In this document: piece by piece, positions 1 through 64,000 of the stretch
Numbering within the stretch: position 1 is the stretch's first letter
Layout: each line of letters starts with the position of its first letter
Origin: Candidatus Micrarchaeia archaeon
GTDB taxonomy: Archaea; Micrarchaeota; Micrarchaeia; Micrarchaeales; CABMGC01
Assembly (NCBI GenBank): GCA_049976845.1
Contig: JBMFHL010000001.1
Location: 1 to 64,000, forward strand
Length of the DNA: 64,000 nt
Reading direction: 5' to 3'
The notes under the pieces: model-generated
What the model was told of the DNA's origin: nothing
What the model saw: only the letters and a program-made list of their open reading frames with translations
Database searches by the model: none
Position numbers and translations under genes: made by a program

Positions 1-91
1 CTTCTAATGTACCTCCTGATTTAACTATTGCCACTACTATCTTCTCCCTTACAAACTCCTCTTCCTTTCCGTCTTTCCTTTTTACCTTCAT
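1..91 (-). CDS. ATP-cone domain protein, N-terminal part (runs off the left edge)
   Basis: Hand translation from ATG at 91 gives MKVKRKDGKEEEFVREKIVVAIVKSGGTLE..., matching the ATP-cone signature V.KRDG..E.F...KI..AI. Not in the ORF track because it is truncated. Confidence 0.75.
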   Translation of the reverse strand, partial: MKVKRKDGKEEEFVREKIVVAIVKSGGTLE

Positions 92-183
92 TTACCCACG
101 CAAATAATAGACTTTGAATGTTTATAATGGTTTTCATTTGATGAAGAGTCTCATATTTATATTTTTAATTTAACATTAATACT

Positions 184-1125
184 ATGGCTGTTGAACCTTC
201 TGACCTTGATTTTGCTTACAAATATCCATTTTCTTCAGAGGCAAAAAGGGTTGTGCTAGAAATAGAGAGCAGACAGAACAAGGTCGAAGCAAAGTATGTT
301 GCTGCTGGCAAAATGAGGGTAGAAGAGGACATTGGTAATAGAAACCTTGAATTCAGAGAAACTGGCTTGGAAGAGCTGAAAATAACTTATGTGATAAGCT
401 ATGTGTATGCACGCATGATAGTCAGCGTGCTTGGGATTCGTGCCATAAACATGTTTGTAGAGGCTGAGGCGAAAAGGGCCTCTGAGGCTTTAGGTAATGA
501 AAAAGAGAACATCATAATTAAGCTCGCTAGCGAACTAGGTTTGGATTTGAGATTTAATGGACAGTACTTCAATATGCCTTTTGCTTCCTATGCTGACAAT
601 GCACCTAAAAATGCAGAATATTCGCTGATACACCAAAGACTTAGAGATGGCACAGTATACTTGGAGAAATATAAGACAATTGCAGTGATAGAGAATGCAT
701 CTAAAGCACTCATCAGGAAGGGATTGCCCATAGAGAAAAAAGAGCTTCCAAAAGAGGTTATTGATGCTGCAAAGCTTGTAAAGATACCTATAGAAAATGG
801 AAGGACTGAAATTGGCGGCTCTAACAGGTACTTCTGGATAGAGAGGCTGCTTGCACATCCTCTTCCCGATTTTAGGCATAGGGTGGTAAATTTGATCCTG
901 GCTCCATACTTTTCAAATATTAGGAATTTAAGCGAGGAGGAGGCAGTTAAAGTGATATCCAATTATATTGATAGGTGCAAGGAGTTGAATCCTGACACAA
1001 AAGTAAGTGAACCGTATATAAGGTATCAGGTAAAATATGCAAAGGAGAAAGGCATGAAGCCGCTATCGCTGGTGAAAGCAAAAGAACTACTTAGCGATTT
1101 GATAGACTTTGACAATATGATGTGA
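184..1125 (+). CDS. priL: DNA primase large subunit (PriL N-terminal domain) with a PriX-like C-terminal domain
   Basis: N-terminus has YPF..EAK, SYVYARMIVS, EAEAKR and LIHQRLRDGTVYL, typical of PriL. C-terminus WIERLL..PLPDFRHR..NLILAPYF.NIRNLSEEEA...KGMKPLSL resembles PriX. Only one Cys. Confidence 0.85.
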   Translation: MAVEPSDLDFAYKYPFSSEAKRVVLEIESRQNKVEAKYVAAGKMRVEEDIGNRNLEFRETGLEELKITYVISYVYARMIVSVLGIRAINMFVEAEAKRASEALGNEKENIIIKLASELGLDLRFNGQYFNMPFASYADNAPKNAEYSLIHQRLRDGTVYLEKYKTIAVIENASKALIRKGLPIEKKELPKEVIDAAKLVKIPIENGRTEIGGSNRYFWIERLLAHPLPDFRHRVVNLILAPYFSNIRNLSEEEAVKVISNYIDRCKELNPDTKVSEPYIRYQVKYAKEKGMKPLSLVKAKELLSDLIDFDNMM

Positions 1126-1129
1126 TTGA

Positions 1130-1291
1130 ATGATGCACACACTCTGCTATATATGCAAAAACCCTGCAAAACATGTATGCAAGCTGTGCGGGGGACACGT
1201 CTGCAACAAGCATTATGATGCAGTTACAGGCTTGTGTACAAACTGTAAAAGAGGCAGAGAGATTAAGGCAAGTTCATTGCACAAAATCTGA
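1130..1291 (+). CDS. 53-aa Cys/His-rich putative zinc-finger microprotein
   Basis: Hand translation: MMHTLCYICKNPAKHVCKLCGGHVCNKHYDAVTGLCTNCKRGREIKASSLHKI*, with CxxC, CxxC, CxxH and CxxC. Starts 4 nt after the priL stop. Confidence 0.8.
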   Translation: MMHTLCYICKNPAKHVCKLCGGHVCNKHYDAVTGLCTNCKRGREIKASSLHKI

Positions 1292-1552
1292 TGCTGCTGT
1301 ACCTTTGGGGAATGCTTTTCCATTTGGAGCTTCAACAGGCAGGCCTGTTTCCTCAGAAACGCGCAATAATTCGGATGTATCTACTATTCTATTAGTGTAC
1401 AATTCTACATATTCCAAATCGCCCACCTTCACTTTCTTAATACTGAATGTGAGCTGTTGGAGCATCCCGCTTCTCCTTACCCTTACCTTTATACTGCCTC
1501 TCACTATTATTTCTTTGGCTTTCTCTGAAATCTGCATTACACCAACCGACAT
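1274..1552 (-). CDS. hypothetical protein (92 aa)
   Basis: Protein-like composition. A minus-strand BRE/TATA (AAAGATTTATAAG) lies at about 1637-1649. No family recognised. Confidence 0.65.
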   Translation of the reverse strand: MSVGVMQISEKAKEIIVRGSIKVRVRRSGMLQQLTFSIKKVKVGDLEYVELYTNRIVDTSELLRVSEETGLPVEAPNGKAFPKGTAASDFVQ

Positions 1553-1736
1553 CTACAGGAATTGCAAATGGACAACATAATTTAGAATAAAGGTTTAACA
1601 GCCATGACAAGACTCAACCTATATTGGTTCTTTTCGCTTATAAATCTTTCTTAATGGTATTTTTTATAGCTTGTCTTAATTGATAAATTACTTTGGGAAG
1701 GTATTAATAAATAGGTATCTGACATTATATAAAAAT

Positions 1737-2093
1737 ATGCTTAACATGTACTTCATTATTTTTGCCTTTGCGCTCTTCTCTATTTTAGTGCCGCTGGCAA
1801 TGGTGCTTGCGAATAAGCTTATTGGAATGGAAGAGGAGCATAATGCTGTGAAGGATTCTAATTACGAGAGCGCTGAGAATAGCATAGGGGAAAACACCAA
1901 TGTCATGAGCGAATATTTCCATTTTCTTACTATATTTGTTGCTTTCGAGATAGCAGGCATAGTTGTTATATTATGGTCTATAACAGCAAGGAGCATAGGG
2001 TTCATGCAGAATATTTACGCAATTATTATATTCATATTTTCTATTATACTTGCATTTATGAGCATAGGGATTGCTAAAAAGAGGTGGAGGTAG
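1737..2093 (+). CDS. nuoA: complex I-like subunit A
   Basis: Three TM segments and a K.S.YES loop motif; first gene of the operon. ATG at 1737 or 1746 preferred over the TTG at 1680. Confidence 0.85.
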   Translation: MLNMYFIIFAFALFSILVPLAMVLANKLIGMEEEHNAVKDSNYESAENSIGENTNVMSEYFHFLTIFVAFEIAGIVVILWSITARSIGFMQNIYAIIIFIFSIILAFMSIGIAKKRWR

Positions 2094-2653
2094 TGGATGG
2101 GAGTAGTGAGAGATTTATCAATGCAAAAAAAGAGATGGAGCAGCTTGTAGTAGATTCGATGAAGAACTACAAAGCGCCAACAGGAGCTTTTTTCACCAAC
2201 TTGTCAAAGGCTACCAAGGCTATTTCCGGAGGCATGGTAAAATGGTCAAGGAAGAACTCGCTATGGCCCATGCAATTTGGTCTAGCATGCTGCGCTATGG
2301 AGCTTATGGACTTTGGCTCAGCCAGGATAGATGCGGAGAGAAAAGGTTATCTGCTTTTCAGGGGTTCTCCGAGGCAATGCGATGTCATGATTGTTGCAGG
2401 CTGGGTTACCAAGGCGGTTGCGCCTGAGATAAAAAGGCTCTACGAGCAAATGTCGAAACCAAGATACGTAGTAGCATATGGAGAATGCGCTACAAGCGGA
2501 GGACCCTGGTGGCAGAGTTATAATATAATAAAAGGCATAGATCAGATTCTGCCTGTAGATGTGTATGTTGCGGGATGCCCTCCAAAACCAGAAAATTTGT
2601 TTGCGGCCCTTATGAAGCTGCAAAAGAAGGTAGGTGGTGAGATTGAAGGTTGA
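2084..2653 (+). CDS. nuoB: complex I-like subunit B (N2 Fe-S cluster)
   Basis: FGLACCAMEL, SPRQCD, GECATSGG and VDVYVAGCPPKPE motifs. Confidence 0.95.
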   Translation: MEVVDGSSERFINAKKEMEQLVVDSMKNYKAPTGAFFTNLSKATKAISGGMVKWSRKNSLWPMQFGLACCAMELMDFGSARIDAERKGYLLFRGSPRQCDVMIVAGWVTKAVAPEIKRLYEQMSKPRYVVAYGECATSGGPWWQSYNIIKGIDQILPVDVYVAGCPPKPENLFAALMKLQKKVGGEIEG

Positions 2654-3011
2654 AAGGGAAAAGTTGCTCGATACAATTAAGAATGCAAAAGACTCTGGAC
2701 TAAATTATTTGATTAAGATTACTGCTGTGGATTATGGAGATCATGAAGAGGTAATCTACTTTCTTATGGACCTGGAAAAGAATAAGGAAGAGAATATAAG
2801 GGTAGATATTAAGAGTGGTGATTTGTGGATTCCTACAATAATAGACATACTCAAATCCGCAGACTGGTACGAGAGAGAAATGTCTGAGATGTTCGGCATA
2901 GATATAAGGGGCAGGGAAATGAAAAGGCTGCTTCTTGAAAAGTGGGATGGCGTTGATGCGCCTATGAAAAAGGGCTTTGCCTGGGGAGAGAAATACAAAA
3001 GCAGCGAGTGA
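2634..3011 (+). CDS. nuoC: complex I-like subunit C (short form)
   Basis: ITAVDY, ADWYEREMSEMFGI, RLLL and PMKK motifs. Confidence 0.92.
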   Translation: MVRLKVEREKLLDTIKNAKDSGLNYLIKITAVDYGDHEEVIYFLMDLEKNKEENIRVDIKSGDLWIPTIIDILKSADWYEREMSEMFGIDIRGREMKRLLLEKWDGVDAPMKKGFAWGEKYKSSE

Positions 3012-3015
3012 GTTT

Positions 3016-4107
3016 ATGATCACTAGGATAAATATAGGGCCTATTCATCCAAGTACGCATGGTGTCTTGCGGCTTGTTGTTAGCCTTGACGGCGATACAA
3101 TAGTTGACGTTGAGCCACATATAGGTTTTCTACATAGGGGAGTGGAAAAACTTGTAGAGAATAGGATGTACATGCAGAGCCAAAATTACATGGAAAAATT
3201 AGACTATGCCTCGCCTCTTGCATATAGTGACCTGTATGTGGCGACTGTTGAGGAAGCTATGGGCATACATGTAAAGGAGAGAGCCAAGTATGTAAGAACT
3301 ATACTCCTTGAATTACAAAGGATAGCGAGCCACCTGCTTTGGCTCGGCACCATGTGCAATGACTTAGGCCAAATGTTTACAATGTTTATGTGGACTATGA
3401 AAGACAGAGACCTTATACTTAATTCGCTGCAGGATTTAACCGGCAGCAGGATGTTTTACGTCAACATGAGGCTTGGGGGTGTTGCAGAACCATTCCCCCC
3501 TTACTTCGAAGAGGGCTTAATGAAATTGCTTGATTACCTTGAGAAAAGGCTAAATGACTATGAGGTTTTCCTTGAAAAAAATCCTGTTTTCATTGAAAGG
3601 ACAAAAGGCGTTGGTGTGCTTGGCAGGAGAGAGGCTATCGAATTAGGGGTTACAGGACCTGTACTGAGGGCTTCTGGAGTGAATTTTGATATTAGGAGGA
3701 ATTTTTCATATTATGCTTATGAGAAGCTGCACTTCGTGACGCAGGTACAGACAAAAGGAGACAGCTATGCAAGATACAAAGTGAGGATGCTTGAGATGAA
3801 AGAGAGCATAAAGATAATAAGAGATGCATTCAAAAAAATGCCAGATGGCGACGAGCTTGGCTTGCCCATAAAACTTATTTCCCCTCCAATAAAGAACACA
3901 GAGGTTTTTGTGAAGAGGGAGCTGCCCAGGGGTGAAGGCTACATGTATATGCTTGCAGACAAGCAGAGGCCGTATAGGCTTGCGATCAGGGCACCCGCAT
4001 TTGTAAACCTATCTGCCCTCAGGTACCTGGCAAAAGGCAATAGGCTAGCGGATCTCTTTGCAATACTTGGAAGTTTGGATTTGGTGATGGCAGATGTTGA
4101 CAGGTAA
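3016..4107 (+). CDS. nuoD: complex I-like subunit D
   Basis: GPIHPSTHGVLRL, GFLHRGVEK, LDY, ELQRIASHL, ELPRGE and terminal ADVDR. No NiFe CxxC pairs. ATG at 3016 follows nuoC. Confidence 0.95.
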   Translation: MITRINIGPIHPSTHGVLRLVVSLDGDTIVDVEPHIGFLHRGVEKLVENRMYMQSQNYMEKLDYASPLAYSDLYVATVEEAMGIHVKERAKYVRTILLELQRIASHLLWLGTMCNDLGQMFTMFMWTMKDRDLILNSLQDLTGSRMFYVNMRLGGVAEPFPPYFEEGLMKLLDYLEKRLNDYEVFLEKNPVFIERTKGVGVLGRREAIELGVTGPVLRASGVNFDIRRNFSYYAYEKLHFVTQVQTKGDSYARYKVRMLEMKESIKIIRDAFKKMPDGDELGLPIKLISPPIKNTEVFVKRELPRGEGYMYMLADKQRPYRLAIRAPAFVNLSALRYLAKGNRLADLFAILGSLDLVMADVDR

Positions 4108-5083
4108 TCTTGGCCCAATAGGCATTCAACTTGCGCCTGTAGGCACTGTTACAGGAATAATCGAGTATATTATAATTATATTTGTATTCATAGCTACATT
4201 CGATTATATTTTTGGCTGGTTTGAAAGAAAGACCATAGCAAAAGCGCAATTTAGGCACGGGCCTACATATGTTGGTAAGTTTGGAATTCTGCAGAATCTG
4301 GCAGATATAGTAAAGCTAGTTGCAAAGGAGAACATAACCCCTAACAGTGCAGACAGACTGCTTTTCTCCACCGCCATGCCACTCTTGCTTGCACTTTTTA
4401 TATTTCTTGTTTTCCTAATACCTTTCTCTCCTAATTATGGGATTAGCATAAGCGTAGGGCTGCTTGCAATATTTGTAATGCTTTCGTTTGCTCCCCTTAT
4501 TGTGTTCGTAAGCGGCGTATCAAGCGGAAACAAATTTGCCGGTATAAGCGCACAAAGGTCAATAATAATGATGTTGAGCTATGAGATGCCGTTAATTGTA
4601 GTTATTGCGTCTGTGGCGTTGTTTGCAGGAAGCTTCAACTTAGGAAATATAGTAAACCTGCAGAGTAACGCGCCTTTCATTATCCTTATGCCTATTGGAT
4701 TTTTGGTTTTTTTTATTGCTATGCTTGCAGAGCTTGAAAGGCCGCCTTTTGACTTGAGGGAAGCTGACAGCGAACTTATTGCAGGGTGGCTTACTGATTT
4801 CGGATCGCCATATTACGCAATTGCACTCTTCGTTGATTATACTAGAATGTTCCTAGGCTCATTGCTGATATCCTTGCTTTTCTTAGGTGGATGGCTTGGA
4901 CCAGTGCTTCCGCCTGTGGTGTGGCTTCTTGCAAAGAGCTTTTTTGTGGCGTTTGTGATAGTGTTAGTAAGGGCAACTACAGTTAGAATGAGGCTTGATA
5001 GATTACTTAGGTTTGGGTGGTTCTGGCTCTTGCCTCTTGCTCTGGTTAATATTATATTAACCTTTTTATTGTTTGTAAGATAA
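4094..5083 (+). CDS. nuoH: complex I-like subunit H
   Basis: ERK..A..Q.R.GP, GILQ.LAD..KL..KE, SYE and AELERPPFDL.EA.SEL..G motifs. Confidence 0.95.
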   Translation: MLTGNLGPIGIQLAPVGTVTGIIEYIIIIFVFIATFDYIFGWFERKTIAKAQFRHGPTYVGKFGILQNLADIVKLVAKENITPNSADRLLFSTAMPLLLALFIFLVFLIPFSPNYGISISVGLLAIFVMLSFAPLIVFVSGVSSGNKFAGISAQRSIIMMLSYEMPLIVVIASVALFAGSFNLGNIVNLQSNAPFIILMPIGFLVFFIAMLAELERPPFDLREADSELIAGWLTDFGSPYYAIALFVDYTRMFLGSLLISLLFLGGWLGPVLPPVVWLLAKSFFVAFVIVLVRATTVRMRLDRLLRFGWFWLLPLALVNIILTFLLFVR

Positions 5084-5084
5084 G

Positions 5085-5456
5085 GTGTTTAATGTGATAG
5101 TTGAACCTTTCGTAAAAACTCTGCAAGGCCTCAAAGATAAAAGATTTACTACGAAGTTCCCTGAGGAGAGGGAGATCCAACCAGACAACTACAGAGGCAT
5201 ACATAGGCTTGACATAGAAACCTGCATAAGCTGCGGCGCTTGCGAGAGGATCTGCCCTAACAATACTATAACAATGGTTGACACAAACACACAGAAGGGT
5301 AGGAGGAAGACTCCGGAGATAAATTTAGATAGATGCCTTTTCTGTGGGCTCTGCGAAGAGGTGTGCCCAACACACTGCCTAACATTGACCAAAAATTACA
5401 AGCTTGAGGCGTTAGATAGGAGAGAATTCGTAAAGAGGCCTGAAGAATTGAAGTGA
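5085..5456 (+). CDS. nuoI: complex I-like subunit I (2x[4Fe-4S])
   Basis: CISCGACERICP and CLFCGLCEEVCP. Confidence 0.95.
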   Translation: MFNVIVEPFVKTLQGLKDKRFTTKFPEEREIQPDNYRGIHRLDIETCISCGACERICPNNTITMVDTNTQKGRRKTPEINLDRCLFCGLCEEVCPTHCLTLTKNYKLEALDRREFVKRPEELK

Positions 5457-5460
5457 CAAG

Positions 5461-5946
5461 ATGATTAGCGAGATTTTATTTGCATTGATTTCGCTGTTTA
5501 CGCTAGCTTCTGCAATAGTCATGCTTTTGTCCAGGAAATTGCTTAGGGCGGTGATCGCATTGGCGTTCGCCTTTACTGGCAGTTCGCTGATTTTCCTAAT
5601 GCTGCAACAGAGCATATTGGCGCTTCTCCAGCTCTTCGTATTTGTCGGTGGACTTTCAACTTACTTGATAGTAGCTGTAGCGGCAGAGCCTAAACTATCA
5701 AAGAATATGAATGCCAGGAATTTTGCTGCTGCTGCAACCGCCTTGCTTATTGCATTCTTTTTCATTGTATATAAATTTGCATATGCAAATACTACCACTA
5801 GCACGTATAGCGGCAGCTTTGTCACGAGTGCAGGAATTGCTATAGGGCACTACTACGCTCTTCTTGGCATAATAATTTTTCTTCCGTTTGCAAGCGCTAT
5901 TGGAAGCATACTCCTCATTAAGAGGCTTACGAAGGTGGTGGTCTAA
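5461..5946 (+). CDS. nuoJ: complex I-like subunit J
   Basis: Five TM segments, QLFVFVGG (compare QILVYVGA), and operon position. Confidence 0.85.
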   Translation: MISEILFALISLFTLASAIVMLLSRKLLRAVIALAFAFTGSSLIFLMLQQSILALLQLFVFVGGLSTYLIVAVAAEPKLSKNMNARNFAAAATALLIAFFFIVYKFAYANTTTSTYSGSFVTSAGIAIGHYYALLGIIIFLPFASAIGSILLIKRLTKVVV

Positions 5947-6254
5947 TGCTGCAGTTGGTTTATTTTATGTATTTGAGCTTCGCACTGCTCGCGGTAGGGC
6001 TTGCAGGTATAGTAGCTAGCAAGCATATTATTTTGATAGTGCTTTCTGTAGAGCTTTTGTTTGTCTCAAGCATAATTTTGCTTGCCGCTTCTGCTTCATA
6101 TGCAAGCACCGCAAATGGCGATGCTGCAGCAATGATAATCGCAGTTTGGGCTGCTGCTGCCTCTGACGTGATTGTATTGATTGCATTATACATGGTAATA
6201 AAGTCGAGGGGAGCCAAATTTGACGTGACATTGTTCTCTGAATTGAAGGGATAA
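5946..6254 (+). CDS. nuoK: complex I-like subunit K
   Basis: Three TM segments, LSVELL and terminal ELKG. Confidence 0.9.
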   Translation: MLQLVYFMYLSFALLAVGLAGIVASKHIILIVLSVELLFVSSIILLAASASYASTANGDAAAMIIAVWAAAASDVIVLIALYMVIKSRGAKFDVTLFSELKG

Positions 6255-6255
6255 T

Positions 6256-7995
6256 ATGATAGCTTTGTTCATTATAGTGCCTTTCTTGCTTGCTCTGCTA
6301 CTTTCAGTGTTCCTAAAAAGCGGAAAGTATATTGCATATGTTGCAATAGCTGCAAGTATTGCCAGCCTTGCGATGCTACCTTTCATACAAAACGGAGAAT
6401 ATAGCGTAAGCTGGTTCTCTGTGAATGGGTTCAGCTTCAATATCTCCACTTATATAGCACAGTCAAATATTATGCTGCTTGCGATAGTGCTCCTGCTTGC
6501 TCCCATTATATTCCTTTACTCTCTAGGTTTTATCTCTGTGCCAAGTGAGAGGAAGCGTTTTTACATAGAGATGCTGAGCTTCACGGTAGCAATGCTTGCC
6601 TTTGCAATTGCTGGGAACTTCATAGTCTTCTTTATAGCCTGGGAATTCCTCAGCGTGATGAGCTATTTATTAATAGGCTTCTGGTATAAGAATCCAAAAG
6701 CTGCAAGAGCTGCAAGGAAAGCCATAACTATTGTATTTATTGGAGACCTTTGCATTCTTGGTTCCCTTATCCTGTTTTGGAATGCATATAATTCGCTAGA
6801 ATTTTCAAATATAATATATGAAGCTTCTTCAAATCCTACTACAATACCTATAGTGGCTGTAATGCTCTTGATTGTTGCAATCTTTACTAAGTCTGCACAG
6901 TTCCCCTTCCATGAATGGCTGCCTGATGCAATGGAAGGCCCAGTGCCTGTATCTGCTTTCTTGCATTCTGCGACAATGGTAAAGGCAGGAGTATTTGCCG
7001 CGATAGTATTATACCCTATCTTTTTCTATTCGAAGAGCCTTCAGTACTTCCTTGTGATAGGTATTTTGACCGCAATTATTGCAACAACTAATGCAATGAG
7101 AGAGAGGCATATAAAGAAGGTATTGGCATACTCTACAATCCAAGAGCTCGCACTGATGCTTGCAAGCATAGGGGTAGGTGCAGTTGCAGCTGCCTTATAC
7201 TTCTTCTTCGCACAGGCTTTCTATAAAGCACTGCTCTTCTTCAGCTCTGGAGTTATGATGAAGTCTAACAACAATACTGATTTATATTCTATTTATGGAC
7301 TCAAACATAACAAGCTGATATATATAACAACACTTTTTGGAGTCCTATCCTTAGCAGGATTTATTCCTTTTGACGGGTTCTTCTCTTCTGTTGTTGTTGG
7401 AGAGTCTTTCACAAGCAATATTCTTGCTTATGCAATAATTAGCATTATAGGTCTTGCTACAAGTTTCTATATATTCAGGTGGTTCTTTTTGTCTTCGAAG
7501 AGCACCAAGGACAGCAGCATTAACCTTTCATATGATTCACAGCCACACAGCATGGTTATTTCGATGGCTATCCTTGCTGCATTTACAATTATTGCTTCGC
7601 TTGTATTCTTCTTTACTAGTATTTACAGTAGTTTAAGGATTAGCTTCATTGATTCTGCTGTAGAAATTGCCATGTTTTCCATAGGTTTTGCTGCAAGCTA
7701 TTTTGTTTACGTAAAAGGTAGAACATATTTTAATCCTAAGCGTTTTGAAGGCATATTGCATAACAGCATTGTTACAAATGCGTTTTATCTTTATACGGCA
7801 ATTTTCATTTACAAAATAGCCGAAGGGGTTGATTTGTTTGATCTTTACCTTAATGACCTGTTTGATTGGTTTGGCCATCTGGCTATGAAATTGGGGATCG
7901 GGGCAAATGATATTACAAACGGCCAAATTAGCCTTTACGCGGCTGCGCTGATATTGGGATTTGTTATCCTTGGGATTATAATGGTGATTACATAA
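6256..7995 (+). CDS. nuoL: complex I-like antiporter subunit L
   Basis: AWE, SYLLIGFW, KSAQFPFHEWLPDAMEGP.PVSAFLHSATMVKAG and KKVLAYST motifs. Confidence 0.95.
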   Translation: MIALFIIVPFLLALLLSVFLKSGKYIAYVAIAASIASLAMLPFIQNGEYSVSWFSVNGFSFNISTYIAQSNIMLLAIVLLLAPIIFLYSLGFISVPSERKRFYIEMLSFTVAMLAFAIAGNFIVFFIAWEFLSVMSYLLIGFWYKNPKAARAARKAITIVFIGDLCILGSLILFWNAYNSLEFSNIIYEASSNPTTIPIVAVMLLIVAIFTKSAQFPFHEWLPDAMEGPVPVSAFLHSATMVKAGVFAAIVLYPIFFYSKSLQYFLVIGILTAIIATTNAMRERHIKKVLAYSTIQELALMLASIGVGAVAAALYFFFAQAFYKALLFFSSGVMMKSNNNTDLYSIYGLKHNKLIYITTLFGVLSLAGFIPFDGFFSSVVVGESFTSNILAYAIISIIGLATSFYIFRWFFLSSKSTKDSSINLSYDSQPHSMVISMAILAAFTIIASLVFFFTSIYSSLRISFIDSAVEIAMFSIGFAASYFVYVKGRTYFNPKRFEGILHNSIVTNAFYLYTAIFIYKIAEGVDLFDLYLNDLFDWFGHLAMKLGIGANDITNGQISLYAAALILGFVILGIIMVIT

Positions 7996-8000
7996 TACCT

Positions 8001-9401
8001 TTGCTGATGTTACTTGTGCTGCTGCCTGTATTCGGGGCTCTTTTAGCTTTAGCGATTAGGAGAATGCCTGCAATTATAAGTACTTCGACAGCCATTGTTG
8101 AACTAATCGTATTGTTGGCTGCCTTATATTACTTCGTTAGATATGGGTCGTTGCAGAATTCTTACAGTTATATTTTGCCGCTAGGGATAAACTTTGGGTT
8201 TGCTCTTACTAATATAACGTTTGTATTTGCAATGCTTACAGCGATTGTTTTTTTGGCAGCCGCAATTGCAAATATCGTTTTCATAAAGGAGGAGAAGCTT
8301 GGTTACAATTCTTTGTTTATGCTTGCTGAAAGCGCAGTTTTTGGAATCTTCCTTTCTGAAAATCTATTCTTACTTTATCTATTCTGGGACACTGCAATTA
8401 TAATATTCTTTTTCATGCTCTTCCATTTTGGAGGCTATGACAGGAGGTATGCTGCAGTGAAATTTGTATTGTATTCCATATTCTCCAGCGCTATGCTGCT
8501 GATAGGTATAATGATGATCTACTTTTACATGCCTGTGCATACATTTAACATTTCGCAGGTAATCAGCTCAGCAGGATTGATTCCCCATACCGAGCAGCTT
8601 GAAGTACTTATAGTATTGATGCTTGCATTCATGGTGAAACTGCCAGTATTTCCATTTCATTCTTGGGCTCCCGATGCCTATTCAGAAGCGCCTGCTGGAA
8701 GTGCTATGTTATTGTCTGGAGTCCTGTCAAAATTTGGGGCATATGGAATGCTGCTTCTGTTTATTTCGTTGCCAATAGCAAAGACTTATTCAATTTATTT
8801 CGCAGAGCTTTTTGCTTTCTCTGCTATATACGCTGCCTTCGTTGCAATGAATCAAAAGGAATTAAGGAGGATGCTTTCGTATTTGAGCATCAGCGAAATG
8901 GGAATTATTGCTTTTGGGATCTCCTCATTAAACTCTGTAGGAATCGCGGGAGCATTAGTGGGAATTTTTGGGCATGCTCTTATAATAGCGCTTCTGTTCC
9001 TGCTTGCTTTCTCTATAGAAAAGGCCTTTGGAACTTCGATATTGGCAAGGCTCAAGGGCTTGCTTAATGGTTCCAAGCTTATCGGTTATGTATTTATTTT
9101 TGGAGTGCTTGCCACACTGGGTCTTCCGCTTACAAGCGGATTCATATCAGACTTGCTGATACTGCTAGGTAGTGCAAAAAGCTTCGGACTGATTATACTG
9201 TTACCACTATTTGCCATACTAATAAATGGTGCGTACCTCTTCTGGGTCTATGAGAGGGTCTTCACAGCAAAAGAGGAACCACGTATATATGAAAAGCAGA
9301 ATGGCTACATTTATGCGGCAATGGCATTATTGCTTGTATTTATTATAATTATAGGTATACTTCCTTCTATAATCTTAAACAATCTTGGTGCTATAATATG
9401 A
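8001..9401 (+). CDS. nuoM: complex I-like antiporter subunit M
   Basis: YAAVKFVLY, VKLPVFPFHSWAPDAYSEAP, LSKFGAYG and LGLPLTSGF motifs. Confidence 0.93.
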   Translation: MLMLLVLLPVFGALLALAIRRMPAIISTSTAIVELIVLLAALYYFVRYGSLQNSYSYILPLGINFGFALTNITFVFAMLTAIVFLAAAIANIVFIKEEKLGYNSLFMLAESAVFGIFLSENLFLLYLFWDTAIIIFFFMLFHFGGYDRRYAAVKFVLYSIFSSAMLLIGIMMIYFYMPVHTFNISQVISSAGLIPHTEQLEVLIVLMLAFMVKLPVFPFHSWAPDAYSEAPAGSAMLLSGVLSKFGAYGMLLLFISLPIAKTYSIYFAELFAFSAIYAAFVAMNQKELRRMLSYLSISEMGIIAFGISSLNSVGIAGALVGIFGHALIIALLFLLAFSIEKAFGTSILARLKGLLNGSKLIGYVFIFGVLATLGLPLTSGFISDLLILLGSAKSFGLIILLPLFAILINGAYLFWVYERVFTAKEEPRIYEKQNGYIYAAMALLLVFIIIIGILPSIILNNLGAII

Positions 9402-10765
9402 TAAGTTTAGTTTATATTTTCATCTTGCTCTTTGCCATTCTGGCACTAGGAAGCATGCTTGCTAGGATATTAAACAGAAAGGCACTGCTGTATGCTTTTT
9501 CTGTGCTTACTATTGCTGCAATTGCAGCCACTGCTGCAGATTTCATTTTTTCAGGCTCATTTGGAATTTATCTTGGTATTTTGTCGCTAAACCCATTTTC
9601 TTCTTTAATGATTATTCTTTTTGCTGCCGCAACAATACTTATTCTCTCTTACTCCCTAGAAGAAAGTACTTACGAGGACTTTGCGCTTCTTCTTAGTTTT
9701 GACTTTATAGGAGCCAGTGTTGTGGCAATGGCAAATTCTTTAATTACTATCTTCCTTGGGCTGGAACTTGTGGCAATTCCAACTACAATAATGATTCTTC
9801 TTTCGAGAAAAAGCCTTGAGGCTGGAATAAAGTACTTTGTAATAACTGCAATTGCTTCATCCCTCTTGGCTTTTGGAATTGCGCTTGTTTACCTTTTTTC
9901 TGGAAATTTGCTTTTGTTATCGCAGCCTTATAGTGTGGGGCTTGCCTTTGCTTTGGTTATGTTCATAGCTGCAATTGGCATAGAAGCCTCTGTATTCCCT
10001 TTCAATCTTTGGGTCCCAGATGTATACCAAGGCTCCCCTTCTTTTGTAACATCGGTGCTTGGAGGAATAAACAAAAAAGTAGGCCTTATAGCTTTGGTAG
10101 AAGTTGTGCTGATCATGTTTGGAACGTATACCATAGTAGCATACCTAGTTGCTGTACTTGCAATTCTTACGATGTTTTATGGGAATCTTGGTGCATTAAG
10201 GCAACAGAACATTAAGAGGATGCTTGCGTATTCTTCAATATCACAAGCAGGCTATATTATGATTGGCTTAGCAACCTTAACTTCTTATGGAATCTCTGCG
10301 AGCATATTTCAAATATTTGCCCACATCTTTATGTTCGTTGGTGCATTCGCAATAGTCTCTTGGCTTGAGGGCAAAAACAGAGTAAATATCAATGAATATG
10401 TTGGCTTGAATAGTGAAAACAGGCTTGCTGCATTAGGTCTGAGCATTTTTCTTTTATCTATGGCAGGCATACCGTTTACTGTGGGTTTCGTAGGGAAGTT
10501 TCTCCTCTTTTCAAGCGCGATATATGCAAACATGGCATGGCTTGCTATTCTAGGCATAATAAGCACTGTTATTTCTATCTATTATTATTCGCGTGTGATA
10601 ATTGCAATCTATACTAATAGAGCGGGCACAGTATATATTCACATGCATAGGAATGTGGCTGCTGTTGTTGCAGCATGTATAGTTATAGTGATTGCATTTG
10701 GCATATACCCGGGACCGGCAATCCATGCTGTTGAAAGCGCTGGCACTTATCTAATGCATGGCTAA
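9398..10765 (+). CDS. nuoN: complex I-like antiporter subunit N
   Basis: GLEL, EAGIKYF, PF.LWVPDVYQGSP, KRMLAYSSISQAGY and AGIPFTVGFVGKF motifs. Confidence 0.93.
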   Translation: MISLVYIFILLFAILALGSMLARILNRKALLYAFSVLTIAAIAATAADFIFSGSFGIYLGILSLNPFSSLMIILFAAATILILSYSLEESTYEDFALLLSFDFIGASVVAMANSLITIFLGLELVAIPTTIMILLSRKSLEAGIKYFVITAIASSLLAFGIALVYLFSGNLLLLSQPYSVGLAFALVMFIAAIGIEASVFPFNLWVPDVYQGSPSFVTSVLGGINKKVGLIALVEVVLIMFGTYTIVAYLVAVLAILTMFYGNLGALRQQNIKRMLAYSSISQAGYIMIGLATLTSYGISASIFQIFAHIFMFVGAFAIVSWLEGKNRVNINEYVGLNSENRLAALGLSIFLLSMAGIPFTVGFVGKFLLFSSAIYANMAWLAILGIISTVISIYYYSRVIIAIYTNRAGTVYIHMHRNVAAVVAACIVIVIAFGIYPGPAIHAVESAGTYLMHG

Positions 10766-10775
10766 ATCTAGAACT

Positions 10776-13571
10776 TTATCTCTGACCATATGTTGACAAG
10801 AAGGAGAGGTACCTTCCTACCGCCATGCTTGGCGCAGAAGGTCTTGTCTTTTCTATCAGGTCTGTTAGATCCGACATTGTAATTTTAAGCTCTTTATTTG
10901 AATCCACACTTTTTTCCAATGCATTCATCTTAGCCTGTCTGCAGAGGTTCGCTATATCGGCACCTGTAAATCCTGGAGTCATTGAGGCAAGCACAGCAAA
11001 ATTAATATTTGGTTCTAATGGTGCTTTCTTTAGGTACTGCTCGAATAAGCTTGCCCTGTCTTGTTCATTTGGAGGAGGAATAAATATGAGCTTGTCGAAT
11101 CGGCCTGCCCTTAGTAGCGCAGAGTCTAGCGCATCTGGCCTGTTTGTCGCACCTACAAGCACTATATTATACTTTGATTTCAGACCATCAAGTTCCTCGA
11201 GAAACTCACCTGTTAAGCTCACGCTAAGCTCACTTGCATTTTCTCTTGCAGGAACTACCGCATCTATCTCATCGATAAATATTATAGACGGTGCATTCTC
11301 CTTTGCTCTATTGAATGCCTCTTTTATCTTTAATATTGACAAATTGGTGCCTGCTTTACTTATCTCTGAACCTGAAAGAAGTATCATATGCACATCCCCT
11401 ATCTCTGAAGCAACTGCACGCATGAGCATGGTTTTGCCGGTGCCCGGAGGCCCAAAGAGCAGTATGCCCCTTATGTTCTCTATGTCATATTTCTTGACAA
11501 GATCCGGATGCAGTATTGGTATCTCTACCGCTTCATATATTGCCTTCTTCGCTTCTTCAAGACCTACTACATCATCGAGAGATACTGTACTGGTATCTTT
11601 ATCTTCGCGCTCTGGATGCACCCTCCTTTCGTAATCAAGCTTGAATGTCGTATATTCTTCTATCTGACTCAGCGATGTTGAAGGTTTTGTAAGCTTTATT
11701 ATCCTTACCATATCGCCCATTGTTATTTGCAGGATTTTGTTCATTGAGCTTGCTTCTTCTGCGGTCTCTCGTGCAGCCTCATCACATACATTTTTAATGT
11801 CAGCGCCAGAATATCTTTCGGATATTTCTGCAAGCTTGTGATAATCAATATCTTCCACTACAGGAAGCTTGGAGAGGTAGTATCTGAAGATCTTCTCTCT
11901 GCCGCTTGCGTCTGGAAGCGGCATGTATATTATCTTATCGAATCTGCCAGGCCTCATTATGCTTGGATCTAATAGCTGTGGCGTGTTTGTTGCACCAACT
12001 ATGACTACGCCTTCTATCTTCTGGAAGCCGTCCATTTCGCTTAGCAGTGTAGATAGGATCTGCTTACCAGATTCTGACTCCTGTATCTCCCTGCTTCCTG
12101 CTATGCCATCAATCTCATCAAAGAACAACACGCATGGGGTATGCTTTTTGGCAGTGGCAAATATTCTTGAAAGAGTCTGAGCACTTTCCCCGGAGTATGG
12201 AGAGAGTATTGACGATGCTTTTACATAGAAGAATCCTGCCCTAATGTCATTGGCTAGAGCCCTCATTATCAGTGTTTTGCCAGTGCCTGGAGGCCCAAAG
12301 AGCAGTATACCTTTTGTTGGATTTATTCCGTATGCTCCGGACAGCTCACGGTGTTCTATTGGCGCAATTATTGCTTCCTTCAGCTCTGTTTTTGTTTCTT
12401 CGTAGTTTGCAACATCGTCAAGCGTTTCGTTCGTGCCACTTGTCAGATCCTCGAAGCCTTCACCAAAATGGGACCTGAAATCGCGCTTCATCACTTCGAG
12501 AGCCTTGATTACTGGCACATCATTAAACTCCAAGAACAATATTATAAGAGGAGTAACTAGAAAGCCTAGCAATGGGTAATAAACAAAGCTGTTTTTAGTT
12601 AGGTATGAAAGAATTATGTATGTGATAGGTATTATTATGCTAAAGAGGCTTGCTTCTGAGCCCTTGTATTTGGACCTGCTTTTTATTATATAATTGCTCA
12701 TTACGAATACCACTATTATCCAAATAACGAGTTGCACTATCGCGATGTTACCTTCTATTGCAAGTGGCAGCATTGCCAAATAGAAACTGGTAGGTATGCC
12801 CCCAGTTACCTTAAAACCAAAGAAATTATCTACTGAATTTGCCCATGCCGAACCTAAGGATGTTATGTTTGGCGCCGTCTTTGTTGGCATTAGGTATTGT
12901 GCATAGCTATTGGAGATTATAAACGAGTGGGCTAATGATGCGTTGAAGACTATACTGCCAGTATTTTGCATGTTCATTATGCCTGAGAGCATAATTACAA
13001 TTAAAACTACTACAGCTACGCTTATAATGCCCCTCTTTGCCCCTACAAGCAGAACCATGAAGACAAGTGCAGGTATCTCAATAAAATAGCCCAAATAAGA
13101 GAATGGGAGGGCAATAAGCAGATAAGTCAATGTTATTATACGATAGTGCTTGAAGCCCAATAGGAGAGAGACGCTTACGAAAATTGTGAAGAGCCATGCA
13201 AGCAGAGGAGCTTGATATATAAACATTGGTAATGTTTCAAAAAACAGAGTCATAAGCCCAAAGAGAGGATGTATCATTGTTACAATAAAAGTAAGCACCA
13301 GCAATGGTATTATTATTATTGGAGGTAAAAACGGGAGGGCGATGGAGACGCTTGCTAATGTGAAAGTAGTTGCGATTGCATCAGGAAAATTTGGATGTGA
13401 AGTAAAATCTTTCAGTATGTCTTTGAGCCAGTAAGTCGAGAGAGGCAAGCTCCTTTTAATTGATACTTCGCTCTTTTGCTTTGGCCTTTTACCTAGTACT
13501 ACACTTTTCTTTTTCTTTTTGTTCTGGGTACTGGGCGCCGCCTTAGTAACCGTGCTCTGACCATCGGGCAT
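10776..13571 (-). CDS. polytopic membrane protein fused to two Cdc48/VAT-type AAA+ ATPase domains
   Basis: Roughly aa 65-350 is multi-pass hydrophobic. Then two copies each of GILLFGPPGTGKT, Walker B (FFDEID, FIDEID), ATN and the SRH (RPGRFD, RAGRFD). Confidence 0.92.
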   Translation of the reverse strand: MPDGQSTVTKAAPSTQNKKKKKSVVLGKRPKQKSEVSIKRSLPLSTYWLKDILKDFTSHPNFPDAIATTFTLASVSIALPFLPPIIIIPLLVLTFIVTMIHPLFGLMTLFFETLPMFIYQAPLLAWLFTIFVSVSLLLGFKHYRIITLTYLLIALPFSYLGYFIEIPALVFMVLLVGAKRGIISVAVVVLIVIMLSGIMNMQNTGSIVFNASLAHSFIISNSYAQYLMPTKTAPNITSLGSAWANSVDNFFGFKVTGGIPTSFYLAMLPLAIEGNIAIVQLVIWIIVVFVMSNYIIKSRSKYKGSEASLFSIIIPITYIILSYLTKNSFVYYPLLGFLVTPLIILFLEFNDVPVIKALEVMKRDFRSHFGEGFEDLTSGTNETLDDVANYEETKTELKEAIIAPIEHRELSGAYGINPTKGILLFGPPGTGKTLIMRALANDIRAGFFYVKASSILSPYSGESAQTLSRIFATAKKHTPCVLFFDEIDGIAGSREIQESESGKQILSTLLSEMDGFQKIEGVVIVGATNTPQLLDPSIMRPGRFDKIIYMPLPDASGREKIFRYYLSKLPVVEDIDYHKLAEISERYSGADIKNVCDEAARETAEEASSMNKILQITMGDMVRIIKLTKPSTSLSQIEEYTTFKLDYERRVHPEREDKDTSTVSLDDVVGLEEAKKAIYEAVEIPILHPDLVKKYDIENIRGILLFGPPGTGKTMLMRAVASEIGDVHMILLSGSEISKAGTNLSILKIKEAFNRAKENAPSIIFIDEIDAVVPARENASELSVSLTGEFLEELDGLKSKYNIVLVGATNRPDALDSALLRAGRFDKLIFIPPPNEQDRASLFEQYLKKAPLEPNINFAVLASMTPGFTGADIANLCRQAKMNALEKSVDSNKELKITMSDLTDLIEKTRPSAPSMAVGRYLSFLSTYGQR

Positions 13572-13626
13572 AATTTTTATAGCTATCTATAGATATAATA
13601 ATATTAACCTTGTATATTTTGATTCA

Positions 13627-13737
13627 CCCGTTGTAGCTCAATGGCTAGAGCGGCCGGCTGTAGTTTGGAAGCTTTTGATTTGTAGAAGTTGTCAAAAGGA
13701 TACCGGCAGGTTGGGTGTTCGACTCACCCCAACGGGA
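13627..13737 (+). tRNA. tRNA-Tyr(GTA) with a 38-nt intron at 37/38 (13664-13701)
   Basis: Acceptor CCCGTTG/CAACGGG+A with the archaeal C1-G72 pair; anticodon stem GCCGG/CCGGC with CT-GTA-G; T arm GGGTG-TTCGACT-CACCC. Confidence 0.93.
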
Positions 13738-13752
13738 ATTTATGGTGATTAT

Positions 13753-14025
13753 GTGTTTGTTGTATTGTTAGGCTACTTTGCCGGCACACTTACTACTATG
13801 GCAGTGTTGCCCGAGATCTTCAGGCTTAGGAAAACAAAAAGAGCTGGAGAGCTTTCATATGCATGGCTTTCGATTGTATTTATAGGCCTTATCTCTTGGT
13901 CCATTTATGGATTTTTTATAAACAGCATGCCTTTAATTGTGCTTAGCTTATTACAATCCCTGCTTTATTTTATACTTATAGCAATGAAAGCTTCATATAC
14001 TAAGGGATTTAAATCTCAGCGCTAA
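13753..14025 (+). CDS. SemiSWEET/PQ-loop (MtN3-like) 3-TM transporter
   Basis: G..AG.LTT.A.LP(E)....KTK.A..LS...W..YG pattern. GTG start follows a GGTGA SD. The ORF-track extension upstream overlaps tRNA-Tyr. Confidence 0.8.
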   Translation: MFVVLLGYFAGTLTTMAVLPEIFRLRKTKRAGELSYAWLSIVFIGLISWSIYGFFINSMPLIVLSLLQSLLYFILIAMKASYTKGFKSQR

Positions 14026-14037
14026 ATATAATTGGAT

Positions 14038-14110
14038 GCCTCGGTAGTGTAGTGGTCCAGCATACGAGCCTGTCACGCTTGTGACCCGGGTTCGAATCCC
14101 GGCCGAGGCG
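14038..14110 (+). tRNA. tRNA-Asp(GTC)
   Basis: Acceptor GCCTCGG/CCGAGGC+G; anticodon arm CGAGC-CTGTCAC-GCTTG; T arm CCGGG-TTCGAAT-CCCGG. Confidence 0.96.
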
Positions 14111-14214
14111 CTTTCCTATTAATTTCCCTACAGCATAGGTAAAAGAGCGCAAGTTTTTGTTATTAGCAAAAATATTTAAGAATCCAACTTGCCAACTATT
14201 AATCACGTGGTTTC

Positions 14215-14970
14215 ATGAAACAATCTGAAGTATCAAAACTATTTGAAGAGAGATGGAATGAGCCTTGGAAGCTCAGGGAAGCGAGGGCAAATGCACTTAA
14301 AAGAAGTGGAGGCAAAATAGTTGAACTTCTCGCGAGCACGCCTCTTCCCACAGAGTATGGTTATTGGACATACATGGTCTTTGGCGACTATACGACAGGG
14401 GAATTTCATACTGCAATTGTATACGGAGATGCCAGAAAGAGCATTAAAAAGGAAGGAATGCTTTTGAGAGTGCATTCCTCTTGCGCAACAAGCGAGCTTT
14501 TTCACGCAACAAACTGCGAATGCAGGGAAGAGCTTGAGGAGGCGCTGAAAAGGATAAGAAAAAACGGAAAAGGCTTGGTAATATACATGAACCAGGAAGG
14601 TGCTGGCAACGGCATAACGCCAAAAATAATGGCTTATTCCAAATCGCTTGTGTGGAAGAATGGCAAAATTGTCGAGGCAAAAGGTAAGCATGGCAAGGTC
14701 GTCAGTGTATATGATGGCTACAAAATGCTTGGCTATCCTCCTGAAAACAGGTCTCTTATCGCAGCTGCCGAGATATTGAAGATACTAGGGATAAAATCAG
14801 TTGTGCTTATGACAAATAATCCGAAGAAGATTGAGGAGCTTGAGAAATATGGCATAAGCGTAAAGCCAATGGGCATACACATAAAACCTAAAAACAAAAT
14901 TGTAAGGGAGCACCTCAGGGCTAAGGCTGAGATGCTAGGGCATAGGATAAGCGAGAAGGACATTGAGTGA
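14215..14970 (+). CDS. ribA: GTP cyclohydrolase II-like protein (divergent)
   Basis: LPTEYG, RVHSSC.T.ELF....CEC, QEG.G.G...K..AY and MTNNPKK motifs. Confidence 0.8.
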   Translation: MKQSEVSKLFEERWNEPWKLREARANALKRSGGKIVELLASTPLPTEYGYWTYMVFGDYTTGEFHTAIVYGDARKSIKKEGMLLRVHSSCATSELFHATNCECREELEEALKRIRKNGKGLVIYMNQEGAGNGITPKIMAYSKSLVWKNGKIVEAKGKHGKVVSVYDGYKMLGYPPENRSLIAAAEILKILGIKSVVLMTNNPKKIEELEKYGISVKPMGIHIKPKNKIVREHLRAKAEMLGHRISEKDIE

Positions 14971-15107
14971 ACATCTAGCTGAGGATTGAGTTTATATAAT
15001 TACTGCTATGCATTCTCTAATTTTACTTGTTTTTCAGTTTTAACCTTGACTACCTTATTTTTTCAATAGGATTTAAATCTTTGAGTTGCTACTTTTAACT
15101 GATAGTC

Positions 15108-15566
15108 ATGTATTCGGATACAAGATCGCTTATAGTAAGCGATGTAATGAGTAAGCCCGTGATAACTGCTAACGGCAAGGATAGTATAAAGAGTATAGCC
15201 AACAAGATGAAAAGATATGATGTTAGCTCTATTGTGATAGTTGATAAGCAGAACAAGCCGATAGGTATAGTAACAGAAGGAGACATCGTTAAAAGAATAC
15301 TATCTAGGAAGAGGAACCTGCTTTTCGTAAAAGCTTCACATGTTATGAGCAAGCCTGTCGTAAGCGTCAAAAAGGACCTCTCGCTTGAAGCTGCTGCCAA
15401 GATGATGGTTAGCAAGAAGATAAAGAAGCTGTGTGTTGTTGGAGACGACGGCGTATTAACAGGGATAATAAGCGAAGGGGACATAGTAAAAAATGCAAGC
15501 TATCTTATAGACGTGCTCAAAGAGATTATTGAAACTGGTTACATAGAAAGGAAGGACGAAGGCTAA
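15108..15566 (+). CDS. CBS-domain pair protein
   Basis: Two CBS repeats (DVMSKPVIT...GIVTEGDI and HVMSKPVV...GIISEGDI). Confidence 0.92.
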   Translation: MYSDTRSLIVSDVMSKPVITANGKDSIKSIANKMKRYDVSSIVIVDKQNKPIGIVTEGDIVKRILSRKRNLLFVKASHVMSKPVVSVKKDLSLEAAAKMMVSKKIKKLCVVGDDGVLTGIISEGDIVKNASYLIDVLKEIIETGYIERKDEG

Positions 15567-15595
15567 TTTTTCTGGTTCTGTGTTAATTTTAATTG

Positions 15596-15901
15596 CTAAG
15601 ACATATCTATACTTTCTTCAGGATATCCGAGCGACAGCAAGGCTTTCTTTACCTCCTCTTTGTGCATCCCCTGCAGCTCTATAACCCCATTTTTATAGGT
15701 GCCTCCGCATGCAAGCATGCTCTTGAGTGACTTGGCAGTATTTTCAAGTTCGTCGCCTGAGAGGCCTGATACCATTGTCATGTATTTCCTAAATTTCTTC
15801 TTCTCTATGTATACCCTTATCTTCTTCGATGTTTCCCTTTCCAATACATCGCATACACATAGTTCTTTAGGTAATCCGCATTTGGGACATATTTCTGACA
15901 T
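15596..15901 (-). CDS. sui1: translation initiation factor aIF1 (SUI1)
   Basis: CPKCGLPKELCVC, LKSMLACGGT and IELQG motifs; follows rpl29. Confidence 0.95.
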   Translation of the reverse strand: MSEICPKCGLPKELCVCDVLERETSKKIRVYIEKKKFRKYMTMVSGLSGDELENTAKSLKSMLACGGTYKNGVIELQGMHKEEVKKALLSLGYPEESIDMS

Positions 15902-16107
15902 TAAAGTTTGACACCTCTCTCTTTGAGCAGCGTTAGTATTTGTGCAATGGTGCGCCTCAACTCCCTTGCCTTGACCTTCTTGCTTGAAACGCCTGTTGAA
16001 GCAATCTTTCTTTTCTCTATGTTAAGATCTAGTTTAACCTCTCCAAGCCTTGCCTTCAATGCCTCATTGGATAGCGCTTTAAGATCTTTTATTTTCATTA
16101 GCATCAC
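15901..16107 (-). CDS. rpl29: 50S ribosomal protein L29
   Basis: KDLKALS...LRRTIAQILT and operon position. Confidence 0.92.
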   Translation of the reverse strand: MMLMKIKDLKALSNEALKARLGEVKLDLNIEKRKIASTGVSSKKVKARELRRTIAQILTLLKERGVKL

Positions 16108-16114
16108 TCATTTA

Positions 16115-16741
16115 TTATTTGGCTGCAGCTATGCTCTTAGGCAGAGCCACTTCCTTTATTTCTCTGTCAGGGAAGACTGTGCCAGGCTGGACAATCCTTA
16201 CCTTTATACCTATAGCACCATATTTTGGATATGCTGTCAGGTGGACTTCGTCTACGAAAGCCGTGACACCGCCTGCCTTTGGCAGATAGCCATGCCTCAC
16301 CTTTATTGAACGCGCCTTTGCGCCTTTTGCGGCAAGCTTGCCTGCCACTATAATCTCGGCACCCAGTGCGCCGTTTGCTATCAAGTCCCTCAATATTGAA
16401 TGAAGCAGACTTCTTGGATTTGCACCCCTCTCTAGTGAATTGGCTATATACCTTGCAATTATCCTTGGCTCTAATTTAGGATTCTTTACTTCTGCAACGC
16501 TTATTTGCGGATTGTCTATGTGAAACTTTGTCTTTAGGCTGTCGGTAAGTGCATTGATTGTTTGGCCACCGCTGCCTATGACCCTGCCAGGATTTGTCAC
16601 ATATACTGTTATTCTTGTTATCATTGGTGTTTTTTGAATATCTACTCTGGAGAAGCCTGCCCTTGTGAGCTCCTTCTCAAGGTATTCAGATATTCTCAGT
16701 TTTATCAACGCGTCACTGATAAATTTTCTTTCTACTACCAT
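16115..16741 (-). CDS. rps3: 30S ribosomal protein S3
   Basis: AGFS.VDIQKTP, KH-domain PGRVIGSGG, GAEII.AGKL and GAIGIKVRI. Confidence 0.97.
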   Translation of the reverse strand: MVVERKFISDALIKLRISEYLEKELTRAGFSRVDIQKTPMITRITVYVTNPGRVIGSGGQTINALTDSLKTKFHIDNPQISVAEVKNPKLEPRIIARYIANSLERGANPRSLLHSILRDLIANGALGAEIIVAGKLAAKGAKARSIKVRHGYLPKAGGVTAFVDEVHLTAYPKYGAIGIKVRIVQPGTVFPDREIKEVALPKSIAAAK

Positions 16742-16746
16742 AAATA

Positions 16747-17394
16747 TTACACCTTTGCCTTTGCCTGCACTTTTGTTTCTGCCACTCCTTCTTTTGCCGC
16801 TGGCTTGCTTGTTGTCTTGCTTTTATTCTTAGGCATTTCTTTTTGCACTGTTGCCTTTTGCTTGTGGTCCTTTGCTTTTATGAAGTATTTCATATTCCTT
16901 GTCAGCCACTGCTCATCCTTATTGGCAAGTCCTATTTCTATTTTAGCATATTCTAAATCGCTGTGGAGTATTGCTGATCTTCCATATCTTCCGCGCCCCC
17001 ATGCCAATGACCCTTTTGATGGATACCTTCTTTCTATGTGCGTTTTGTTTGCAGTGGCATGGACTATATACATTTCTTCTCCAGACATGCCTTTGTTGTT
17101 GGCGTTTGCAATCGCATTTATCAGTGTAAGCCTTACCTGCTTTGCTGCCCTCACAGGGTATGCACCTTTCCTTCCATGAAGCTCATGCCTAAGTCCCATG
17201 CCCTTGTTATGCCTTTTGTATTCTATTGGGATTTCCTTTGCTATGACACGATCGAGCAAATCAAGCGCCTTTATTGAATTCATATATCTTATCTCGCCGC
17301 ATATTGCCGATAGGTCCTTATGGCTGGCATTTATCTCGTATTTCTGTGCCATTACAGGGTTTGCGCCTTTTATGTTAAATGAGTATTTCATCAC
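16747..17394 (-). CDS. rpl22: 50S ribosomal protein L22 with a Lys-rich C-terminal extension
   Basis: G.YPVRAA, NAIANA.NKG and operon position. Confidence 0.93.
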   Translation of the reverse strand: MMKYSFNIKGANPVMAQKYEINASHKDLSAICGEIRYMNSIKALDLLDRVIAKEIPIEYKRHNKGMGLRHELHGRKGAYPVRAAKQVRLTLINAIANANNKGMSGEEMYIVHATANKTHIERRYPSKGSLAWGRGRYGRSAILHSDLEYAKIEIGLANKDEQWLTRNMKYFIKAKDHKQKATVQKEMPKNKSKTTSKPAAKEGVAETKVQAKAKV

Positions 17395-17783
17395 TTCACC
17401 GATAGGAACTTGCTTCCACGTGTAGCCCTTATTCCTGGGGCAGAATGCAATACACGCTTTGATGTAAATATGAATTCGCCAAGCCTGTGTGAGAGCATTT
17501 CAGGGGTTATTTCCAGCTCCTTAAATTCCTTGCCGTTATAAACTGCAAACTTCATGCCTACCCAAGATGGAATTATTACGGCACTCCTTATATGCGTTCT
17601 GATTACTTTGCCATTGCCAAGCTTCTGCGCTTTTTCGACTTTTTTTATGAGGCTTTTTTCTCTTATGCTCATTCTCTCAAGCGTTCTCCTCTGCCTTGAC
17701 TTGAGAAGCTTTGAAAAACTCTCCAAGTCCATTGATTTCAATTCTTCTATTGTTTTGCCTCTAAATGTAAATGTTCGTGCCAT
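17391..17783 (-). CDS. rps19: 30S ribosomal protein S19
   Basis: FTFRGKTIEEL, VYNGKEF, HRLGEF and PGIRATRGSKF motifs. Confidence 0.97.
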   Translation of the reverse strand: MARTFTFRGKTIEELKSMDLESFSKLLKSRQRRTLERMSIREKSLIKKVEKAQKLGNGKVIRTHIRSAVIIPSWVGMKFAVYNGKEFKELEITPEMLSHRLGEFIFTSKRVLHSAPGIRATRGSKFLSVK

Positions 17784-17785
17784 CT

Positions 17786-18502
17786 TTAACCCCTCTTCTT
17801 CCTTCCTACACGCCTTGCTGCTATGTGGCCGACTTTTGCTCCTGGAGGTGCGCCTCTTGCAACCATGCTTGATGCGCCTTTATGGTGCTGCTTCCCTCCA
17901 AACGGATGATCCACAGGATTCATCTTTACACCCCTGTTTACAGGCCATTTCGCGTTTATTGCGTGCTTTATGTAGAAGTTCTTGCCTGCCTTCATTATAG
18001 GCTGCATCTCCATGCCGCCTCCTGAAACAATCCCTATCTCAGCCCTGCAGTTGGGGTTGAGCTCTATTGCTTTTTTTGAAGGCATAAGGACTGTTACTTT
18101 GTCGATTGAGTGAGAAACTAATAAACCGTTGGCACCGGCTGCACGCACAAGCTTGCCGCCATCGCCTGGCGTTGACTCTATATTGTATATTGGAATTCCG
18201 TCAGGTATCTTTGAAAGTGGAACGACATTTCCAAGCGAGATTTTTGCATCAGACCCTTCTTCTATCTTATCCCCTATTTTTATGCCCTCTGGAGCTATAA
18301 GCATTGATTCGCTTCTATCATCATAGCGCACTAGCATTAATGGTGCAGTGTGCCCTGGATCATCTATGAAGTCTATTACCTCGCCGCTTATCTTGCTGGC
18401 TTGGCTAGATTTATATGCCACATCCGCTTTGAATGTGTTTGGTGGCTTTCGGAAGACATTGCTCCCTTTTCCACGCCTTTGCTGTATCAGCTTCTTTCCC
18501 AA
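17786..18502 (-). CDS. rpl2: 50S ribosomal protein L2
   Basis: QRRGKGS, DPGHTAP, PGDGGKLVRAAG and RGVKMNPVDHPFGG motifs; TTG start. Confidence 0.97.
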   Translation of the reverse strand: MGKKLIQQRRGKGSNVFRKPPNTFKADVAYKSSQASKISGEVIDFIDDPGHTAPLMLVRYDDRSESMLIAPEGIKIGDKIEEGSDAKISLGNVVPLSKIPDGIPIYNIESTPGDGGKLVRAAGANGLLVSHSIDKVTVLMPSKKAIELNPNCRAEIGIVSGGGMEMQPIMKAGKNFYIKHAINAKWPVNRGVKMNPVDHPFGGKQHHKGASSMVARGAPPGAKVGHIAARRVGRKKRG

Positions 18503-18512
18503 TCTCTCACCA

Positions 18513-18761
18513 TTATACCAACTTGAGCTTCAAAGCTATGTCGCTTGCCTTGTACCCCTTGCTGAGTTTTATGTACGCTTTTTTCCTGTTTCTTGTTTCT
18601 CTTACTGTTGACACTTTGACTACTTTAACGTTAAAAGTTTTTTCGAATTCTTCCTTTATTTCTTTCTTCAGAGACCTCATGTCCACAATATATGTTATAA
18701 TATTATCTCTCTCCACCATGTTTATTGCTTTTTCTGTTGCTATTGGGTATATTAATGCCAT
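18513..18761 (-). CDS. rpl23: 50S ribosomal protein L23
   Basis: P..TEKA....E..N, F.VKV.KV and KKAYIKL motifs. Start MALIYP at 18761. Confidence 0.95.
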   Translation of the reverse strand: MALIYPIATEKAINMVERDNIITYIVDMRSLKKEIKEEFEKTFNVKVVKVSTVRETRNRKKAYIKLSKGYKASDIALKLKLV

Positions 18762-18765
18762 TTTC

Positions 18766-19566
18766 TTACCCCTTGATCCTCGCACTTGATACTGCTTCTG
18801 CAAGTTGCTTTACCGCACTTTCTGTCCAGATTACTATTCTCGGCTTCGCCGCAGGGGCCAATGCCTCCACGCTCATCTCCTTCACGTTGCAGAAATCTAC
18901 GCCAGGTATATTCCTAGCTGACCTACTTATACCTTTGTCCTCTGCTGCAACGACAAGTATGCTCTTTCTGAAATGGCGCAATTTTGAATTTCTTCTAAGC
19001 CCTTTCTTTATCTTTGGATCGTGAGATCTCTCGATATCTTCGCCGAGCTTCAGCTTTTCTATAAATGAAGCAAAATCCTTTGTCTTCGATATCTGTTCAA
19101 TCTTATCTTCTACTATTATTGGCAACTTTATGCTTAGTACATGGCTTGCTTTTACAAGCTGCTCGTTAGAGGTGCCGGCTATTGCAGAAGCAAGCGCCTT
19201 CCTGTATTCTTTAAGATTTATCATTTCTTTTATTATTTTCTCAACTTTGTGAGGGTGCGCCCTCTTACCTTTCACGCTGGAAGGAATTCTCCTTACATCG
19301 CCCATTGCTCCGCCACCTAGCTTCTGCCTTGGCCTTATTGCTATACCCATGTGCCTTCCTGATCTATATGCACCCATCCTTCCTACATATGTTGCTGTTG
19401 TCTGCATACCTGCCAAGGGAAAATGACCCTGTGATTGGTACTTTGTGCTCTGTTCTGCAAGAAGAGCTCTTTTCACTAAATCCTGTCTAAATTCTCCTTC
19501 GAAAATATTGGGCACTTCGACTTTTTTGAGAACCTCGCCATTAATCTGATAAATATTTGCTTCCAT
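18766..19566 (-). CDS. rpl4: 50S ribosomal protein L4
   Basis: R.DLVKRA, GKRAHP.K, ARNIPGVD and LAP motifs. Confidence 0.95.
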   Translation of the reverse strand: MEANIYQINGEVLKKVEVPNIFEGEFRQDLVKRALLAEQSTKYQSQGHFPLAGMQTTATYVGRMGAYRSGRHMGIAIRPRQKLGGGAMGDVRRIPSSVKGKRAHPHKVEKIIKEMINLKEYRKALASAIAGTSNEQLVKASHVLSIKLPIIVEDKIEQISKTKDFASFIEKLKLGEDIERSHDPKIKKGLRRNSKLRHFRKSILVVAAEDKGISRSARNIPGVDFCNVKEMSVEALAPAAKPRIVIWTESAVKQLAEAVSSARIKG

Positions 19567-19569
19567 CTA

Positions 19570-20535
19570 TTATGCACCTTGCTTTGAAGCTGTTGATATG
19601 TAGAGAACCTTAGGGGCTTTTGCCTCCCTCTTGTTTCTCAATGCTTTCCTTATCCTTACAAGCCTTTTTGCAGGGCCTGGTATTGATCCATCAACTACAA
19701 CAAAATCATTTTTTACTATACCATAATTTATAAAGCCTCCTTTGATGTTTACGCTCTTTGCTTCCGCAGCTGAGCCTACTTTTATTACGCGCTTGTTTAT
19801 CTCTGTCCTATAATTGTAGCCCATGTGACCTGCTCGCGGCACCGTATACATGACCTTTGGAGGATGCCAGGGTCCAAGTGTACCTACATGCCTCACCTTT
19901 TGGGTTGCTTTCCTCATCTGTCTTGCAACTCCAAACCTTTTTATTACACCGGCCCAACCTTTACCTTTGTAGATGCTCGTCACATCTATGTATTCGCCGT
20001 CTTTCAGTATATCGCTAACCTTTATTTCCTTGCCAACATATTTTTCAGCTGATTCTAGCTTTTTGGCTACTGAATCTCCCCCCACTGGCAGCTCAAACCT
20101 CATAATCCTCTTATTCCCGAAACCAAGATTTGAAGGATCTGAGAAAAGAAGGAGTGAAACGTCGCTGAATCTGCTAAGGTCTTTCTTCTCAGCTTCTAGC
20201 TTTTCAAGTGTGTTCTTGCTTTCTTTTATGCCAACCTTGGCAGACAGCTCTTTTGAATACAAATCAATGCTTGGCTCTTTGTAAGTTTCTTTCTTGTAAA
20301 ATCTTATTCCGTACACAAACATCTTTGGCAGCTCCAATATTGTGACTGCCCTTGTAACTTCTGTCCCTTTTGAAGGCGATTCCGAATCGTCTATAAGTGA
20401 TATGTGCGTCATGCCGGCCTTAAATGCAACTAACCCGAGCGGCAAAGGCTCCGCTGTTTTAGGCCAGCTTCTTACGCGTGGCATTTGCTTTACGGCTCTT
20501 CTGTGGGGCCAAAATTCAAGAGATCCTCTTCTCAT
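19570..20535 (-). CDS. rpl3: 50S ribosomal protein L3
   Basis: RRGSL.F.P, KAGMTH, KGKGWAGVIKRFG, GTLGPWHP and GSIPGPAKR motifs. Confidence 0.97.
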   Translation of the reverse strand: MRRGSLEFWPHRRAVKQMPRVRSWPKTAEPLPLGLVAFKAGMTHISLIDDSESPSKGTEVTRAVTILELPKMFVYGIRFYKKETYKEPSIDLYSKELSAKVGIKESKNTLEKLEAEKKDLSRFSDVSLLLFSDPSNLGFGNKRIMRFELPVGGDSVAKKLESAEKYVGKEIKVSDILKDGEYIDVTSIYKGKGWAGVIKRFGVARQMRKATQKVRHVGTLGPWHPPKVMYTVPRAGHMGYNYRTEINKRVIKVGSAAEAKSVNIKGGFINYGIVKNDFVVVDGSIPGPAKRLVRIRKALRNKREAKAPKVLYISTASKQGA

Positions 20536-20717
20536 AATATCAGCAGCATTTAATTCTATTGCTTCTCCTCATTAAAGGTATCGACCTGGAACAGGAAGAA
20601 GTACTTAATTTATGTCGTGGTTATATTTATATTATTATCGTTGCTTTTCTTATTAGTGGAATAAGGCATATTAAATAATATTCTTTGCGTTTAGTGGCTC
20701 CTCTGTCAGTTGTGCTA

Positions 20718-20972
20718 TCAGAATATTCGTTGCTTCTCTTTTTCGCTAATTAAGGCGCTCGTGTTGCTTATTATGCGGAGCTGCTTAGCCACGCTGTTTA
20801 GAGATGCCATGAGGGAGTGCGCGTCCTTTGCACTTATTCTTATTACCAGTGAATTGCCTGACTTCTTTATTTCTGTTCTGCTGCGCTCGTGGCTTTGCGG
20901 CTTGTCCATTATCTTTATGTACTCTTTCGGCTCTTTTGCCGATCCCATGTCAATCTTCATGTATATATTCAT
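20718..20972 (-). CDS. pcc1: KEOPS complex subunit Pcc1-like protein
   Basis: ERS...I......L.I.I.AKD..SL.A.LNS..KQLRI pattern; 84 aa. Confidence 0.75.
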   Translation of the reverse strand: MNIYMKIDMGSAKEPKEYIKIMDKPQSHERSRTEIKKSGNSLVIRISAKDAHSLMASLNSVAKQLRIISNTSALISEKEKQRIF

Positions 20973-21285
20973 CTTCGCGCCTTGACGACCTATCTATTAT
21001 AAAGTTATTATTATAAAGGCGCCATGGCCCTTTGTAACCCGGCGAGCCTTTTGAATATGCTGACAATTCTTCTACTATCGCATTGCTTTCTGCAGAGCTG
21101 TATTTTATTTCAGTTATGAAGGCTTTTATTTGCTCTTCATCTCCTTCAGCAAAGACTTCGACGCTGCCATTTTTGAGGTTTCTTACCAAGCCTTTTATGC
21201 TGAACTTCTTTGCCTTGCCCCTTACAAAATACCTATATCCTACGCCCTGTACTCTGCCTTTTATTATTATGGTTGCTTTTGCCAT
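20950..21285 (-). CDS. acyP: acylphosphatase
   Basis: GRVQGVGYR and GLVRNL.NGSVEVFAEG motifs. Confidence 0.95.
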   Translation of the reverse strand: MAKATIIIKGRVQGVGYRYFVRGKAKKFSIKGLVRNLKNGSVEVFAEGDEEQIKAFITEIKYSSAESNAIVEELSAYSKGSPGYKGPWRLYNNNFIIDRSSRREDEYIHED

Positions 21286-21292
21286 TCGAAGC

Positions 21293-21856
21293 TTACCTTA
21301 TGTTTGATCTAACACTAGGCCTGTTTTTATTTGTTCCGAATCCCTTATCTGCAATGCCCCTATGCTTCTTCCCAGAACTAGTTAAGCCACGATACACGCG
21401 GCCCTTCTGATTTATTAATGCCGCATAGCCCTTATCATTCATTATAGATGGACTTGTTCTGTCGAGGAGTATTGTTTCATAAAATGCGTACTCGCCATCC
21501 TCTCCGACATAATAAGAATTAAGTACTTCGCAATTTGAAAATTTCCTGCTTGCCCTTTCCTCTGCCATTGATTGAAGAGATTTGCTGTATGCAAAAAACC
21601 TGGCATTCTTTGAAGGCTTTCTTCCTCCGAGAGGTTTCTCTCTCTTCCTTAGCCCTTTTCTTATCTTAACCCTCGCTACTATTACTCCTTGCTTTGCTTT
21701 ATATCCGAGCTCCCTGGCTCTTACGATATTCATCGGCTTTGCTACCCTAACCACACTGCCTTCTTTCCTCCAATTCATTATCCTGCTTTTTTGAAGCTCA
21801 CTCCTTTCTTTGTACGTATTTTGGAAGGACTCTCGTATATACTTACTCATTCCCAT
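21293..21856 (-). CDS. rpl15e: 50S ribosomal protein L15e
   Basis: ARELGYKAKQG, AEERASRKF.NCEVLNSYYVGEDG and RGLTSSGKKHRG motifs. Start MGMSK at 21856. Confidence 0.96.
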   Translation of the reverse strand: MGMSKYIRESFQNTYKERSELQKSRIMNWRKEGSVVRVAKPMNIVRARELGYKAKQGVIVARVKIRKGLRKREKPLGGRKPSKNARFFAYSKSLQSMAEERASRKFSNCEVLNSYYVGEDGEYAFYETILLDRTSPSIMNDKGYAALINQKGRVYRGLTSSGKKHRGIADKGFGTNKNRPSVRSNIR

Positions 21857-21949
21857 TTTAAACACCAGAAGCAAAAGGAAACAGATTATAGTTTGACTAG
21901 GAAAATATTTAATACATTGTGTTTCCAGGGAGCTATGCCGCACTTGCAG

Positions 21950-23095
21950 CTAATTAAAATCTACAATCTGGGCAAAGCCCTTTAGGTATAAGTATATTCC
22001 TACATATATTGGAACGGTAGTTTCAGCGTTTTCGTAAGGGCCAAATGTCATGCCCTTCATCTCTATTGATGGGCTTTTCGAAACTTTTATCTTCAATTCG
22101 CCTTTATCAAAAGCTATGCATTCCTTCATCGGATCGAACCTATTCAGCTCAGAAAATGCGACTTTTTTTGCCACTAATCCGGTATCGCCGTGTATTGTGT
22201 TTGGCAGCCTTATTGTATGTGTTATTCCGCTTGTGACATTCCTATCGATAAGATCACTCTGCATTATCACCTGCTTATTTATGATGCTCTCCCAAAAATC
22301 GCTTTTTTTCTTTATATAGACCATGTCCCAATTTCCATTTTTTATGCCAAGCTCGACTAGTGCGCGTTTTTTGTAGAGGTTCCTTGCTATTCTGCCCTCT
22401 ATACCTATCTGCATCAGTGCATCAGGGCCATTTTCAAGTGCCTTGACAAAGCTACGCGCTATCCTTCCGCCCCAGCCAGGATCATCAAGCTTGGGCCCCA
22501 GAAGCACTCCTCTCTGCTTGCTTGTAGGGAAGAATTCTGAGAAATTTAGGCCTTTACCTGCTATGTAGTCTGTTATCTCCTTTCTTGCTTCAACGCTCAG
22601 CTTGAACACTTCGCTAGAAAGCACATGAATGTGATACCCTCTGTTACCGCTGAAATTGATTTCTATCTCTTTCTTAGAGAAGCCAAAATCTGGAACTAGA
22701 AAGTCTTCTACCAATTTCGTTGCTTCCTCTTTTGCAGTGCCTAGACATATTGGGCATACGACATTTTTGCCGTGAACTTTTTGGCACGGCAAATTCATAT
22801 CGGTTATGTCTATATCGAAGACAAGCTCGGCCCCTGTAAGCTCCTTTCTTTCCATAGGCCTTGCGTCAGGATATTTGTAGAACGCCTGTGAATAGTGCAC
22901 ATGCATTGGCGCATTCGAAACAAGAAAATTCTTTAGTTCGGAGCCATTTTTGAATGATAAATGTCTTTGTGATATTTTATTTTCAAAGTCGCCTACCGCA
23001 AATTCCCTGTGCGATACCTCTATAGGTGCCAGGTCATAAGCTTGCTTGTAGAATTCGCGGACATTGTCCAATATCATAGTTTTGGGTTCAAGCAT
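21950..23095 (-). CDS. priS: DNA primase small (catalytic) subunit
   Basis: REF, ELVFDID, Zn motif C..H....C..C, FSGNRGYHIH and IRLPNTIHG.TGL. Confidence 0.96.
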   Translation of the reverse strand: MLEPKTMILDNVREFYKQAYDLAPIEVSHREFAVGDFENKISQRHLSFKNGSELKNFLVSNAPMHVHYSQAFYKYPDARPMERKELTGAELVFDIDITDMNLPCQKVHGKNVVCPICLGTAKEEATKLVEDFLVPDFGFSKKEIEINFSGNRGYHIHVLSSEVFKLSVEARKEITDYIAGKGLNFSEFFPTSKQRGVLLGPKLDDPGWGGRIARSFVKALENGPDALMQIGIEGRIARNLYKKRALVELGIKNGNWDMVYIKKKSDFWESIINKQVIMQSDLIDRNVTSGITHTIRLPNTIHGDTGLVAKKVAFSELNRFDPMKECIAFDKGELKIKVSKSPSIEMKGMTFGPYENAETTVPIYVGIYLYLKGFAQIVDFN

Positions 23096-23170
23096 TTACT
23101 CAGCCAGAATGTTAGACAATTATGATATGCCACGTTAAGGTTTTAAAGGGTAATCATTTAAAGTAGTTGC

Positions 23171-23782
23171 ATGCGAAATGGCAAGTTTGTAGTAGGCATA
23201 GACTTCGATGGCACATTGGCAAAAACTGTGGATTACAAGCTAGAGCGCTTGTTTCCCATGAAGAACCAGAATGTGCTTATGCTTGAGAATGCACTATTTC
23301 TGATTACGGACCTGCTTGGCCTGGGCCAGCATTCCTCAAAAAAGATACTTAATGATATAGGAGATGAGGGCATAGACAAAGGCTTAAAGGATCTAATACA
23401 AAGGCTCACTGCTTCAGGAAAAATTGAGTTTGTAGTTGTTACTGCAAATACTGAAATTGAACTTATAAGGTCTTTCCTTAAAAGGAATGGACTTGATATA
23501 GAAGTACTACACTCGAAAAGAGGAGGAAAGAACGGCTTTAAGTTCATCGACCTCGTTGTAGATGATGGTTTTAGGGAGATTAAAAAGAATGTTTTTTGGG
23601 AGGCTGAACATAATCTTATTTTTGGAAGCATTTTCAGAGGGATTGGATTGAAGGTTGCCTCCAATTCAGAGCAGCTTGAATCGATTATAAACAATGAAGC
23701 AAAAGCTTTGCTTTTGCAAGTTAAGAGGGCGGGCAGCAATGACCCTAGTAAAGTATCTATGCCTGCAAAGGTTAAAGCTTAA
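23171..23782 (+). CDS. HAD-superfamily protein
   Basis: GIDFDGTL (motif I), VVVTA (motif II) and VVDDG (motif IV). Confidence 0.65.
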   Translation: MRNGKFVVGIDFDGTLAKTVDYKLERLFPMKNQNVLMLENALFLITDLLGLGQHSSKKILNDIGDEGIDKGLKDLIQRLTASGKIEFVVVTANTEIELIRSFLKRNGLDIEVLHSKRGGKNGFKFIDLVVDDGFREIKKNVFWEAEHNLIFGSIFRGIGLKVASNSEQLESIINNEAKALLLQVKRAGSNDPSKVSMPAKVKA

Positions 23783-23806
23783 AAGATGTAATGCATAAAA
23801 ATAGGT

Positions 23807-24163
23807 GTGGAAGAAATAAAGCAAGTTATAGTTGTAAGAAACGACATAGACATGGGCAAAGGCAAGCTTGCTGCACAAGTTGCTCATGCTTCGCTAATGA
23901 GTTATTTTGAGGCCGAGAAAGCTGATCCTGATGTTACCAAGAGGTGGCTAGAAGAAGGTGAAAAAAAGATTGTGCTTAAAGTAAATGATGAAACTTCGCT
24001 TAAGAAACTCTTTGAAGCTTTTAAATACAAGCATGTCCCATGTGCACTTGTCTCTGATGCAGGATTGACAGAATTGCCTCCCGGCACTATAACCGCATTA
24101 GGTATAGGCCCATGGCTAAGTGCAGAGATAGACATTTTCACAAAGGCGCTTAAATTATTGTAG
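23807..24163 (+). CDS. pth2: peptidyl-tRNA hydrolase Pth2
   Basis: MGKGKLAAQVAHAS, KIVLKV and DAGLTELPPGT.TALGIGP motifs. Confidence 0.97.
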   Translation: MEEIKQVIVVRNDIDMGKGKLAAQVAHASLMSYFEAEKADPDVTKRWLEEGEKKIVLKVNDETSLKKLFEAFKYKHVPCALVSDAGLTELPPGTITALGIGPWLSAEIDIFTKALKLL

Positions 24164-24167
24164 CTGC

Positions 24168-25070
24168 TTACACATATGTGAGCCAGTCTAGAAACTCCTT
24201 TTCCTCGCCATGAACTATTTTATAGTATTTGTCGCTTATTGCAGTAGTTATTGCTCCTGGGGTGCCGCTACCTATCACTTTAGAATCCACGCTTACTATA
24301 GGGGTGATTTCTGCCGCTGTGCCGGCAAAGAATGCCTCTTCGCAGGTATATAGCTCCTCCCTATGGATATTTCTCTCCTCTACTTTAATCCCCATTTTAC
24401 TAGCAAAGCTTATCACAGAATCCCTTGTTATGCCAAGCAGTATGTCTGCATCTTTAGGTGGGGTTACCAGTTTGCCGTCTTCCACTACAAAGATATTTTC
24501 TGCAGCGCCTTCCGCAATGTAGCCAGAAGACGATGTCAGTATTGCTTCGTCTGCGCCACTATGCTTCGCTTCTATTGATGCGATTATGGAATTTATGTAA
24601 TTTCCACTTGCCTTTGCTTCGGGGGGAAGTATCAGCGAATTTATCCTATGCCACGATGAAATCTTGCATTTTAATCCTTTATTTTTGTTTTTGAAATAAC
24701 TACCGAAGGGTACTGCTGCTACCACTACGCTTATCTTTTTGCCTTCGATGTTGACGCCTATATTTGAATCGTTGTAGAATGCAAATGGCCTTATATAGGA
24801 CTCCTCCAGCTTGTTCTTCTTTACTATTTCTTTTATTGCGCTTGCTATCTCTTCTTCACTGAATCCTAGGTTCATGTCATATATTTTTGCGGTCTTGAAA
24901 AACCTCTTTACATGATCTTTTAGCCTGAAAATAGCTGGTCCTTTTGGAGTTTTGTATGACCTTATGCCCTCAAATATGCCACTACCATACTGCAGAGAAT
25001 GCGTGAGCACATGGACTTTTGCTTTTTCAAAATCAATAAATTCACTATCAAACCAGATATACTGCCCCAT
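24168..25070 (-). CDS. ilvE: branched-chain amino acid aminotransferase (class IV)
   Basis: LQYGSGIFEGIR, YIRP, AKASGNY, EGAAENIF, LLGITR and GTAAEITP motifs. Confidence 0.95.
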   Translation of the reverse strand: MGQYIWFDSEFIDFEKAKVHVLTHSLQYGSGIFEGIRSYKTPKGPAIFRLKDHVKRFFKTAKIYDMNLGFSEEEIASAIKEIVKKNKLEESYIRPFAFYNDSNIGVNIEGKKISVVVAAVPFGSYFKNKNKGLKCKISSWHRINSLILPPEAKASGNYINSIIASIEAKHSGADEAILTSSSGYIAEGAAENIFVVEDGKLVTPPKDADILLGITRDSVISFASKMGIKVEERNIHREELYTCEEAFFAGTAAEITPIVSVDSKVIGSGTPGAITTAISDKYYKIVHGEEKEFLDWLTYV

Positions 25071-25233
25071 ACCATCACTGCTATTAAAAGACAGTAAAGG
25101 TATTTATGCTTTTTTTATTTACTGCGCTCTTTTCTTGAGAGTTTACAATTACATGGAGGTCTTGCAGTGGCAAGAAAAGTGATACGTTGCTATGATTTTG
25201 CAAGTTGGCATGCCGAAGCCAAGGTCTAGCTAC

Positions 25234-25572
25234 TTATACGCTTACAACTGAGAGTTCTTTATAGGCAAACCTTGAAGGGTTTTGGGTTGCTGCATGGCGC
25301 AGCATTTCTATACCCTGCTTTGTCAGCGCCAGAGGCCTGTATTCCTCTCCCTTTTCAGCGAAGTCTATGGCACCTTTTTTCTTCATTTTTTTAAGGTTAT
25401 ACCATATTGCGCTTTTTGAAAAACTGTGCTTTTCAAATATGTAATCTACGAACCTTGATGCAGAGGTTATGTTATCATACCCTATTTCCATTATTATGAG
25501 GAGTTCTTTTTCTGTTACCTCTGACATTGATATAGAATATTGTGTATACTCGTCACGTTTTATTGCACGCAT
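25234..25572 (-). CDS. winged-helix (MarR-like) DNA-binding protein
   Basis: SKSAIWYNLKKMKKKGAI...LTKQG wHTH pattern; GGTGGTG SD. Confidence 0.7.
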   Translation of the reverse strand: MRAIKRDEYTQYSISMSEVTEKELLIIMEIGYDNITSASRFVDYIFEKHSFSKSAIWYNLKKMKKKGAIDFAEKGEEYRPLALTKQGIEMLRHAATQNPSRFAYKELSVVSV

Positions 25573-25733
25573 AAGACACCACCTGAGAAGTTATTTGCGC
25601 CTTATGCGGCAGACAAAGGATTATTGTATGTGCAGCTGCCGCTAACAAAAATAGCTGTGTATATCCACTTAATTATAGCGGCAATTTGCTTCATCTTAAA
25701 CACTAACTCTGATATTTTTTATGTAATGAATCA

Positions 25734-25747
25734 TATTTAAATCTTTT
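25734..25747 (-). promoter_or_regulatory. BRE/TATA promoter of the wHTH gene at 25234-25572
   Basis: Minus strand GAAAAGATTTAAATA matches the AAAG(A/G)TTTA(T/A)A motif that recurs upstream of several genes in this window. Confidence 0.5.
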
Positions 25748-25764
25748 CTACAAATCTTTTATGT

Positions 25765-26619
25765 TTGATTTTTATGGATTTATACATTATAAGGATTATA
25801 TTGCTTCTGTCATTTACGTTTGCATATGCATTCTTCGATGTATATAACAAAAGGAACATACCTAGCGGTTTTGCATATGCAAGCCTTGCTCTAGCTATCG
25901 TATTTACTTTGTTATACCCTGTAAGTATTATTGTTTATTCAATTTTAGTGGCTGCAGTTGTCGGGATTTTCTGCTATCTGCTATATAAAACGGGCATGCT
26001 GGGGGCAGGAGACGGTTTCGAACTAATATTTATTTCACTTTTGATACCAATTCAACCTATGCCTCTCATAAATGTTGCTCAGCTGAATCTTCCCTTCATA
26101 CTTTCTATTTTCATATCTACTGGTATAGTAACAGTAGTTGCTGTGCCTGTATACTATCTTATAACTGCTAAAGAGAGATTGCATCTCCAAAAGGAGAATC
26201 TGCTGAAAGCGCTGACAATTTTCTTTGCTTATCTGATACTTCTGCTTTTTATGATTTATCTTTTTGGCGTCAGGTTGCTTCCAATGGTTATTGTTCTATT
26301 GCTCGCATTTTTCTCTACCATTATAATACTTTTTGAAAGTTCCATAAATATTAGGATGATCGAATGGATCTACCCAAAGAGTCTTGATGATGGGGACATT
26401 ATTGCATTGAATCTAATGAGTGCGAGCGACCTTAGTTTTTTCAATAAGAATTACAAGGATTTTGGAAAATTAGCTACAGCAAGCAGAATAAAAGGCATTA
26501 GAAATCTGAAGCGGAAGATACCTGTATACAAAAATGCTGTTCCGTTCTCGCTTTTTATATTTATAGGGGTATTGATTTCGCTTGCCATTGGCAATCCGCT
26601 GTTTGCAATTTTTCTATAG
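25765..26619 (+). CDS. A24 prepilin/prearchaellin peptidase (FlaK/PibD-like)
   Basis: Catalytic Asp in AFFDVY and in the GxGD motif (LGAGDG), a C-terminal VPF motif, and multiple TM segments. Confidence 0.85.
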   Translation: MIFMDLYIIRIILLLSFTFAYAFFDVYNKRNIPSGFAYASLALAIVFTLLYPVSIIVYSILVAAVVGIFCYLLYKTGMLGAGDGFELIFISLLIPIQPMPLINVAQLNLPFILSIFISTGIVTVVAVPVYYLITAKERLHLQKENLLKALTIFFAYLILLLFMIYLFGVRLLPMVIVLLLAFFSTIIILFESSINIRMIEWIYPKSLDDGDIIALNLMSASDLSFFNKNYKDFGKLATASRIKGIRNLKRKIPVYKNAVPFSLFIFIGVLISLAIGNPLFAIFL

Positions 26620-26681
26620 GCTTATAGAGGCTATTTAGGAACGTTTTTATACTTTAGATTTGCTAATTAAGTGGAGATAAT

Positions 26682-27341
26682 TTGAAATATGCAAGACCTT
26701 ACGTAAAAAGGTACTGGATTTTTGAGCATAAAAAGGCGCTGGGCTTGTCTTTCATAGTTTTTGCGGTAGTTTATAGCATAGGCCTCATGTTTACAACAAT
26801 ATTGAACTCGTTTTTCCTTGTTAATATAACCAACATATTCACTATGGCTTTGCTTCTCTTCATACTTGCAGCACTTGTGATAATAGGAAGCCTCGTTAAT
26901 GCACACAATAAAAGCACGCATATAATGAGCAAGGAGGAGCATGCGAAGCACTCAAAGCATGTAGGTATATTTTTCATACTTATGATACTTAGCTCGATTG
27001 GATTTTTGCTTCCGCTGATATTTGATGTTTATCCTGGATCGCTTCTGCTGTTATTCAGTGCAGGAGGGATTCTACTGCTTTTATATGCTTTCCTTATTTT
27101 AATATTCGATTACAAGTTTTATGAAATTGCAATTGCTTCTATATTTCTTTGGGCAATATTCATCTTCAGCGTATTTTTTGTTGCTCCTATCTATTATTTG
27201 AATGCACCTTTGTTTGAAGCAATATCTCTACTTGTATCTTCAGTTACCCTTGTAACAGTCTTTGCCGTGTCAGGGATAGTGATGCTTCACAGTGCAGCAA
27301 ATGAATTTTTGAATGATTTTAAAATTAGGAACAAGATATAG
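26682..27341 (+). CDS. hypothetical integral membrane protein (about 6 TM)
   Basis: Hydrophobic segments; GGAG SD before a TTG start. Confidence 0.7.
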   Translation: MKYARPYVKRYWIFEHKKALGLSFIVFAVVYSIGLMFTTILNSFFLVNITNIFTMALLLFILAALVIIGSLVNAHNKSTHIMSKEEHAKHSKHVGIFFILMILSSIGFLLPLIFDVYPGSLLLLFSAGGILLLLYAFLILIFDYKFYEIAIASIFLWAIFIFSVFFVAPIYYLNAPLFEAISLLVSSVTLVTVFAVSGIVMLHSAANEFLNDFKIRNKI

Positions 27342-27344
27342 TAG

Positions 27345-28229
27345 CTAAGCATATATCTCTTCGATTAGCTCCTTTTCAGAGTATATGCTGCTCATTCTAT
27401 CTTTGCTTATAGTGGGTATACCAAATATGCTGCCTCCGGATCTTGTGTTGCTTATTATGAATGGGAAGTTAAATTCGAATTTCTCTGAAATCTCTTTTAG
27501 TACTTTTGCCCTTTTTAATAAGGTTTTTGTATTTGTTTCAAGACTTGCTTCATAATAATTATTCTTGCCTTTTGCAATCACATTAAATGGCATCTTTATT
27601 GTCTCTAAAGAGCTTATATTCATGTGAAAGAAGTATCTAGACGATTTTAATTTGCCTGAAAACTCTTCGGTTTCACGATTCTCGCTTACTGCACCACCCA
27701 AAGCCTTCTCTAGTTTTTCAAAAGTATTTGAAGATGCGTACTTATTGTACTTTTCGTATCTGTAAATGGTATCTTTTGAAACCCCAACTTCATTTGCAAG
27801 GAATGAAATGCTTAATCCATTAAGGTGCCTAAAATATCTTATCTTGTTTCCGTCAATTGGGACTTTTGATCCGACCGATTTTGCGGCAATTGGCTGTACT
27901 AAATCTGAAATAAATCCTTCAAGCGAACCTAGTGATATACAATCCGTAAAAAAGCGCTTGTAGACTATGTTCTCTTTTAAATCGCCATTTTTTGATTTCT
28001 TCCCTATTATTATTGGCTTTGCGCCTATGAATTGGGCTATGTCTGAGAGCTGCTTAGCTGTTTCTTTTTCTATAGTATCTATATTTTCCACTACTTTTAT
28101 TATCAATTTCTTCCCCTTATTCTGCGCGATTATATCAGAGCATGTGTGCATGTTTTTAATTATAACTGTAATATAATCGCTTTTTTCTAGGATTTTTTCT
28201 GCGCCTTTTATCAAGTGCTCGCGCTCCAT
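27345..28229 (-). CDS. archaeal XRE-HTH transcriptional regulator (COG1395-like)
   Basis: N-terminal D.IA....LIIKV..NID domain and central HTH LSISFLANEVGVSKDTIYRYE. Confidence 0.8.
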   Translation of the reverse strand: MEREHLIKGAEKILEKSDYITVIIKNMHTCSDIIAQNKGKKLIIKVVENIDTIEKETAKQLSDIAQFIGAKPIIIGKKSKNGDLKENIVYKRFFTDCISLGSLEGFISDLVQPIAAKSVGSKVPIDGNKIRYFRHLNGLSISFLANEVGVSKDTIYRYEKYNKYASSNTFEKLEKALGGAVSENRETEEFSGKLKSSRYFFHMNISSLETIKMPFNVIAKGKNNYYEASLETNTKTLLKRAKVLKEISEKFEFNFPFIISNTRSGGSIFGIPTISKDRMSSIYSEKELIEEIYA

Positions 28230-28319
28230 GATACTATTTACTCGGATAAAAATAAATCTCTTTCATTTTTGTGTTATGATTAAAAGGTGTATTAATAATT
28301 TTTATGCTATATCTATATT

Positions 28320-29648
28320 ATGCCATCAAAAATAAGCAAAAGCAGTATTGGTGTTGGCACCGCTGCAGCAGTGGGACTCGGAGCCATAATAGGCGCAGGG
28401 ATTTTTGTGCTGAGTGGCACGGCCATAGCGATTGCCGGAGCAGGGGCATTGCTGGCGTTTATACTTGTAGGTATTGTTGCCGTGCTTGTTGCTTTAGAAC
28501 TTGGGGAGCTTGGAGCGGTAATGCCCAATAAAACTGGCGCTTCATATTCTTTTGTTTACGGGGCATTTGGCAGCGAACTTGGTTTTATGACAGGCATACT
28601 GCTCTATTTTAGCTATGCTACAAGCATCTCTGCCATTACACTTGGTTTCGGTTCGTATATGGGAAGCCTGCTTTCATTAAACAGCTCATTTGCAATTCCG
28701 CTCGCCATCGCACTGATATTTGTACTTGCTGTCATCAACATATTAGGCATAAAGAAAGCTGCAAAAATTGACTCTGTGCTCGTATATATAAAAATTTCAA
28801 TATTGCTTTTATTTGTATTCTTTGCGCTGCTGGTTGTTTCTGCTCATGGAGGGTTTAAACCTCAAAATTTTACGCTGCAGGGCGGTAACAACGGCATTGC
28901 AGCAATATTTGCTGCGAGCGTTGCAATATTCTTTGCTTATTCTGGGTTTCAGTCCATATCTACTTTTACTTCAAAGGTAAAGGGAGGTGCCAGGGGTGCA
29001 GCAAAAGCAATACTGATTGCTACTTTAGTAAGTATAATCCTCTATGTTGCGGTTATTTTCGCGCTTATAGCGCTTGTTCCTGCATCATCATATAAAATAA
29101 ATGCTGACCCTCTTTCTTTTGCGTTAGCAACTTCGCATGCTCCGAATTGGCTTTTTATACTGGTGGATATTGGAGCTGTGATTGCAACCACCTCAGCATC
29201 TCTCGCGATGCTGCTTAGCTCATCGCGCATTCTCTACCAAGTCAGCAAGGATAAGCTTCTTCCGAAAGTATTTAGGAGCTATGACAAACACAGGAATGTC
29301 GCAATAAATGGCGTAATCGTTTCTGCTGTTATAGCAGTTATCATGCTCTTCTCTGGAAATATTTATATTATTGCAGCAATAAGCAACTTTGGCCTTCTTT
29401 TTTCTTATTTGATGTCGAGCTTTGCATTAATTCATTTTAGAAGGAATGGGGTAAAGGCAAGCTTCACTTCTCCATATTATCCTTATTTGCCTGTCATCAC
29501 AATATTCCTACTTCTGATATTTATTTTGGGAATGCCCAAAGAAGCGTTGACAATAGGGGTTGTACTTATAATACTTTTATTGACAGTCTATTACTTCCTT
29601 AGAGAAGCAACTAAGAAAGAGCCTGTTAAAGTCAGGCTATTTAAATAG
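28320..29648 (+). CDS. APC-family amino acid permease
   Basis: GAIIGAGIFVL and FFAYSGF motifs; about 12 TM segments. Confidence 0.93.
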   Translation: MPSKISKSSIGVGTAAAVGLGAIIGAGIFVLSGTAIAIAGAGALLAFILVGIVAVLVALELGELGAVMPNKTGASYSFVYGAFGSELGFMTGILLYFSYATSISAITLGFGSYMGSLLSLNSSFAIPLAIALIFVLAVINILGIKKAAKIDSVLVYIKISILLLFVFFALLVVSAHGGFKPQNFTLQGGNNGIAAIFAASVAIFFAYSGFQSISTFTSKVKGGARGAAKAILIATLVSIILYVAVIFALIALVPASSYKINADPLSFALATSHAPNWLFILVDIGAVIATTSASLAMLLSSSRILYQVSKDKLLPKVFRSYDKHRNVAINGVIVSAVIAVIMLFSGNIYIIAAISNFGLLFSYLMSSFALIHFRRNGVKASFTSPYYPYLPVITIFLLLIFILGMPKEALTIGVVLIILLLTVYYFLREATKKEPVKVRLFK

Positions 29649-29655
29649 CGCAGGA

Positions 29656-29994
29656 TCAATATACCCTTGAACCTAATTTTGCTTCTTGCTCTGTAGTAAG
29701 CAATACAATTTCGCCATTTTCATTTTCTACGCCGAGAACAAGAACTTCTGATTTAAATCCTGCTATAGATTTGGAGGGGAAGTTTGTTACGCATATCACT
29801 CGTTTGCCAATGAGAGACTCTTTCTTATATAATTTTGTTATTTGTGCACTCGAACTCTTGATACCTATCTCCTTTCCAAAATCTATTTTTAGTTTGTATG
29901 CGGGCTTTCTTGCCTCTGGAAAATCTTGCGCTTCGATTATTTCTCCTACACGCATTTCAACTTTTTCAAAATCTGCATAGGATATTTCTCCCAT
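29656..29994 (-). CDS. csaA: CsaA/Trbp111 tRNA-binding chaperone
   Basis: [28 protein letters not shown] and SEVLVLG motifs. Confidence 0.92.
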
Positions 29995-30176
29995 AATGTT
30001 AATCACTTCATTGCTAAGTATATTCATGTATTATCTTCTTATCTAAATTATTATTGCTTCTCTTATAAAGATTTTTGCCATTAGCTTCTCCTCGTTTCAA
30101 ATGGACAGGGAGGATCTGAAAATTAGAATTTCACTATATATCCATTTTCTATAGACGCATAGGCCCTGTTTGAATA

Positions 30177-31376
30177 TTAGTGTGTTGACCTCTTGGAGCT
30201 GCGCTTTTTGAAGAGTATTTTATAGCTTATTCCACTTGCAAGCTGGAATATACCTCCTATAAGCAAGGGCATTGGCAATGAGAGATCCATCAAGTAGCCA
30301 CTAGCCCCTGAGCTTAGCTGCGAAACCCTGCCTGCTATGCCCTGTACGCTTGTGGCTGTGCCATAGTCTTCATTATTTATACCCCTCACGTTTACTGCGG
30401 TCCTGCTGGGGCTCCCAAAACCTGCGATTATTGCCCTTGCCACGTAAATCAACCCTGCAATTATCATTAATGGCGAAATTGCCATTGCAAAAAGCAATGC
30501 GCCGCCAATTATCCTAGAATTCGAAGCTGTGCCAAGCGCGGTGAACAGATGTGCGAAGCGCGATGATAGATAGGAACCCAGTGCAGTGGCAATATATACA
30601 ATGCTGAAAAGTATTCCTATCTGAAGGGCACTTGCATTATACATCAACTTGAACCATAGAGGCAGTAAAGGCATGAACACACCAACACCTATGCCACCAA
30701 GAGCGCTTGCTGTAACCACTTTTGCAGTGTAATTGAGGCTGCTCCTCTTCATGACCTTTGTGGTTTTCTTGGGTCTTTTAGCTTCGTTTAGGAGAAGTAG
30801 GAAGACGAATGACGCTGTGAGCATCAAAGCTGCTACCCCAAACATAAACCTGTATGCAAAGAGCATACCAAACGCTTTGCCTATTGGTGTTACAAGACTA
30901 AACATTATACTGCCACCTATTGCAAATCCTGAAGCGGTTAGGGTTACAAGCGAATATTTCATGACACGGTCCCTTTCTTCTTTGTAATTGCTTGCTATGA
31001 ATGCATTTGTGCCTGGAGAGAAGGCGCCGCGCATCCCTCCTGCACTGCCACCTAAACCACCTATGACCATGCCTATCACTATCGGTGCTACGCTTATGGA
31101 GAGTGCAATGATTACTGCGCCCGTTGTGGCGAAAAGTTCTGCAAGCAACAGCTCTTTTTTGAACCCGTATCTGTCTCCTATATAGCCAAGCAGAAGCGTC
31201 AGAAATACCATAAAAAGCATGGTAGCAGCAGCTATGAGGCCTATGTTTATTAATTTTACATTGAGTTCTGTCAAGTAAAGGGAAAACGCAAGGCTCATGT
31301 ATATGAGTGCCATGCTCCTAAATGCCCTTGAATAAAGCAGGTATTTGAAAGTTCTGTCTATGCTAGTATCAAGCAT
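30177..31376 (-). CDS. MFS transporter
   Basis: MFS motif A (GYIGDRYGFK) and about 12 TM segments. Confidence 0.88.
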   Translation of the reverse strand: MLDTSIDRTFKYLLYSRAFRSMALIYMSLAFSLYLTELNVKLINIGLIAAATMLFMVFLTLLLGYIGDRYGFKKELLLAELFATTGAVIIALSISVAPIVIGMVIGGLGGSAGGMRGAFSPGTNAFIASNYKEERDRVMKYSLVTLTASGFAIGGSIMFSLVTPIGKAFGMLFAYRFMFGVAALMLTASFVFLLLLNEAKRPKKTTKVMKRSSLNYTAKVVTASALGGIGVGVFMPLLPLWFKLMYNASALQIGILFSIVYIATALGSYLSSRFAHLFTALGTASNSRIIGGALLFAMAISPLMIIAGLIYVARAIIAGFGSPSRTAVNVRGINNEDYGTATSVQGIAGRVSQLSSGASGYLMDLSLPMPLLIGGIFQLASGISYKILFKKRSSKRSTH

Positions 31377-31597
31377 TTGCGCACCTTTGGAATAGAAGCT
31401 CTTTCTAAAATTAAGCCTCGTTGTTATTTATAATTTATCAAAACCAGGATATAGCGTGCTTCAATGTAATGCGCACTCTCTTAATTTTCAGGCGCAGTAG
31501 TAAGCTATGCAGTAATCTATTGTGGGAGTAATACTTAAAAAAAGCACGCTTAGTCCACTTGAAACTGTTGTTAGCGGCTTCTTCCTAAATAGGTAAA

Positions 31598-31672
31598 TGC
31601 TCCCGCCGGGATTTGAACCCGGGTTGCGGGGTTGAAAGCCCCACGTCCTTGGCCGGACTAGACGACAGGAGC
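31598..31672 (-). tRNA. tRNA-Glu(TTC)
   Basis: Reverse complement: GCTCCTG...TGGGG-CTTTCAA-CCCCG...CCGGG-TTCAAAT-CCCGG-CGGGAGC-A. Confidence 0.96.
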
Positions 31673-31679
31673 ACATGGT

Positions 31680-32279
31680 TTATATATATTTTCTGATTAC
31701 ATTTATAACCTTTTTATGCACAGCTTCTATGCTGCCCTCACCATTTATTTTCTCAAAGTTGTATTCCTTTGCCAGCTTTTTATACTCTTCCCTTACCTTG
31801 CTCAAAGAGTTTTCCTTTTCAAAAAGCTCAAAATTGAATCTCCCTGCAGATATTCTTTTAATGCTTGTCTCTGGAGAAACATCTATAAAGAAGGTTAGGT
31901 CTGGCATTAGGAATCTTCTGTTAATTTCGTAAAGCCACTTTGGATCAAGGCCAGAGGCTGTACCATATGCTAAAGAAGAAAAAAGATATCTGTCTGTTAT
32001 TATTATAACACCATTTTTCAGTGCGGGTATTATTTGTGTTTTGAGGTGTTGGGCTCTGTCTGAAGCGAACAAGAGCTGAGTGGCTTCGCTCGATATTTTT
32101 AATTCCCCTGCAAGAGAGGATTTGATAATGCCGCCGATTATGCCTGTAGTCGGCTCCTTTGTTAATATGGTCTTTCTGCCCGCCTTCCTTAGATAAGTCT
32201 CCAACAGCATCGCTTGAGTTGAGTTGCCTGAGCCATCAAGGCCCTCAAATGCTACAAAAAGGCCTTTTGATTTTTGCAT
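31680..32279 (-). CDS. tmk: thymidylate kinase
   Basis: FEGLDGSGNST, TKEP, LLFASDR, DRYLFSSLAY and PDLTFFIDV motifs. Confidence 0.95.
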   Translation of the reverse strand: MQKSKGLFVAFEGLDGSGNSTQAMLLETYLRKAGRKTILTKEPTTGIIGGIIKSSLAGELKISSEATQLLFASDRAQHLKTQIIPALKNGVIIITDRYLFSSLAYGTASGLDPKWLYEINRRFLMPDLTFFIDVSPETSIKRISAGRFNFELFEKENSLSKVREEYKKLAKEYNFEKINGEGSIEAVHKKVINVIRKYI

Positions 32280-32342
32280 GCCGTTACCTCAAAATAATTG
32301 TAGAGCAAATATATTTATTAGTGCTCAAAGAAAGTTATAGAT

Positions 32343-32891
32343 GTGGTGGCAATGATTCTTTCAGATTTTGATTTGAAGAACTTGATAAAGGATAAAAGAC
32401 TCATAGTGAAGCCATTCAACAGCGAAATAATAAGGGAAAATGGCATTGACCTGAGGCTTGCGAACGAGATAGCATATCATAATCCAATGCTTGGCGATGA
32501 TTTCATAATAGATCCTTCAAATGCAAAGCATATAGAAAAAGAGTATGTGATAGAGAAGAGGAAAAAATATTTCATAGTAGAGCCCAAGCAGCAGATCCTG
32601 CTCTCAACAATCGAGTACTTGAAGATGCCTGATAACGTGATAGGATTTGTAGAGTTAAGGAGCACATGGGCAAGGCATGGCTTACTAATGCCCCCAACAA
32701 TAATAGATGCAGGGTTTGAAGGTACGATTACTTTGGAGGTATTTAATGGATCGCCAAGCAGGATAAAGCTAGTGCCTAAAGTGAGGTTTGCCCACATAAT
32801 CTTTGCAGTAACTATGAATAAAGTAAAGAATACTTACAAGGGTTCTTACAGCGGGCAGAAGGGTATATTCAGACCTAAGGTCATTAGCTGA
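32343..32891 (+). CDS. dcd: dCTP deaminase
   Basis: MILSD, IDLRL, ELRSTWARHGL and IDAGFEGTITLE motifs. Confidence 0.95.
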   Translation: MVAMILSDFDLKNLIKDKRLIVKPFNSEIIRENGIDLRLANEIAYHNPMLGDDFIIDPSNAKHIEKEYVIEKRKKYFIVEPKQQILLSTIEYLKMPDNVIGFVELRSTWARHGLLMPPTIIDAGFEGTITLEVFNGSPSRIKLVPKVRFAHIIFAVTMNKVKNTYKGSYSGQKGIFRPKVIS

Positions 32892-32902
32892 CTATTTGCT
32901 AA

Positions 32903-33181
32903 TTATCTTGTTAGGTCGTTTAATTCTTCTTTGGTTGCCACATCTTGCTGCGAAGGCATTGTAGATACTAAGACTACGTCGCCCACATTCTTTACATTTT
33001 TGTAAAGAACGCTCTTCGTCCTAAGCGTTGTCTTCATGTCTCCCCTTATATTTTTCCAAGGAACCATGAGGAGTCTGCTTATTTCGCTCTTCTCTAGATC
33101 TACAATAATCCCCTGCACGTCGCCGAGGTATTGGCCTGCGTCGCTATATATATCCATGTGGTATATCTCAGACAACTTCAT
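32903..33181 (-). CDS. PRC-barrel protein (CdpB-like)
   Basis: LSE....IYSD.G.YLG.V..I.VD and Y..V..VGDVVLV motifs. Confidence 0.85.
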   Translation of the reverse strand: MKLSEIYHMDIYSDAGQYLGDVQGIIVDLEKSEISRLLMVPWKNIRGDMKTTLRTKSVLYKNVKNVGDVVLVSTMPSQQDVATKEELNDLTR

Positions 33182-33212
33182 TTCAACACCGTATACTTGT
33201 TAATATTATACC

Positions 33213-33225
33213 CTTATAAATCTTT
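33213..33225 (-). promoter_or_regulatory. BRE/TATA promoter of the PRC-barrel gene
   Basis: Minus strand AAAGATTTATAAG about 32 nt upstream of the ATG. Confidence 0.6.
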
Positions 33226-33248
33226 AACCTCTCTGTTAATAGTGGAAT

Positions 33249-34415
33249 TCAGGGTTGCATCCAGTCTATCTCATAGTATTCGTGTCCGCTTCCTGGTAAT
33301 TCTATCTGCCTGACTTTATAGTATGTTATTGCGGTTTCTCTGTCTGCTATTGCTATTATGAGCTCGAGTTTTTTATCCTTCGCTTCTTTTATGGCACCTG
33401 CAAGCTCCTTGCCACCTATGTACTCCTCCTCGCTTAAGGATAGCATCCCATATTTTGGTACATTGTTTTCTGGACTCTCTGCTTCGCCGCCCTTTCTATG
33501 ATATAACACATAATCTAATTTCATCTTCTTTTCTTTTACCTTTCCAGGTATTGCAAGTATGAATGTCTTCCTAACTGAATGCGCTACCCTTATCGCCCTC
33601 GCCCATTCTGATATCAGTAATTTTGAGCTCTTGGGGAAGACCTGCAGCACATGCTTCGAGTGAATCCAATTACTGTCTTTCACTGGCCTTGCACCTGGGA
33701 AGTATATCCTGAAATGGGTGCCGAACTTAAATCCTGTCTTAACAACATAGCCATTATCGCGCCAATCCCTGTATACTTCATACATCATCGAGAAGTCGCT
33801 TCTTCTCTGCTTTGCAAGCTTAATGACCTCCGCCAATTTGACGCCTTGAAGGGCCAATTTCTTGCGCTCCATCAGGAATACTGTTTCGTAGATGTCAAGC
33901 TTGTTTAGCTTGCCACGCTCTGGAGCCTTGTAAGAACCGTATTGGCCAAACCAAAGCTTCTCATATATTTCTTTTCCTTTGTCTGAATCTTCTATTACAG
34001 TTATAAGATCTTCTTCAAAAAACACCCCGCCAACTTTCCATTTTGGCAGCTCTATTGAAGATGATGGATACGCCTTTACTGGAGTTTTGTCTGGCGATTT
34101 ATATGCTATGTCAAATGACCTTGCTATAAGGCCCCTATCCCTCCAATCTTTGTAGGTGAAGTAGCTTGCCATCAGCTTCTTCTTTTTCTTGAAAAGCATA
34201 GCTATGCTGTTGAATGTTATTTTTTTGTCTTTGTATGTGCATTCTGCATTTCTCAAATCTACAAGATACATTGCCTCTTCTGGCATAAGCTTTAGCTCTG
34301 AATCTACTTCCATTCCGAAAAAGCTTCTCTTCAATATATCTTTTGTAGATTGGTCAGCGGCTATTATATTGCCTTTTTTCAGGATTTTTATTTCTAGCAT
34401 AGAAATCAAGCACAT
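33249..34415 (-). CDS. endA: tRNA splicing endonuclease, three-unit epsilon2 (ARMAN) type
   Basis: Repeated L...EA.YL and Y.DWR..G units, catalytic GFKFGTHFRIY..HS..RVAHSVRK, and a GQYGSYK loop. Possible start at 34400. Confidence 0.92.
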   Translation of the reverse strand: MCLISMLEIKILKKGNIIAADQSTKDILKRSFFGMEVDSELKLMPEEAMYLVDLRNAECTYKDKKITFNSIAMLFKKKKKLMASYFTYKDWRDRGLIARSFDIAYKSPDKTPVKAYPSSSIELPKWKVGGVFFEEDLITVIEDSDKGKEIYEKLWFGQYGSYKAPERGKLNKLDIYETVFLMERKKLALQGVKLAEVIKLAKQRRSDFSMMYEVYRDWRDNGYVVKTGFKFGTHFRIYFPGARPVKDSNWIHSKHVLQVFPKSSKLLISEWARAIRVAHSVRKTFILAIPGKVKEKKMKLDYVLYHRKGGEAESPENNVPKYGMLSLSEEEYIGGKELAGAIKEAKDKKLELIIAIADRETAITYYKVRQIELPGSGHEYYEIDWMQP

Positions 34416-34476
34416 TTTATGTATTTATCGCATCCAATTAAAATATTAATCCTTCTTTATTTTATTAGGGATTTAC

Positions 34477-35499
34477 ATGAATAAGCCAAGAAGAGAAAAG
34501 GAGCAACTTGCTAAGATGAAGCCAGATATACCTGAAAAACTCTTTGGCATGATGAAAAAGCAAGGGTACCATTTTGTTGGAAATCACTCTGCGGTAAAAC
34601 TATGTAGTTATACTTCTAGCAGTATGAAGAAAAATGGCACTACATGCTATAAAAACAAATTCTACGGCATAAGGAGCTGGAGGTGTCTGCAAAGCGCACC
34701 GACACTTGGTTGCAACCTCGCATGCAGATTCTGCTGGAGGATAATACCAGAAGAAGTTGGGATAAAATGGAACGAACTCAATGTAACTAATTGGAATGAT
34801 CCGAAGGTAATTGCTGACGGCCTTATCGAGGAACAGAAAAGGCTGGTAAGCGGATACAAAGGTAATGAGAATGTAGATATTGGAAGATGGAACGAGGCCC
34901 TTGATCCTGCACATGTTACGTTCAGCTTGACAGGAGAACCGCTATTCTACCCTATGATGAATGAACTTATGAAAGAATTTCACAGTAGGAAGATGAGCAC
35001 TTTTCTAGTCACAAATGGTACTCTGCCTGCTGCATTGAAGAAGCTTAAGGTCTTGCCCACGCAATTATATGTTTCTATACAGGCGCCTACAAAAGATATT
35101 TACAATGCAGTCGTAAGGCCAAAAACACCAAATGCGTGGGAAAGTTTCCAGGAGTTTCTGGATATTTTTTCAAAGCTTCCTACAAGGCGGGTCTTTAGGC
35201 TTACGCTTATAAAAGGAGTTAGTATGGTAGACGCCAAAGGATATGCAGAATTAATAAAGAAAGGAAATCCAGAATATGTGGAAGTGAAAGGGTTCGTATA
35301 CGTTGGTGGTTCAAGAAATGAAGCAAGGGGATTAAAGTATACGCAGATGCCTGGAAAAGAGGACATTATTAATTTTGCGAACGAGATCTGCAAGGAATCT
35401 GGATACATTTTTGCTGATTACCACGAACCTAGCAAGGTTGCACTCTTGTGCAGAGATGAGAAGGCAGTTGCTGACAGATTTATAAAATTTGAGAAATGA
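34477..35499 (+). CDS. taw1: 4-demethylwyosine synthase (radical SAM, Taw1/TYW1)
   Basis: HSAVKLC, CYK.KFYGI.S.RC.Q, CNLACRFCWR, SLTGEP, PTQLYVS and YVEVKG motifs. Confidence 0.95.
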   Translation: MNKPRREKEQLAKMKPDIPEKLFGMMKKQGYHFVGNHSAVKLCSYTSSSMKKNGTTCYKNKFYGIRSWRCLQSAPTLGCNLACRFCWRIIPEEVGIKWNELNVTNWNDPKVIADGLIEEQKRLVSGYKGNENVDIGRWNEALDPAHVTFSLTGEPLFYPMMNELMKEFHSRKMSTFLVTNGTLPAALKKLKVLPTQLYVSIQAPTKDIYNAVVRPKTPNAWESFQEFLDIFSKLPTRRVFRLTLIKGVSMVDAKGYAELIKKGNPEYVEVKGFVYVGGSRNEARGLKYTQMPGKEDIINFANEICKESGYIFADYHEPSKVALLCRDEKAVADRFIKFEK

Positions 35500-36547
35500 T
35501 CAAATGAGTAAATTAAAAAGCAAAAATAGCGCCCTTAACCTTAATAGGATGGACAGGATAAAGGGCAGAATAGATTACAAGAAGAGGATAAAGAAAATCG
35601 AGTATGTTCTTATAACTATTTTGTTTGCTAGCTTAGTGGTTTTTGCGGCAATTTCACTAGGTGCCATATTGAATGAAGGCCTTGGGAAGTTTGTAAACGA
35701 ATTAGAGTCTATCAACTTTTTTTATTATTCGCTGGCACTTGTGACTATTTTTATTGGGTACCTGCTGCGTTTCCCCAAATGGGAATTGTATATGAAGAGA
35801 CTTGGCGTACATTTGCCTAGAGCCAAAAATCTATGGATATATTTTTCAATGTATTCCATGGACATAACTCCTGGAAGATGGGGAAGGGCAGTAGTTTCTT
35901 ATACTATAAACAAACTAACAAAGATTAAGTTTAGCAGGACGTTCCCTGCTGTGGTAACAGATATCTTTACCGATTTCCTTGGTTTTGCAATAATATGCCT
36001 ATTCTTTGCATTTTTCGTCCATAAATACATTGCAGTTTCTATAATAATAACAGCACTATTGCTGCTTCCTTTTATATTTCTGTACAATAAGGCACCATTT
36101 GCTTTTCTAAAATCTAAGCTTATCAGATTTAAACGCCTTAAGAGCTTTTTTAATGTGGGCGAGCTCTATTTCAAAAGCAATAAGCTCCTAGGAAAAGATG
36201 TCTATGGCTACTCGCTTCTATTCACTGTGCCCTCGATGTTCTTGAATGGCCTCAGCTTATATTTTGTGATTCTGAGCTTTGGGTTCCATCTGGGTATCAC
36301 ATATATACCTACAGTTATATTCATTTTCTCGTCGTCGCTTATTTTTGGTATGATTACCGGAATTCCTGGGACTCTTGGAGTCACTGATGTTGCCATGTTG
36401 GGGGCTCTAGTAACTTTCTTTGGTGGCATAGGGATGAACTTTGGACTTGCTTCTGTCATTACCATCTTTTTTAGGATTGTTAGTGTATGGTTTGTCGAAT
36501 TATTTGGGTTCACGGCATTAATGCATACCTTTAGATACTGGAAATAG
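35489..36547 (+). CDS. lysylphosphatidylglycerol synthase TM-like / flippase-domain membrane protein (UPF0104)
   Basis: LR..KW, ITPGR.G, PGTLGVTD and FRIVS.W motifs; multiple TM segments. Confidence 0.8.
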   Translation: MRNDQMSKLKSKNSALNLNRMDRIKGRIDYKKRIKKIEYVLITILFASLVVFAAISLGAILNEGLGKFVNELESINFFYYSLALVTIFIGYLLRFPKWELYMKRLGVHLPRAKNLWIYFSMYSMDITPGRWGRAVVSYTINKLTKIKFSRTFPAVVTDIFTDFLGFAIICLFFAFFVHKYIAVSIIITALLLLPFIFLYNKAPFAFLKSKLIRFKRLKSFFNVGELYFKSNKLLGKDVYGYSLLFTVPSMFLNGLSLYFVILSFGFHLGITYIPTVIFIFSSSLIFGMITGIPGTLGVTDVAMLGALVTFFGGIGMNFGLASVITIFFRIVSVWFVELFGFTALMHTFRYWK

Positions 36548-37298
36548 AATATTTCTTCAAAGATTCTTCTTCTGCAAAGTTAGGATTTGAGGGTATGATT
36601 AAAGATATTACTTTGCCTGCAAACCTGCCGCTTTCCTTGGCGAGTATATCCTTATCGGCAAATGCAATCTCCTGGTTTTCTTTTCCTACATCTGCTAATA
36701 CAATTATCTTGTTGATTATTCTTACGCCTCTTTCCAATTCTGCTTTTTGGAGAAGCCCTAGTGCTTCCTCAAAACTCATTGCCCTTTCCTCTTTATAATT
36801 ATAATCAAGCAGCACGAGCGTATGCTCATTATTTTTCAGATTTTTCTCAATTACATCTATAAAAGAGATTGGTTTATATTTTTCGCTCCAGGACGGGATT
36901 GTTGTTGTAGGACCAAATCTGTATATATCTAATCCGCTTTCGCCTATTGCTGCTGTGAAGATGGATGCTGCGTGCAATACCTTTACATTTATGCCATTCC
37001 CCTTGGCCAAATCCAATATTGTGTGGTGTGTCGTTGCAATTAAGGGGTCCCCAGGGACAAGCAGTGCCACATCTTCTTCCTTCGCGCTCTTTATTGTTTC
37101 ACTTGCATTTTCTTCTAAATCGGATCTGCTAAGCTTAAATATTTTTTTATCTGCTTTGAATTCCAAATACGCTATATAATCGGCATTTATTCTATTTGTA
37201 TATGGATCCAACATCAGCTTTTCAGCTTTTTTAATAATTTCCATCGCCTTTTCTGAAATATCCCCTTTTTCAAGGCCGATGCCTATTAGAAACAGCAA
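36531..37298 (-). CDS. dph5: diphthine synthase
   Basis: LIGIGL, R.DLE, GDPLIATTH, GLDIYRFG.TTTIP and N..HTLVLLD motifs. Confidence 0.95.
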   Translation of the reverse strand: MLFLIGIGLEKGDISEKAMEIIKKAEKLMLDPYTNRINADYIAYLEFKADKKIFKLSRSDLEENASETIKSAKEEDVALLVPGDPLIATTHHTILDLAKGNGINVKVLHAASIFTAAIGESGLDIYRFGPTTTIPSWSEKYKPISFIDVIEKNLKNNEHTLVLLDYNYKEERAMSFEEALGLLQKAELERGVRIINKIIVLADVGKENQEIAFADKDILAKESGRFAGKVISLIIPSNPNFAEEESLKKYSISSI

Positions 37299-37307
37299 AC
37301 TTCCACC

Positions 37308-38264
37308 TTAGTCCCTTATCCCATCTGGTGTTATTTTTATAATGCATTCTCCTTCTGGCATGTTTGGAGAGTCAACAAGCCTTATTATCCTCTTATCCTC
37401 CTTTCCTTTTCTTATGTATAGCCTTGTGGTAGCTGCATGGGCTATTACATTGCCACCGACGGGGGTTGTAGGGTCTCCAAAAAGTATTGCAGGGTTATCC
37501 ATTACTTGATTAGTTATGTAAACAGCAAGGCTATGCTTATCTGCAATGCTCTGCAATTTGTGCAGATGTACATTTAACTTCTGCTGGCGCTCGCCTAGTG
37601 CTCCTCTCCCGATGAATTCTGAACGGAATAAAGCCATGAGCGAATCCACTATTATGAGCTTTATATTTTTTTCAGTTATGAGCTTGTCTGCACGCTCTAT
37701 TGTGAGTATCTGCTGCTCTGTTGTAGAAATGCGCACTGTAAAGATATTTTCTAATACTTTGCTAGGATCTAGACCAAGGGCCTTTGCTATGCTCTCTATT
37801 CTTTCTGGCCTAAAAGTGCCTTCGGTATCTAAGAATAATACCCCTCCCTCAAGCCCCCCCTTACTGAGTGGAAGCTGGACATTAACTGCCAACTGGAAGC
37901 CTATCTGACTCTTCCCAGCAGCATATCTACCATAAATTTCTGTGATGCCATTGGTTTCTATACCTCCACCGAGAAGTTCGTCAAATCCTTTCACACCTGT
38001 AGTTATCCTGCCCAATGCCTTTCTTTTCTCGTATACTGTAGTGGCTGTTTCGTATTCTACAGTTGTAGCCTGCTTCGCAGCATCAACAGCCTTCTTTGCT
38101 GCATCTACGCTTATACCTACAAGCTCGGAAAGATCGTGTGGGGCAGAAGTAGCAACCTTCTCTATCGTATCTATGCCTGCTTCCCTGAGTTTTTCTGCAG
38201 TTGTAGGCCCTATTCCTGGAAGGTCTTCTAGATCTTTGATACTCTTTTCTTTGTCTTTAGCCAT
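37308..38264 (-). CDS. radA: DNA repair and recombination protein RadA
   Basis: HhH LPGIGPTTAEKL, LLGGGIET, DTEGTFRPERI, FRSEFIGRGALGERQQ and TNQV motifs. Confidence 0.97.
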   Translation of the reverse strand: MAKDKEKSIKDLEDLPGIGPTTAEKLREAGIDTIEKVATSAPHDLSELVGISVDAAKKAVDAAKQATTVEYETATTVYEKRKALGRITTGVKGFDELLGGGIETNGITEIYGRYAAGKSQIGFQLAVNVQLPLSKGGLEGGVLFLDTEGTFRPERIESIAKALGLDPSKVLENIFTVRISTTEQQILTIERADKLITEKNIKLIIVDSLMALFRSEFIGRGALGERQQKLNVHLHKLQSIADKHSLAVYITNQVMDNPAILFGDPTTPVGGNVIAHAATTRLYIRKGKEDKRIIRLVDSPNMPEGECIIKITPDGIRD

Positions 38265-38316
38265 ATACCCCCAACTCAATTAATTATGGGAAAACAAGAA
38301 ATATAACTCTTTTGAA

Positions 38317-39210
38317 TCAAATCAGAAATGCCTTGGCTTCATTAACAACCTTTTTTGCAGGAAAATTCTTTTTGGAATAGAGGGAATGCCCTGCACCTTT
38401 TATAACTATGACTTTCTTCGTGAATTTGTTTTCCTTAAGTCTAGCCGCAGCCAAGCCGATGCTTATTACTCCTTTCATATACTCATCGTTGGATCCGAAT
38501 ATTGCTATTATTGGAATTTTTATTGATTTGAATTCTGCAAGATCCCGCTTATAATCCAGCAACTTGCCCTCTATACTCTTTTCTTCGGCTGTGCTCAAAA
38601 ATCTCAGAGCTGATATTGGCCATTGGTCTTTTGGAAGCAACTTTTTGGGCATTATTGCATATAAATCTTTACTTACTAGCCTGTTAGCTATCAATATATT
38701 TTTATGAAAATTCTTGTGGGATTTCTGATGATTTTTGATATCATAGTTCCTATCATCTACAGGGCTAAGCAAGACCAATCCTTTTACCATCTTTGCTATT
38801 GGCTTTTTGCTGTTTTTGTAAAGGAAATAAATTGATTTTTGACAACCGGTACTCTTTCCTATCAGTATGACTTTCCTAAATCCTAGCTTTTTGAGAAGGG
38901 AAAGAGCGCCATAGATGTCATATTGGGAATCTTCAAACTGCTCGAATGCGGCTCCGGATAGTATCGAAGCTTTTTTTCCTTCATATCCGAGCTCGTCTGC
39001 AATATGACTACCGCGCTGCTGCATGGCAAAAAAGGCCATACCCTTTGCACAGGCTTCTTTACCCACTGCAAGGATTGATTTTGAGTAGAAATTGCCTCCC
39101 AATCCATGAAGATAGAGCATTGCAGAGCTCGCTGGTTTTTTAGGGGTAAAAAGTATGCCTGCAAGGGCAATGCCATCTCGTGCCTTAAAAAACACAATTT
39201 TTGTATCCAT
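38317..39210 (-). CDS. alpha/beta hydrolase (DUF1749-like)
   Basis: HGLGGNF, nucleophile elbow GKSTG, G..DEY and GAGH motifs. Confidence 0.85.
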   Translation of the reverse strand: MDTKIVFFKARDGIALAGILFTPKKPASSAMLYLHGLGGNFYSKSILAVGKEACAKGMAFFAMQQRGSHIADELGYEGKKASILSGAAFEQFEDSQYDIYGALSLLKKLGFRKVILIGKSTGCQKSIYFLYKNSKKPIAKMVKGLVLLSPVDDRNYDIKNHQKSHKNFHKNILIANRLVSKDLYAIMPKKLLPKDQWPISALRFLSTAEEKSIEGKLLDYKRDLAEFKSIKIPIIAIFGSNDEYMKGVISIGLAAARLKENKFTKKVIVIKGAGHSLYSKKNFPAKKVVNEAKAFLI

Positions 39211-39280
39211 TGAACCACTAATGAATTAGAATGCAGGTTTTTATTTCTTCTTATTATAAAATAAACAGGGAGAGTTTATT

Positions 39281-39360
39281 AAAAAGGAAGAGGCCAGCAC
39301 ATTCGCATGCGCTGGCAAGGCGACCAGTTTTTCCCTTCCTACAGTAGAGAACCCGTAGTA
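39281..39360 (-). ncRNA. candidate structured small RNA (about 80 nt)
   Basis: Helices AGGAAGGG/CTCTTCCT and GCCAGCGCAT-GCGA-ATGTGCTGGC with G.U wobbles only on the minus strand, an upstream TTTAAAAA box and a downstream T-tract. Confidence 0.45.
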
Positions 39361-39442
39361 TTATATAATAACTTATATTTTTAAACCTTCCTTTTTAGTG
39401 GAATTTTCCAAAAATATGAAATTTAGAAGAGAGAAAGATTGA

Positions 39443-40105
39443 ATGAAAAGCTTCCTTACGCTTGACAAAAAAGGTATCACAGTGGCATTGGTATTTGCAG
39501 TATTTATTGTGCTGCTTGGCAGAGCTGAAGGGCCTTATCTGCTTGCTGTACTTATCTTTTTCTTGATTCTTTCTGCACTAGTAACAAATATTGGCAAAAG
39601 AAGGAAGAAGGCTGTTGGAGTGTATGAAAGAAGCCGAGGATGGAAGAATGTGCTTGCTAATGGCGCAATGCCTGTTTTGATTACGGCTTTTTATTTTTTG
39701 AACAGCTATTGGCATATATTTCCACAGGCAATGCTAATTGTAGGCTATTTGGCAAGTGTTAGCGCCGTAACTGCTGACAAGTTCGCAAGCGAGATAGGGG
39801 TATTGGATGGCAAGCCATTGATATTGGTCACCTTGAAACGGGCAAAGCAAGGCACTTCAGGAGGCGTTTCTACCCTTGGACTTGGAGCAGGTTTGCTGGC
39901 ATCACTCTTAATAGCCTTGACCATTGTTTTCTACACTTTTTCATTTGAGTGGCTTGTAATAGTTATTCTTGCAGGTTTTATAGGGAACATTGCTGATTCT
40001 ATATTTGGATATTTTGAGGAGCAGGGTTTTGGCAGTAAGTTTACCACCAATTTCATCTGCTCCTTTGTTGGATTTTTAGTAGGAATCGCTTTATTTGCAA
40101 TATAG
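39443..40105 (+). CDS. DUF92/TMEM19 membrane protein
   Basis: RGWKNVLANG, ADKFASEIG, GTSGGVS..G and DSIFG motifs. Confidence 0.92.
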   Translation: MKSFLTLDKKGITVALVFAVFIVLLGRAEGPYLLAVLIFFLILSALVTNIGKRRKKAVGVYERSRGWKNVLANGAMPVLITAFYFLNSYWHIFPQAMLIVGYLASVSAVTADKFASEIGVLDGKPLILVTLKRAKQGTSGGVSTLGLGAGLLASLLIALTIVFYTFSFEWLVIVILAGFIGNIADSIFGYFEEQGFGSKFTTNFICSFVGFLVGIALFAI

Positions 40106-40230
40106 GGTTTTAATGGCGAGTAGTGTAGGTTAACTTGAATGCCTTAGCTTATAATATTCATGACTAGCAAGATGCCCGTAATGTTTTGAAAGCTGTTCGC
40201 ACACAGCCAGAAGGTTGAAGAAGGTGTACT

Positions 40231-41025
40231 TCAGAGCTTGAGGATTTTAGGCTTGATAAGCTCTATTATTATTGCCTGAGGCACTTTTGAAAGCTTCTTA
40301 TAGCGCTCTGGATTCACTTTTTTGAGAGATTTTAGTGGCTCTGGCTCGAGGACGCTTTTTATTACAAAACCTGCATTCAGCGAATCCATTATCAAATGAG
40401 AGAAGGTTTTCGGGTAGAACTTTACAACATGCCTCTTGAACCACTCGCCCCCTTTTATGCCTTGCTTGAAATAATCACCTATTACCTCATATTTGCCGTT
40501 TCTGTTTATATACCCAAAAAGCTCGGAATGCGCGTTTGGTCCTTCGTTCTTTCTTACAAGTATATCGTATATAGGGTGGGTATTTGAGAATATAAACCTT
40601 CCACCGGGCTTAAGCACCCTGTACGCCTCTTTCATCGCAGGCCCCATATCTTTAAGGTAGTGGAGCACAAGATCAGCGTATACCAAATCGAATTTGCCAC
40701 TTTCAAAATCGAGCTTTGCGGCGGACATTACGTAAAACTCTATGTTTTTGTGTAATTTTCTCGCAATGTCAACCATGCTCCTTGAAATATCTGTGCCTAT
40801 TACTTCTTTTGCCCCTTTCTTCTTCATGAAAGAGCATTCGTTTCCGGTCCCACATCCTATGCACAAGACCCTCTTATCCCTTACATTGCCTATTATTTTA
40901 TGCATTGCTGGCTTGTCTTCATACAGATGAAAAAGGTCTCTTTTCGATGCTTCATAGTATTTTTCAACAAATTCTCTGCTTTCATAAACTTCTTTTGAAA
41001 GCTGTTCTTTGTTTTTTGATGCCAT
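40231..41025 (-). CDS. class I SAM-dependent methyltransferase
   Basis: VLCIGCGTG, DIS..M, FDLV, LHY and RVLKPGG motifs. Confidence 0.92.
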   Translation of the reverse strand: MASKNKEQLSKEVYESREFVEKYYEASKRDLFHLYEDKPAMHKIIGNVRDKRVLCIGCGTGNECSFMKKKGAKEVIGTDISRSMVDIARKLHKNIEFYVMSAAKLDFESGKFDLVYADLVLHYLKDMGPAMKEAYRVLKPGGRFIFSNTHPIYDILVRKNEGPNAHSELFGYINRNGKYEVIGDYFKQGIKGGEWFKRHVVKFYPKTFSHLIMDSLNAGFVIKSVLEPEPLKSLKKVNPERYKKLSKVPQAIIIELIKPKILKL

Positions 41026-41204
41026 GCAAACACAGAACAAGATAGGAAAAGAGAGATTTTATTCCTTGCGCTATGCTATTGTTAGAGGGGTTTTAGTGAA
41101 GAGGTTTATTTTTTATTATATTAGAGAGTATATGGCCAAAAGGTGATACCGAGCTATAGCTCAAGGAGCATGAGCTATGAAATAATTTTATCGTTTATAT
41201 TGTA

Positions 41205-41290
41205 TGCGCTAGCCGGGATTTGAACCCGGATTGCGAGCTTATTCCTTGGCTTGGGAAGCTCGTATCTTAACCAGATTGGATCACCAGCGC
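41205..41290 (-). tRNA. tRNA-Gly(CCC) with a 12-nt intron at 37/38 (41240-41251)
   Basis: Reverse complement: GCGCTGG...CGAGC-TT-CCC-A[AGCCAAGGAATA]A-GCTCG...CCGGG-TTCAAAT-CCCGG-CTAGCGC-A. Confidence 0.93.
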
Positions 41291-41316
41291 ATGTGACAAT
41301 TTTGCCGATACTATGT

Positions 41317-42081
41317 TTATCTTATGTATGTGAGGTTTTCCTTGCTGGGTTGGCCCGCGCCTTTAACTGCTTCTTCTATGTTTTTAAGGACCTTTTCCGT
41401 TTCTTTCTTTACCTTTTCCATATTTGCCAAGTCTATTTTTATTCCAAGGAGCTTTGAAATCACTTCCAATACTGTCTTTGCGGAATTCGCATCAACATCG
41501 ATAAGGCCAGTTTCTCCCATGATGCATGCTGCATCTAGTTTATATTTCTTTGCAAATTCTAATATAAGGCCTGCCGACCCCCATATTGCACCGGTAGCCT
41601 GGCCAAAGAGTATGTTGTATTTTTTGAGCTCTTCTATATATTTCAGGCTTGTTGCTACTCCAAACACCCTTGGATTTTGAACATATTGATCTGCTATGTT
41701 ATATCCGCCTATTGTTATTACCTTTTTACCTCCTAGGAAGGTAAAGAATTTTATTATCTTTTCATTGACTTCGTATTGACCTTCTGTAGTTACAGCCTGA
41801 GCATCACCAAGCAAAAGTACTATATCGCTTGAATTTTTGGATTTTGATGGATTCTTCCAATAGTAAAATCTATTATTTACCAAACGGGATTTGCCATTGC
41901 TAAGCATCAATACTTGATGTGGAAAGTGTGGGGATAGTAATGTTGCGAATTTTTGGGCCTTAAGCTCGTTTTTGAGATGCTCCCCCACTAGGCTGCCCAC
42001 ACTACCTATGCCAGGTAAGCCTACAATTAGTATTGGATTCCTGAGCTTTATTTTTTTGTAGTATATTTTTGTTTTCTCCAT
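41317..42081 (-). CDS. PAC2-family proteasome assembly chaperone (COG2047-like)
   Basis: GLPGIGSVG, SPHFPHQV, GDAQ, TIGGY, MGET and terminal YIR; conserved position after aIF2-alpha. Confidence 0.9.
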   Translation of the reverse strand: MEKTKIYYKKIKLRNPILIVGLPGIGSVGSLVGEHLKNELKAQKFATLLSPHFPHQVLMLSNGKSRLVNNRFYYWKNPSKSKNSSDIVLLLGDAQAVTTEGQYEVNEKIIKFFTFLGGKKVITIGGYNIADQYVQNPRVFGVATSLKYIEELKKYNILFGQATGAIWGSAGLILEFAKKYKLDAACIMGETGLIDVDANSAKTVLEVISKLLGIKIDLANMEKVKKETEKVLKNIEEAVKGAGQPSKENLTYIR

Positions 42082-42083
42082 GC

Positions 42084-42845
42084 TTATTCCTTCTCCTTTT
42101 TCAACTCAACGACTCCCCCTATCGACTTTATCTCTTTATTAAGTAAATCCTGCGCTTTTTTTATCCTATTTTCAGCATCAGGAAAGTTTGAATCCTCTGA
42201 AGTAAATTTGTAATGAGGGGCGCCCAAGTAAAGCACATTTACCCCTAGCTTAGAAACGTCGTTAAGCAGCTTTTTTATCTTATTTATTCCATCCTTTGTA
42301 TCATATACAAGTATTTTTGCAGTATATGCCACTTTGTACCTCTTCGGCTTGACATTCTTTGCCACTATTTCAGATAGCGCGGACTTGAAGTTACTATCTA
42401 CATTCCCTATATCCTTACCCTCCGAAACGCTTTCGATTATTTCGGAATAAGAGATAAAGGTACTTGAAAGGGTCTTTTCTATCTCCGCTTCCTGCGCTTC
42501 CTTCTTTGCGGCGACTATTGCTTGCTTGAATAGTTTCTCAGATCTTTTTTCTGTATTATACGAGTCTATCTTTTCTTTCTCTTCTTTCTTACTAACTTTT
42601 TTTAGTGATATGTCTACTGCCCTCTTCTCATGGTCTACAAATATAACTTTAGCTACAGCCTGCTGCCCTTCTCTTATGAATTCGTGTATATTCTTAATCC
42701 ATCCTGGGGCAACTTCTTTTATGGGCAGATACGCTTCTATGTTTTTGTATTCAACAAATTCACAGTATGCTCCGAAAGGCATTACTTTTTTTATTTTTAC
42801 TAAGACTATTTCTCCATTTTCAGGAAGTTCTTTATGCGTAAACAT
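42084..42845 (-). CDS. eif2a: translation initiation factor aIF2 alpha
   Basis: LPE.GE.V S1 domain, EVAPGWIKNI, VDISLKKV and Y.GAP.Y motifs. Confidence 0.95.
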   Translation of the reverse strand: MFTHKELPENGEIVLVKIKKVMPFGAYCEFVEYKNIEAYLPIKEVAPGWIKNIHEFIREGQQAVAKVIFVDHEKRAVDISLKKVSKKEEKEKIDSYNTEKRSEKLFKQAIVAAKKEAQEAEIEKTLSSTFISYSEIIESVSEGKDIGNVDSNFKSALSEIVAKNVKPKRYKVAYTAKILVYDTKDGINKIKKLLNDVSKLGVNVLYLGAPHYKFTSEDSNFPDAENRIKKAQDLLNKEIKSIGGVVELKKEKE

Positions 42846-42850
42846 TCAGA

Positions 42851-43132
42851 TCAGCGTTTTATTTCTACCTTCTTTTTTGTCCTTTTGCCAAGGACCCTCT
42901 CTATGCTTTTGTTACATACTGTGCATGTCAGCAAAACTTTTTGCTTTTTTCCTAGCTTCTTTGGATGTGCTTTTGGCTCGACACTGCCTACATGACCTTT
43001 TATTGCCCTTGCGTGCCTTCTTGAACCTACATTTAGCCAGCGCTCAGGCTTTTTTGAATATATTTTTACTGTATGTTTTGTATGCTTGTTGCAATATGGG
43101 CAGTAAGCCATTACCTCTTTTTGTATCTTCAT
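42851..43132 (-). CDS. rpl44e: 50S ribosomal protein L44e
   Basis: YCPYCNKHTKHTV and K..KK....L.C..C.K motifs. Confidence 0.95.
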   Translation of the reverse strand: MKIQKEVMAYCPYCNKHTKHTVKIYSKKPERWLNVGSRRHARAIKGHVGSVEPKAHPKKLGKKQKVLLTCTVCNKSIERVLGKRTKKKVEIKR

Positions 43133-43141
43133 CAAATCACT

Positions 43142-43621
43142 TCAATTTACTATTTCTCCGAGTTTATTCTTTAATATGAAGTCTGTGTCATTTTCATCTT
43201 CTACTTCTATCGTTTGGTTTTGCTTGAAAGGCCCGAGTTTGTTTCCTTTTGGTGTAATTACTTCTGGTATATCTGAGAGTATTTTTACTCTCTTTAATGA
43301 AGGCTTCGTTGTACTTTCTGAAAGCATATTTTTAATTTTATTATAAATTTCTTCCTCTTCTGCTGTAGAGTAAGAAGGTAATTGTTTATTATATGCAATG
43401 TATATTAAAATCTTTTGCATTCTCCGCTCTTTTAGTATATTTAAAAGTTTCCTGAAGTTGTTTATATACTGCGTTTTTTGTGGATCTTTTTGCTGATTTT
43501 CTATGTTTTTTATGTATGTTTCTGCATCTTCAAAGAAGTTTTTAGGCAATGGCAATATTTCTCCTGTTTTCTTTTCCGCTTGCACTTTTTCGAATAAGAG
43601 TTCAGGAGAAATTTCTTCCAT
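43142..43621 (-). CDS. gins51: GINS subunit (Gins51/Gins15-type)
   Basis: L..LP.NF, RR..KI, EEE.IY A-domain plus V.IL.DIP....G...GPF B-domain; lies upstream of rpl44e. Confidence 0.85.
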   Translation of the reverse strand: MEEISPELLFEKVQAEKKTGEILPLPKNFFEDAETYIKNIENQQKDPQKTQYINNFRKLLNILKERRMQKILIYIAYNKQLPSYSTAEEEEIYNKIKNMLSESTTKPSLKRVKILSDIPEVITPKGNKLGPFKQNQTIEVEDENDTDFILKNKLGEIVN

Positions 43622-43667
43622 GGCAATACCTGTATATATTTCAACCGCAAAGCAAATAAACTAAATG

Positions 43668-43781
43668 CACCACCCTATACTTCCACTATTCGCTCTCTTT
43701 TATATATATAATAAAAAATAAATTATAAAACTTTGTTATAATTGCTTTTTTACAGAATAAAAAAATAGTGGAACTGTGGTG
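43668..43781. repeat. nested inverted repeat around an AT-rich core (candidate replication origin or terminus)
   Basis: Arms TTCCACTATT (43681-43690) / AATAGTGGAA (43764-43773), outer CACCAC/GTGGTG, and inner AATTATAA-N7-TTATAATT (43721-43743). Confidence 0.6.
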
Positions 43782-43782
43782 T

Positions 43783-43857
43783 TAGCGAGGGATGGATTTG
43801 AACCACCGATCTCCGGGTTATGAGCCCGGCGGGCACTCCATGCTACCCTACCTCGCT
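43783..43857 (-). tRNA. initiator tRNA-Met(CAT)
   Basis: Reverse complement: AGCGAGG...CCGGG-CTCATAA-CCCGG...CCTCGCT-A. Has the A1-U72 pair and three G-C pairs in the anticodon stem. Confidence 0.95.
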
Positions 43858-44616
43858 TTAAGCATAAGTAACAGCTTCTTTTTCAACTATTCTCTCAGCA
43901 TCTTCCCTGCTTATCCTGACAAGTTTTCCTCCGCAATCGCACTTAAAATTCATCTCCATCGCAGTTTCAAAAGGGAATAGGGTCCTCTGCTTCTCAAAAC
44001 AAGCTTCACAAATGAAAAAATCATTGCAGTTATCTGGCAATATATATGCAGAATTTTTAACTTCGGTTAGTAAGTTTTCTTTAACCTTTTTAATATTTTC
44101 AAAATTTATATACCATTTAAATGTAAGCCAACCCTTACTATCTTTATTTGTATCATATTTGGCAATACCATAAGTATTAAGCGTATTTAAAATCCTCCTA
44201 ACCTCATTTATCTTTATATTCAGTGAAGTAGAGAGGTCATCATCAGTTTGTGGTTCCCTTAATGCAGACAATATATCCAAAGCCCTCTTGCCAACAGCCT
44301 TTACAATATAATTAGAAAAACTATTGTCTTTTATCATCTCATCAATAAGTGATGCATTATAAGAAGCCTTTGCTTCAGCTTCTATCAACCTATTTTTTTC
44401 CAAAGAAAGCTTCTTTTTATCTATAGCAACCTTTTTACTTATCTTATTTGATCTATTGGAAAGTTTGTGGTTAATGGACCTGTAACCTTTTCTAATATTC
44501 ATAGACTTAGGTGCAATATGCCTCTTATTCATTTTTTTAGAGCCAGAGCTCTGCTTTTTATGTGAAAAATGACGAGTTACCTTCTTTTTTATTTTTGATT
44601 TAGACAAGAGCATCAC
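43858..44616 (-). CDS. tfe: transcription factor E alpha with a basic N-terminal extension
   Basis: TDDDLS..L.IKINEVRRILN.L...G...Y..KD..GW..F.W wHTH and CEAC...FE.AME.NFKC.CGG.L Zn ribbon. Confidence 0.9.
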   Translation of the reverse strand: MMLLSKSKIKKKVTRHFSHKKQSSGSKKMNKRHIAPKSMNIRKGYRSINHKLSNRSNKISKKVAIDKKKLSLEKNRLIEAEAKASYNASLIDEMIKDNSFSNYIVKAVGKRALDILSALREPQTDDDLSTSLNIKINEVRRILNTLNTYGIAKYDTNKDSKGWLTFKWYINFENIKKVKENLLTEVKNSAYILPDNCNDFFICEACFEKQRTLFPFETAMEMNFKCDCGGKLVRISREDAERIVEKEAVTYA

Positions 44617-44745
44617 CTACCTTAAAGCAACACTATATTATATGTGGGTTTTAATATAAATATATTCCGTTTTTTAGAAAATTAAAATAAATAAAATAAC
44701 AAAATAAACACGTTTTTTGTATTTTAACTTTTTCTCAGAATATCT

Positions 44746-44820
44746 CGGGCCCGAGGGGATTTGAACCCCTGACTTACTGGTTAAGAGCCAGTCACTCTGA
44801 CCAAACTGAGTTACGGGCCC
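44746..44820 (-). tRNA. tRNA-Lys(CTT)
   Basis: Reverse complement: GGGCCCG...ACTGG-CTCTTAA-CCAGT...AGGGG-TTCAAAT-CCCCT-CGGGCCC-G. Confidence 0.96.
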
Positions 44821-44865
44821 AGTATAAGGACATTTGCGAATAAAGGCTTATATTAGTTTTGAGTA

Positions 44866-46002
44866 TTACAGATCTAAAATCCTATTAACTGCATTTCTGA
44901 CTTTTTTAATATTCCTTTTCTCACAAGCAATCAAAAGCTTTTTGTTCTGTGAATTTGCCTCTTCTAATCCTTTTATAATAAGCGAAGTATTCTCTAAAGT
45001 GCCTATCTTTTTACCAAATCTATTGAGTATTGGTGTGTTCTCTACTGTGTCTTTTGGGAAGATCTTAGTGACAATTAGTTCTGTTTTATCCAAATCAACA
45101 TACTTAAGTATTTCCTCCTCAATCTCCTTTTCGCTTAGGCTAAAATCTTTAGGCACTCTATCATAAAATACCCTCTTAAAAAGCTTCCTCTCAATTATTC
45201 TGTTTAAGAGAGGTGCAGATGGCTTATAAGACAACAATGTATTCATCATTTCAAAATCATTTAACGTTTTTAAAAGCGTCTTATCAAGATATCCATTATC
45301 TATTGCAGCTTCTACTGCACGCTCAAACATACCTTCTGCAATAAGTGTAGTATGGTGTAAATAAACAGATGTAAACATGAAATATCTTGCTAAAAGTATA
45401 GATTCAGCAGAAGGAATCCCCTGTGCATAAATAGACAGCTTGCCATTATACAGTGCAATCTTGCTTTTTAGCTGTTGATAGTCTATCACTCCATATGTGG
45501 CTCCTGTGTAATACGCATCCCGAAGCAGGTAATCTAATCTATCCGAGCCAAGCGAAGCGGTAATAACCTCTCCTCTCTCCTTGCCCTCTAGCATCTTCAA
45601 TATTCTATTCAGCGAAAGTCCGCTATCGCTTATGACGTTTTTTATATCTGATTCTTTAATTATCTCCTTGCCTAGCTCTTCATGCGAAGTATGCAGATAT
45701 CTTTTCAACAAGCGATCTAAACTATGCGAAAAGGACGCATGGCCAATATCATGCACAAGGCCCGCTACGCAAAGATCCTCCGCAGCATCTTCCTCTACCC
45801 CAATACTTTTCGTAAGCTCTTTGGTTATATAAAGTGTCCCAAGCGAGTGTTCAAAGCGCGAGTGGGTAGCCCCAGGGTATATAAGGTAAACAAATCCTGT
45901 CTGTCTTATATAGCGGAGTCGCTGCATGTGTTTGTCCTCTATAATCTTTTCCTCTGTTTCTGTCAAGTTTATATTTCCAAATATTGGGTCTTTTATGAAC
46001 AT
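44866..46002 (-). CDS. HD-domain phosphohydrolase (COG1078, dNTPase/SAMHD1-like)
   Basis: QRLRYIRQ.G, YPGATHSRFEHSLG, HDIGH..FSH, DRLDYLLRD and VY.H motifs. Confidence 0.93.
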   Translation of the reverse strand: MFIKDPIFGNINLTETEEKIIEDKHMQRLRYIRQTGFVYLIYPGATHSRFEHSLGTLYITKELTKSIGVEEDAAEDLCVAGLVHDIGHASFSHSLDRLLKRYLHTSHEELGKEIIKESDIKNVISDSGLSLNRILKMLEGKERGEVITASLGSDRLDYLLRDAYYTGATYGVIDYQQLKSKIALYNGKLSIYAQGIPSAESILLARYFMFTSVYLHHTTLIAEGMFERAVEAAIDNGYLDKTLLKTLNDFEMMNTLLSYKPSAPLLNRIIERKLFKRVFYDRVPKDFSLSEKEIEEEILKYVDLDKTELIVTKIFPKDTVENTPILNRFGKKIGTLENTSLIIKGLEEANSQNKKLLIACEKRNIKKVRNAVNRILDL

Positions 46003-46004
46003 GT

Positions 46005-47318
46005 TCACCATTTTTTAACAAAGTCCCTTATTATACCATCAAATTCCTTCCCAATAGGGGCAAGTTCATATGTTACCTGCACTATTGGCTTGTTTACTTT
46101 TACTATCTTCCTTAGGTCTGTAGGGGTTCCAGAAATAACAATGTCGCATTTCGCATTATTTATTACTTCGGTGAGCTCCTTTACCTGCATTTTGCTGTAA
46201 CCTATCGCAGGAAGTATCCTCTCTATATTATACTTCTCATAGGTTTTCTTTATTGTTCCAATCGCATACCTTCTTGCATCAATTATCTCCCTGGCTCCAT
46301 AATTCTTGGCTGCGACTACTGCCGCTCCAAACTTCATATTTCCATGGGTGACTGTGGGCCCATCTTCTATAACAAGTGCCGTTTTCCCTTTTATCAATTC
46401 TTCAGGATCTGCATTTATCTTAGATTCTGCATATACTATTTTGGCTTTTGCATTTATACTTTTTAGGTTGCGTTTAATCTCGCTTAACTCCATCTTACTT
46501 GCAGAATTTACTTTATTCACAACGAGTACATCTGCCATTCTTGCGACCGTCTCTCCAGGATAATACCCAAGCTCATTTCCTACTCTGAGTGGATCTGCTA
46601 CAGTTATCATAAGATCCGGTTTTATGAAAGGTGCGTCGTTGTTGCCACCATCCCATATAATAACATCTGCCTCTTTTTCAGCAGCTTTTAGTATTTTTCC
46701 ATAGTCCACTCCAGAATAAACAACAGTGCCTTCCCTAATGTGCGGTTCATAATCTTCCCTCTCTTCGATGGTGCATTTCTGTTTGTCCAAATCTTCAAGC
46801 GCACCAAAACGCTGTACCTCCTGCTCTTTAAGATCTCCATATGGCATTGGATGCCTAATAACTACAGGCGTTTTTCCTAGTTTTTTTATTAACCTGGATA
46901 TGTATCTGGATGTTGGGCTTTTTCCGCTTCCGGTCCTTACAGCGCATACTGCTATTACGGGTTTTACCGATTTTAGCATCGTGTGCTCTGGAGAAATAAG
47001 CCAGAAATCTGCTCCGTGTGAATTTGCAATGCTTGCTTTGTGCATTACCTCCGCATAAGGCAAGTCGCTGTATGCTAGCAAGCAAGCGTCAATTTTATAT
47101 CTGTCTATCAAGTCTCCAAGTTTAGACTCATCAAAAATTTTTATACCATTTGGGTAAAGTTTGCCTGCAAGTTCTTTGGGATATCTTCTGTCTACTATAA
47201 AAGGAATCTGGTTTGCAGTAAATGCAATAATTTCATAATCTGCATTGTCGCGGAAAAGCATATTGAAATCATGAAAATCCCTTCCTGCAGCGCCAAGAAT
47301 CAAGATTCTCTTCCTCAT
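46005..47318 (-). CDS. COG2403 P-loop ligase (arginine synthetase ArcE / cyclic 2,3-diphosphoglycerate synthetase-like)
   Basis: GAAGRDFH.FN, AVRTGSGKS, RHPMPYGDL, TIEEREDYE, WDGGNND and EDGPT.THG motifs. Confidence 0.85.
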   Translation of the reverse strand: MRKRILILGAAGRDFHDFNMLFRDNADYEIIAFTANQIPFIVDRRYPKELAGKLYPNGIKIFDESKLGDLIDRYKIDACLLAYSDLPYAEVMHKASIANSHGADFWLISPEHTMLKSVKPVIAVCAVRTGSGKSPTSRYISRLIKKLGKTPVVIRHPMPYGDLKEQEVQRFGALEDLDKQKCTIEEREDYEPHIREGTVVYSGVDYGKILKAAEKEADVIIWDGGNNDAPFIKPDLMITVADPLRVGNELGYYPGETVARMADVLVVNKVNSASKMELSEIKRNLKSINAKAKIVYAESKINADPEELIKGKTALVIEDGPTVTHGNMKFGAAVVAAKNYGAREIIDARRYAIGTIKKTYEKYNIERILPAIGYSKMQVKELTEVINNAKCDIVISGTPTDLRKIVKVNKPIVQVTYELAPIGKEFDGIIRDFVKKW

Positions 47319-47412
47319 GTAATCACAATTAAAACTTGCTTGAAAAGGATATTAAATTTAGATGGTTAAAAACAAGACTTAATGTACTAATTACTCTCGT
47401 CATGCCATCCTC

Positions 47413-47426
47413 AAAAGGTTTATAAG
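47413..47426 (+). promoter_or_regulatory. BRE/TATA promoter of gyrB-gyrA
   Basis: AAAAGGTTTATAAG about 45 nt before the ATG at 47470. Confidence 0.55.
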
Positions 47427-47469
47427 GATTGAATTCAATATAATATAAAAACGGCCAGTGCTGATACCT

Positions 47470-49386
47470 ATGTCAAATGAATCAGAGGAGTATAACGCTT
47501 CTAAAATAATAGTGCTAGAAGGTGTGCAAGGAGTAAGGAAAAGGCCGGCAATGTATATAGGGTCAACAGGTTCAAGCGGAGTGTTGCACTTGCTATTTGA
47601 AGTAATTGATAATGCCGTAGATGAAGCTATCGCCGGCTACTGTAAAAATATTATAGTGCATCTAACCGAGGCAGAAAATGGTGACATTGCAGAAGTGATA
47701 GATGACGGCAGAGGGATACCTATAGACATAATGCCAAAGTATAACAAGAGTGCCTTAGAGGTAATAATGACCTCCTTGCATTCAGGCGCCAAATTTAGCA
47801 ACGATGTATATAAAACTGCCGGGGGTCTTCATGGTGTTGGCCTTACCGTTGTAAATGCACTATCTTCAGTGCTTGAGGTCAGGGTCAAAAAAGGAGGAAA
47901 GGAGTACATGCAAACCTATAGTAGGGGACTTCCAACTTCTGAGCTAAAAGAAGTGGGAGTTGCCACGGATACAGGAACTTCAATAAAATTTCAGCCGGAT
48001 CCTGAGATATTCCCTTCTACAAAATTTGATTCTGATCTATTAAAAGAGAGGTTGAGATATACAAGTTTCTTGAATCCTGGGCTTAAACTATTCTTTATAG
48101 ATGATAGGTTTAATTCCCACGAAGAAAGCCAGTACTATTCGCAAAATGGGCTTGCAGATTTTCTTTCAGAACTAAATAAAAATACAACCACCATAACCAG
48201 TCCGATACATTACAAAAAGCAGGTTGATAATGTGATGGTTGAAATAGCATTGCAATACAACAACAGCTACGACGAGAAAATAGAATCATTTGTAAATAGT
48301 ATAAAGACAAACGACGGCGGCACGCACGTTATAGGTTTTCATGCAGCATTGACAAGGGCAATATCAAACTACCTGTTGCAAAATAAAAATGCGAGCAGCA
48401 AGAAAGAGGTAAAAATTACAGGAGAAGATGTAAGAGAGGGCCTTTCAGCAATAGTAAATGTACTGATGCAGAATCCAGAGTTCGAAGGGCAAACAAAAGA
48501 AAGACTTGGAAATACGCAAATAAAAAGCATAGTTGAAAGCAGCGTTTATTCTTTCCTTTCACAATACTTAGAAGAGCATCCTAGTGATGCAAAGGCAATA
48601 GTAGAGAAAGCGACAAATGCAAGTTTAGCTAGAGAGAGTGCAAGGAAGGCCAGGGAGCTAGTGAGAAAGAAGAGTATATTTGATGGCGCGATACTACCAG
48701 GCAAATTGGCAGACTGCATAGAATCTGATCCAGAAAAATGTGAAATATTTATAGTAGAAGGCGAGAGCGCAGGCGGCTCAAGCAAGCAAGGTAGGGACAA
48801 GAGGATACAAGCAATACTTCCATTAAGAGGGAAAATTCTTAATGTCGAAAAAGCAAGCGATGAAAGAATATTTGATAATGCGGAAATACATACAATGGTC
48901 ACAGCATTTGGGACAGGAATAAAAGAAACGTTTAATGTGGAAAACATAAGGTACAAAAAAATAATCATTATGACGGATGCTGATGTTGATGGGAGCCATA
49001 TAAGGACGTTGCTCCTCACGTTTTTCTATAGGTACCTCAAAAAAATATTAGACCTGGGGTATGTATACATAGCGCAGCCTCCACTATATAAAATCTCTAA
49101 AGGGAAAGAAGAGTATTACTGCTACAGCGATGCAGAATTAGAAGCTAAAATGAAAGAACTGGGAGACAAAGTAAATCTACAAAGGTACAAAGGATTAGGA
49201 GAAATGAACCCTGAGCAATTGTGGGAAACTACAATGAATCCAGAAAAACGCATCCTCAAAAAAGTTCTTGTAAACAATGCCGAAAGGGCAGAAAGATTGT
49301 TCACAATACTCATGGGTATTGATGTTCAGCAACGTAGAAAATTCTTGGAGGAGCATTCAGGCGAAGCCGCCTTCCTAGATATATAG
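47470..49386 (+). CDS. gyrB: DNA gyrase subunit B
   Basis: VRKRPAMYIG, EVIDNAVDE, GGLHGVG, PGKLADC, EGESAGG, PLRGKILN, DADVDG and RYKGLGEMN motifs. Confidence 0.97.
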   Translation: MSNESEEYNASKIIVLEGVQGVRKRPAMYIGSTGSSGVLHLLFEVIDNAVDEAIAGYCKNIIVHLTEAENGDIAEVIDDGRGIPIDIMPKYNKSALEVIMTSLHSGAKFSNDVYKTAGGLHGVGLTVVNALSSVLEVRVKKGGKEYMQTYSRGLPTSELKEVGVATDTGTSIKFQPDPEIFPSTKFDSDLLKERLRYTSFLNPGLKLFFIDDRFNSHEESQYYSQNGLADFLSELNKNTTTITSPIHYKKQVDNVMVEIALQYNNSYDEKIESFVNSIKTNDGGTHVIGFHAALTRAISNYLLQNKNASSKKEVKITGEDVREGLSAIVNVLMQNPEFEGQTKERLGNTQIKSIVESSVYSFLSQYLEEHPSDAKAIVEKATNASLARESARKARELVRKKSIFDGAILPGKLADCIESDPEKCEIFIVEGESAGGSSKQGRDKRIQAILPLRGKILNVEKASDERIFDNAEIHTMVTAFGTGIKETFNVENIRYKKIIIMTDADVDGSHIRTLLLTFFYRYLKKILDLGYVYIAQPPLYKISKGKEEYYCYSDAELEAKMKELGDKVNLQRYKGLGEMNPEQLWETTMNPEKRILKKVLVNNAERAERLFTILMGIDVQQRRKFLEEHSGEAAFLDI

Positions 49387-49394
49387 GTATAGAT

Positions 49395-51788
49395 ATGGAA
49401 AAAACAGAGCCAGTCCAATTGGATGAAGAATTGCAATCAAGCTATATTGACTATGCCATGAGTGTTATAATAGGCAGAGCCATACCTGATGCCCGAGACG
49501 GTCTCAAGCCTGCGCAAAGAAGAATACTTTATGCAATGTATAGCATAAACAATTTGCATGACCAGCCTACTAAAAAGAGTGCAAGAATAGTTGGAGAAGT
49601 AATAGGTAAATATCATCCACATGGGGACGTCGCAGTTTATGATACTTTAGTAAGGATGGCTCAAGACTTTTCAATGAACCACGTGATGGTTGAAGGGCAG
49701 GGAAATTTTGGTTCAATAGACGGAGATCCACCTGCAGCAATGAGATATACCGAGGTGCGTCTCACTAGCATTGCAGAAGAATCATTAAACGATTTGGATA
49801 AGAACACTGTGGAATTTGTATCAAACTTCGACAACACCGAAAAAGAGCCCATAGTATTGCCATCAAAAATACCAAATCTTTTGATAAATGGTGCATCCGG
49901 GATTGCCGTGGGTGTAGCAACAAGCATACCCCCGCATAACCTGAGCGAAGTATGTGATGCAATAATACAGGTATTAGATAAGGATACAACAATAGAAGAT
50001 ATACTAGAAATAATAAAAGGCCCTGATTTTCCTACAGGCGGCATAGCAATAATGTCTGGAAATGCCTATAATGGGTATAAGTACGGCAAAGGGCAGATTA
50101 CTGTAAAAGCAAAGGCAGAGATAAAAGAAAAAGAGAGAAAAATAATAGTAACAGAAATACCTTATAATGTCAACAAAGCCATGCTCATACAAAATATAGC
50201 AGAGCTCGTAAGAGACAAAAAAATAAATGGCATAACTGACATAAAAGATGAGAGTGACAAAGAAGGAATAAGGATAGTAATAGAGTTTAGAAACGGAGAA
50301 AACGGCGAGAGTCTTTTGAACTCGTTATATAAGCACACGCAACTTGAAATAACATTCCCTATAATAAATCTCGCAATAGTTGGAAAGGAATTAAAGAATT
50401 TTAACATATTGCAGTTGATAAATACTTTCATCGAGCACAGAAGGGAAATAATAAAGAAAAGAAGCGAGTTTGAACTTAATAAGTCAAAAGACCGTGTTCA
50501 CATATTAGAAGGCCTTCTAACAGCAATCAATAGCATAAATGAAATAGTAAAGCTAATAAAGGAAAGCGCTTCAGTAAGCGATGCAAAAGAGAGGTTGGTG
50601 AAAGCATACAATTTAAGTGAAAAGCAGGCATCTGCCATTTTAGAGATGAAGCTTAGCAGATTAACCCATCTTGAGTCAGACTCTATAAACAAGGAGAGAG
50701 CAGAGCTTGCAGGCAAAATAGATTATTACAATTCACTATTGTCAGATCCAAAGAAAATAGATTCAGTAATTAAGAACGAAATCAAAGAAATAAAAGAAAA
50801 ATATGGCAGGAAGAGAAGAACGGAAATAATTAAAATGGAAGAGGAAATAACGCTGAAGGAAGAAGATCTAATAAGCAATGAAAAAGTGACGGTCATATAC
50901 ACAAATTCCGGATATATAAAAAGACTTGGCATAGAAAGCTACAAAGAACAAGCAAGAGGGGGCAAGGGAGTAATAGCAATAAACCTTAAGGAGGGAGACT
51001 ATGCAAAGCAAATAATCACCTGCTACACTAAAGATTACCTGCTATGTATATCAGATAAGGGAAGAGCGTACTGGCTTAAGGTATACAGAATACCAGAAGG
51101 GAAGCGGTATTCAGAAGGCAAGAGTATAGTAAATTTGCTTAACTTAAAAGACGAGAAAATAGTTATAATAATGGTACTGAATGACATAGAACGATCAAGC
51201 ATATCTTTGCTAACAAAAAGCGGATTAGTAAAGAAAATGAATGCACGTCTATTCTCCAAGCCTAGGTCAAGCGGCGTTACCGCAATCGCCTTAAGGGAAG
51301 GCGACGCAATAATCGATGCAATAACTTATACAAATGAAAAGTATATCTTCATAACAACAAAGAAAGGCAAAGCAATCAAATTCGAAGATTCGAAAATAAG
51401 GTTTACTGGAAGATCTTCAATGGGTGTGCGTGGCATAAGGCTATCAAACAATGACGAAGCAAAAAACATAATAGCAGCAGGAGATGTTGGCTATATACTT
51501 ACTGTTACTGAAAATGGCTATGGCAAATTGACAGAAGTGCTTAATTACAGGCTGCAAAATAGGGGCGGCGGCGGCGTCCTAAATATCAGAATATCGGAAA
51601 AAACAGGTTATGTAGCAAAATCCTTATTCTTGAGTGGCGAAGCAAATATAATATTAATAAATTCCTCTGGCATAACGATTTCATTCAATGCAAGTAGTAT
51701 AAGGATTACAGGGAGAAATGCAAGTGGGGTAAGATTAATGAGAGTCGAAGAAGGGATGAAAGTAGTAGATGCAAAGATAATGCAATAA
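49395..51788 (+). CDS. gyrA: DNA gyrase subunit A
   Basis: YAMSVI..RA.PD.RDGLKP, KYHPHGD, AAMRYTE, GyrA-box QARGGKG and C-terminal pinwheel repeats. Confidence 0.97.
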   Translation: MEKTEPVQLDEELQSSYIDYAMSVIIGRAIPDARDGLKPAQRRILYAMYSINNLHDQPTKKSARIVGEVIGKYHPHGDVAVYDTLVRMAQDFSMNHVMVEGQGNFGSIDGDPPAAMRYTEVRLTSIAEESLNDLDKNTVEFVSNFDNTEKEPIVLPSKIPNLLINGASGIAVGVATSIPPHNLSEVCDAIIQVLDKDTTIEDILEIIKGPDFPTGGIAIMSGNAYNGYKYGKGQITVKAKAEIKEKERKIIVTEIPYNVNKAMLIQNIAELVRDKKINGITDIKDESDKEGIRIVIEFRNGENGESLLNSLYKHTQLEITFPIINLAIVGKELKNFNILQLINTFIEHRREIIKKRSEFELNKSKDRVHILEGLLTAINSINEIVKLIKESASVSDAKERLVKAYNLSEKQASAILEMKLSRLTHLESDSINKERAELAGKIDYYNSLLSDPKKIDSVIKNEIKEIKEKYGRKRRTEIIKMEEEITLKEEDLISNEKVTVIYTNSGYIKRLGIESYKEQARGGKGVIAINLKEGDYAKQIITCYTKDYLLCISDKGRAYWLKVYRIPEGKRYSEGKSIVNLLNLKDEKIVIIMVLNDIERSSISLLTKSGLVKKMNARLFSKPRSSGVTAIALREGDAIIDAITYTNEKYIFITTKKGKAIKFEDSKIRFTGRSSMGVRGIRLSNNDEAKNIIAAGDVGYILTVTENGYGKLTEVLNYRLQNRGGGGVLNIRISEKTGYVAKSLFLSGEANIILINSSGITISFNASSIRITGRNASGVRLMRVEEGMKVVDAKIMQ

Positions 51789-51789
51789 A

Positions 51790-54579
51790 CTATGTTTCCT
51801 TCCAAAACCTGCGATTTTTTATATAATTTTTTTGAGCCTCTATTAGATCTATGACAAAAAAATTATACTCTGTTCTGAGCATTTTCAGAACCCTTGCAGC
51901 AGTCCTGACCCCTATCCCATAGGTTGAAAGCGCAACCAGGGCTTTATCACCATACTCCTGTATAAGACCCGCAGAGCTTAATGCTTCAGAGTAAATCTCC
52001 TTCTCGTGCTTTTTCAGTTTTACACCTTTAGTAACTTTATCTATGACTTCCCTGTACTCTGGTTTGAATATAGAAATCATTGTACTCCTACAATTTGGGC
52101 ATGTGATGCCAGAACCCTCATTTAGTCCAGAAATCTTTCTTGAAAAGTTGAAACCACAAAACGTGCAGAGTAGATCAACACTCTTACTCTTCATTCCTTC
52201 AACAAACTGTCTTACTTCCTCGCTTCCAGGCAATAAAGGAAGCATCAGCTCTCTGTAATGGTATGATGATTTCAAGACCTCATTAGACATTGGGCTTAAT
52301 TCTGGGAAAGAAAATAGCGCAAAATCTATAGTGCCCTCTTTTAGCCGTTTTGAAAAATCAAGGACATGTTCAAGATCATAATAATTTTTATATAGGTCTC
52401 TCAAAGTCTCATCGAAAACAGGCGTGCCTTTATAGAAGTCGATTAACCTATTTGCAATATTCTTAGTAACAGTTGCTTTCTTTTCAATAATCCCGAAAAG
52501 TTTTGCTATTTGTATGAATTTGTACCTGAATAACTCGGAAGAGTATATAAGTGAATTACTCTTCAAAATCCCTTCAAAATTCTGTTCCTTAAGTAAGGAT
52601 AGGATCCTCTTTGTATTGGGCTTATGCCGTGCAGCACTCACATCAACAACAACAGCATATGCCATTGCCCGTGTGCTTACTCCAAAGCCTACTTCTGAAG
52701 TAAATATGGCTCCGATGATCCTAGAAAGCAGTTCATTCGCCAACTTTCCTAAAGGAAGATAAATTATAACATAATCTCCAAATTCTTCAACAGCAATTTC
52801 GTTTTCCTTAGGAATAAAGTACTTCTTTTGTTCAGCCATAAAATTATTTATCTTGTTTAAAGTTGCAGAATCTACAAAACTTTCTATTTCACTAACATCA
52901 TGTCCTGAAAGTAGTTTATATGTTGAATTAGCAACCTCATAAGAAACAGGGATGTCCTCCCCTTCCCAATCAGGTATTGCAGCTTCCAGATTGGTCGAAG
53001 GCTCTACAAATATTGTATCTTTTTCTATGCTAATTACATGCCATGGTAAACCTTTAGTTATAAAAATGGAGCCATCATCAATATAATTAGCGACAAAGTT
53101 TTCGTTTAATGAGGATATGATATTATTTCCTGTAGCGCTTCTTACAATGAATCTTGCAACATCAGGTATTACACTTATATTTTCTATAAAATATGAAATG
53201 CTCCTTCCACTTCTAAAAACAACTCCTTTATAAAATTTTATTAGGTGCAATTGATTTAGGAGATTAATTACCGATTTTAGAGTCTCTATTTTTAAATTTG
53301 CAAAAGGCTGAGACCGACTTATAATTTCAAATAGCTTCTCTTCTCTTATAGATTTGTACTCTAGTGCTATTGCAACGATCTGGTTTGCAAGCACGTCTAG
53401 CGGATTTTTTTCTATTCTCCTTTTTTCAAGCACCTTTTCGTAAGCAAGCTTAATTATTGCTGCAGATTCAATCGATTCGATGACGCTAGCCACAACAATA
53501 TCCCCAGAAGCCTTTCCATGTACGGCATGACCACTTCTGCCTACCCTCTGCAGCAATCTTGTAACTTGTTTTGGTGATCCATACTGTATAACTAAATCGA
53601 TTCCCCCTATGTCTATCCCCAGCTCAAGGGAGCTCGTTGCGATTATGCTCCTTACCCTTCCGTTTTTAAAATCCTCTTCAACTCTTATCCTCTCCATTTT
53701 GTCTAGAGAACTGTGATGCACTGCAATTGGTCCAAAATGTTCAGTTTTGTCCAAATACAAAAGTTTACTTCCTAAACTTTCAGCAACCTGCCTGGTATTT
53801 ACAAATACAATGCTCTCGTTTGCACCCTCTATTAATTCTTTTAACCTTTCCACCCTAGCCGCAGTCTCAACATCCAGTGCAAATACCTCCCTAAATTTTG
53901 CATAATCCTTTTTCATCACACTGGGCATCTCTAACCTCAGCTCAACTTTCTTCTCATTCTCATCAGAAATAATTTTACACAGCCTGTTCCCACATAAAAA
54001 AAGCGCAGCAGTGTTCATATCACCTATTGTAGCACTTATCCCTACTCTTTGGAAGTTGCCTGCAAGCTCTGCGATCCTCTCTAAAGCAACAGCAAGTTGG
54101 GCTCCACGCTTGTTATAATATAATTCATGCAATTCATCAACTATTACCACCTCCAAGTTTTTCAAAGAGTCCCTTAAATTTTTGGTGAATAACAAATTTT
54201 GAATGCTTTCAGGAGTGGTTATAAGCAGTTGTGGTGGCTTCTTAGATTGGTTAACCCTGTCTTTTTTTGGGGTATCTCCATGCCTCACTCCTATGCTAAT
54301 ACCAAGCGTTTTGCAAAACAATTCCAACCTTTTCAGCAAATCCCTGTTTAGCGCTCTAAGTGGCGTAACATAAATAGCATTTATGCCTTTTTTATTTTCA
54401 ACACTTATCCTCTTAAGTATGGGTAATATTGCAGCCTCTGTTTTTCCTGTTCCTGTAGACGCAGTTATTATGCAGTTCTCTCCCTTCTCCACTACTGGTA
54501 TTGCTTTCTTTTGTATGCTTGTAAACTCTCCGAATCTATCTAGAAAAATCCTATAAATATCTTCCGGCAAAGATACCAC
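51790..54579 (-). CDS. lhr: Lhr-family SF2 helicase with a C-terminal Zn finger
   Basis: TGTGKTEAA, PLRALNRD, RHGDT, TTPES, DELH, SAT, HHSSL, SLELGID, QRVGRSGH and CTFC/CPNC motifs. Confidence 0.93.
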   Translation of the reverse strand: MVSLPEDIYRIFLDRFGEFTSIQKKAIPVVEKGENCIITASTGTGKTEAAILPILKRISVENKKGINAIYVTPLRALNRDLLKRLELFCKTLGISIGVRHGDTPKKDRVNQSKKPPQLLITTPESIQNLLFTKNLRDSLKNLEVVIVDELHELYYNKRGAQLAVALERIAELAGNFQRVGISATIGDMNTAALFLCGNRLCKIISDENEKKVELRLEMPSVMKKDYAKFREVFALDVETAARVERLKELIEGANESIVFVNTRQVAESLGSKLLYLDKTEHFGPIAVHHSSLDKMERIRVEEDFKNGRVRSIIATSSLELGIDIGGIDLVIQYGSPKQVTRLLQRVGRSGHAVHGKASGDIVVASVIESIESAAIIKLAYEKVLEKRRIEKNPLDVLANQIVAIALEYKSIREEKLFEIISRSQPFANLKIETLKSVINLLNQLHLIKFYKGVVFRSGRSISYFIENISVIPDVARFIVRSATGNNIISSLNENFVANYIDDGSIFITKGLPWHVISIEKDTIFVEPSTNLEAAIPDWEGEDIPVSYEVANSTYKLLSGHDVSEIESFVDSATLNKINNFMAEQKKYFIPKENEIAVEEFGDYVIIYLPLGKLANELLSRIIGAIFTSEVGFGVSTRAMAYAVVVDVSAARHKPNTKRILSLLKEQNFEGILKSNSLIYSSELFRYKFIQIAKLFGIIEKKATVTKNIANRLIDFYKGTPVFDETLRDLYKNYYDLEHVLDFSKRLKEGTIDFALFSFPELSPMSNEVLKSSYHYRELMLPLLPGSEEVRQFVEGMKSKSVDLLCTFCGFNFSRKISGLNEGSGITCPNCRSTMISIFKPEYREVIDKVTKGVKLKKHEKEIYSEALSSAGLIQEYGDKALVALSTYGIGVRTAARVLKMLRTEYNFFVIDLIEAQKNYIKNRRFWKET

Positions 54580-56226
54580 TCAGCTAAAGAAATTAACAGT
54601 AGCATTGCCTTTCGACAATGCCGTAACATTATTTGAGGTATAGTTTAGGATGATCTTCAAATTCAAATTGAATGGTAAACCAGAAATTATCTGGTTCATG
54701 CTGTAGCATTTGGCAGTAAGCAATGTATTGCTGCCCAAATTTACAAGGCTATCAATTTTTGTTGGCATGCCCGTACCATCTTCAGAGCACAAAACATTGT
54801 TTATTTTTACTGGGTAAAGTTTCTCATTCCCTAATCGGAATGTGATACTTCCACTAGCAAATGTTACGTTTGCGCATCCAAATCCTGCTATACTGCATTT
54901 GCTTGCAAATCCAGATTCAAAAGCAACAGACTTTCCAGAGAAATTGAGGAGCTTCAGCAGGTTTACATTTAATGGAACAGCTTCCAATACTAGCGATTCA
55001 TTGGTAAGGGCAAAGACGCTTAAATTATAAGGTGGTAAATACTCACTTGTCCTAACAAGGCCTACTGGCATAATCTTTCCATAGGTCTGGAACAGGTATG
55101 TGCTGCAATAGCTCTGGTTGTTTACACTGCTTATTATGCCATAGCACTTATTATCTCCAATATTCTCATTTATGCTTGGTGCAACAAATTCATTCCCATA
55201 TTCAAATATCTTTTCTGCCGAAAAACTTGCCGTTGGGAAGTAGTACGAGTCATAGCTCGCAAGAAGAGTAGAATTAGCCAAATCAAAATCTTCGAATTTA
55301 GAGGATTCTGTTGTAATTGGCATATAATTGCTGTTATTTGCTCCAATTAAGCCAATGCAGGAAGAAGGGCCCTTGTAGGCAACGCTCTTTATCCATCCAT
55401 CTGAGTACCAGCTGCAAAGGCTCACATTTTTTGCCAATTCTGCTACAGTCACATTAGTACCATTTGCTTCATATGTGCTAATGCTTGCATTTGTGCCGTT
55501 CAGTGCTATCTTTACAAGGTCTGGATTTAGGTACCCTCTTATCCACACTGAATATATCGAGCTGCCATTAGTATAATTAGCATAAGCAACATTAATTTGC
55601 CTTATGTATGGGCTTATCATTGTTATAAGCGAAGAGAAGAAAGTATATGGCAAGTTAATGTCTGTATAATCGAAAATCGGCAAAGAGTAATTCATGTTCA
55701 GGTAAAGCGCAACCAAACTTCCTTGCTGGCTCATGTTAATCTCAGTGAGGTATGTCAAGTTTCTTCCAGTTATTGGAGAATATGCCTCAGCAGGCTGCGG
55801 CGCATTCACATAAACATATTTGGTTGCCTGTGCATTGCTTCTATCTACAATGTTGTAGAATTTTGCTGGGTCTGCTATTGCCATAACAGAATAGTTTCCA
55901 GGCTCAGTAGGGGTGAAATTAAAATATATAATTGCTTCTTTGCCTGCAGGCACAGTAATCCGGTAGTTTGTACTTGAATTGTAAGTTAAATTTTCGCTGT
56001 TCTTTACCAAAACTTCAAATCCTATTTCATCTACATTGCTGCTGCCAGTATTGTTTATTATTATCGGCAAATCTACCTGCCTTAGCGGGAAGAGGTTCTG
56101 CAGATTCGAAGTGCCAAAGCTAACATGCAAGTCTATGCCTGGCTGGTAATAATACCTAAAATAAAGTGCTATTAAAACAATGAAAATGAAAAATACTACC
56201 AAAGCATAATCTATCTTTTCCATCAA
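54580..56226 (-). CDS. N-terminally anchored surface glycoprotein (CARDB/Ig-like domain plus Cys-containing C-terminal domain)
   Basis: Single N-terminal TM, I.NTG...F.FTP..PG.Y.V.A.ADP CARDB pattern, and more than 20 N-x-S/T sequons. Confidence 0.75.
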   Translation of the reverse strand: MMEKIDYALVVFFIFIVLIALYFRYYYQPGIDLHVSFGTSNLQNLFPLRQVDLPIIINNTGSSNVDEIGFEVLVKNSENLTYNSSTNYRITVPAGKEAIIYFNFTPTEPGNYSVMAIADPAKFYNIVDRSNAQATKYVYVNAPQPAEAYSPITGRNLTYLTEINMSQQGSLVALYLNMNYSLPIFDYTDINLPYTFFSSLITMISPYIRQINVAYANYTNGSSIYSVWIRGYLNPDLVKIALNGTNASISTYEANGTNVTVAELAKNVSLCSWYSDGWIKSVAYKGPSSCIGLIGANNSNYMPITTESSKFEDFDLANSTLLASYDSYYFPTASFSAEKIFEYGNEFVAPSINENIGDNKCYGIISSVNNQSYCSTYLFQTYGKIMPVGLVRTSEYLPPYNLSVFALTNESLVLEAVPLNVNLLKLLNFSGKSVAFESGFASKCSIAGFGCANVTFASGSITFRLGNEKLYPVKINNVLCSEDGTGMPTKIDSLVNLGSNTLLTAKCYSMNQIISGLPFNLNLKIILNYTSNNVTALSKGNATVNFFS

Positions 56227-56227
56227 A

Positions 56228-56689
56228 TCACGCAGACCTATTCTTTAATTCGTTTATGATCTCCTTTATTTTATTTCTTACCTCTTTATATTCATCTTCG
56301 AATAAATTGTCAGCCCAAGAGGCTATGTCATATTTATCTCCTATGCTTGGTGCCTTGAAATAAAATTTCCCCTGGCTATTATCCAAAAAGCCCATGTTCT
56401 TCATCCTTAACAAATGGTACCTTAAGGTTTTTTCATTCATCTGCTGCCAGTTTGAATTTATATACGAAATAATTTCACCCACATTCGGATCTGTTTTTTT
56501 TACGAATTGATAGTAAACCAATGCATCTAACACTGCCACAGCACTCAATCTGGATTCCCCAGGGTTTATTATTCCAAGCGACAGCGCAAGCCACCTTACC
56601 ATAGAGCGTCTTGTTTCAACTACCTCTTTAGTGAGCCTAAGATTTCGTATAGTTATCTCCCGTTCTATTAGCTCCGCTTCGTTCAGCAT
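56228..56689 (-). CDS. winged-helix domain protein
   Basis: MNEKTLRYHLLRMKNMGFL....G.FY wHTH pattern. Confidence 0.7.
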   Translation of the reverse strand: MLNEAELIEREITIRNLRLTKEVVETRRSMVRWLALSLGIINPGESRLSAVAVLDALVYYQFVKKTDPNVGEIISYINSNWQQMNEKTLRYHLLRMKNMGFLDNSQGKFYFKAPSIGDKYDIASWADNLFEDEYKEVRNKIKEIINELKNRSA

Positions 56690-57045
56690 TAAAAACCCTC
56701 ATTATAAATTAGAGTGTAATTATTAATATATATGTAAAGCAAGCAAACAAATAATAATCTATCAAAAATGCCCTTAGTAATGCATGCATATATAGGCATT
56801 CCTGGGCACGTACTTTGAAAAACCTTCAAGTAGCATATATCATAGAGCGCAGGGCAGATTAAATTGGAACGACTATAAATACTCCAGCAGCGAACTCAAA
56901 GATGTGCTGCTTAATATATAGCAGAAAAAACCCAAAGAATTCCACGTTTCCTTTAATAATAATTACAATACGCTCGAAAATGATCGCAGTATGCTTAAGT
57001 ATGCAAAGAATAAAGATTATTAAAGTATAGTTCAAAAGTAATTTT

Positions 57046-57414
57046 ATGCCAGATTTTAAAGTATCAATAACCAGCACACCAGAAACTATGAAATCTTTTA
57101 GAAGAAATGAGTTAGAGCTAATGCTTTCAGTGACTTCAGAAGAAAACCAGCCCCCTTTTAATTATTGGGTCGAAGCAATAGTGACAGTTCCCCATCTTAC
57201 TTCGTTAGCTCCAGATAGACCACTGGAGAACGGCAAGCTCCTGTTGGGAATAATATCAAACGGATCTGCAAAAGAGAAAAGATTCAAGCTATTTGCAAAC
57301 AACAACATATATCCAGATACCTATAAGATTATGCTTACAATTTTATTCTACGACTCAGAAGGTGCAGTAGCAGAAAGGCAGGATGTAACAAAAGAGATAG
57401 TGTGCAGTGACTAA
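57046..57414 (+). CDS. hypothetical protein (beta-rich)
   Basis: First ORF of a tightly packed run; codon pattern matches neighbours. No family recognised. Confidence 0.7.
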   Translation: MPDFKVSITSTPETMKSFRRNELELMLSVTSEENQPPFNYWVEAIVTVPHLTSLAPDRPLENGKLLLGIISNGSAKEKRFKLFANNNIYPDTYKIMLTILFYDSEGAVAERQDVTKEIVCSD

Positions 57415-57648
57415 ATGCCCAAATACTTCAAAGTCTACGATTCAAATGAAGTCCTCTTCATAACTATAGATGACAGTGGTGCAGTAATAATAAAAGACAA
57501 GGCTGGAAAGAAAATATTCCTCTCTAGATACCAGGCAAAACTAATGAGATTTAGCATAGATAACCTCTTCGGAGACAAATTCAAGAAATCTTCAGATTCT
57601 AACATACACATTGAGGAAATAAGCGAAGAAGATAGCAATAAAAAGTGA
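57415..57648 (+). CDS. hypothetical protein (77 aa, acidic tail)
   Basis: Abuts the upstream stop codon (TAAATG). Confidence 0.7.
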   Translation: MPKYFKVYDSNEVLFITIDDSGAVIIKDKAGKKIFLSRYQAKLMRFSIDNLFGDKFKKSSDSNIHIEEISEEDSNKK

Positions 57649-57673
57649 AATTGCTATATTAATACTGATTTAT

Positions 57674-58042
57674 ATGGAAAATACTCCAAATCAACAGCAA
57701 AATGGTGAAATGCAAGGGCAAGAAATAGAGAAGATCATCAAAGAATATCAGCTCCTCCAAGAACAGCTGAGGGCATTCTCCCTGCAACTAGAGCAGCTGC
57801 AGCTACAAAAGAGCGAGTCTACAACAGCCCAAGCAGAGATAGAGAAAGCAACAGGCAAAATATACATAACAATTGGCGGAGTCATAGTAGAAACAGACAA
57901 ATCAACAGCATTGAAGAATCTAAAAGAGAAAATGGAAACTACAGACCTAAGGTTGCAGACTACAAGCAAACAGTTTAATGAGCTCAAAGCAAGGGAAAAA
58001 TCACTAAGAGAAAAGCTGTCAAAAATGCAGCTACAGCAATGA
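57674..58042 (+). CDS. pfdB: prefoldin beta subunit
   Basis: Coiled coil, IY.TIGGVIVE hairpin, coiled coil. Confidence 0.9.
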   Translation: MENTPNQQQNGEMQGQEIEKIIKEYQLLQEQLRAFSLQLEQLQLQKSESTTAQAEIEKATGKIYITIGGVIVETDKSTALKNLKEKMETTDLRLQTTSKQFNELKAREKSLREKLSKMQLQQ

Positions 58043-59037
58043 GTGATTCATTGACTGGGTTGAATTTTAATGATCTGCAAGAATTCATAAAGGCAAACAG
58101 CCAGAGGAAATTTTTGCTAACATTTCATTCAATAGGGGATAGAGACGGAGTAGGCTCAGCAATCTCACTTTCAATGTATCTTAAAAATTCAATAGTGGGC
58201 ACTCCAGATTTCATAACAAACAATGCAAGAAGGATGCTCGATCAAGTTGGCTATCAAAATAAGATAAATCCTGCATCTACAAAAGGTATAGATATAGTAA
58301 TAGTGCTCGATGCAAATAACTTGGAGGCGCTTGGCAATTTTAAGGAAGAGGTGCAGTCATTCAAAGGCAAAGTAGTGTTTGTTGATCACCATTTGCTTCC
58401 TCCAGTGCAAAATAAAAAGCATCTTATGTTCTCCGATGAGTCCTATAATTCAACAGCGAGCATAATATATGATCTGCTTAAATCCCTAGGTGCAGGTGTA
58501 AATAAAAAAGCAGCAATCCTTCTACTAAATGGAATAATATCAGATTCTGCAGATTTTAGGAATGCAACAGCGTATACCTTCAAACAGGTCAGTGAACTGC
58601 TTGATATAGCAAACATGTCATATTCAGACATATTAGAATATTTTCATGAGAGCATACCTCTTAACAGCAGATACAGCTTAATAAATGATTTATACTCTTC
58701 AAAAGTGGAAATAGTTGGGAAATATCTCTTAATCTATGGAAAAGCGTCAATGCATGCAAACGTTGCGGCAGACATAGCAATGAAGCTTGGCGCAGATGCC
58801 TCATTGTTTTGGTCCGAATCAGAAAAAGAGGTATCAATATCATCTAGGCTAAGGCCCCCTCTCGACAAGAAGCTGCCAATGCATTTAGGTAGGGTTATGC
58901 AAGGGGTGTCTAAAATTCTTGGAGGAAATGGCGGAGGGCATCCTTGTGCAGCAGGTGCATATGGGCCGAAAAAAGAAATGATAGGAAAGGCGGTTGAAGA
59001 AGCTCTGATTTCAATAAAAAAGCAGCTTTCTGCCTAA
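58039..59037 (+). CDS. DHH/DHHA1 phosphoesterase
   Basis: H...D.DG, VLD, VDHH, GIISDS and GGGHP.AAG motifs. Confidence 0.92.
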   Translation: MSDSLTGLNFNDLQEFIKANSQRKFLLTFHSIGDRDGVGSAISLSMYLKNSIVGTPDFITNNARRMLDQVGYQNKINPASTKGIDIVIVLDANNLEALGNFKEEVQSFKGKVVFVDHHLLPPVQNKKHLMFSDESYNSTASIIYDLLKSLGAGVNKKAAILLLNGIISDSADFRNATAYTFKQVSELLDIANMSYSDILEYFHESIPLNSRYSLINDLYSSKVEIVGKYLLIYGKASMHANVAADIAMKLGADASLFWSESEKEVSISSRLRPPLDKKLPMHLGRVMQGVSKILGGNGGGHPCAAGAYGPKKEMIGKAVEEALISIKKQLSA

Positions 59038-59069
59038 AATTTTTATATTATGGTATGCAATAAATAATC

Positions 59070-60275
59070 ATGAAGATTGCAATAGTCTCCGACTTCCATC
59101 TTGGATACGAAAAATTTTTTGAAGATGCATACAACCAAGCATATGAAGCCCTTAAAGAAGCGCGCCAAGAAGCAGACATGATAATAGTACCAGGAGACAT
59201 ATTCGATAACAGATCACCCAAGCCCGAAGTTCTTGCACAAGGCATAAACATATTCAGAAGTATAGGCAATTGGAAATGGGAAGCAAAGATAACCTCTTAC
59301 ATTGGAGAAAGGAAAATATACACTACAATACCAATAATAGCCATACCTGGGACACATGAGCGAAGGTCCGAAAAATCTGAGAATGCGGTGGAACTCCTAA
59401 GCCTTGCAGGCCTGCTTGCAAATGTTAGTGAGGCATGCGCCATAGTTGAAAAAAACGGAGAGAAAGTGGCAGTCTATGGAATAGGCGGCATTTCAGAAGA
59501 GAGATTTGGAGAAACTCTGAAGAAGCTTGATCCAAAGCCTGTAGAAGGAGCATTCAATATATTTGTATTTCACCAGTCCGTATACGAGCTTATGCCTTTT
59601 AGCAAGGATTTTATCAAATTCGAAGAATTACCAAAAGGCTTCGACCTGTATATAGACGGGCATATACATAACAAGGTAGAGGGTAAGGTGCACGGCAAGC
59701 CTTTTCTAATCCCTGGTAGCACTGTGCTCACCCAGCTAAAAGAGAGCGAGCTTGAAAAAAAAGGTTTTTTTGTCTTTGACACAGAAAAACTAAGCTATTC
59801 CTTCCATGAAATAAATTCGCGTGGCTTCCACTTGATAAAAGTAGACGTAACGGGCAGAACTCCAAACGAAATAATAGAAGAAGCAGACAAAAAAATAAAC
59901 AATACGTTAGAGCAGTACAAAGAAAGCGTGCCTATAATAAGGGTCGTACTTTCTGGAAATGCACCTGAGAGTTTCAGGCAGAACGACTTTGATATACGCG
60001 CCTTAATAAAAAAATATGAGAATAAAGTGCTATTGGACATAAGCAAGGACATAGATGATAGTGGCGTTAAATTGGAGATCGATGGGCTCAGGAGCGGATC
60101 TATAGAAAATCTCTCTATAAAGGACTATGGCTTAAGCATATTCTTGGAGAAACTTGCCTCGAAAGGATATAATCTAAGAGTAAAATCTTCTGAGCTCTTC
60201 GACATTCTGAGTTCTGAAAAAAATAAAGAAAAAGTTATTGACAAGGCGATGGAAGAGCTGTTTAGCAAAAAATAG
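59070..60275 (+). CDS. mre11: Mre11/SbcD-family nuclease
   Basis: SDFHLG, GDIFD, PGTHE, FHQ, GHIH, PGS and E...KGF motifs. Confidence 0.88.
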   Translation: MKIAIVSDFHLGYEKFFEDAYNQAYEALKEARQEADMIIVPGDIFDNRSPKPEVLAQGINIFRSIGNWKWEAKITSYIGERKIYTTIPIIAIPGTHERRSEKSENAVELLSLAGLLANVSEACAIVEKNGEKVAVYGIGGISEERFGETLKKLDPKPVEGAFNIFVFHQSVYELMPFSKDFIKFEELPKGFDLYIDGHIHNKVEGKVHGKPFLIPGSTVLTQLKESELEKKGFFVFDTEKLSYSFHEINSRGFHLIKVDVTGRTPNEIIEEADKKINNTLEQYKESVPIIRVVLSGNAPESFRQNDFDIRALIKKYENKVLLDISKDIDDSGVKLEIDGLRSGSIENLSIKDYGLSIFLEKLASKGYNLRVKSSELFDILSSEKNKEKVIDKAMEELFSKK

Positions 60276-60277
60276 GG

Positions 60278-61663
60278 CTATAAGTCTCTGTCTATATACT
60301 CCTTATACTTCAAAAGCTTGGTTAGAGAGGATGTTGCTGCCATAGGCGAATCATATACAGGTAGTCCAGAGCTTTCCATCATAGTCTTGTGCGTTTGCGT
60401 ATAATCAGAACCCGCAGTAATGACTACCATTGGTTTTGAAATCTTCTTCTTGTAGTATATGAGCTTTGAAGCAACAGTCGAATCAGCGCCTGGCGTCTGG
60501 AATAATGCAATTACAATAAGCATATCTACATTAGGGTCATTTGTAACCAAGGACAACGCATTATCATATCTAACCTCATCAGCATCTCCAGCCAGGTCTA
60601 GCGGATTTCTTATGTTTACAAGGCTCGGCAAAACCTTCCTCAAGGCCACTTTAGTGTTCTCGCTGAAATCTGCAAGTTCAAGTCCTTCTAAGTAAACAGA
60701 GTCTGCAGTAAGCACACCAGTACCACCGCCGTTTGTTATTATTGCAACTCTCTTTCCTAGCGGTAGGGGCTCTGTAGAGAAAGCCTTTGCAAAATAAAGG
60801 AGTTCGCTCAGATCCTTAGCAATTATAAACCCAAATTGTCTGAACACTGCTTCATATGCCTGGCTGTTTCCAGCAAGCGAAGCTGTATGCGAATGTGCCG
60901 CAGCAGCACCAGCATCAGTCATCCCTCCTTTTATTATAATGACTGGTTTTACCTTAGTGATTTTTTTTGCAATCTCTATAAACTCCTTTCCCCTCTTCAC
61001 GCCTTCTATGTACATGACTATTACACGGGTCTCCTTATCGTGCAACAAGTATTCTAATATGTCTACTTCATCTACATAAGCCGCATTCCCATATGAAATG
61101 AATTTTGCCAGACCAAAGCCCTCCTTTGCAATCAAATCAAGTACTGTGCTACCGACAGCGCCGCTCTGTGATACGAAGCTAACATTACCGCTTTTAGGTC
61201 TGCTTAGCTTATAAGTAGGCAAGAACAGCGTATCTACCCTAGATGAAGGGTCCATGATACCTAAGCAGTTTGGCCCAAGCATAGCAATATTGTACTTTTT
61301 TGCTATTTCGACAATCTTATCTTGAAGTGCAACCTCTCCTATCTCTGCAAATCCCCCACTTACCACGACAGCAGTTTTGACGCCAGCTTTCCCACACTCC
61401 TCGAGTGCATCTGGTACTGCTGGCGCCGGAATTGAAATAACTGCAAGGTCTATGCTCTTTTTCACTTCTAAAACGCTTTTATAAACCTTCAAGCCAACAA
61501 TAGTCTCTGAACCGGCGTTTCTATTTATTGGATATAGTGCACCAGAATAGCCCGCATCTATATAATTCTGAAGTATTATGTGTCCCACCTTATCAGGGTC
61601 TCTCGATGCTCCTATAATTGCAACACTCTTTGGGTTCATCATAGGCTTAAGGTCCATTCTCAT
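60278..61663 (-). CDS. acdA: acetate-CoA ligase (ADP-forming) alpha subunit
   Basis: PKSVAIIGAS, GPNCLG, SQSGA, SHTASLAG (phospho-His), TNGGG.G and NPLDL.GDA motifs. Confidence 0.95.
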   Translation of the reverse strand: MRMDLKPMMNPKSVAIIGASRDPDKVGHIILQNYIDAGYSGALYPINRNAGSETIVGLKVYKSVLEVKKSIDLAVISIPAPAVPDALEECGKAGVKTAVVVSGGFAEIGEVALQDKIVEIAKKYNIAMLGPNCLGIMDPSSRVDTLFLPTYKLSRPKSGNVSFVSQSGAVGSTVLDLIAKEGFGLAKFISYGNAAYVDEVDILEYLLHDKETRVIVMYIEGVKRGKEFIEIAKKITKVKPVIIIKGGMTDAGAAAAHSHTASLAGNSQAYEAVFRQFGFIIAKDLSELLYFAKAFSTEPLPLGKRVAIITNGGGTGVLTADSVYLEGLELADFSENTKVALRKVLPSLVNIRNPLDLAGDADEVRYDNALSLVTNDPNVDMLIVIALFQTPGADSTVASKLIYYKKKISKPMVVITAGSDYTQTHKTMMESSGLPVYDSPMAATSSLTKLLKYKEYIDRDL

Positions 61664-61671
61664 GCAAACAC

Positions 61672-62289
61672 TTATTTTATTATTCTAATGTCGACAACAT
61701 CATATCCGTCTTCTCTAACAATCACCGGATTCAAATCCAGTTCGCTAATACTATTCTCTTCAATCATCCTTGAAACCTTCATGAGCATGCTTGTAAGCTC
61801 ATTTTCGGCTTTGCCATTATAAGTAACTATATCCTTAGATTTAAGTTGCCTTATCATCTCAACAGCATCATACCTCGTGATTGGACAAACTCTAACAGCA
61901 AAATCCCTGAAAGATTCTACAAATATACCTCCAAGCCCTATAAGAAGCAGTTTTCCAAACTGCTGGTCCTCCCTTCCTCCTATTATTACCTCTATGCCAG
62001 ATCCTGCCATCTTCTGTGCAAGAATCTTATACGGCGCATATGCATGCGCCCTCTTTGACAGCTCGCCAAAAGCCTTGCGTATACTCTCGCTGCCAGAAAT
62101 ATTCAACATAACAAGTCCTGCCTTCGACTTGTGCAATGCCTTTTCAGATATTGCCTTCAGGGCTATTGCACCTCCAACTTTGCTTGAAAATTCAATAGCC
62201 GATTCAGTATCTTTCACATATGCGCTCTCAATGCTACTAATCCCATATCTGTCTAGTAGCTTTTTTGCATTCATATACTCCAAGAGCAT
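61672..62289 (-). CDS. acdB: acetate-CoA ligase (ADP-forming) beta subunit (ATP-grasp)
   Basis: HKS..G.V, EVIIG..D.QFG, GLGGIFVE and ELDLNPV motifs. Confidence 0.92.
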   Translation of the reverse strand: MLLEYMNAKKLLDRYGISSIESAYVKDTESAIEFSSKVGGAIALKAISEKALHKSKAGLVMLNISGSESIRKAFGELSKRAHAYAPYKILAQKMAGSGIEVIIGGREDQQFGKLLLIGLGGIFVESFRDFAVRVCPITRYDAVEMIRQLKSKDIVTYNGKAENELTSMLMKVSRMIEENSISELDLNPVIVREDGYDVVDIRIIK

Positions 62290-62297
62290 GAAAATCC

Positions 62298-62969
62298 CTA
62301 TATTATCCCATATTTGTAGAGGAACAAGGCAATTAATACTATTACTAGAACCAAAATAACAGCCACATTCTTCATCTTGCGCTTCGGCCTAGCTTTTGCG
62401 AGTGCTTCTTTTATTGCCGCCTCTTCGTCTACCTGCAATTTGTTATGATCCTTTGGCTCCTGTTTCTGCTGTGAATTTAAACCTCCAGCAACAACCTGTG
62501 CCTGTGGGGTCGCAGTTGTCTGGATTTTCAAAAATCCTTTCTCAGTAAGCATCATGTCGACGCTGCCATTTTTGAGTTCGTAAGTCATGTACTCCTGCTT
62601 GTACAGTTTGTATAATCTCAATGCCAGATCCTTAGGCCTTAGGTTTAAGGTAGTGCTTAGTTCATTTGGCAGCCTCTTGCCTGCAGAAAGCTGTGTGAGT
62701 ATTGTGCCATCAAGATTGTCAAAGGGCTCGGCACTTCTCGTATTAGCTTCGTTTATAAGATTTTTCCCTGCATCTGTAAGGACCATGCCATTTGGTCCAG
62801 GATAATTTGATGTAAAATCAATTAAGCCTTTTTGCTTAAGAGTTCCTGCTATGTTTGACGCATCGAAGAAACTTGCATTTATGAGACTCCCAAATTTTTC
62901 AAGCACAGTATCAGGCGTAATCTTCAAAATGCAAGCTAAATCCATAAAATTTATTTCGTCGCTTGCCAT
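62298..62969 (-). CDS. tandem winged-helix protein with a C-terminal membrane anchor
   Basis: Two repeats ending L..KGLI...LTDAG and L.KQEYM...LTEKG, a polar linker, a basic patch, then a hydrophobic tail. Confidence 0.7.
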   Translation of the reverse strand: MASDEINFMDLACILKITPDTVLEKFGSLINASFFDASNIAGTLKQKGLIDFTSNYPGPNGMVLTDAGKNLINEANTRSAEPFDNLDGTILTQLSAGKRLPNELSTTLNLRPKDLALRLYKLYKQEYMTYELKNGSVDMMLTEKGFLKIQTTATPQAQVVAGGLNSQQKQEPKDHNKLQVDEEAAIKEALAKARPKRKMKNVAVILVLVIVLIALFLYKYGII

Positions 62970-63164
62970 GCAATCAACATTACAATATATGGATAGGAAA
63001 AGTCTATGAATTTATCACACAACCTATGTGGGTTATGAGAATTCTAACTTCCTAAAAAATCAATGTAAGTGTTTACATATGAAAAAGGCATAAAAAGAAA
63101 GATTTTTAATAGAAAAGCGCAGAATAACATTATTGCATTAGTAGTGCATTGTCAAAGTGTTTTT

Positions 63165-64000
63165 TTGGAAATACAACTTCTTGGAGGAGCCAGCGAAGTA
63201 GGCAGGTCAGCGATACTGCTCAAAGACGAAAAGAAAATATTGCTGGATTATGGCATAAAAATTAACAATAAAACAGAATATCCTATGCAGGCTGGAGATG
63301 TAGATTTATTCATACTTAGCCATGCACATCTGGATCACAGTGGCTTTGCCCCAGCACTATACTACTCTTCACTCCCTACTACTATAACCACAGAGCCAAC
63401 AATAAAACTAAGCGAATTGCTGATAAAGGACTCAATGAAGATAAGCAAGAGGCAGCATTCTAAGCAGAAATTTGTTAGGAGGCAGCTTCTCTCGTTCCTT
63501 GAGAAAAGTCTGCCATACGAATATGGAACGCAGATGCAGAATGACGATTATTATATAACATTATATGATGCGGGCCACATAACAGGCAGTGCAATATCAT
63601 TAGTGGAAAAAATAAAGAACGGAAGGAGGCTTGTATATACTGGAGATTTTAAGATAGAACCGCAGATGCTGCAGGGCAGTGCTGACATAGTCGAAAGCGA
63701 CATACTAATCACAGAATCAACATATGCAGATAAAGAGCACCCTGACAGGTCAGAGATAATCAAAAAGCTTGTAAATAATATAAGGGAAGTTCTTGATAAT
63801 GGTGGCACAGCACTTGTACCTAGCTTTGCGGTTGGAAGGGCGCAAGAGATACTTGCAATTCTATATAGTCATGGCCTTATAGACTATACTTATATAGACG
63901 GAATGGCAAAAGCTGCCACTGAAATAGTTATTAACTACCCTGAACAGACAAGAAACAAAGATCTCTTAATGAGTTCGGTAAAGAACGCCACGTGGATAGG
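63165..64000 (+). CDS. metallo-beta-lactamase beta-CASP ribonuclease (aCPSF-like), runs off the right edge
   Basis: Hand translation from TTG at 63165: MEIQLLGGASEVGRS...LLDYG...SHAHLDHSG...AGHITGS...YTGD...ESTY...P.FAVGRAQE. Confidence 0.92.
   Translation, partial: MEIQLLGGASEVGRSAILLKDEKKILLDYGIKINNKTEYPMQAGDVDLFILSHAHLDHSGFAPALYYSSLPTTITTEPTIKLSELLIKDSMKISKRQHSKQKFVRRQLLSFLEKSLPYEYGTQMQNDDYYITLYDAGHITGSAISLVEKIKNGRRLVYTGDFKIEPQMLQGSADIVESDILITESTYADKEHPDRSEIIKKLVNNIREVLDNGGTALVPSFAVGRAQEILAILYSHGLIDYTYIDGMAKAATEIVINYPEQTRNKDLLMSSVKNATWI

Follow-up and report, generated by a model that had tools for sequence, protein, structure and literature searches.

What does a polypeptide that joins a polytopic membrane domain to two AAA modules do in an archaeon? 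The question is raised by an open reading frame at positions 10776..13571 on the minus strand of the window, that is, of the whole 64,000-nucleotide stretch of Candidatus Micrarchaeia DNA that was analysed. According to the ORF list and its translation the frame opens with ATG and encodes a membrane-integral tandem AAA ATPase of 931 amino acids, the stop codon being included in these coordinates. This one frame has four parts: a tail rich in basic residues comes first, then a membrane domain of ten helices, then a flexible linker, and finally two classical AAA modules, both complete. The presence of membrane domain, linker and both modules in a single chain is near certain. An earlier note on the same DNA had conjectured that such a protein might be an ERAD-like extractor, an importer drawing on a host, or a remodeller of contact sites.

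The N-terminal tail (aa 1-41, 13449..13571; this and all other features lie on the minus strand) is predicted to be cytoplasmic and disordered, with pLDDT values below 50 in the full-length AlphaFold2 model, and varies in length and sequence in the alignment of relatives; its 12 K/R against 2 D/E bear out the basic character that had been read from the sequence. It is followed by the membrane domain (aa 44-349, 12525..13442), which begins with an amphipathic helix (aa 44-57) and continues with ten membrane helices placed between aa 62 and 349 by hydropathy and by two AlphaFold2 models, one of the full-length protein (pLDDT 77.3) and one of the N-domain (pLDDT 88.4, pTM 0.85). The earlier estimate of 8 to 10 hydrophobic segments agrees well with these ten, and in both models the N-terminal region is all-helical and embedded in the membrane. 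Across 40 relatives the predicted cytoplasmic loops hold 14.6 K+R per 72 residues versus 3.0 per 92 in the predicted outside loops, and a sequon is present in the big loop of 24 of them; together these two observations support an N-in/C-in topology with the big loop outside. In the protein itself this extracellular loop (aa 200-272, 12756..12974) carries the sequons NAS at 210 and NIT at 235, and the low K+R content of the outside loops agrees with the external location suggested in the earlier note.

The motif YQAPLLAW (aa 119-126, 13194..13217) occupies the turn that joins TM3 to TM4 on the outer side; its residues Q120 and W126 are invariant throughout the class, as seen in an alignment of 40 sequences, ten of them from distant families. 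These two residues and a conserved QN at 202-203 are positioned at the outer leaflet, whereas in the bilayer itself conserved polar residues are scarce. The membrane domain is likely to be more than an anchor; its invariant YQxPxxxW motif and its glycosylatable loop are directed outwards and may serve in the recognition of a substrate or ligand.

Between membrane domain and motor lies the linker (aa 350-390, 12402..12524), with a helix at 357-374, a flexible stretch at residues 360-380 (pLDDT below 50 in the full-length model) and an FG pair, F369 and G370, that is invariant or nearly so in the alignments of relatives. The earlier description of two complete AAA+ modules holds: Pfam detects PF00004 twice (total E 2.7e-78), the first time on residues 422-552 and in each case together with an AAA_lid_3 domain, in the modules D1 (aa 391-650, 11622..12401) and D2 (aa 662-931, 10779..11588). 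Chain connectivity predicts that the D1 ring is the one next to the membrane. D1 has its Walker A at 12273-12296, Walker B at D485-E486 and the sequence RPGRFD, and D2 its Walker A at 11430-11453, Walker B at D767-E768 and RAGRFD. In 33 relatives both modules keep, without exception, the GPPGTGKT Walker A, the DE Walker B, the sensor Asn and the Arg fingers (G426-T433, D485-E486, N529, R540 and R543 in D1; G707-K713, D767-E768, N810 and R824 in D2), so that the marks of a classical AAA protein, i.e., Walker A and B, sensor-1 Asn, Arg fingers of the second region of homology and lid, are all found. D2 ends in a conserved C-terminal helix ...GRYLSFLSTYGQR, in which Y921 and F924 are invariant among the aligned relatives.

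Both pore loops are as they had been read in the earlier note. That of D1, SPYSGES (aa 457-463, 12183..12203), aligns with the loop SKFVGES of the Cdc48 encoded by the same genome and has Tyr459 at the canonical aromatic position, where Y or F occurs in 26 of the 33 relatives. The D2 loop SKAGTNLS (aa 738-745, 11337..11360) is non-canonical, follows the family pattern K-x-G-x-[ED] and at the aromatic position has Gly in 31/33 relatives, Ser in one and Tyr in one. Two relatives, P0054 and P0056, carry inteins in the D1 pore loop, inserted after E462, and inteins prefer sites of this type because they are conserved and essential. The D1 aromatic, the D2 glycine and these inteins lend some support to the proposal that D1 does the pulling, although the lack of an aromatic residue in 7/33 relatives is awkward for strictly canonical threading.

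The closest relatives of the motor among solved structures are VAT, p97 and Cdc48. The best match among PDB sequences is VAT (5g4g, E 1.4e-112), and in a collinear alignment residues 4-514 of the AAA part correspond to residues 213-718 of yeast Cdc48. The protein shares with this group two tandem classical AAA modules with lids and complete catalytic residues in both rings, and probably uses its Cdc48-like double ring to pull on proteins at the cell membrane. It differs from them in having a ten-helix membrane domain in place of the double-psi-barrel N-domain, in lacking an aromatic residue in the D2 pore, and in its C-terminus. The double-psi barrel and beta-clam that make up the N-domain of Cdc48/VAT/p97 are absent, as the earlier note had it: Pfam has no family on aa 1-380, and the models there are all-helical. 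Archaeal Cdc48 docks on the 20S proteasome through a C-terminal HbYX motif. The end of our protein is ...STYGQR (family consensus ...YGxR) and not HbYX, which confirms a further point of the note and gives no indication that the protein docks directly on the 20S proteasome, whereas the canonical Cdc48 of the source genome (718 aa) has the HbYX end ...SMYR. The score against TIGR01243 (Cdc48/VAT/p97) is 460.1 bits, below the cut-off of 802.65, and the best stretch covers profile positions 449-731 only. In a midpoint-rooted tree of 45 modules, in which canonical Cdc48 was represented by four proteins only and no other archaea were included, the D1 modules (98/96) and D2 modules (99/99) of the membrane-integral proteins formed clans separate from the D1 and D2 of Micrarchaeota Cdc48, which grouped together (100/99).

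The arrangement of an N-terminal membrane anchor, a linker and then a classical AAA ring under the membrane recalls FtsH. There, however, a single ring is combined with two TM helices and an M41 protease with HExxH, as opposed to ten helices, two rings and no HExxH here. The 931-aa sequence contains no HExxH, and its score against TIGR01241 (405.7, AAA part only) is below the cut-off of 600, in line with the earlier view that this is not an FtsH. Substrates enter FtsH through a gap comparable to the flexible linker at 360-380, and by analogy FtsH would be the likeliest functional counterpart for the extraction of membrane proteins. NSF also has two rings with a working pore loop in D1 and a degenerate one in D2; it is soluble, depends on SNAP adaptors and has a catalytically weak D2, unlike the Micrarchaeota protein, which keeps Walker B and Arg fingers in both rings. 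Msp1/ATAD1, Bcs1 and Ycf2-FtsHi are likewise membrane-tethered AAA rings that move polypeptides out of or across a membrane, but they are single rings with one or few TM helices, or multi-subunit complexes, and we know of no ten-helix domain fused to a type-II motor among them. To our knowledge every type-II AAA unfoldase characterised so far is soluble and is brought to membranes by adaptors, and the AAA machines known to be tethered to a membrane possess a single ring with one or two helices. A Cdc48-family tandem AAA protein without an N-domain and with a membrane anchor has been described in plants as Spaf-like, and differs, as far as the parts of the source consulted show, in having, in core eudicots, a single C-terminal TM region in place of the N-terminal polytopic domain seen here (PMC5070193). 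A search of the literature found no description of a fusion between a ten-helix membrane domain and a double AAA, and the portions consulted of PMC5498576, PMC6393860 and PMC5070193 do not mention it.

In a survey of the phylum (Micrarchaeota/Microcaldota), 313 of 401 sampled genomes, and 159 of the 188 of high quality, proved to carry the membrane domain. The gene is nearly always single-copy, with frames of about 900-990 aa, and was also present in all of ten genomes from ten distant families (10/10; 903-1076 aa). When 1.84 billion representative proteins were searched with a profile, only 75 matched. Full-length relatives measure 890-958 aa, and homologues are named Candidatus Micrarchaeota or Micrarchaeia, which bears out the earlier note's guess of a DPANN organism. 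The earlier note had allowed for an assembly chimera; this is contradicted by the retention of the fusion in relatives and by the single open frame seen in 21/21 neighbourhoods examined. Conservation in hundreds of genomes places the feature far beyond chance. Two short matches, P0071 and P0073, which could have passed for a stand-alone membrane domain, are fragments that break off within the D1 linker. Five of five high-quality genomes from four families were found to lack the gene and to have canonical Cdc48 only. The gene is missing from families f10, f11, f15, f17 and f18.

The source genome (731 kb, 90% complete) encodes proteasome alpha and beta subunits as well as LonB, with Lon_C matches on contigs C37 and C14, away from the double-AAA gene. 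The protein itself does not have the order of domains of archaeal LonB, in which Lon_C comes after a membrane-anchored AAA+. As canonical Cdc48, proteasome subunits and LonB are all present, the double-AAA gene is an extra paralogue; a role as stand-in for a missing LonB or proteasome was rejected, both being encoded. Among the 21 loci there was no same-strand protein-coding neighbour at +1 or -1 common to at least five, and no surface-protein gene as conserved neighbour. The proteins of the source genome with a C-terminal TM segment share no end-tag, having generic basic tails only, and the search for a substrate, adaptor or partner gene returned none.

Comparisons with known families and folds place the membrane domain outside all of the characterised families searched, which answers the check by Foldseek that the earlier note had proposed. 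Pfam gave only scattered sub-threshold matches on 40 N-domains, among which no Cdc48 N, Pfam S-component or Vut_1 family matched at E up to 1; a profile of the domain had 0 matches to PDB sequences at E up to 10; Foldseek against the PDB gave no match (best E 0.62, TM at most 0.22); and an Atlas search by features gave no usable match. We conclude that the membrane domain is a family hitherto undescribed, whose fusion to the motor has been retained, as a single-copy gene, by most of the class. Structural superposition points to a faint likeness. With VIA-align, S-components occupied 12 of the 15 top rows for a six-helix bundle (aa 137-364, 12480..13163), the best being 3rlb_A (Z 9.3, rmsd 3.8 A, 151/176 residues aligned), values below the caution level of the tool for helical bundles (Z of about 13); helical models reach Z of about 14 by chance. 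The bundle superposes weakly on ThiT, RibU, PanT, FolT, BioY and CbiM at Z 6.1-9.3 and shares with ECF S-components and VUT (YhhQ) a six-helix N-in/C-in topology; it differs from them in the absence of a sequence-level match, in an outer loop of about 70 residues between its third and fourth helix and in the four extra helices that precede it, and the motor here is an AAA and not the ABC of ECF systems. Judged by sequence, the missing S-component or Vut_1 match would be compatible with a distant relationship. The Atlas neighbours were Vut_1, ECF_trnsprt and MASE9 (TM 0.33-0.40 by query), the first four helices found only generic four-helix look-alikes, including membrane modules of kinases and GGDEF proteins, and one VIA-align row was HRD1 at Z 5.4, within noise. 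It may be remarked that the membrane domain turns its conserved residues to the outside and that the structures its fold resembles are sensor modules and binders of small molecules. In the 90%-complete source genome neither EcfT (PF02361; E up to 0.01) nor an ECF S-component was found, for which reason an ECF-type coupling of the membrane domain was rejected.

The reading that we favour, tentatively and at somewhat less than even confidence, is that of a Micrarchaeota-specific, membrane-integral type-II classical AAA unfoldase that acts as a dislocase of membrane or envelope proteins through D1. By analogy with Cdc48, VAT, FtsH and Msp1 it would form hexamers, each bringing 60 TM helices into the cytoplasmic membrane and holding its D1 ring immediately beneath the bilayer. 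The pore loops with Tyr459 would grip a membrane or envelope protein by a tail or loop exposed to the cytoplasm, and ATP hydrolysis would thread it first through D1, entered from the membrane side, and afterwards through D2, resulting in extraction and unfolding. The extracted substrate could then be turned over by the proteasome or LonB encoded in the genome, or a membrane complex could be remodelled. Against a dislocase it must be said that the presence of LonB means that a membrane quality-control machine already exists, that some lineages of the class manage without the gene, and that neither a substrate nor an adaptor or partner gene was found. That one copy has been kept by most genomes in a phylum of ultra-small symbionts points to an indispensable step in the handling of membrane proteins.

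The position of the D1 ring beside the membrane, the polarity from D1 to D2 and the conserved outward loop and motif would also suit traffic in the inward direction. Six membrane domains might form a conduit over the D1 pore through which polypeptides, e.g., host-derived or envelope proteins, are pulled in, as in the TIC-Ycf2/FtsHi motor of chloroplasts or the pairing of Hrd1 with Cdc48 in ERAD. The source organism is a reduced 731-kb symbiont, and reduced symbionts must acquire much from the host. This import motor is nevertheless improbable: there is no sign of a pore or of contact between TM domains, conserved polar residues within the bilayer are few, the 21 loci show no partner or secretion-type neighbour, and some lineages of the same class were found without the gene. 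Equally doubtful is its most complete form, a self-contained single-chain retrotranslocon or importer in which six ten-helix domains form a ring in the membrane, polypeptides pass directly from its centre or from lateral gates into the D1 pore, and the outward YQxPxxxW site possibly selects the cargo, be it host-derived or envelope proteins. Were it true, one DPANN gene would do the work of the eukaryotic Hrd1/Der1 plus Cdc48, or of chloroplast TIC plus Ycf2/FtsHi. Whether as an extractor or as an importer, the protein would offer a minimal one-gene model of the coupling between an AAA motor and a bilayer, and might bear on the upkeep of DPANN envelope proteins or their exchange at host contacts.

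The outward motif together with the weakly S-component-like or sensor-like fold leaves room for a ligand-binding role, which the earlier note had overlooked and which also fits. An S-component/VUT-like bundle would bind a small molecule outside and either gate the motor as a sensor or be moved by it in uptake. The S-component rows, which cover most of each target, the independent Atlas neighbours, the resemblance of the first four helices to kinase and GGDEF modules and the outer-leaflet position of Q120, W126 and QN 202-203 all speak for it. Yet the best Z and the Foldseek E are both short of significance, the 40 N-domains have no S-component match in Pfam, the genome has no detected EcfT or S-component, and motors of the classical AAA clade act on polypeptides, all of which makes a ligand module unlikely. 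The membrane domain might instead do no more than localise an NSF- or Cdc48-like disassembly motor whose targets are peripheral or soluble complexes, as in division, contact sites or envelope assembly. The NSF-like restriction of the canonical pore loop to D1, the missing HbYX end and the precedent of the membrane-tethered Spaf-like protein, as far as its source was consulted (PMC5070193), agree with this; one or two helices would be enough for anchoring, however, and here a compact domain of 300 residues with class-wide invariant positions is maintained in genomes of 0.6-1.5 Mb, so that a mere anchor has only a small chance of being the whole answer.

Beside the favoured dislocase, a last candidate is suggested by the neighbourhood. 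A convergent nuo operon lies directly downstream in 9/21 loci, including the window, from which a factor for the assembly or quality control of the adjoining Nuo (complex I-like) membrane complex could be proposed. This is very improbable, and was largely refuted by the phyletic mismatch between the two genes. The AAA gene and the nuo operon are on opposite strands, and outside the two closest families (f1, 79/82; f2, 85/94) NuoH is not frequent; elsewhere the AAA gene occurs in 9/9 genomes and NuoH in 2/9 (f7), or in 69/76 versus 16/76 (f9), 7/7 versus 0/7 (f16) and 5/6 versus 0/6 (f12).

The AAA gene (10776-13571, minus strand) is a single open reading frame with an ATG start, as read from the ORF list and its translation, and encodes a protein of 931 aa in which Pfam detected two PF00004 modules (best stretch 422-552) and two AAA lid domains, with no match in the first ~380 residues. 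The top NCBIfam model was CDC48, whose score of 460.1 bits is far below the cut-off of 802.65, and the PAN, FtsH and CdvC models likewise scored the protein under their cut-offs; by these scores it is a classical AAA ATPase outside all curated subfamilies. A sequence scan found no HExxH motif, and the C-terminus (...STYGQR) is not HbYX, the family consensus being ...GRYLxFLSxYGxR with Y921 and F924 near the C-terminus invariant in the alignment of 33 relatives.

The fusion of this motor to a membrane domain (the N-domain, aa 44-349) is clearly real and conserved. With the N-domain as query, a word-based search returned 35 proteins, all with AAA domains, of which 33 measure 890-958 aa and the remaining two come from contigs of only 2.6 and 3.4 kb; the named matches were all Candidatus Micrarchaeales or Micrarchaeia. 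Among the sampled genomes of the phylum, whose current NCBI name is Microcaldota, the domain was matched in 313/401 (311/399 without the two unpublished genomes G198 and G029, which both match) and in 159/188 high-quality genomes, nearly always once per genome and in open frames of ~900-990 aa. By family it was present in 79/82 genomes of the organism's own family (f1), 88/94 of f2, 69/76 of f9 and every genome of f7 (9/9), f16 (7/7) and f28 (5/5), and in none of f10 (0/7), f11 (0/21), f15 (0/8), f17 (0/4) and f18 (0/4). Five high-quality genomes from f10, f11, f15 and f17, in which even a profile search did not find the domain, have the canonical Cdc48 locus only. The suspicion that the fusion could be an assembly chimera was not borne out, as the gene is conserved in relatives, including 10/10 genomes from ten distant families (frames of 903-1076 aa). 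Examination of the DNA found two Walker A motifs behind the N-domain in 39/40 loci. At locus L035 (G195:C51:528-4409), from a distant family, the open frame measures 1076 aa and only one Walker A matched the search pattern; its second P-loop may be a variant, or the frame may contain an insertion.

Across 1.84 billion representative proteins, a profile search at E up to 0.001 yielded no more than 75 matches, of which 22 are at least 800 aa long. Of three shorter matches inspected, two are fragments breaking off in the D1 linker and the third, P0110, is a different protein; P0109, of 973 aa, proved a divergent member (profile-profile probability 97%, E 3.9e-11). On these results the membrane domain is lineage-restricted and joined to the motor wherever the gene is complete. 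P0110 (684 aa) is weakly similar to the first half of that domain (E 2.3e-4), and a YQGGGAW turn falls within the similar region. It continues as a long coiled-coil-like region, has neither an AAA domain nor a Pfam family, and may be an instance of the membrane module in a different setting.

The AAA part (aa 381-931) is nearest to VAT (5g4g, E 1.4e-112), p97, Cdc48, AFG2/SPATA5 and NVL/Rix7, and is collinear with yeast Cdc48 (residues 4-514 against 213-718). Among the 33 relatives neither module varies in Walker A, Walker B (DE), the sensor Asn or the Arg fingers. The pore loops were compared with those of the genome's own canonical Cdc48, which has SKFVGESE as loop 1 of both rings. The D1 loop reads SPYSGESA and its aromatic is kept in 26/33 relatives (23 Y, 3 F; another residue in seven), while D2 has Gly at that position in 31/33, within a conserved K-x-G-x-[ED] pattern of its own; the claim in the earlier note that D1 keeps the aromatic pore loop and D2 has lost it therefore holds in most relatives. 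Three long relatives from the profile search (P0054, P0056 and P0046) carry inteins, with LAGLIDADG endonuclease domains in two of the three. P0046 (1912 aa) has two intein regions, and in P0054 and P0056 the intein, which ends His-Asn followed by Ser, lies directly after the E462 equivalent, inside the D1 pore loop (SPYSGE|S). Inteins usually home to conserved, essential sites, which puts more weight on this loop as functionally critical.

Other machines encoded in the window's genome are a canonical Cdc48 of 718 aa ending ...SMYR, the alpha and beta subunits of the proteasome, a LonB-like protein and, outside the window, a single-ring AAA protein of 489 aa (G000:C5:1803-3272, minus strand; pore loop DMYAGNTE, C-terminus ...FALYIF), PAN-like or of another kind, whose branch in the module tree is very long. 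In this tree, built by maximum likelihood from 45 AAA modules, the family's D1 and D2 modules fall into two separate clans (98/96 and 99/99), and the modules from four Micrarchaeota Cdc48 proteins, D1 and D2 alike, cluster together (100/99). Although few modules were sampled and the root was set at the midpoint, this separation argues for an old two-ring lineage of its own rather than a Cdc48 duplicate that recently exchanged its N-domain.

Kyte-Doolittle hydropathy showed numerous hydrophobic stretches from aa 65 to aa 355. Two AlphaFold2 models, one of the full-length protein (input 33 full-length relatives; pLDDT 77.3, pTM 0.41, with low confidence at 1-41, 360-380 and 654-661) and one of the N-domain (input 40 N-domains; pLDDT 88.4, pTM 0.85), agree on the helix layout: an amphipathic helix (aa 44-57), membrane helices at 62-78, 84-100 and 102-120, a long helix at 122-157 counted as two crossings because of KHYR in its middle, helices at 161-176 and 178-199, a loop of 70 residues that includes short helices, three further membrane helices at 274-297, 303-325 and 332-349, and a linker helix (357-374). 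The ~8-10 hydrophobic segments of the earlier note thus become ten predicted transmembrane helices, with both termini placed inside by charge, K+R amounting to 14.6 per 72 residues in predicted cytoplasmic loops versus 3.0 per 92 in predicted outside loops (40 aligned sequences). Sequons occur at 210 (NAS) and 235 (NIT), and the big loop has at least one in 24/40 aligned sequences. Few residues are invariant across the class, and most of these are Pro or Gly, apart from Q120 and W126 within a YQ(A/S)PxxxW motif at the outer turn of helices 3/4; other conserved positions are the G177-K-R turn inside, S196, QN 202-203 outside and W284. The 40-sequence alignment contained no conserved His/Asp/Cys set suggestive of an intramembrane enzyme.

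The N-domain matched no characterised family: a profile of 40 N-domains gave zero matches to PDB sequences at E up to 10, Pfam matched no family in more than two of the 40 and always sub-threshold, and Foldseek of the model against PDB gave at best E 0.62 and TM 0.22. In an exhaustive VIA-align comparison 12/15 top rows were ECF-transporter S-components, led by ThiT (3rlb_A; Z 9.3, rmsd 3.8 A, 151/176 residues) and including RibU, PanT, FolT, BioY and CbiM, all superposed on model residues ~100-327 (protein residues 137-364); since helical models often get Z ~14 by chance, this likeness is a lead and not membership. A separate ESM Atlas structure search returned Vut_1, ECF_trnsprt and MASE9 clusters (TM 0.33-0.40 by query). 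The first four helices had only generic look-alikes, in membrane modules of kinases and GGDEF proteins.

Cdc48 and VAT work as hexamers through which substrate passes from D1 to D2, and FtsH and Msp1 are membrane-tethered rings that extract membrane proteins. With the architecture, topology, catalytic completeness, D1/D2 pore-loop asymmetry and conservation shown here, we tentatively favour a membrane-integral unfoldase or dislocase. A hexamer would be embedded in the membrane with D1 directly beneath the bilayer, the flexible linker between membrane domain and D1 could provide a gap for substrate entry, the D1 tyrosines would draw the substrate, a protein of the membrane or envelope, from the bilayer, and D2 might contribute force or stability. 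The conserved motif and loop of the membrane domain face outwards, which suggests recognition of something on the outside or within the outer leaflet. Such a machine would resemble Cdc48/VAT in its unfoldase-type working, but differs from Cdc48 proper in the missing N-domain and HbYX and the sub-threshold NCBIfam score; it shares membrane placement with FtsH but lacks the protease. Literature searches found no description of a polytopic membrane domain fused with a double AAA, the nearest precedent found being a Spaf-like protein of plants, whose one TM region is C-terminal (PMC5070193).

A membrane domain acting as an anchor only appears unlikely, and we are equally doubtful of an import conduit. 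A ligand-gated or ligand-moving module, the reading to which the S-component likeness would belong, is also improbable, and neither EcfT nor ECF S-component families were found in the window's genome (731 kb, 52 contigs, 90% complete). A role as a Nuo factor is very improbable. The complex I-like nuo operon (~2000-10765, plus strand, with NuoH at 4169-5062) ends 11 bases from the AAA gene stop and is convergent with it; a nuo operon is found downstream in convergent orientation in 9/21 neighbourhoods (the window and 20 others). The two closest families mostly have NuoH (79/82 and 85/94), which is otherwise rare in the class (195/401 overall, tallies that include G198 and G029), while the AAA gene also occurs in families largely without NuoH; a functional link was therefore rejected and the adjacency attributed to synteny.

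The AAA gene was present in 21/21 neighbourhoods, and no same-strand protein-coding gene at +1 or -1 was common to at least five of these loci. Surface-protein genes were likewise not among its conserved neighbours, and the proteins of this genome with a C-terminal TM helix showed generic basic tails but no end-tag in common. Upstream lies a tRNA-Asp (GTC) gene (14038-14111, plus strand), a translated trace of which was found in 22/40 of the relatives' shorter upstream loci, so that this position is syntenic. Between the two, a small membrane protein of 116 aa is encoded divergently (13675-14025, plus strand), and a similar ORF was found in 8/40 upstream flanks.
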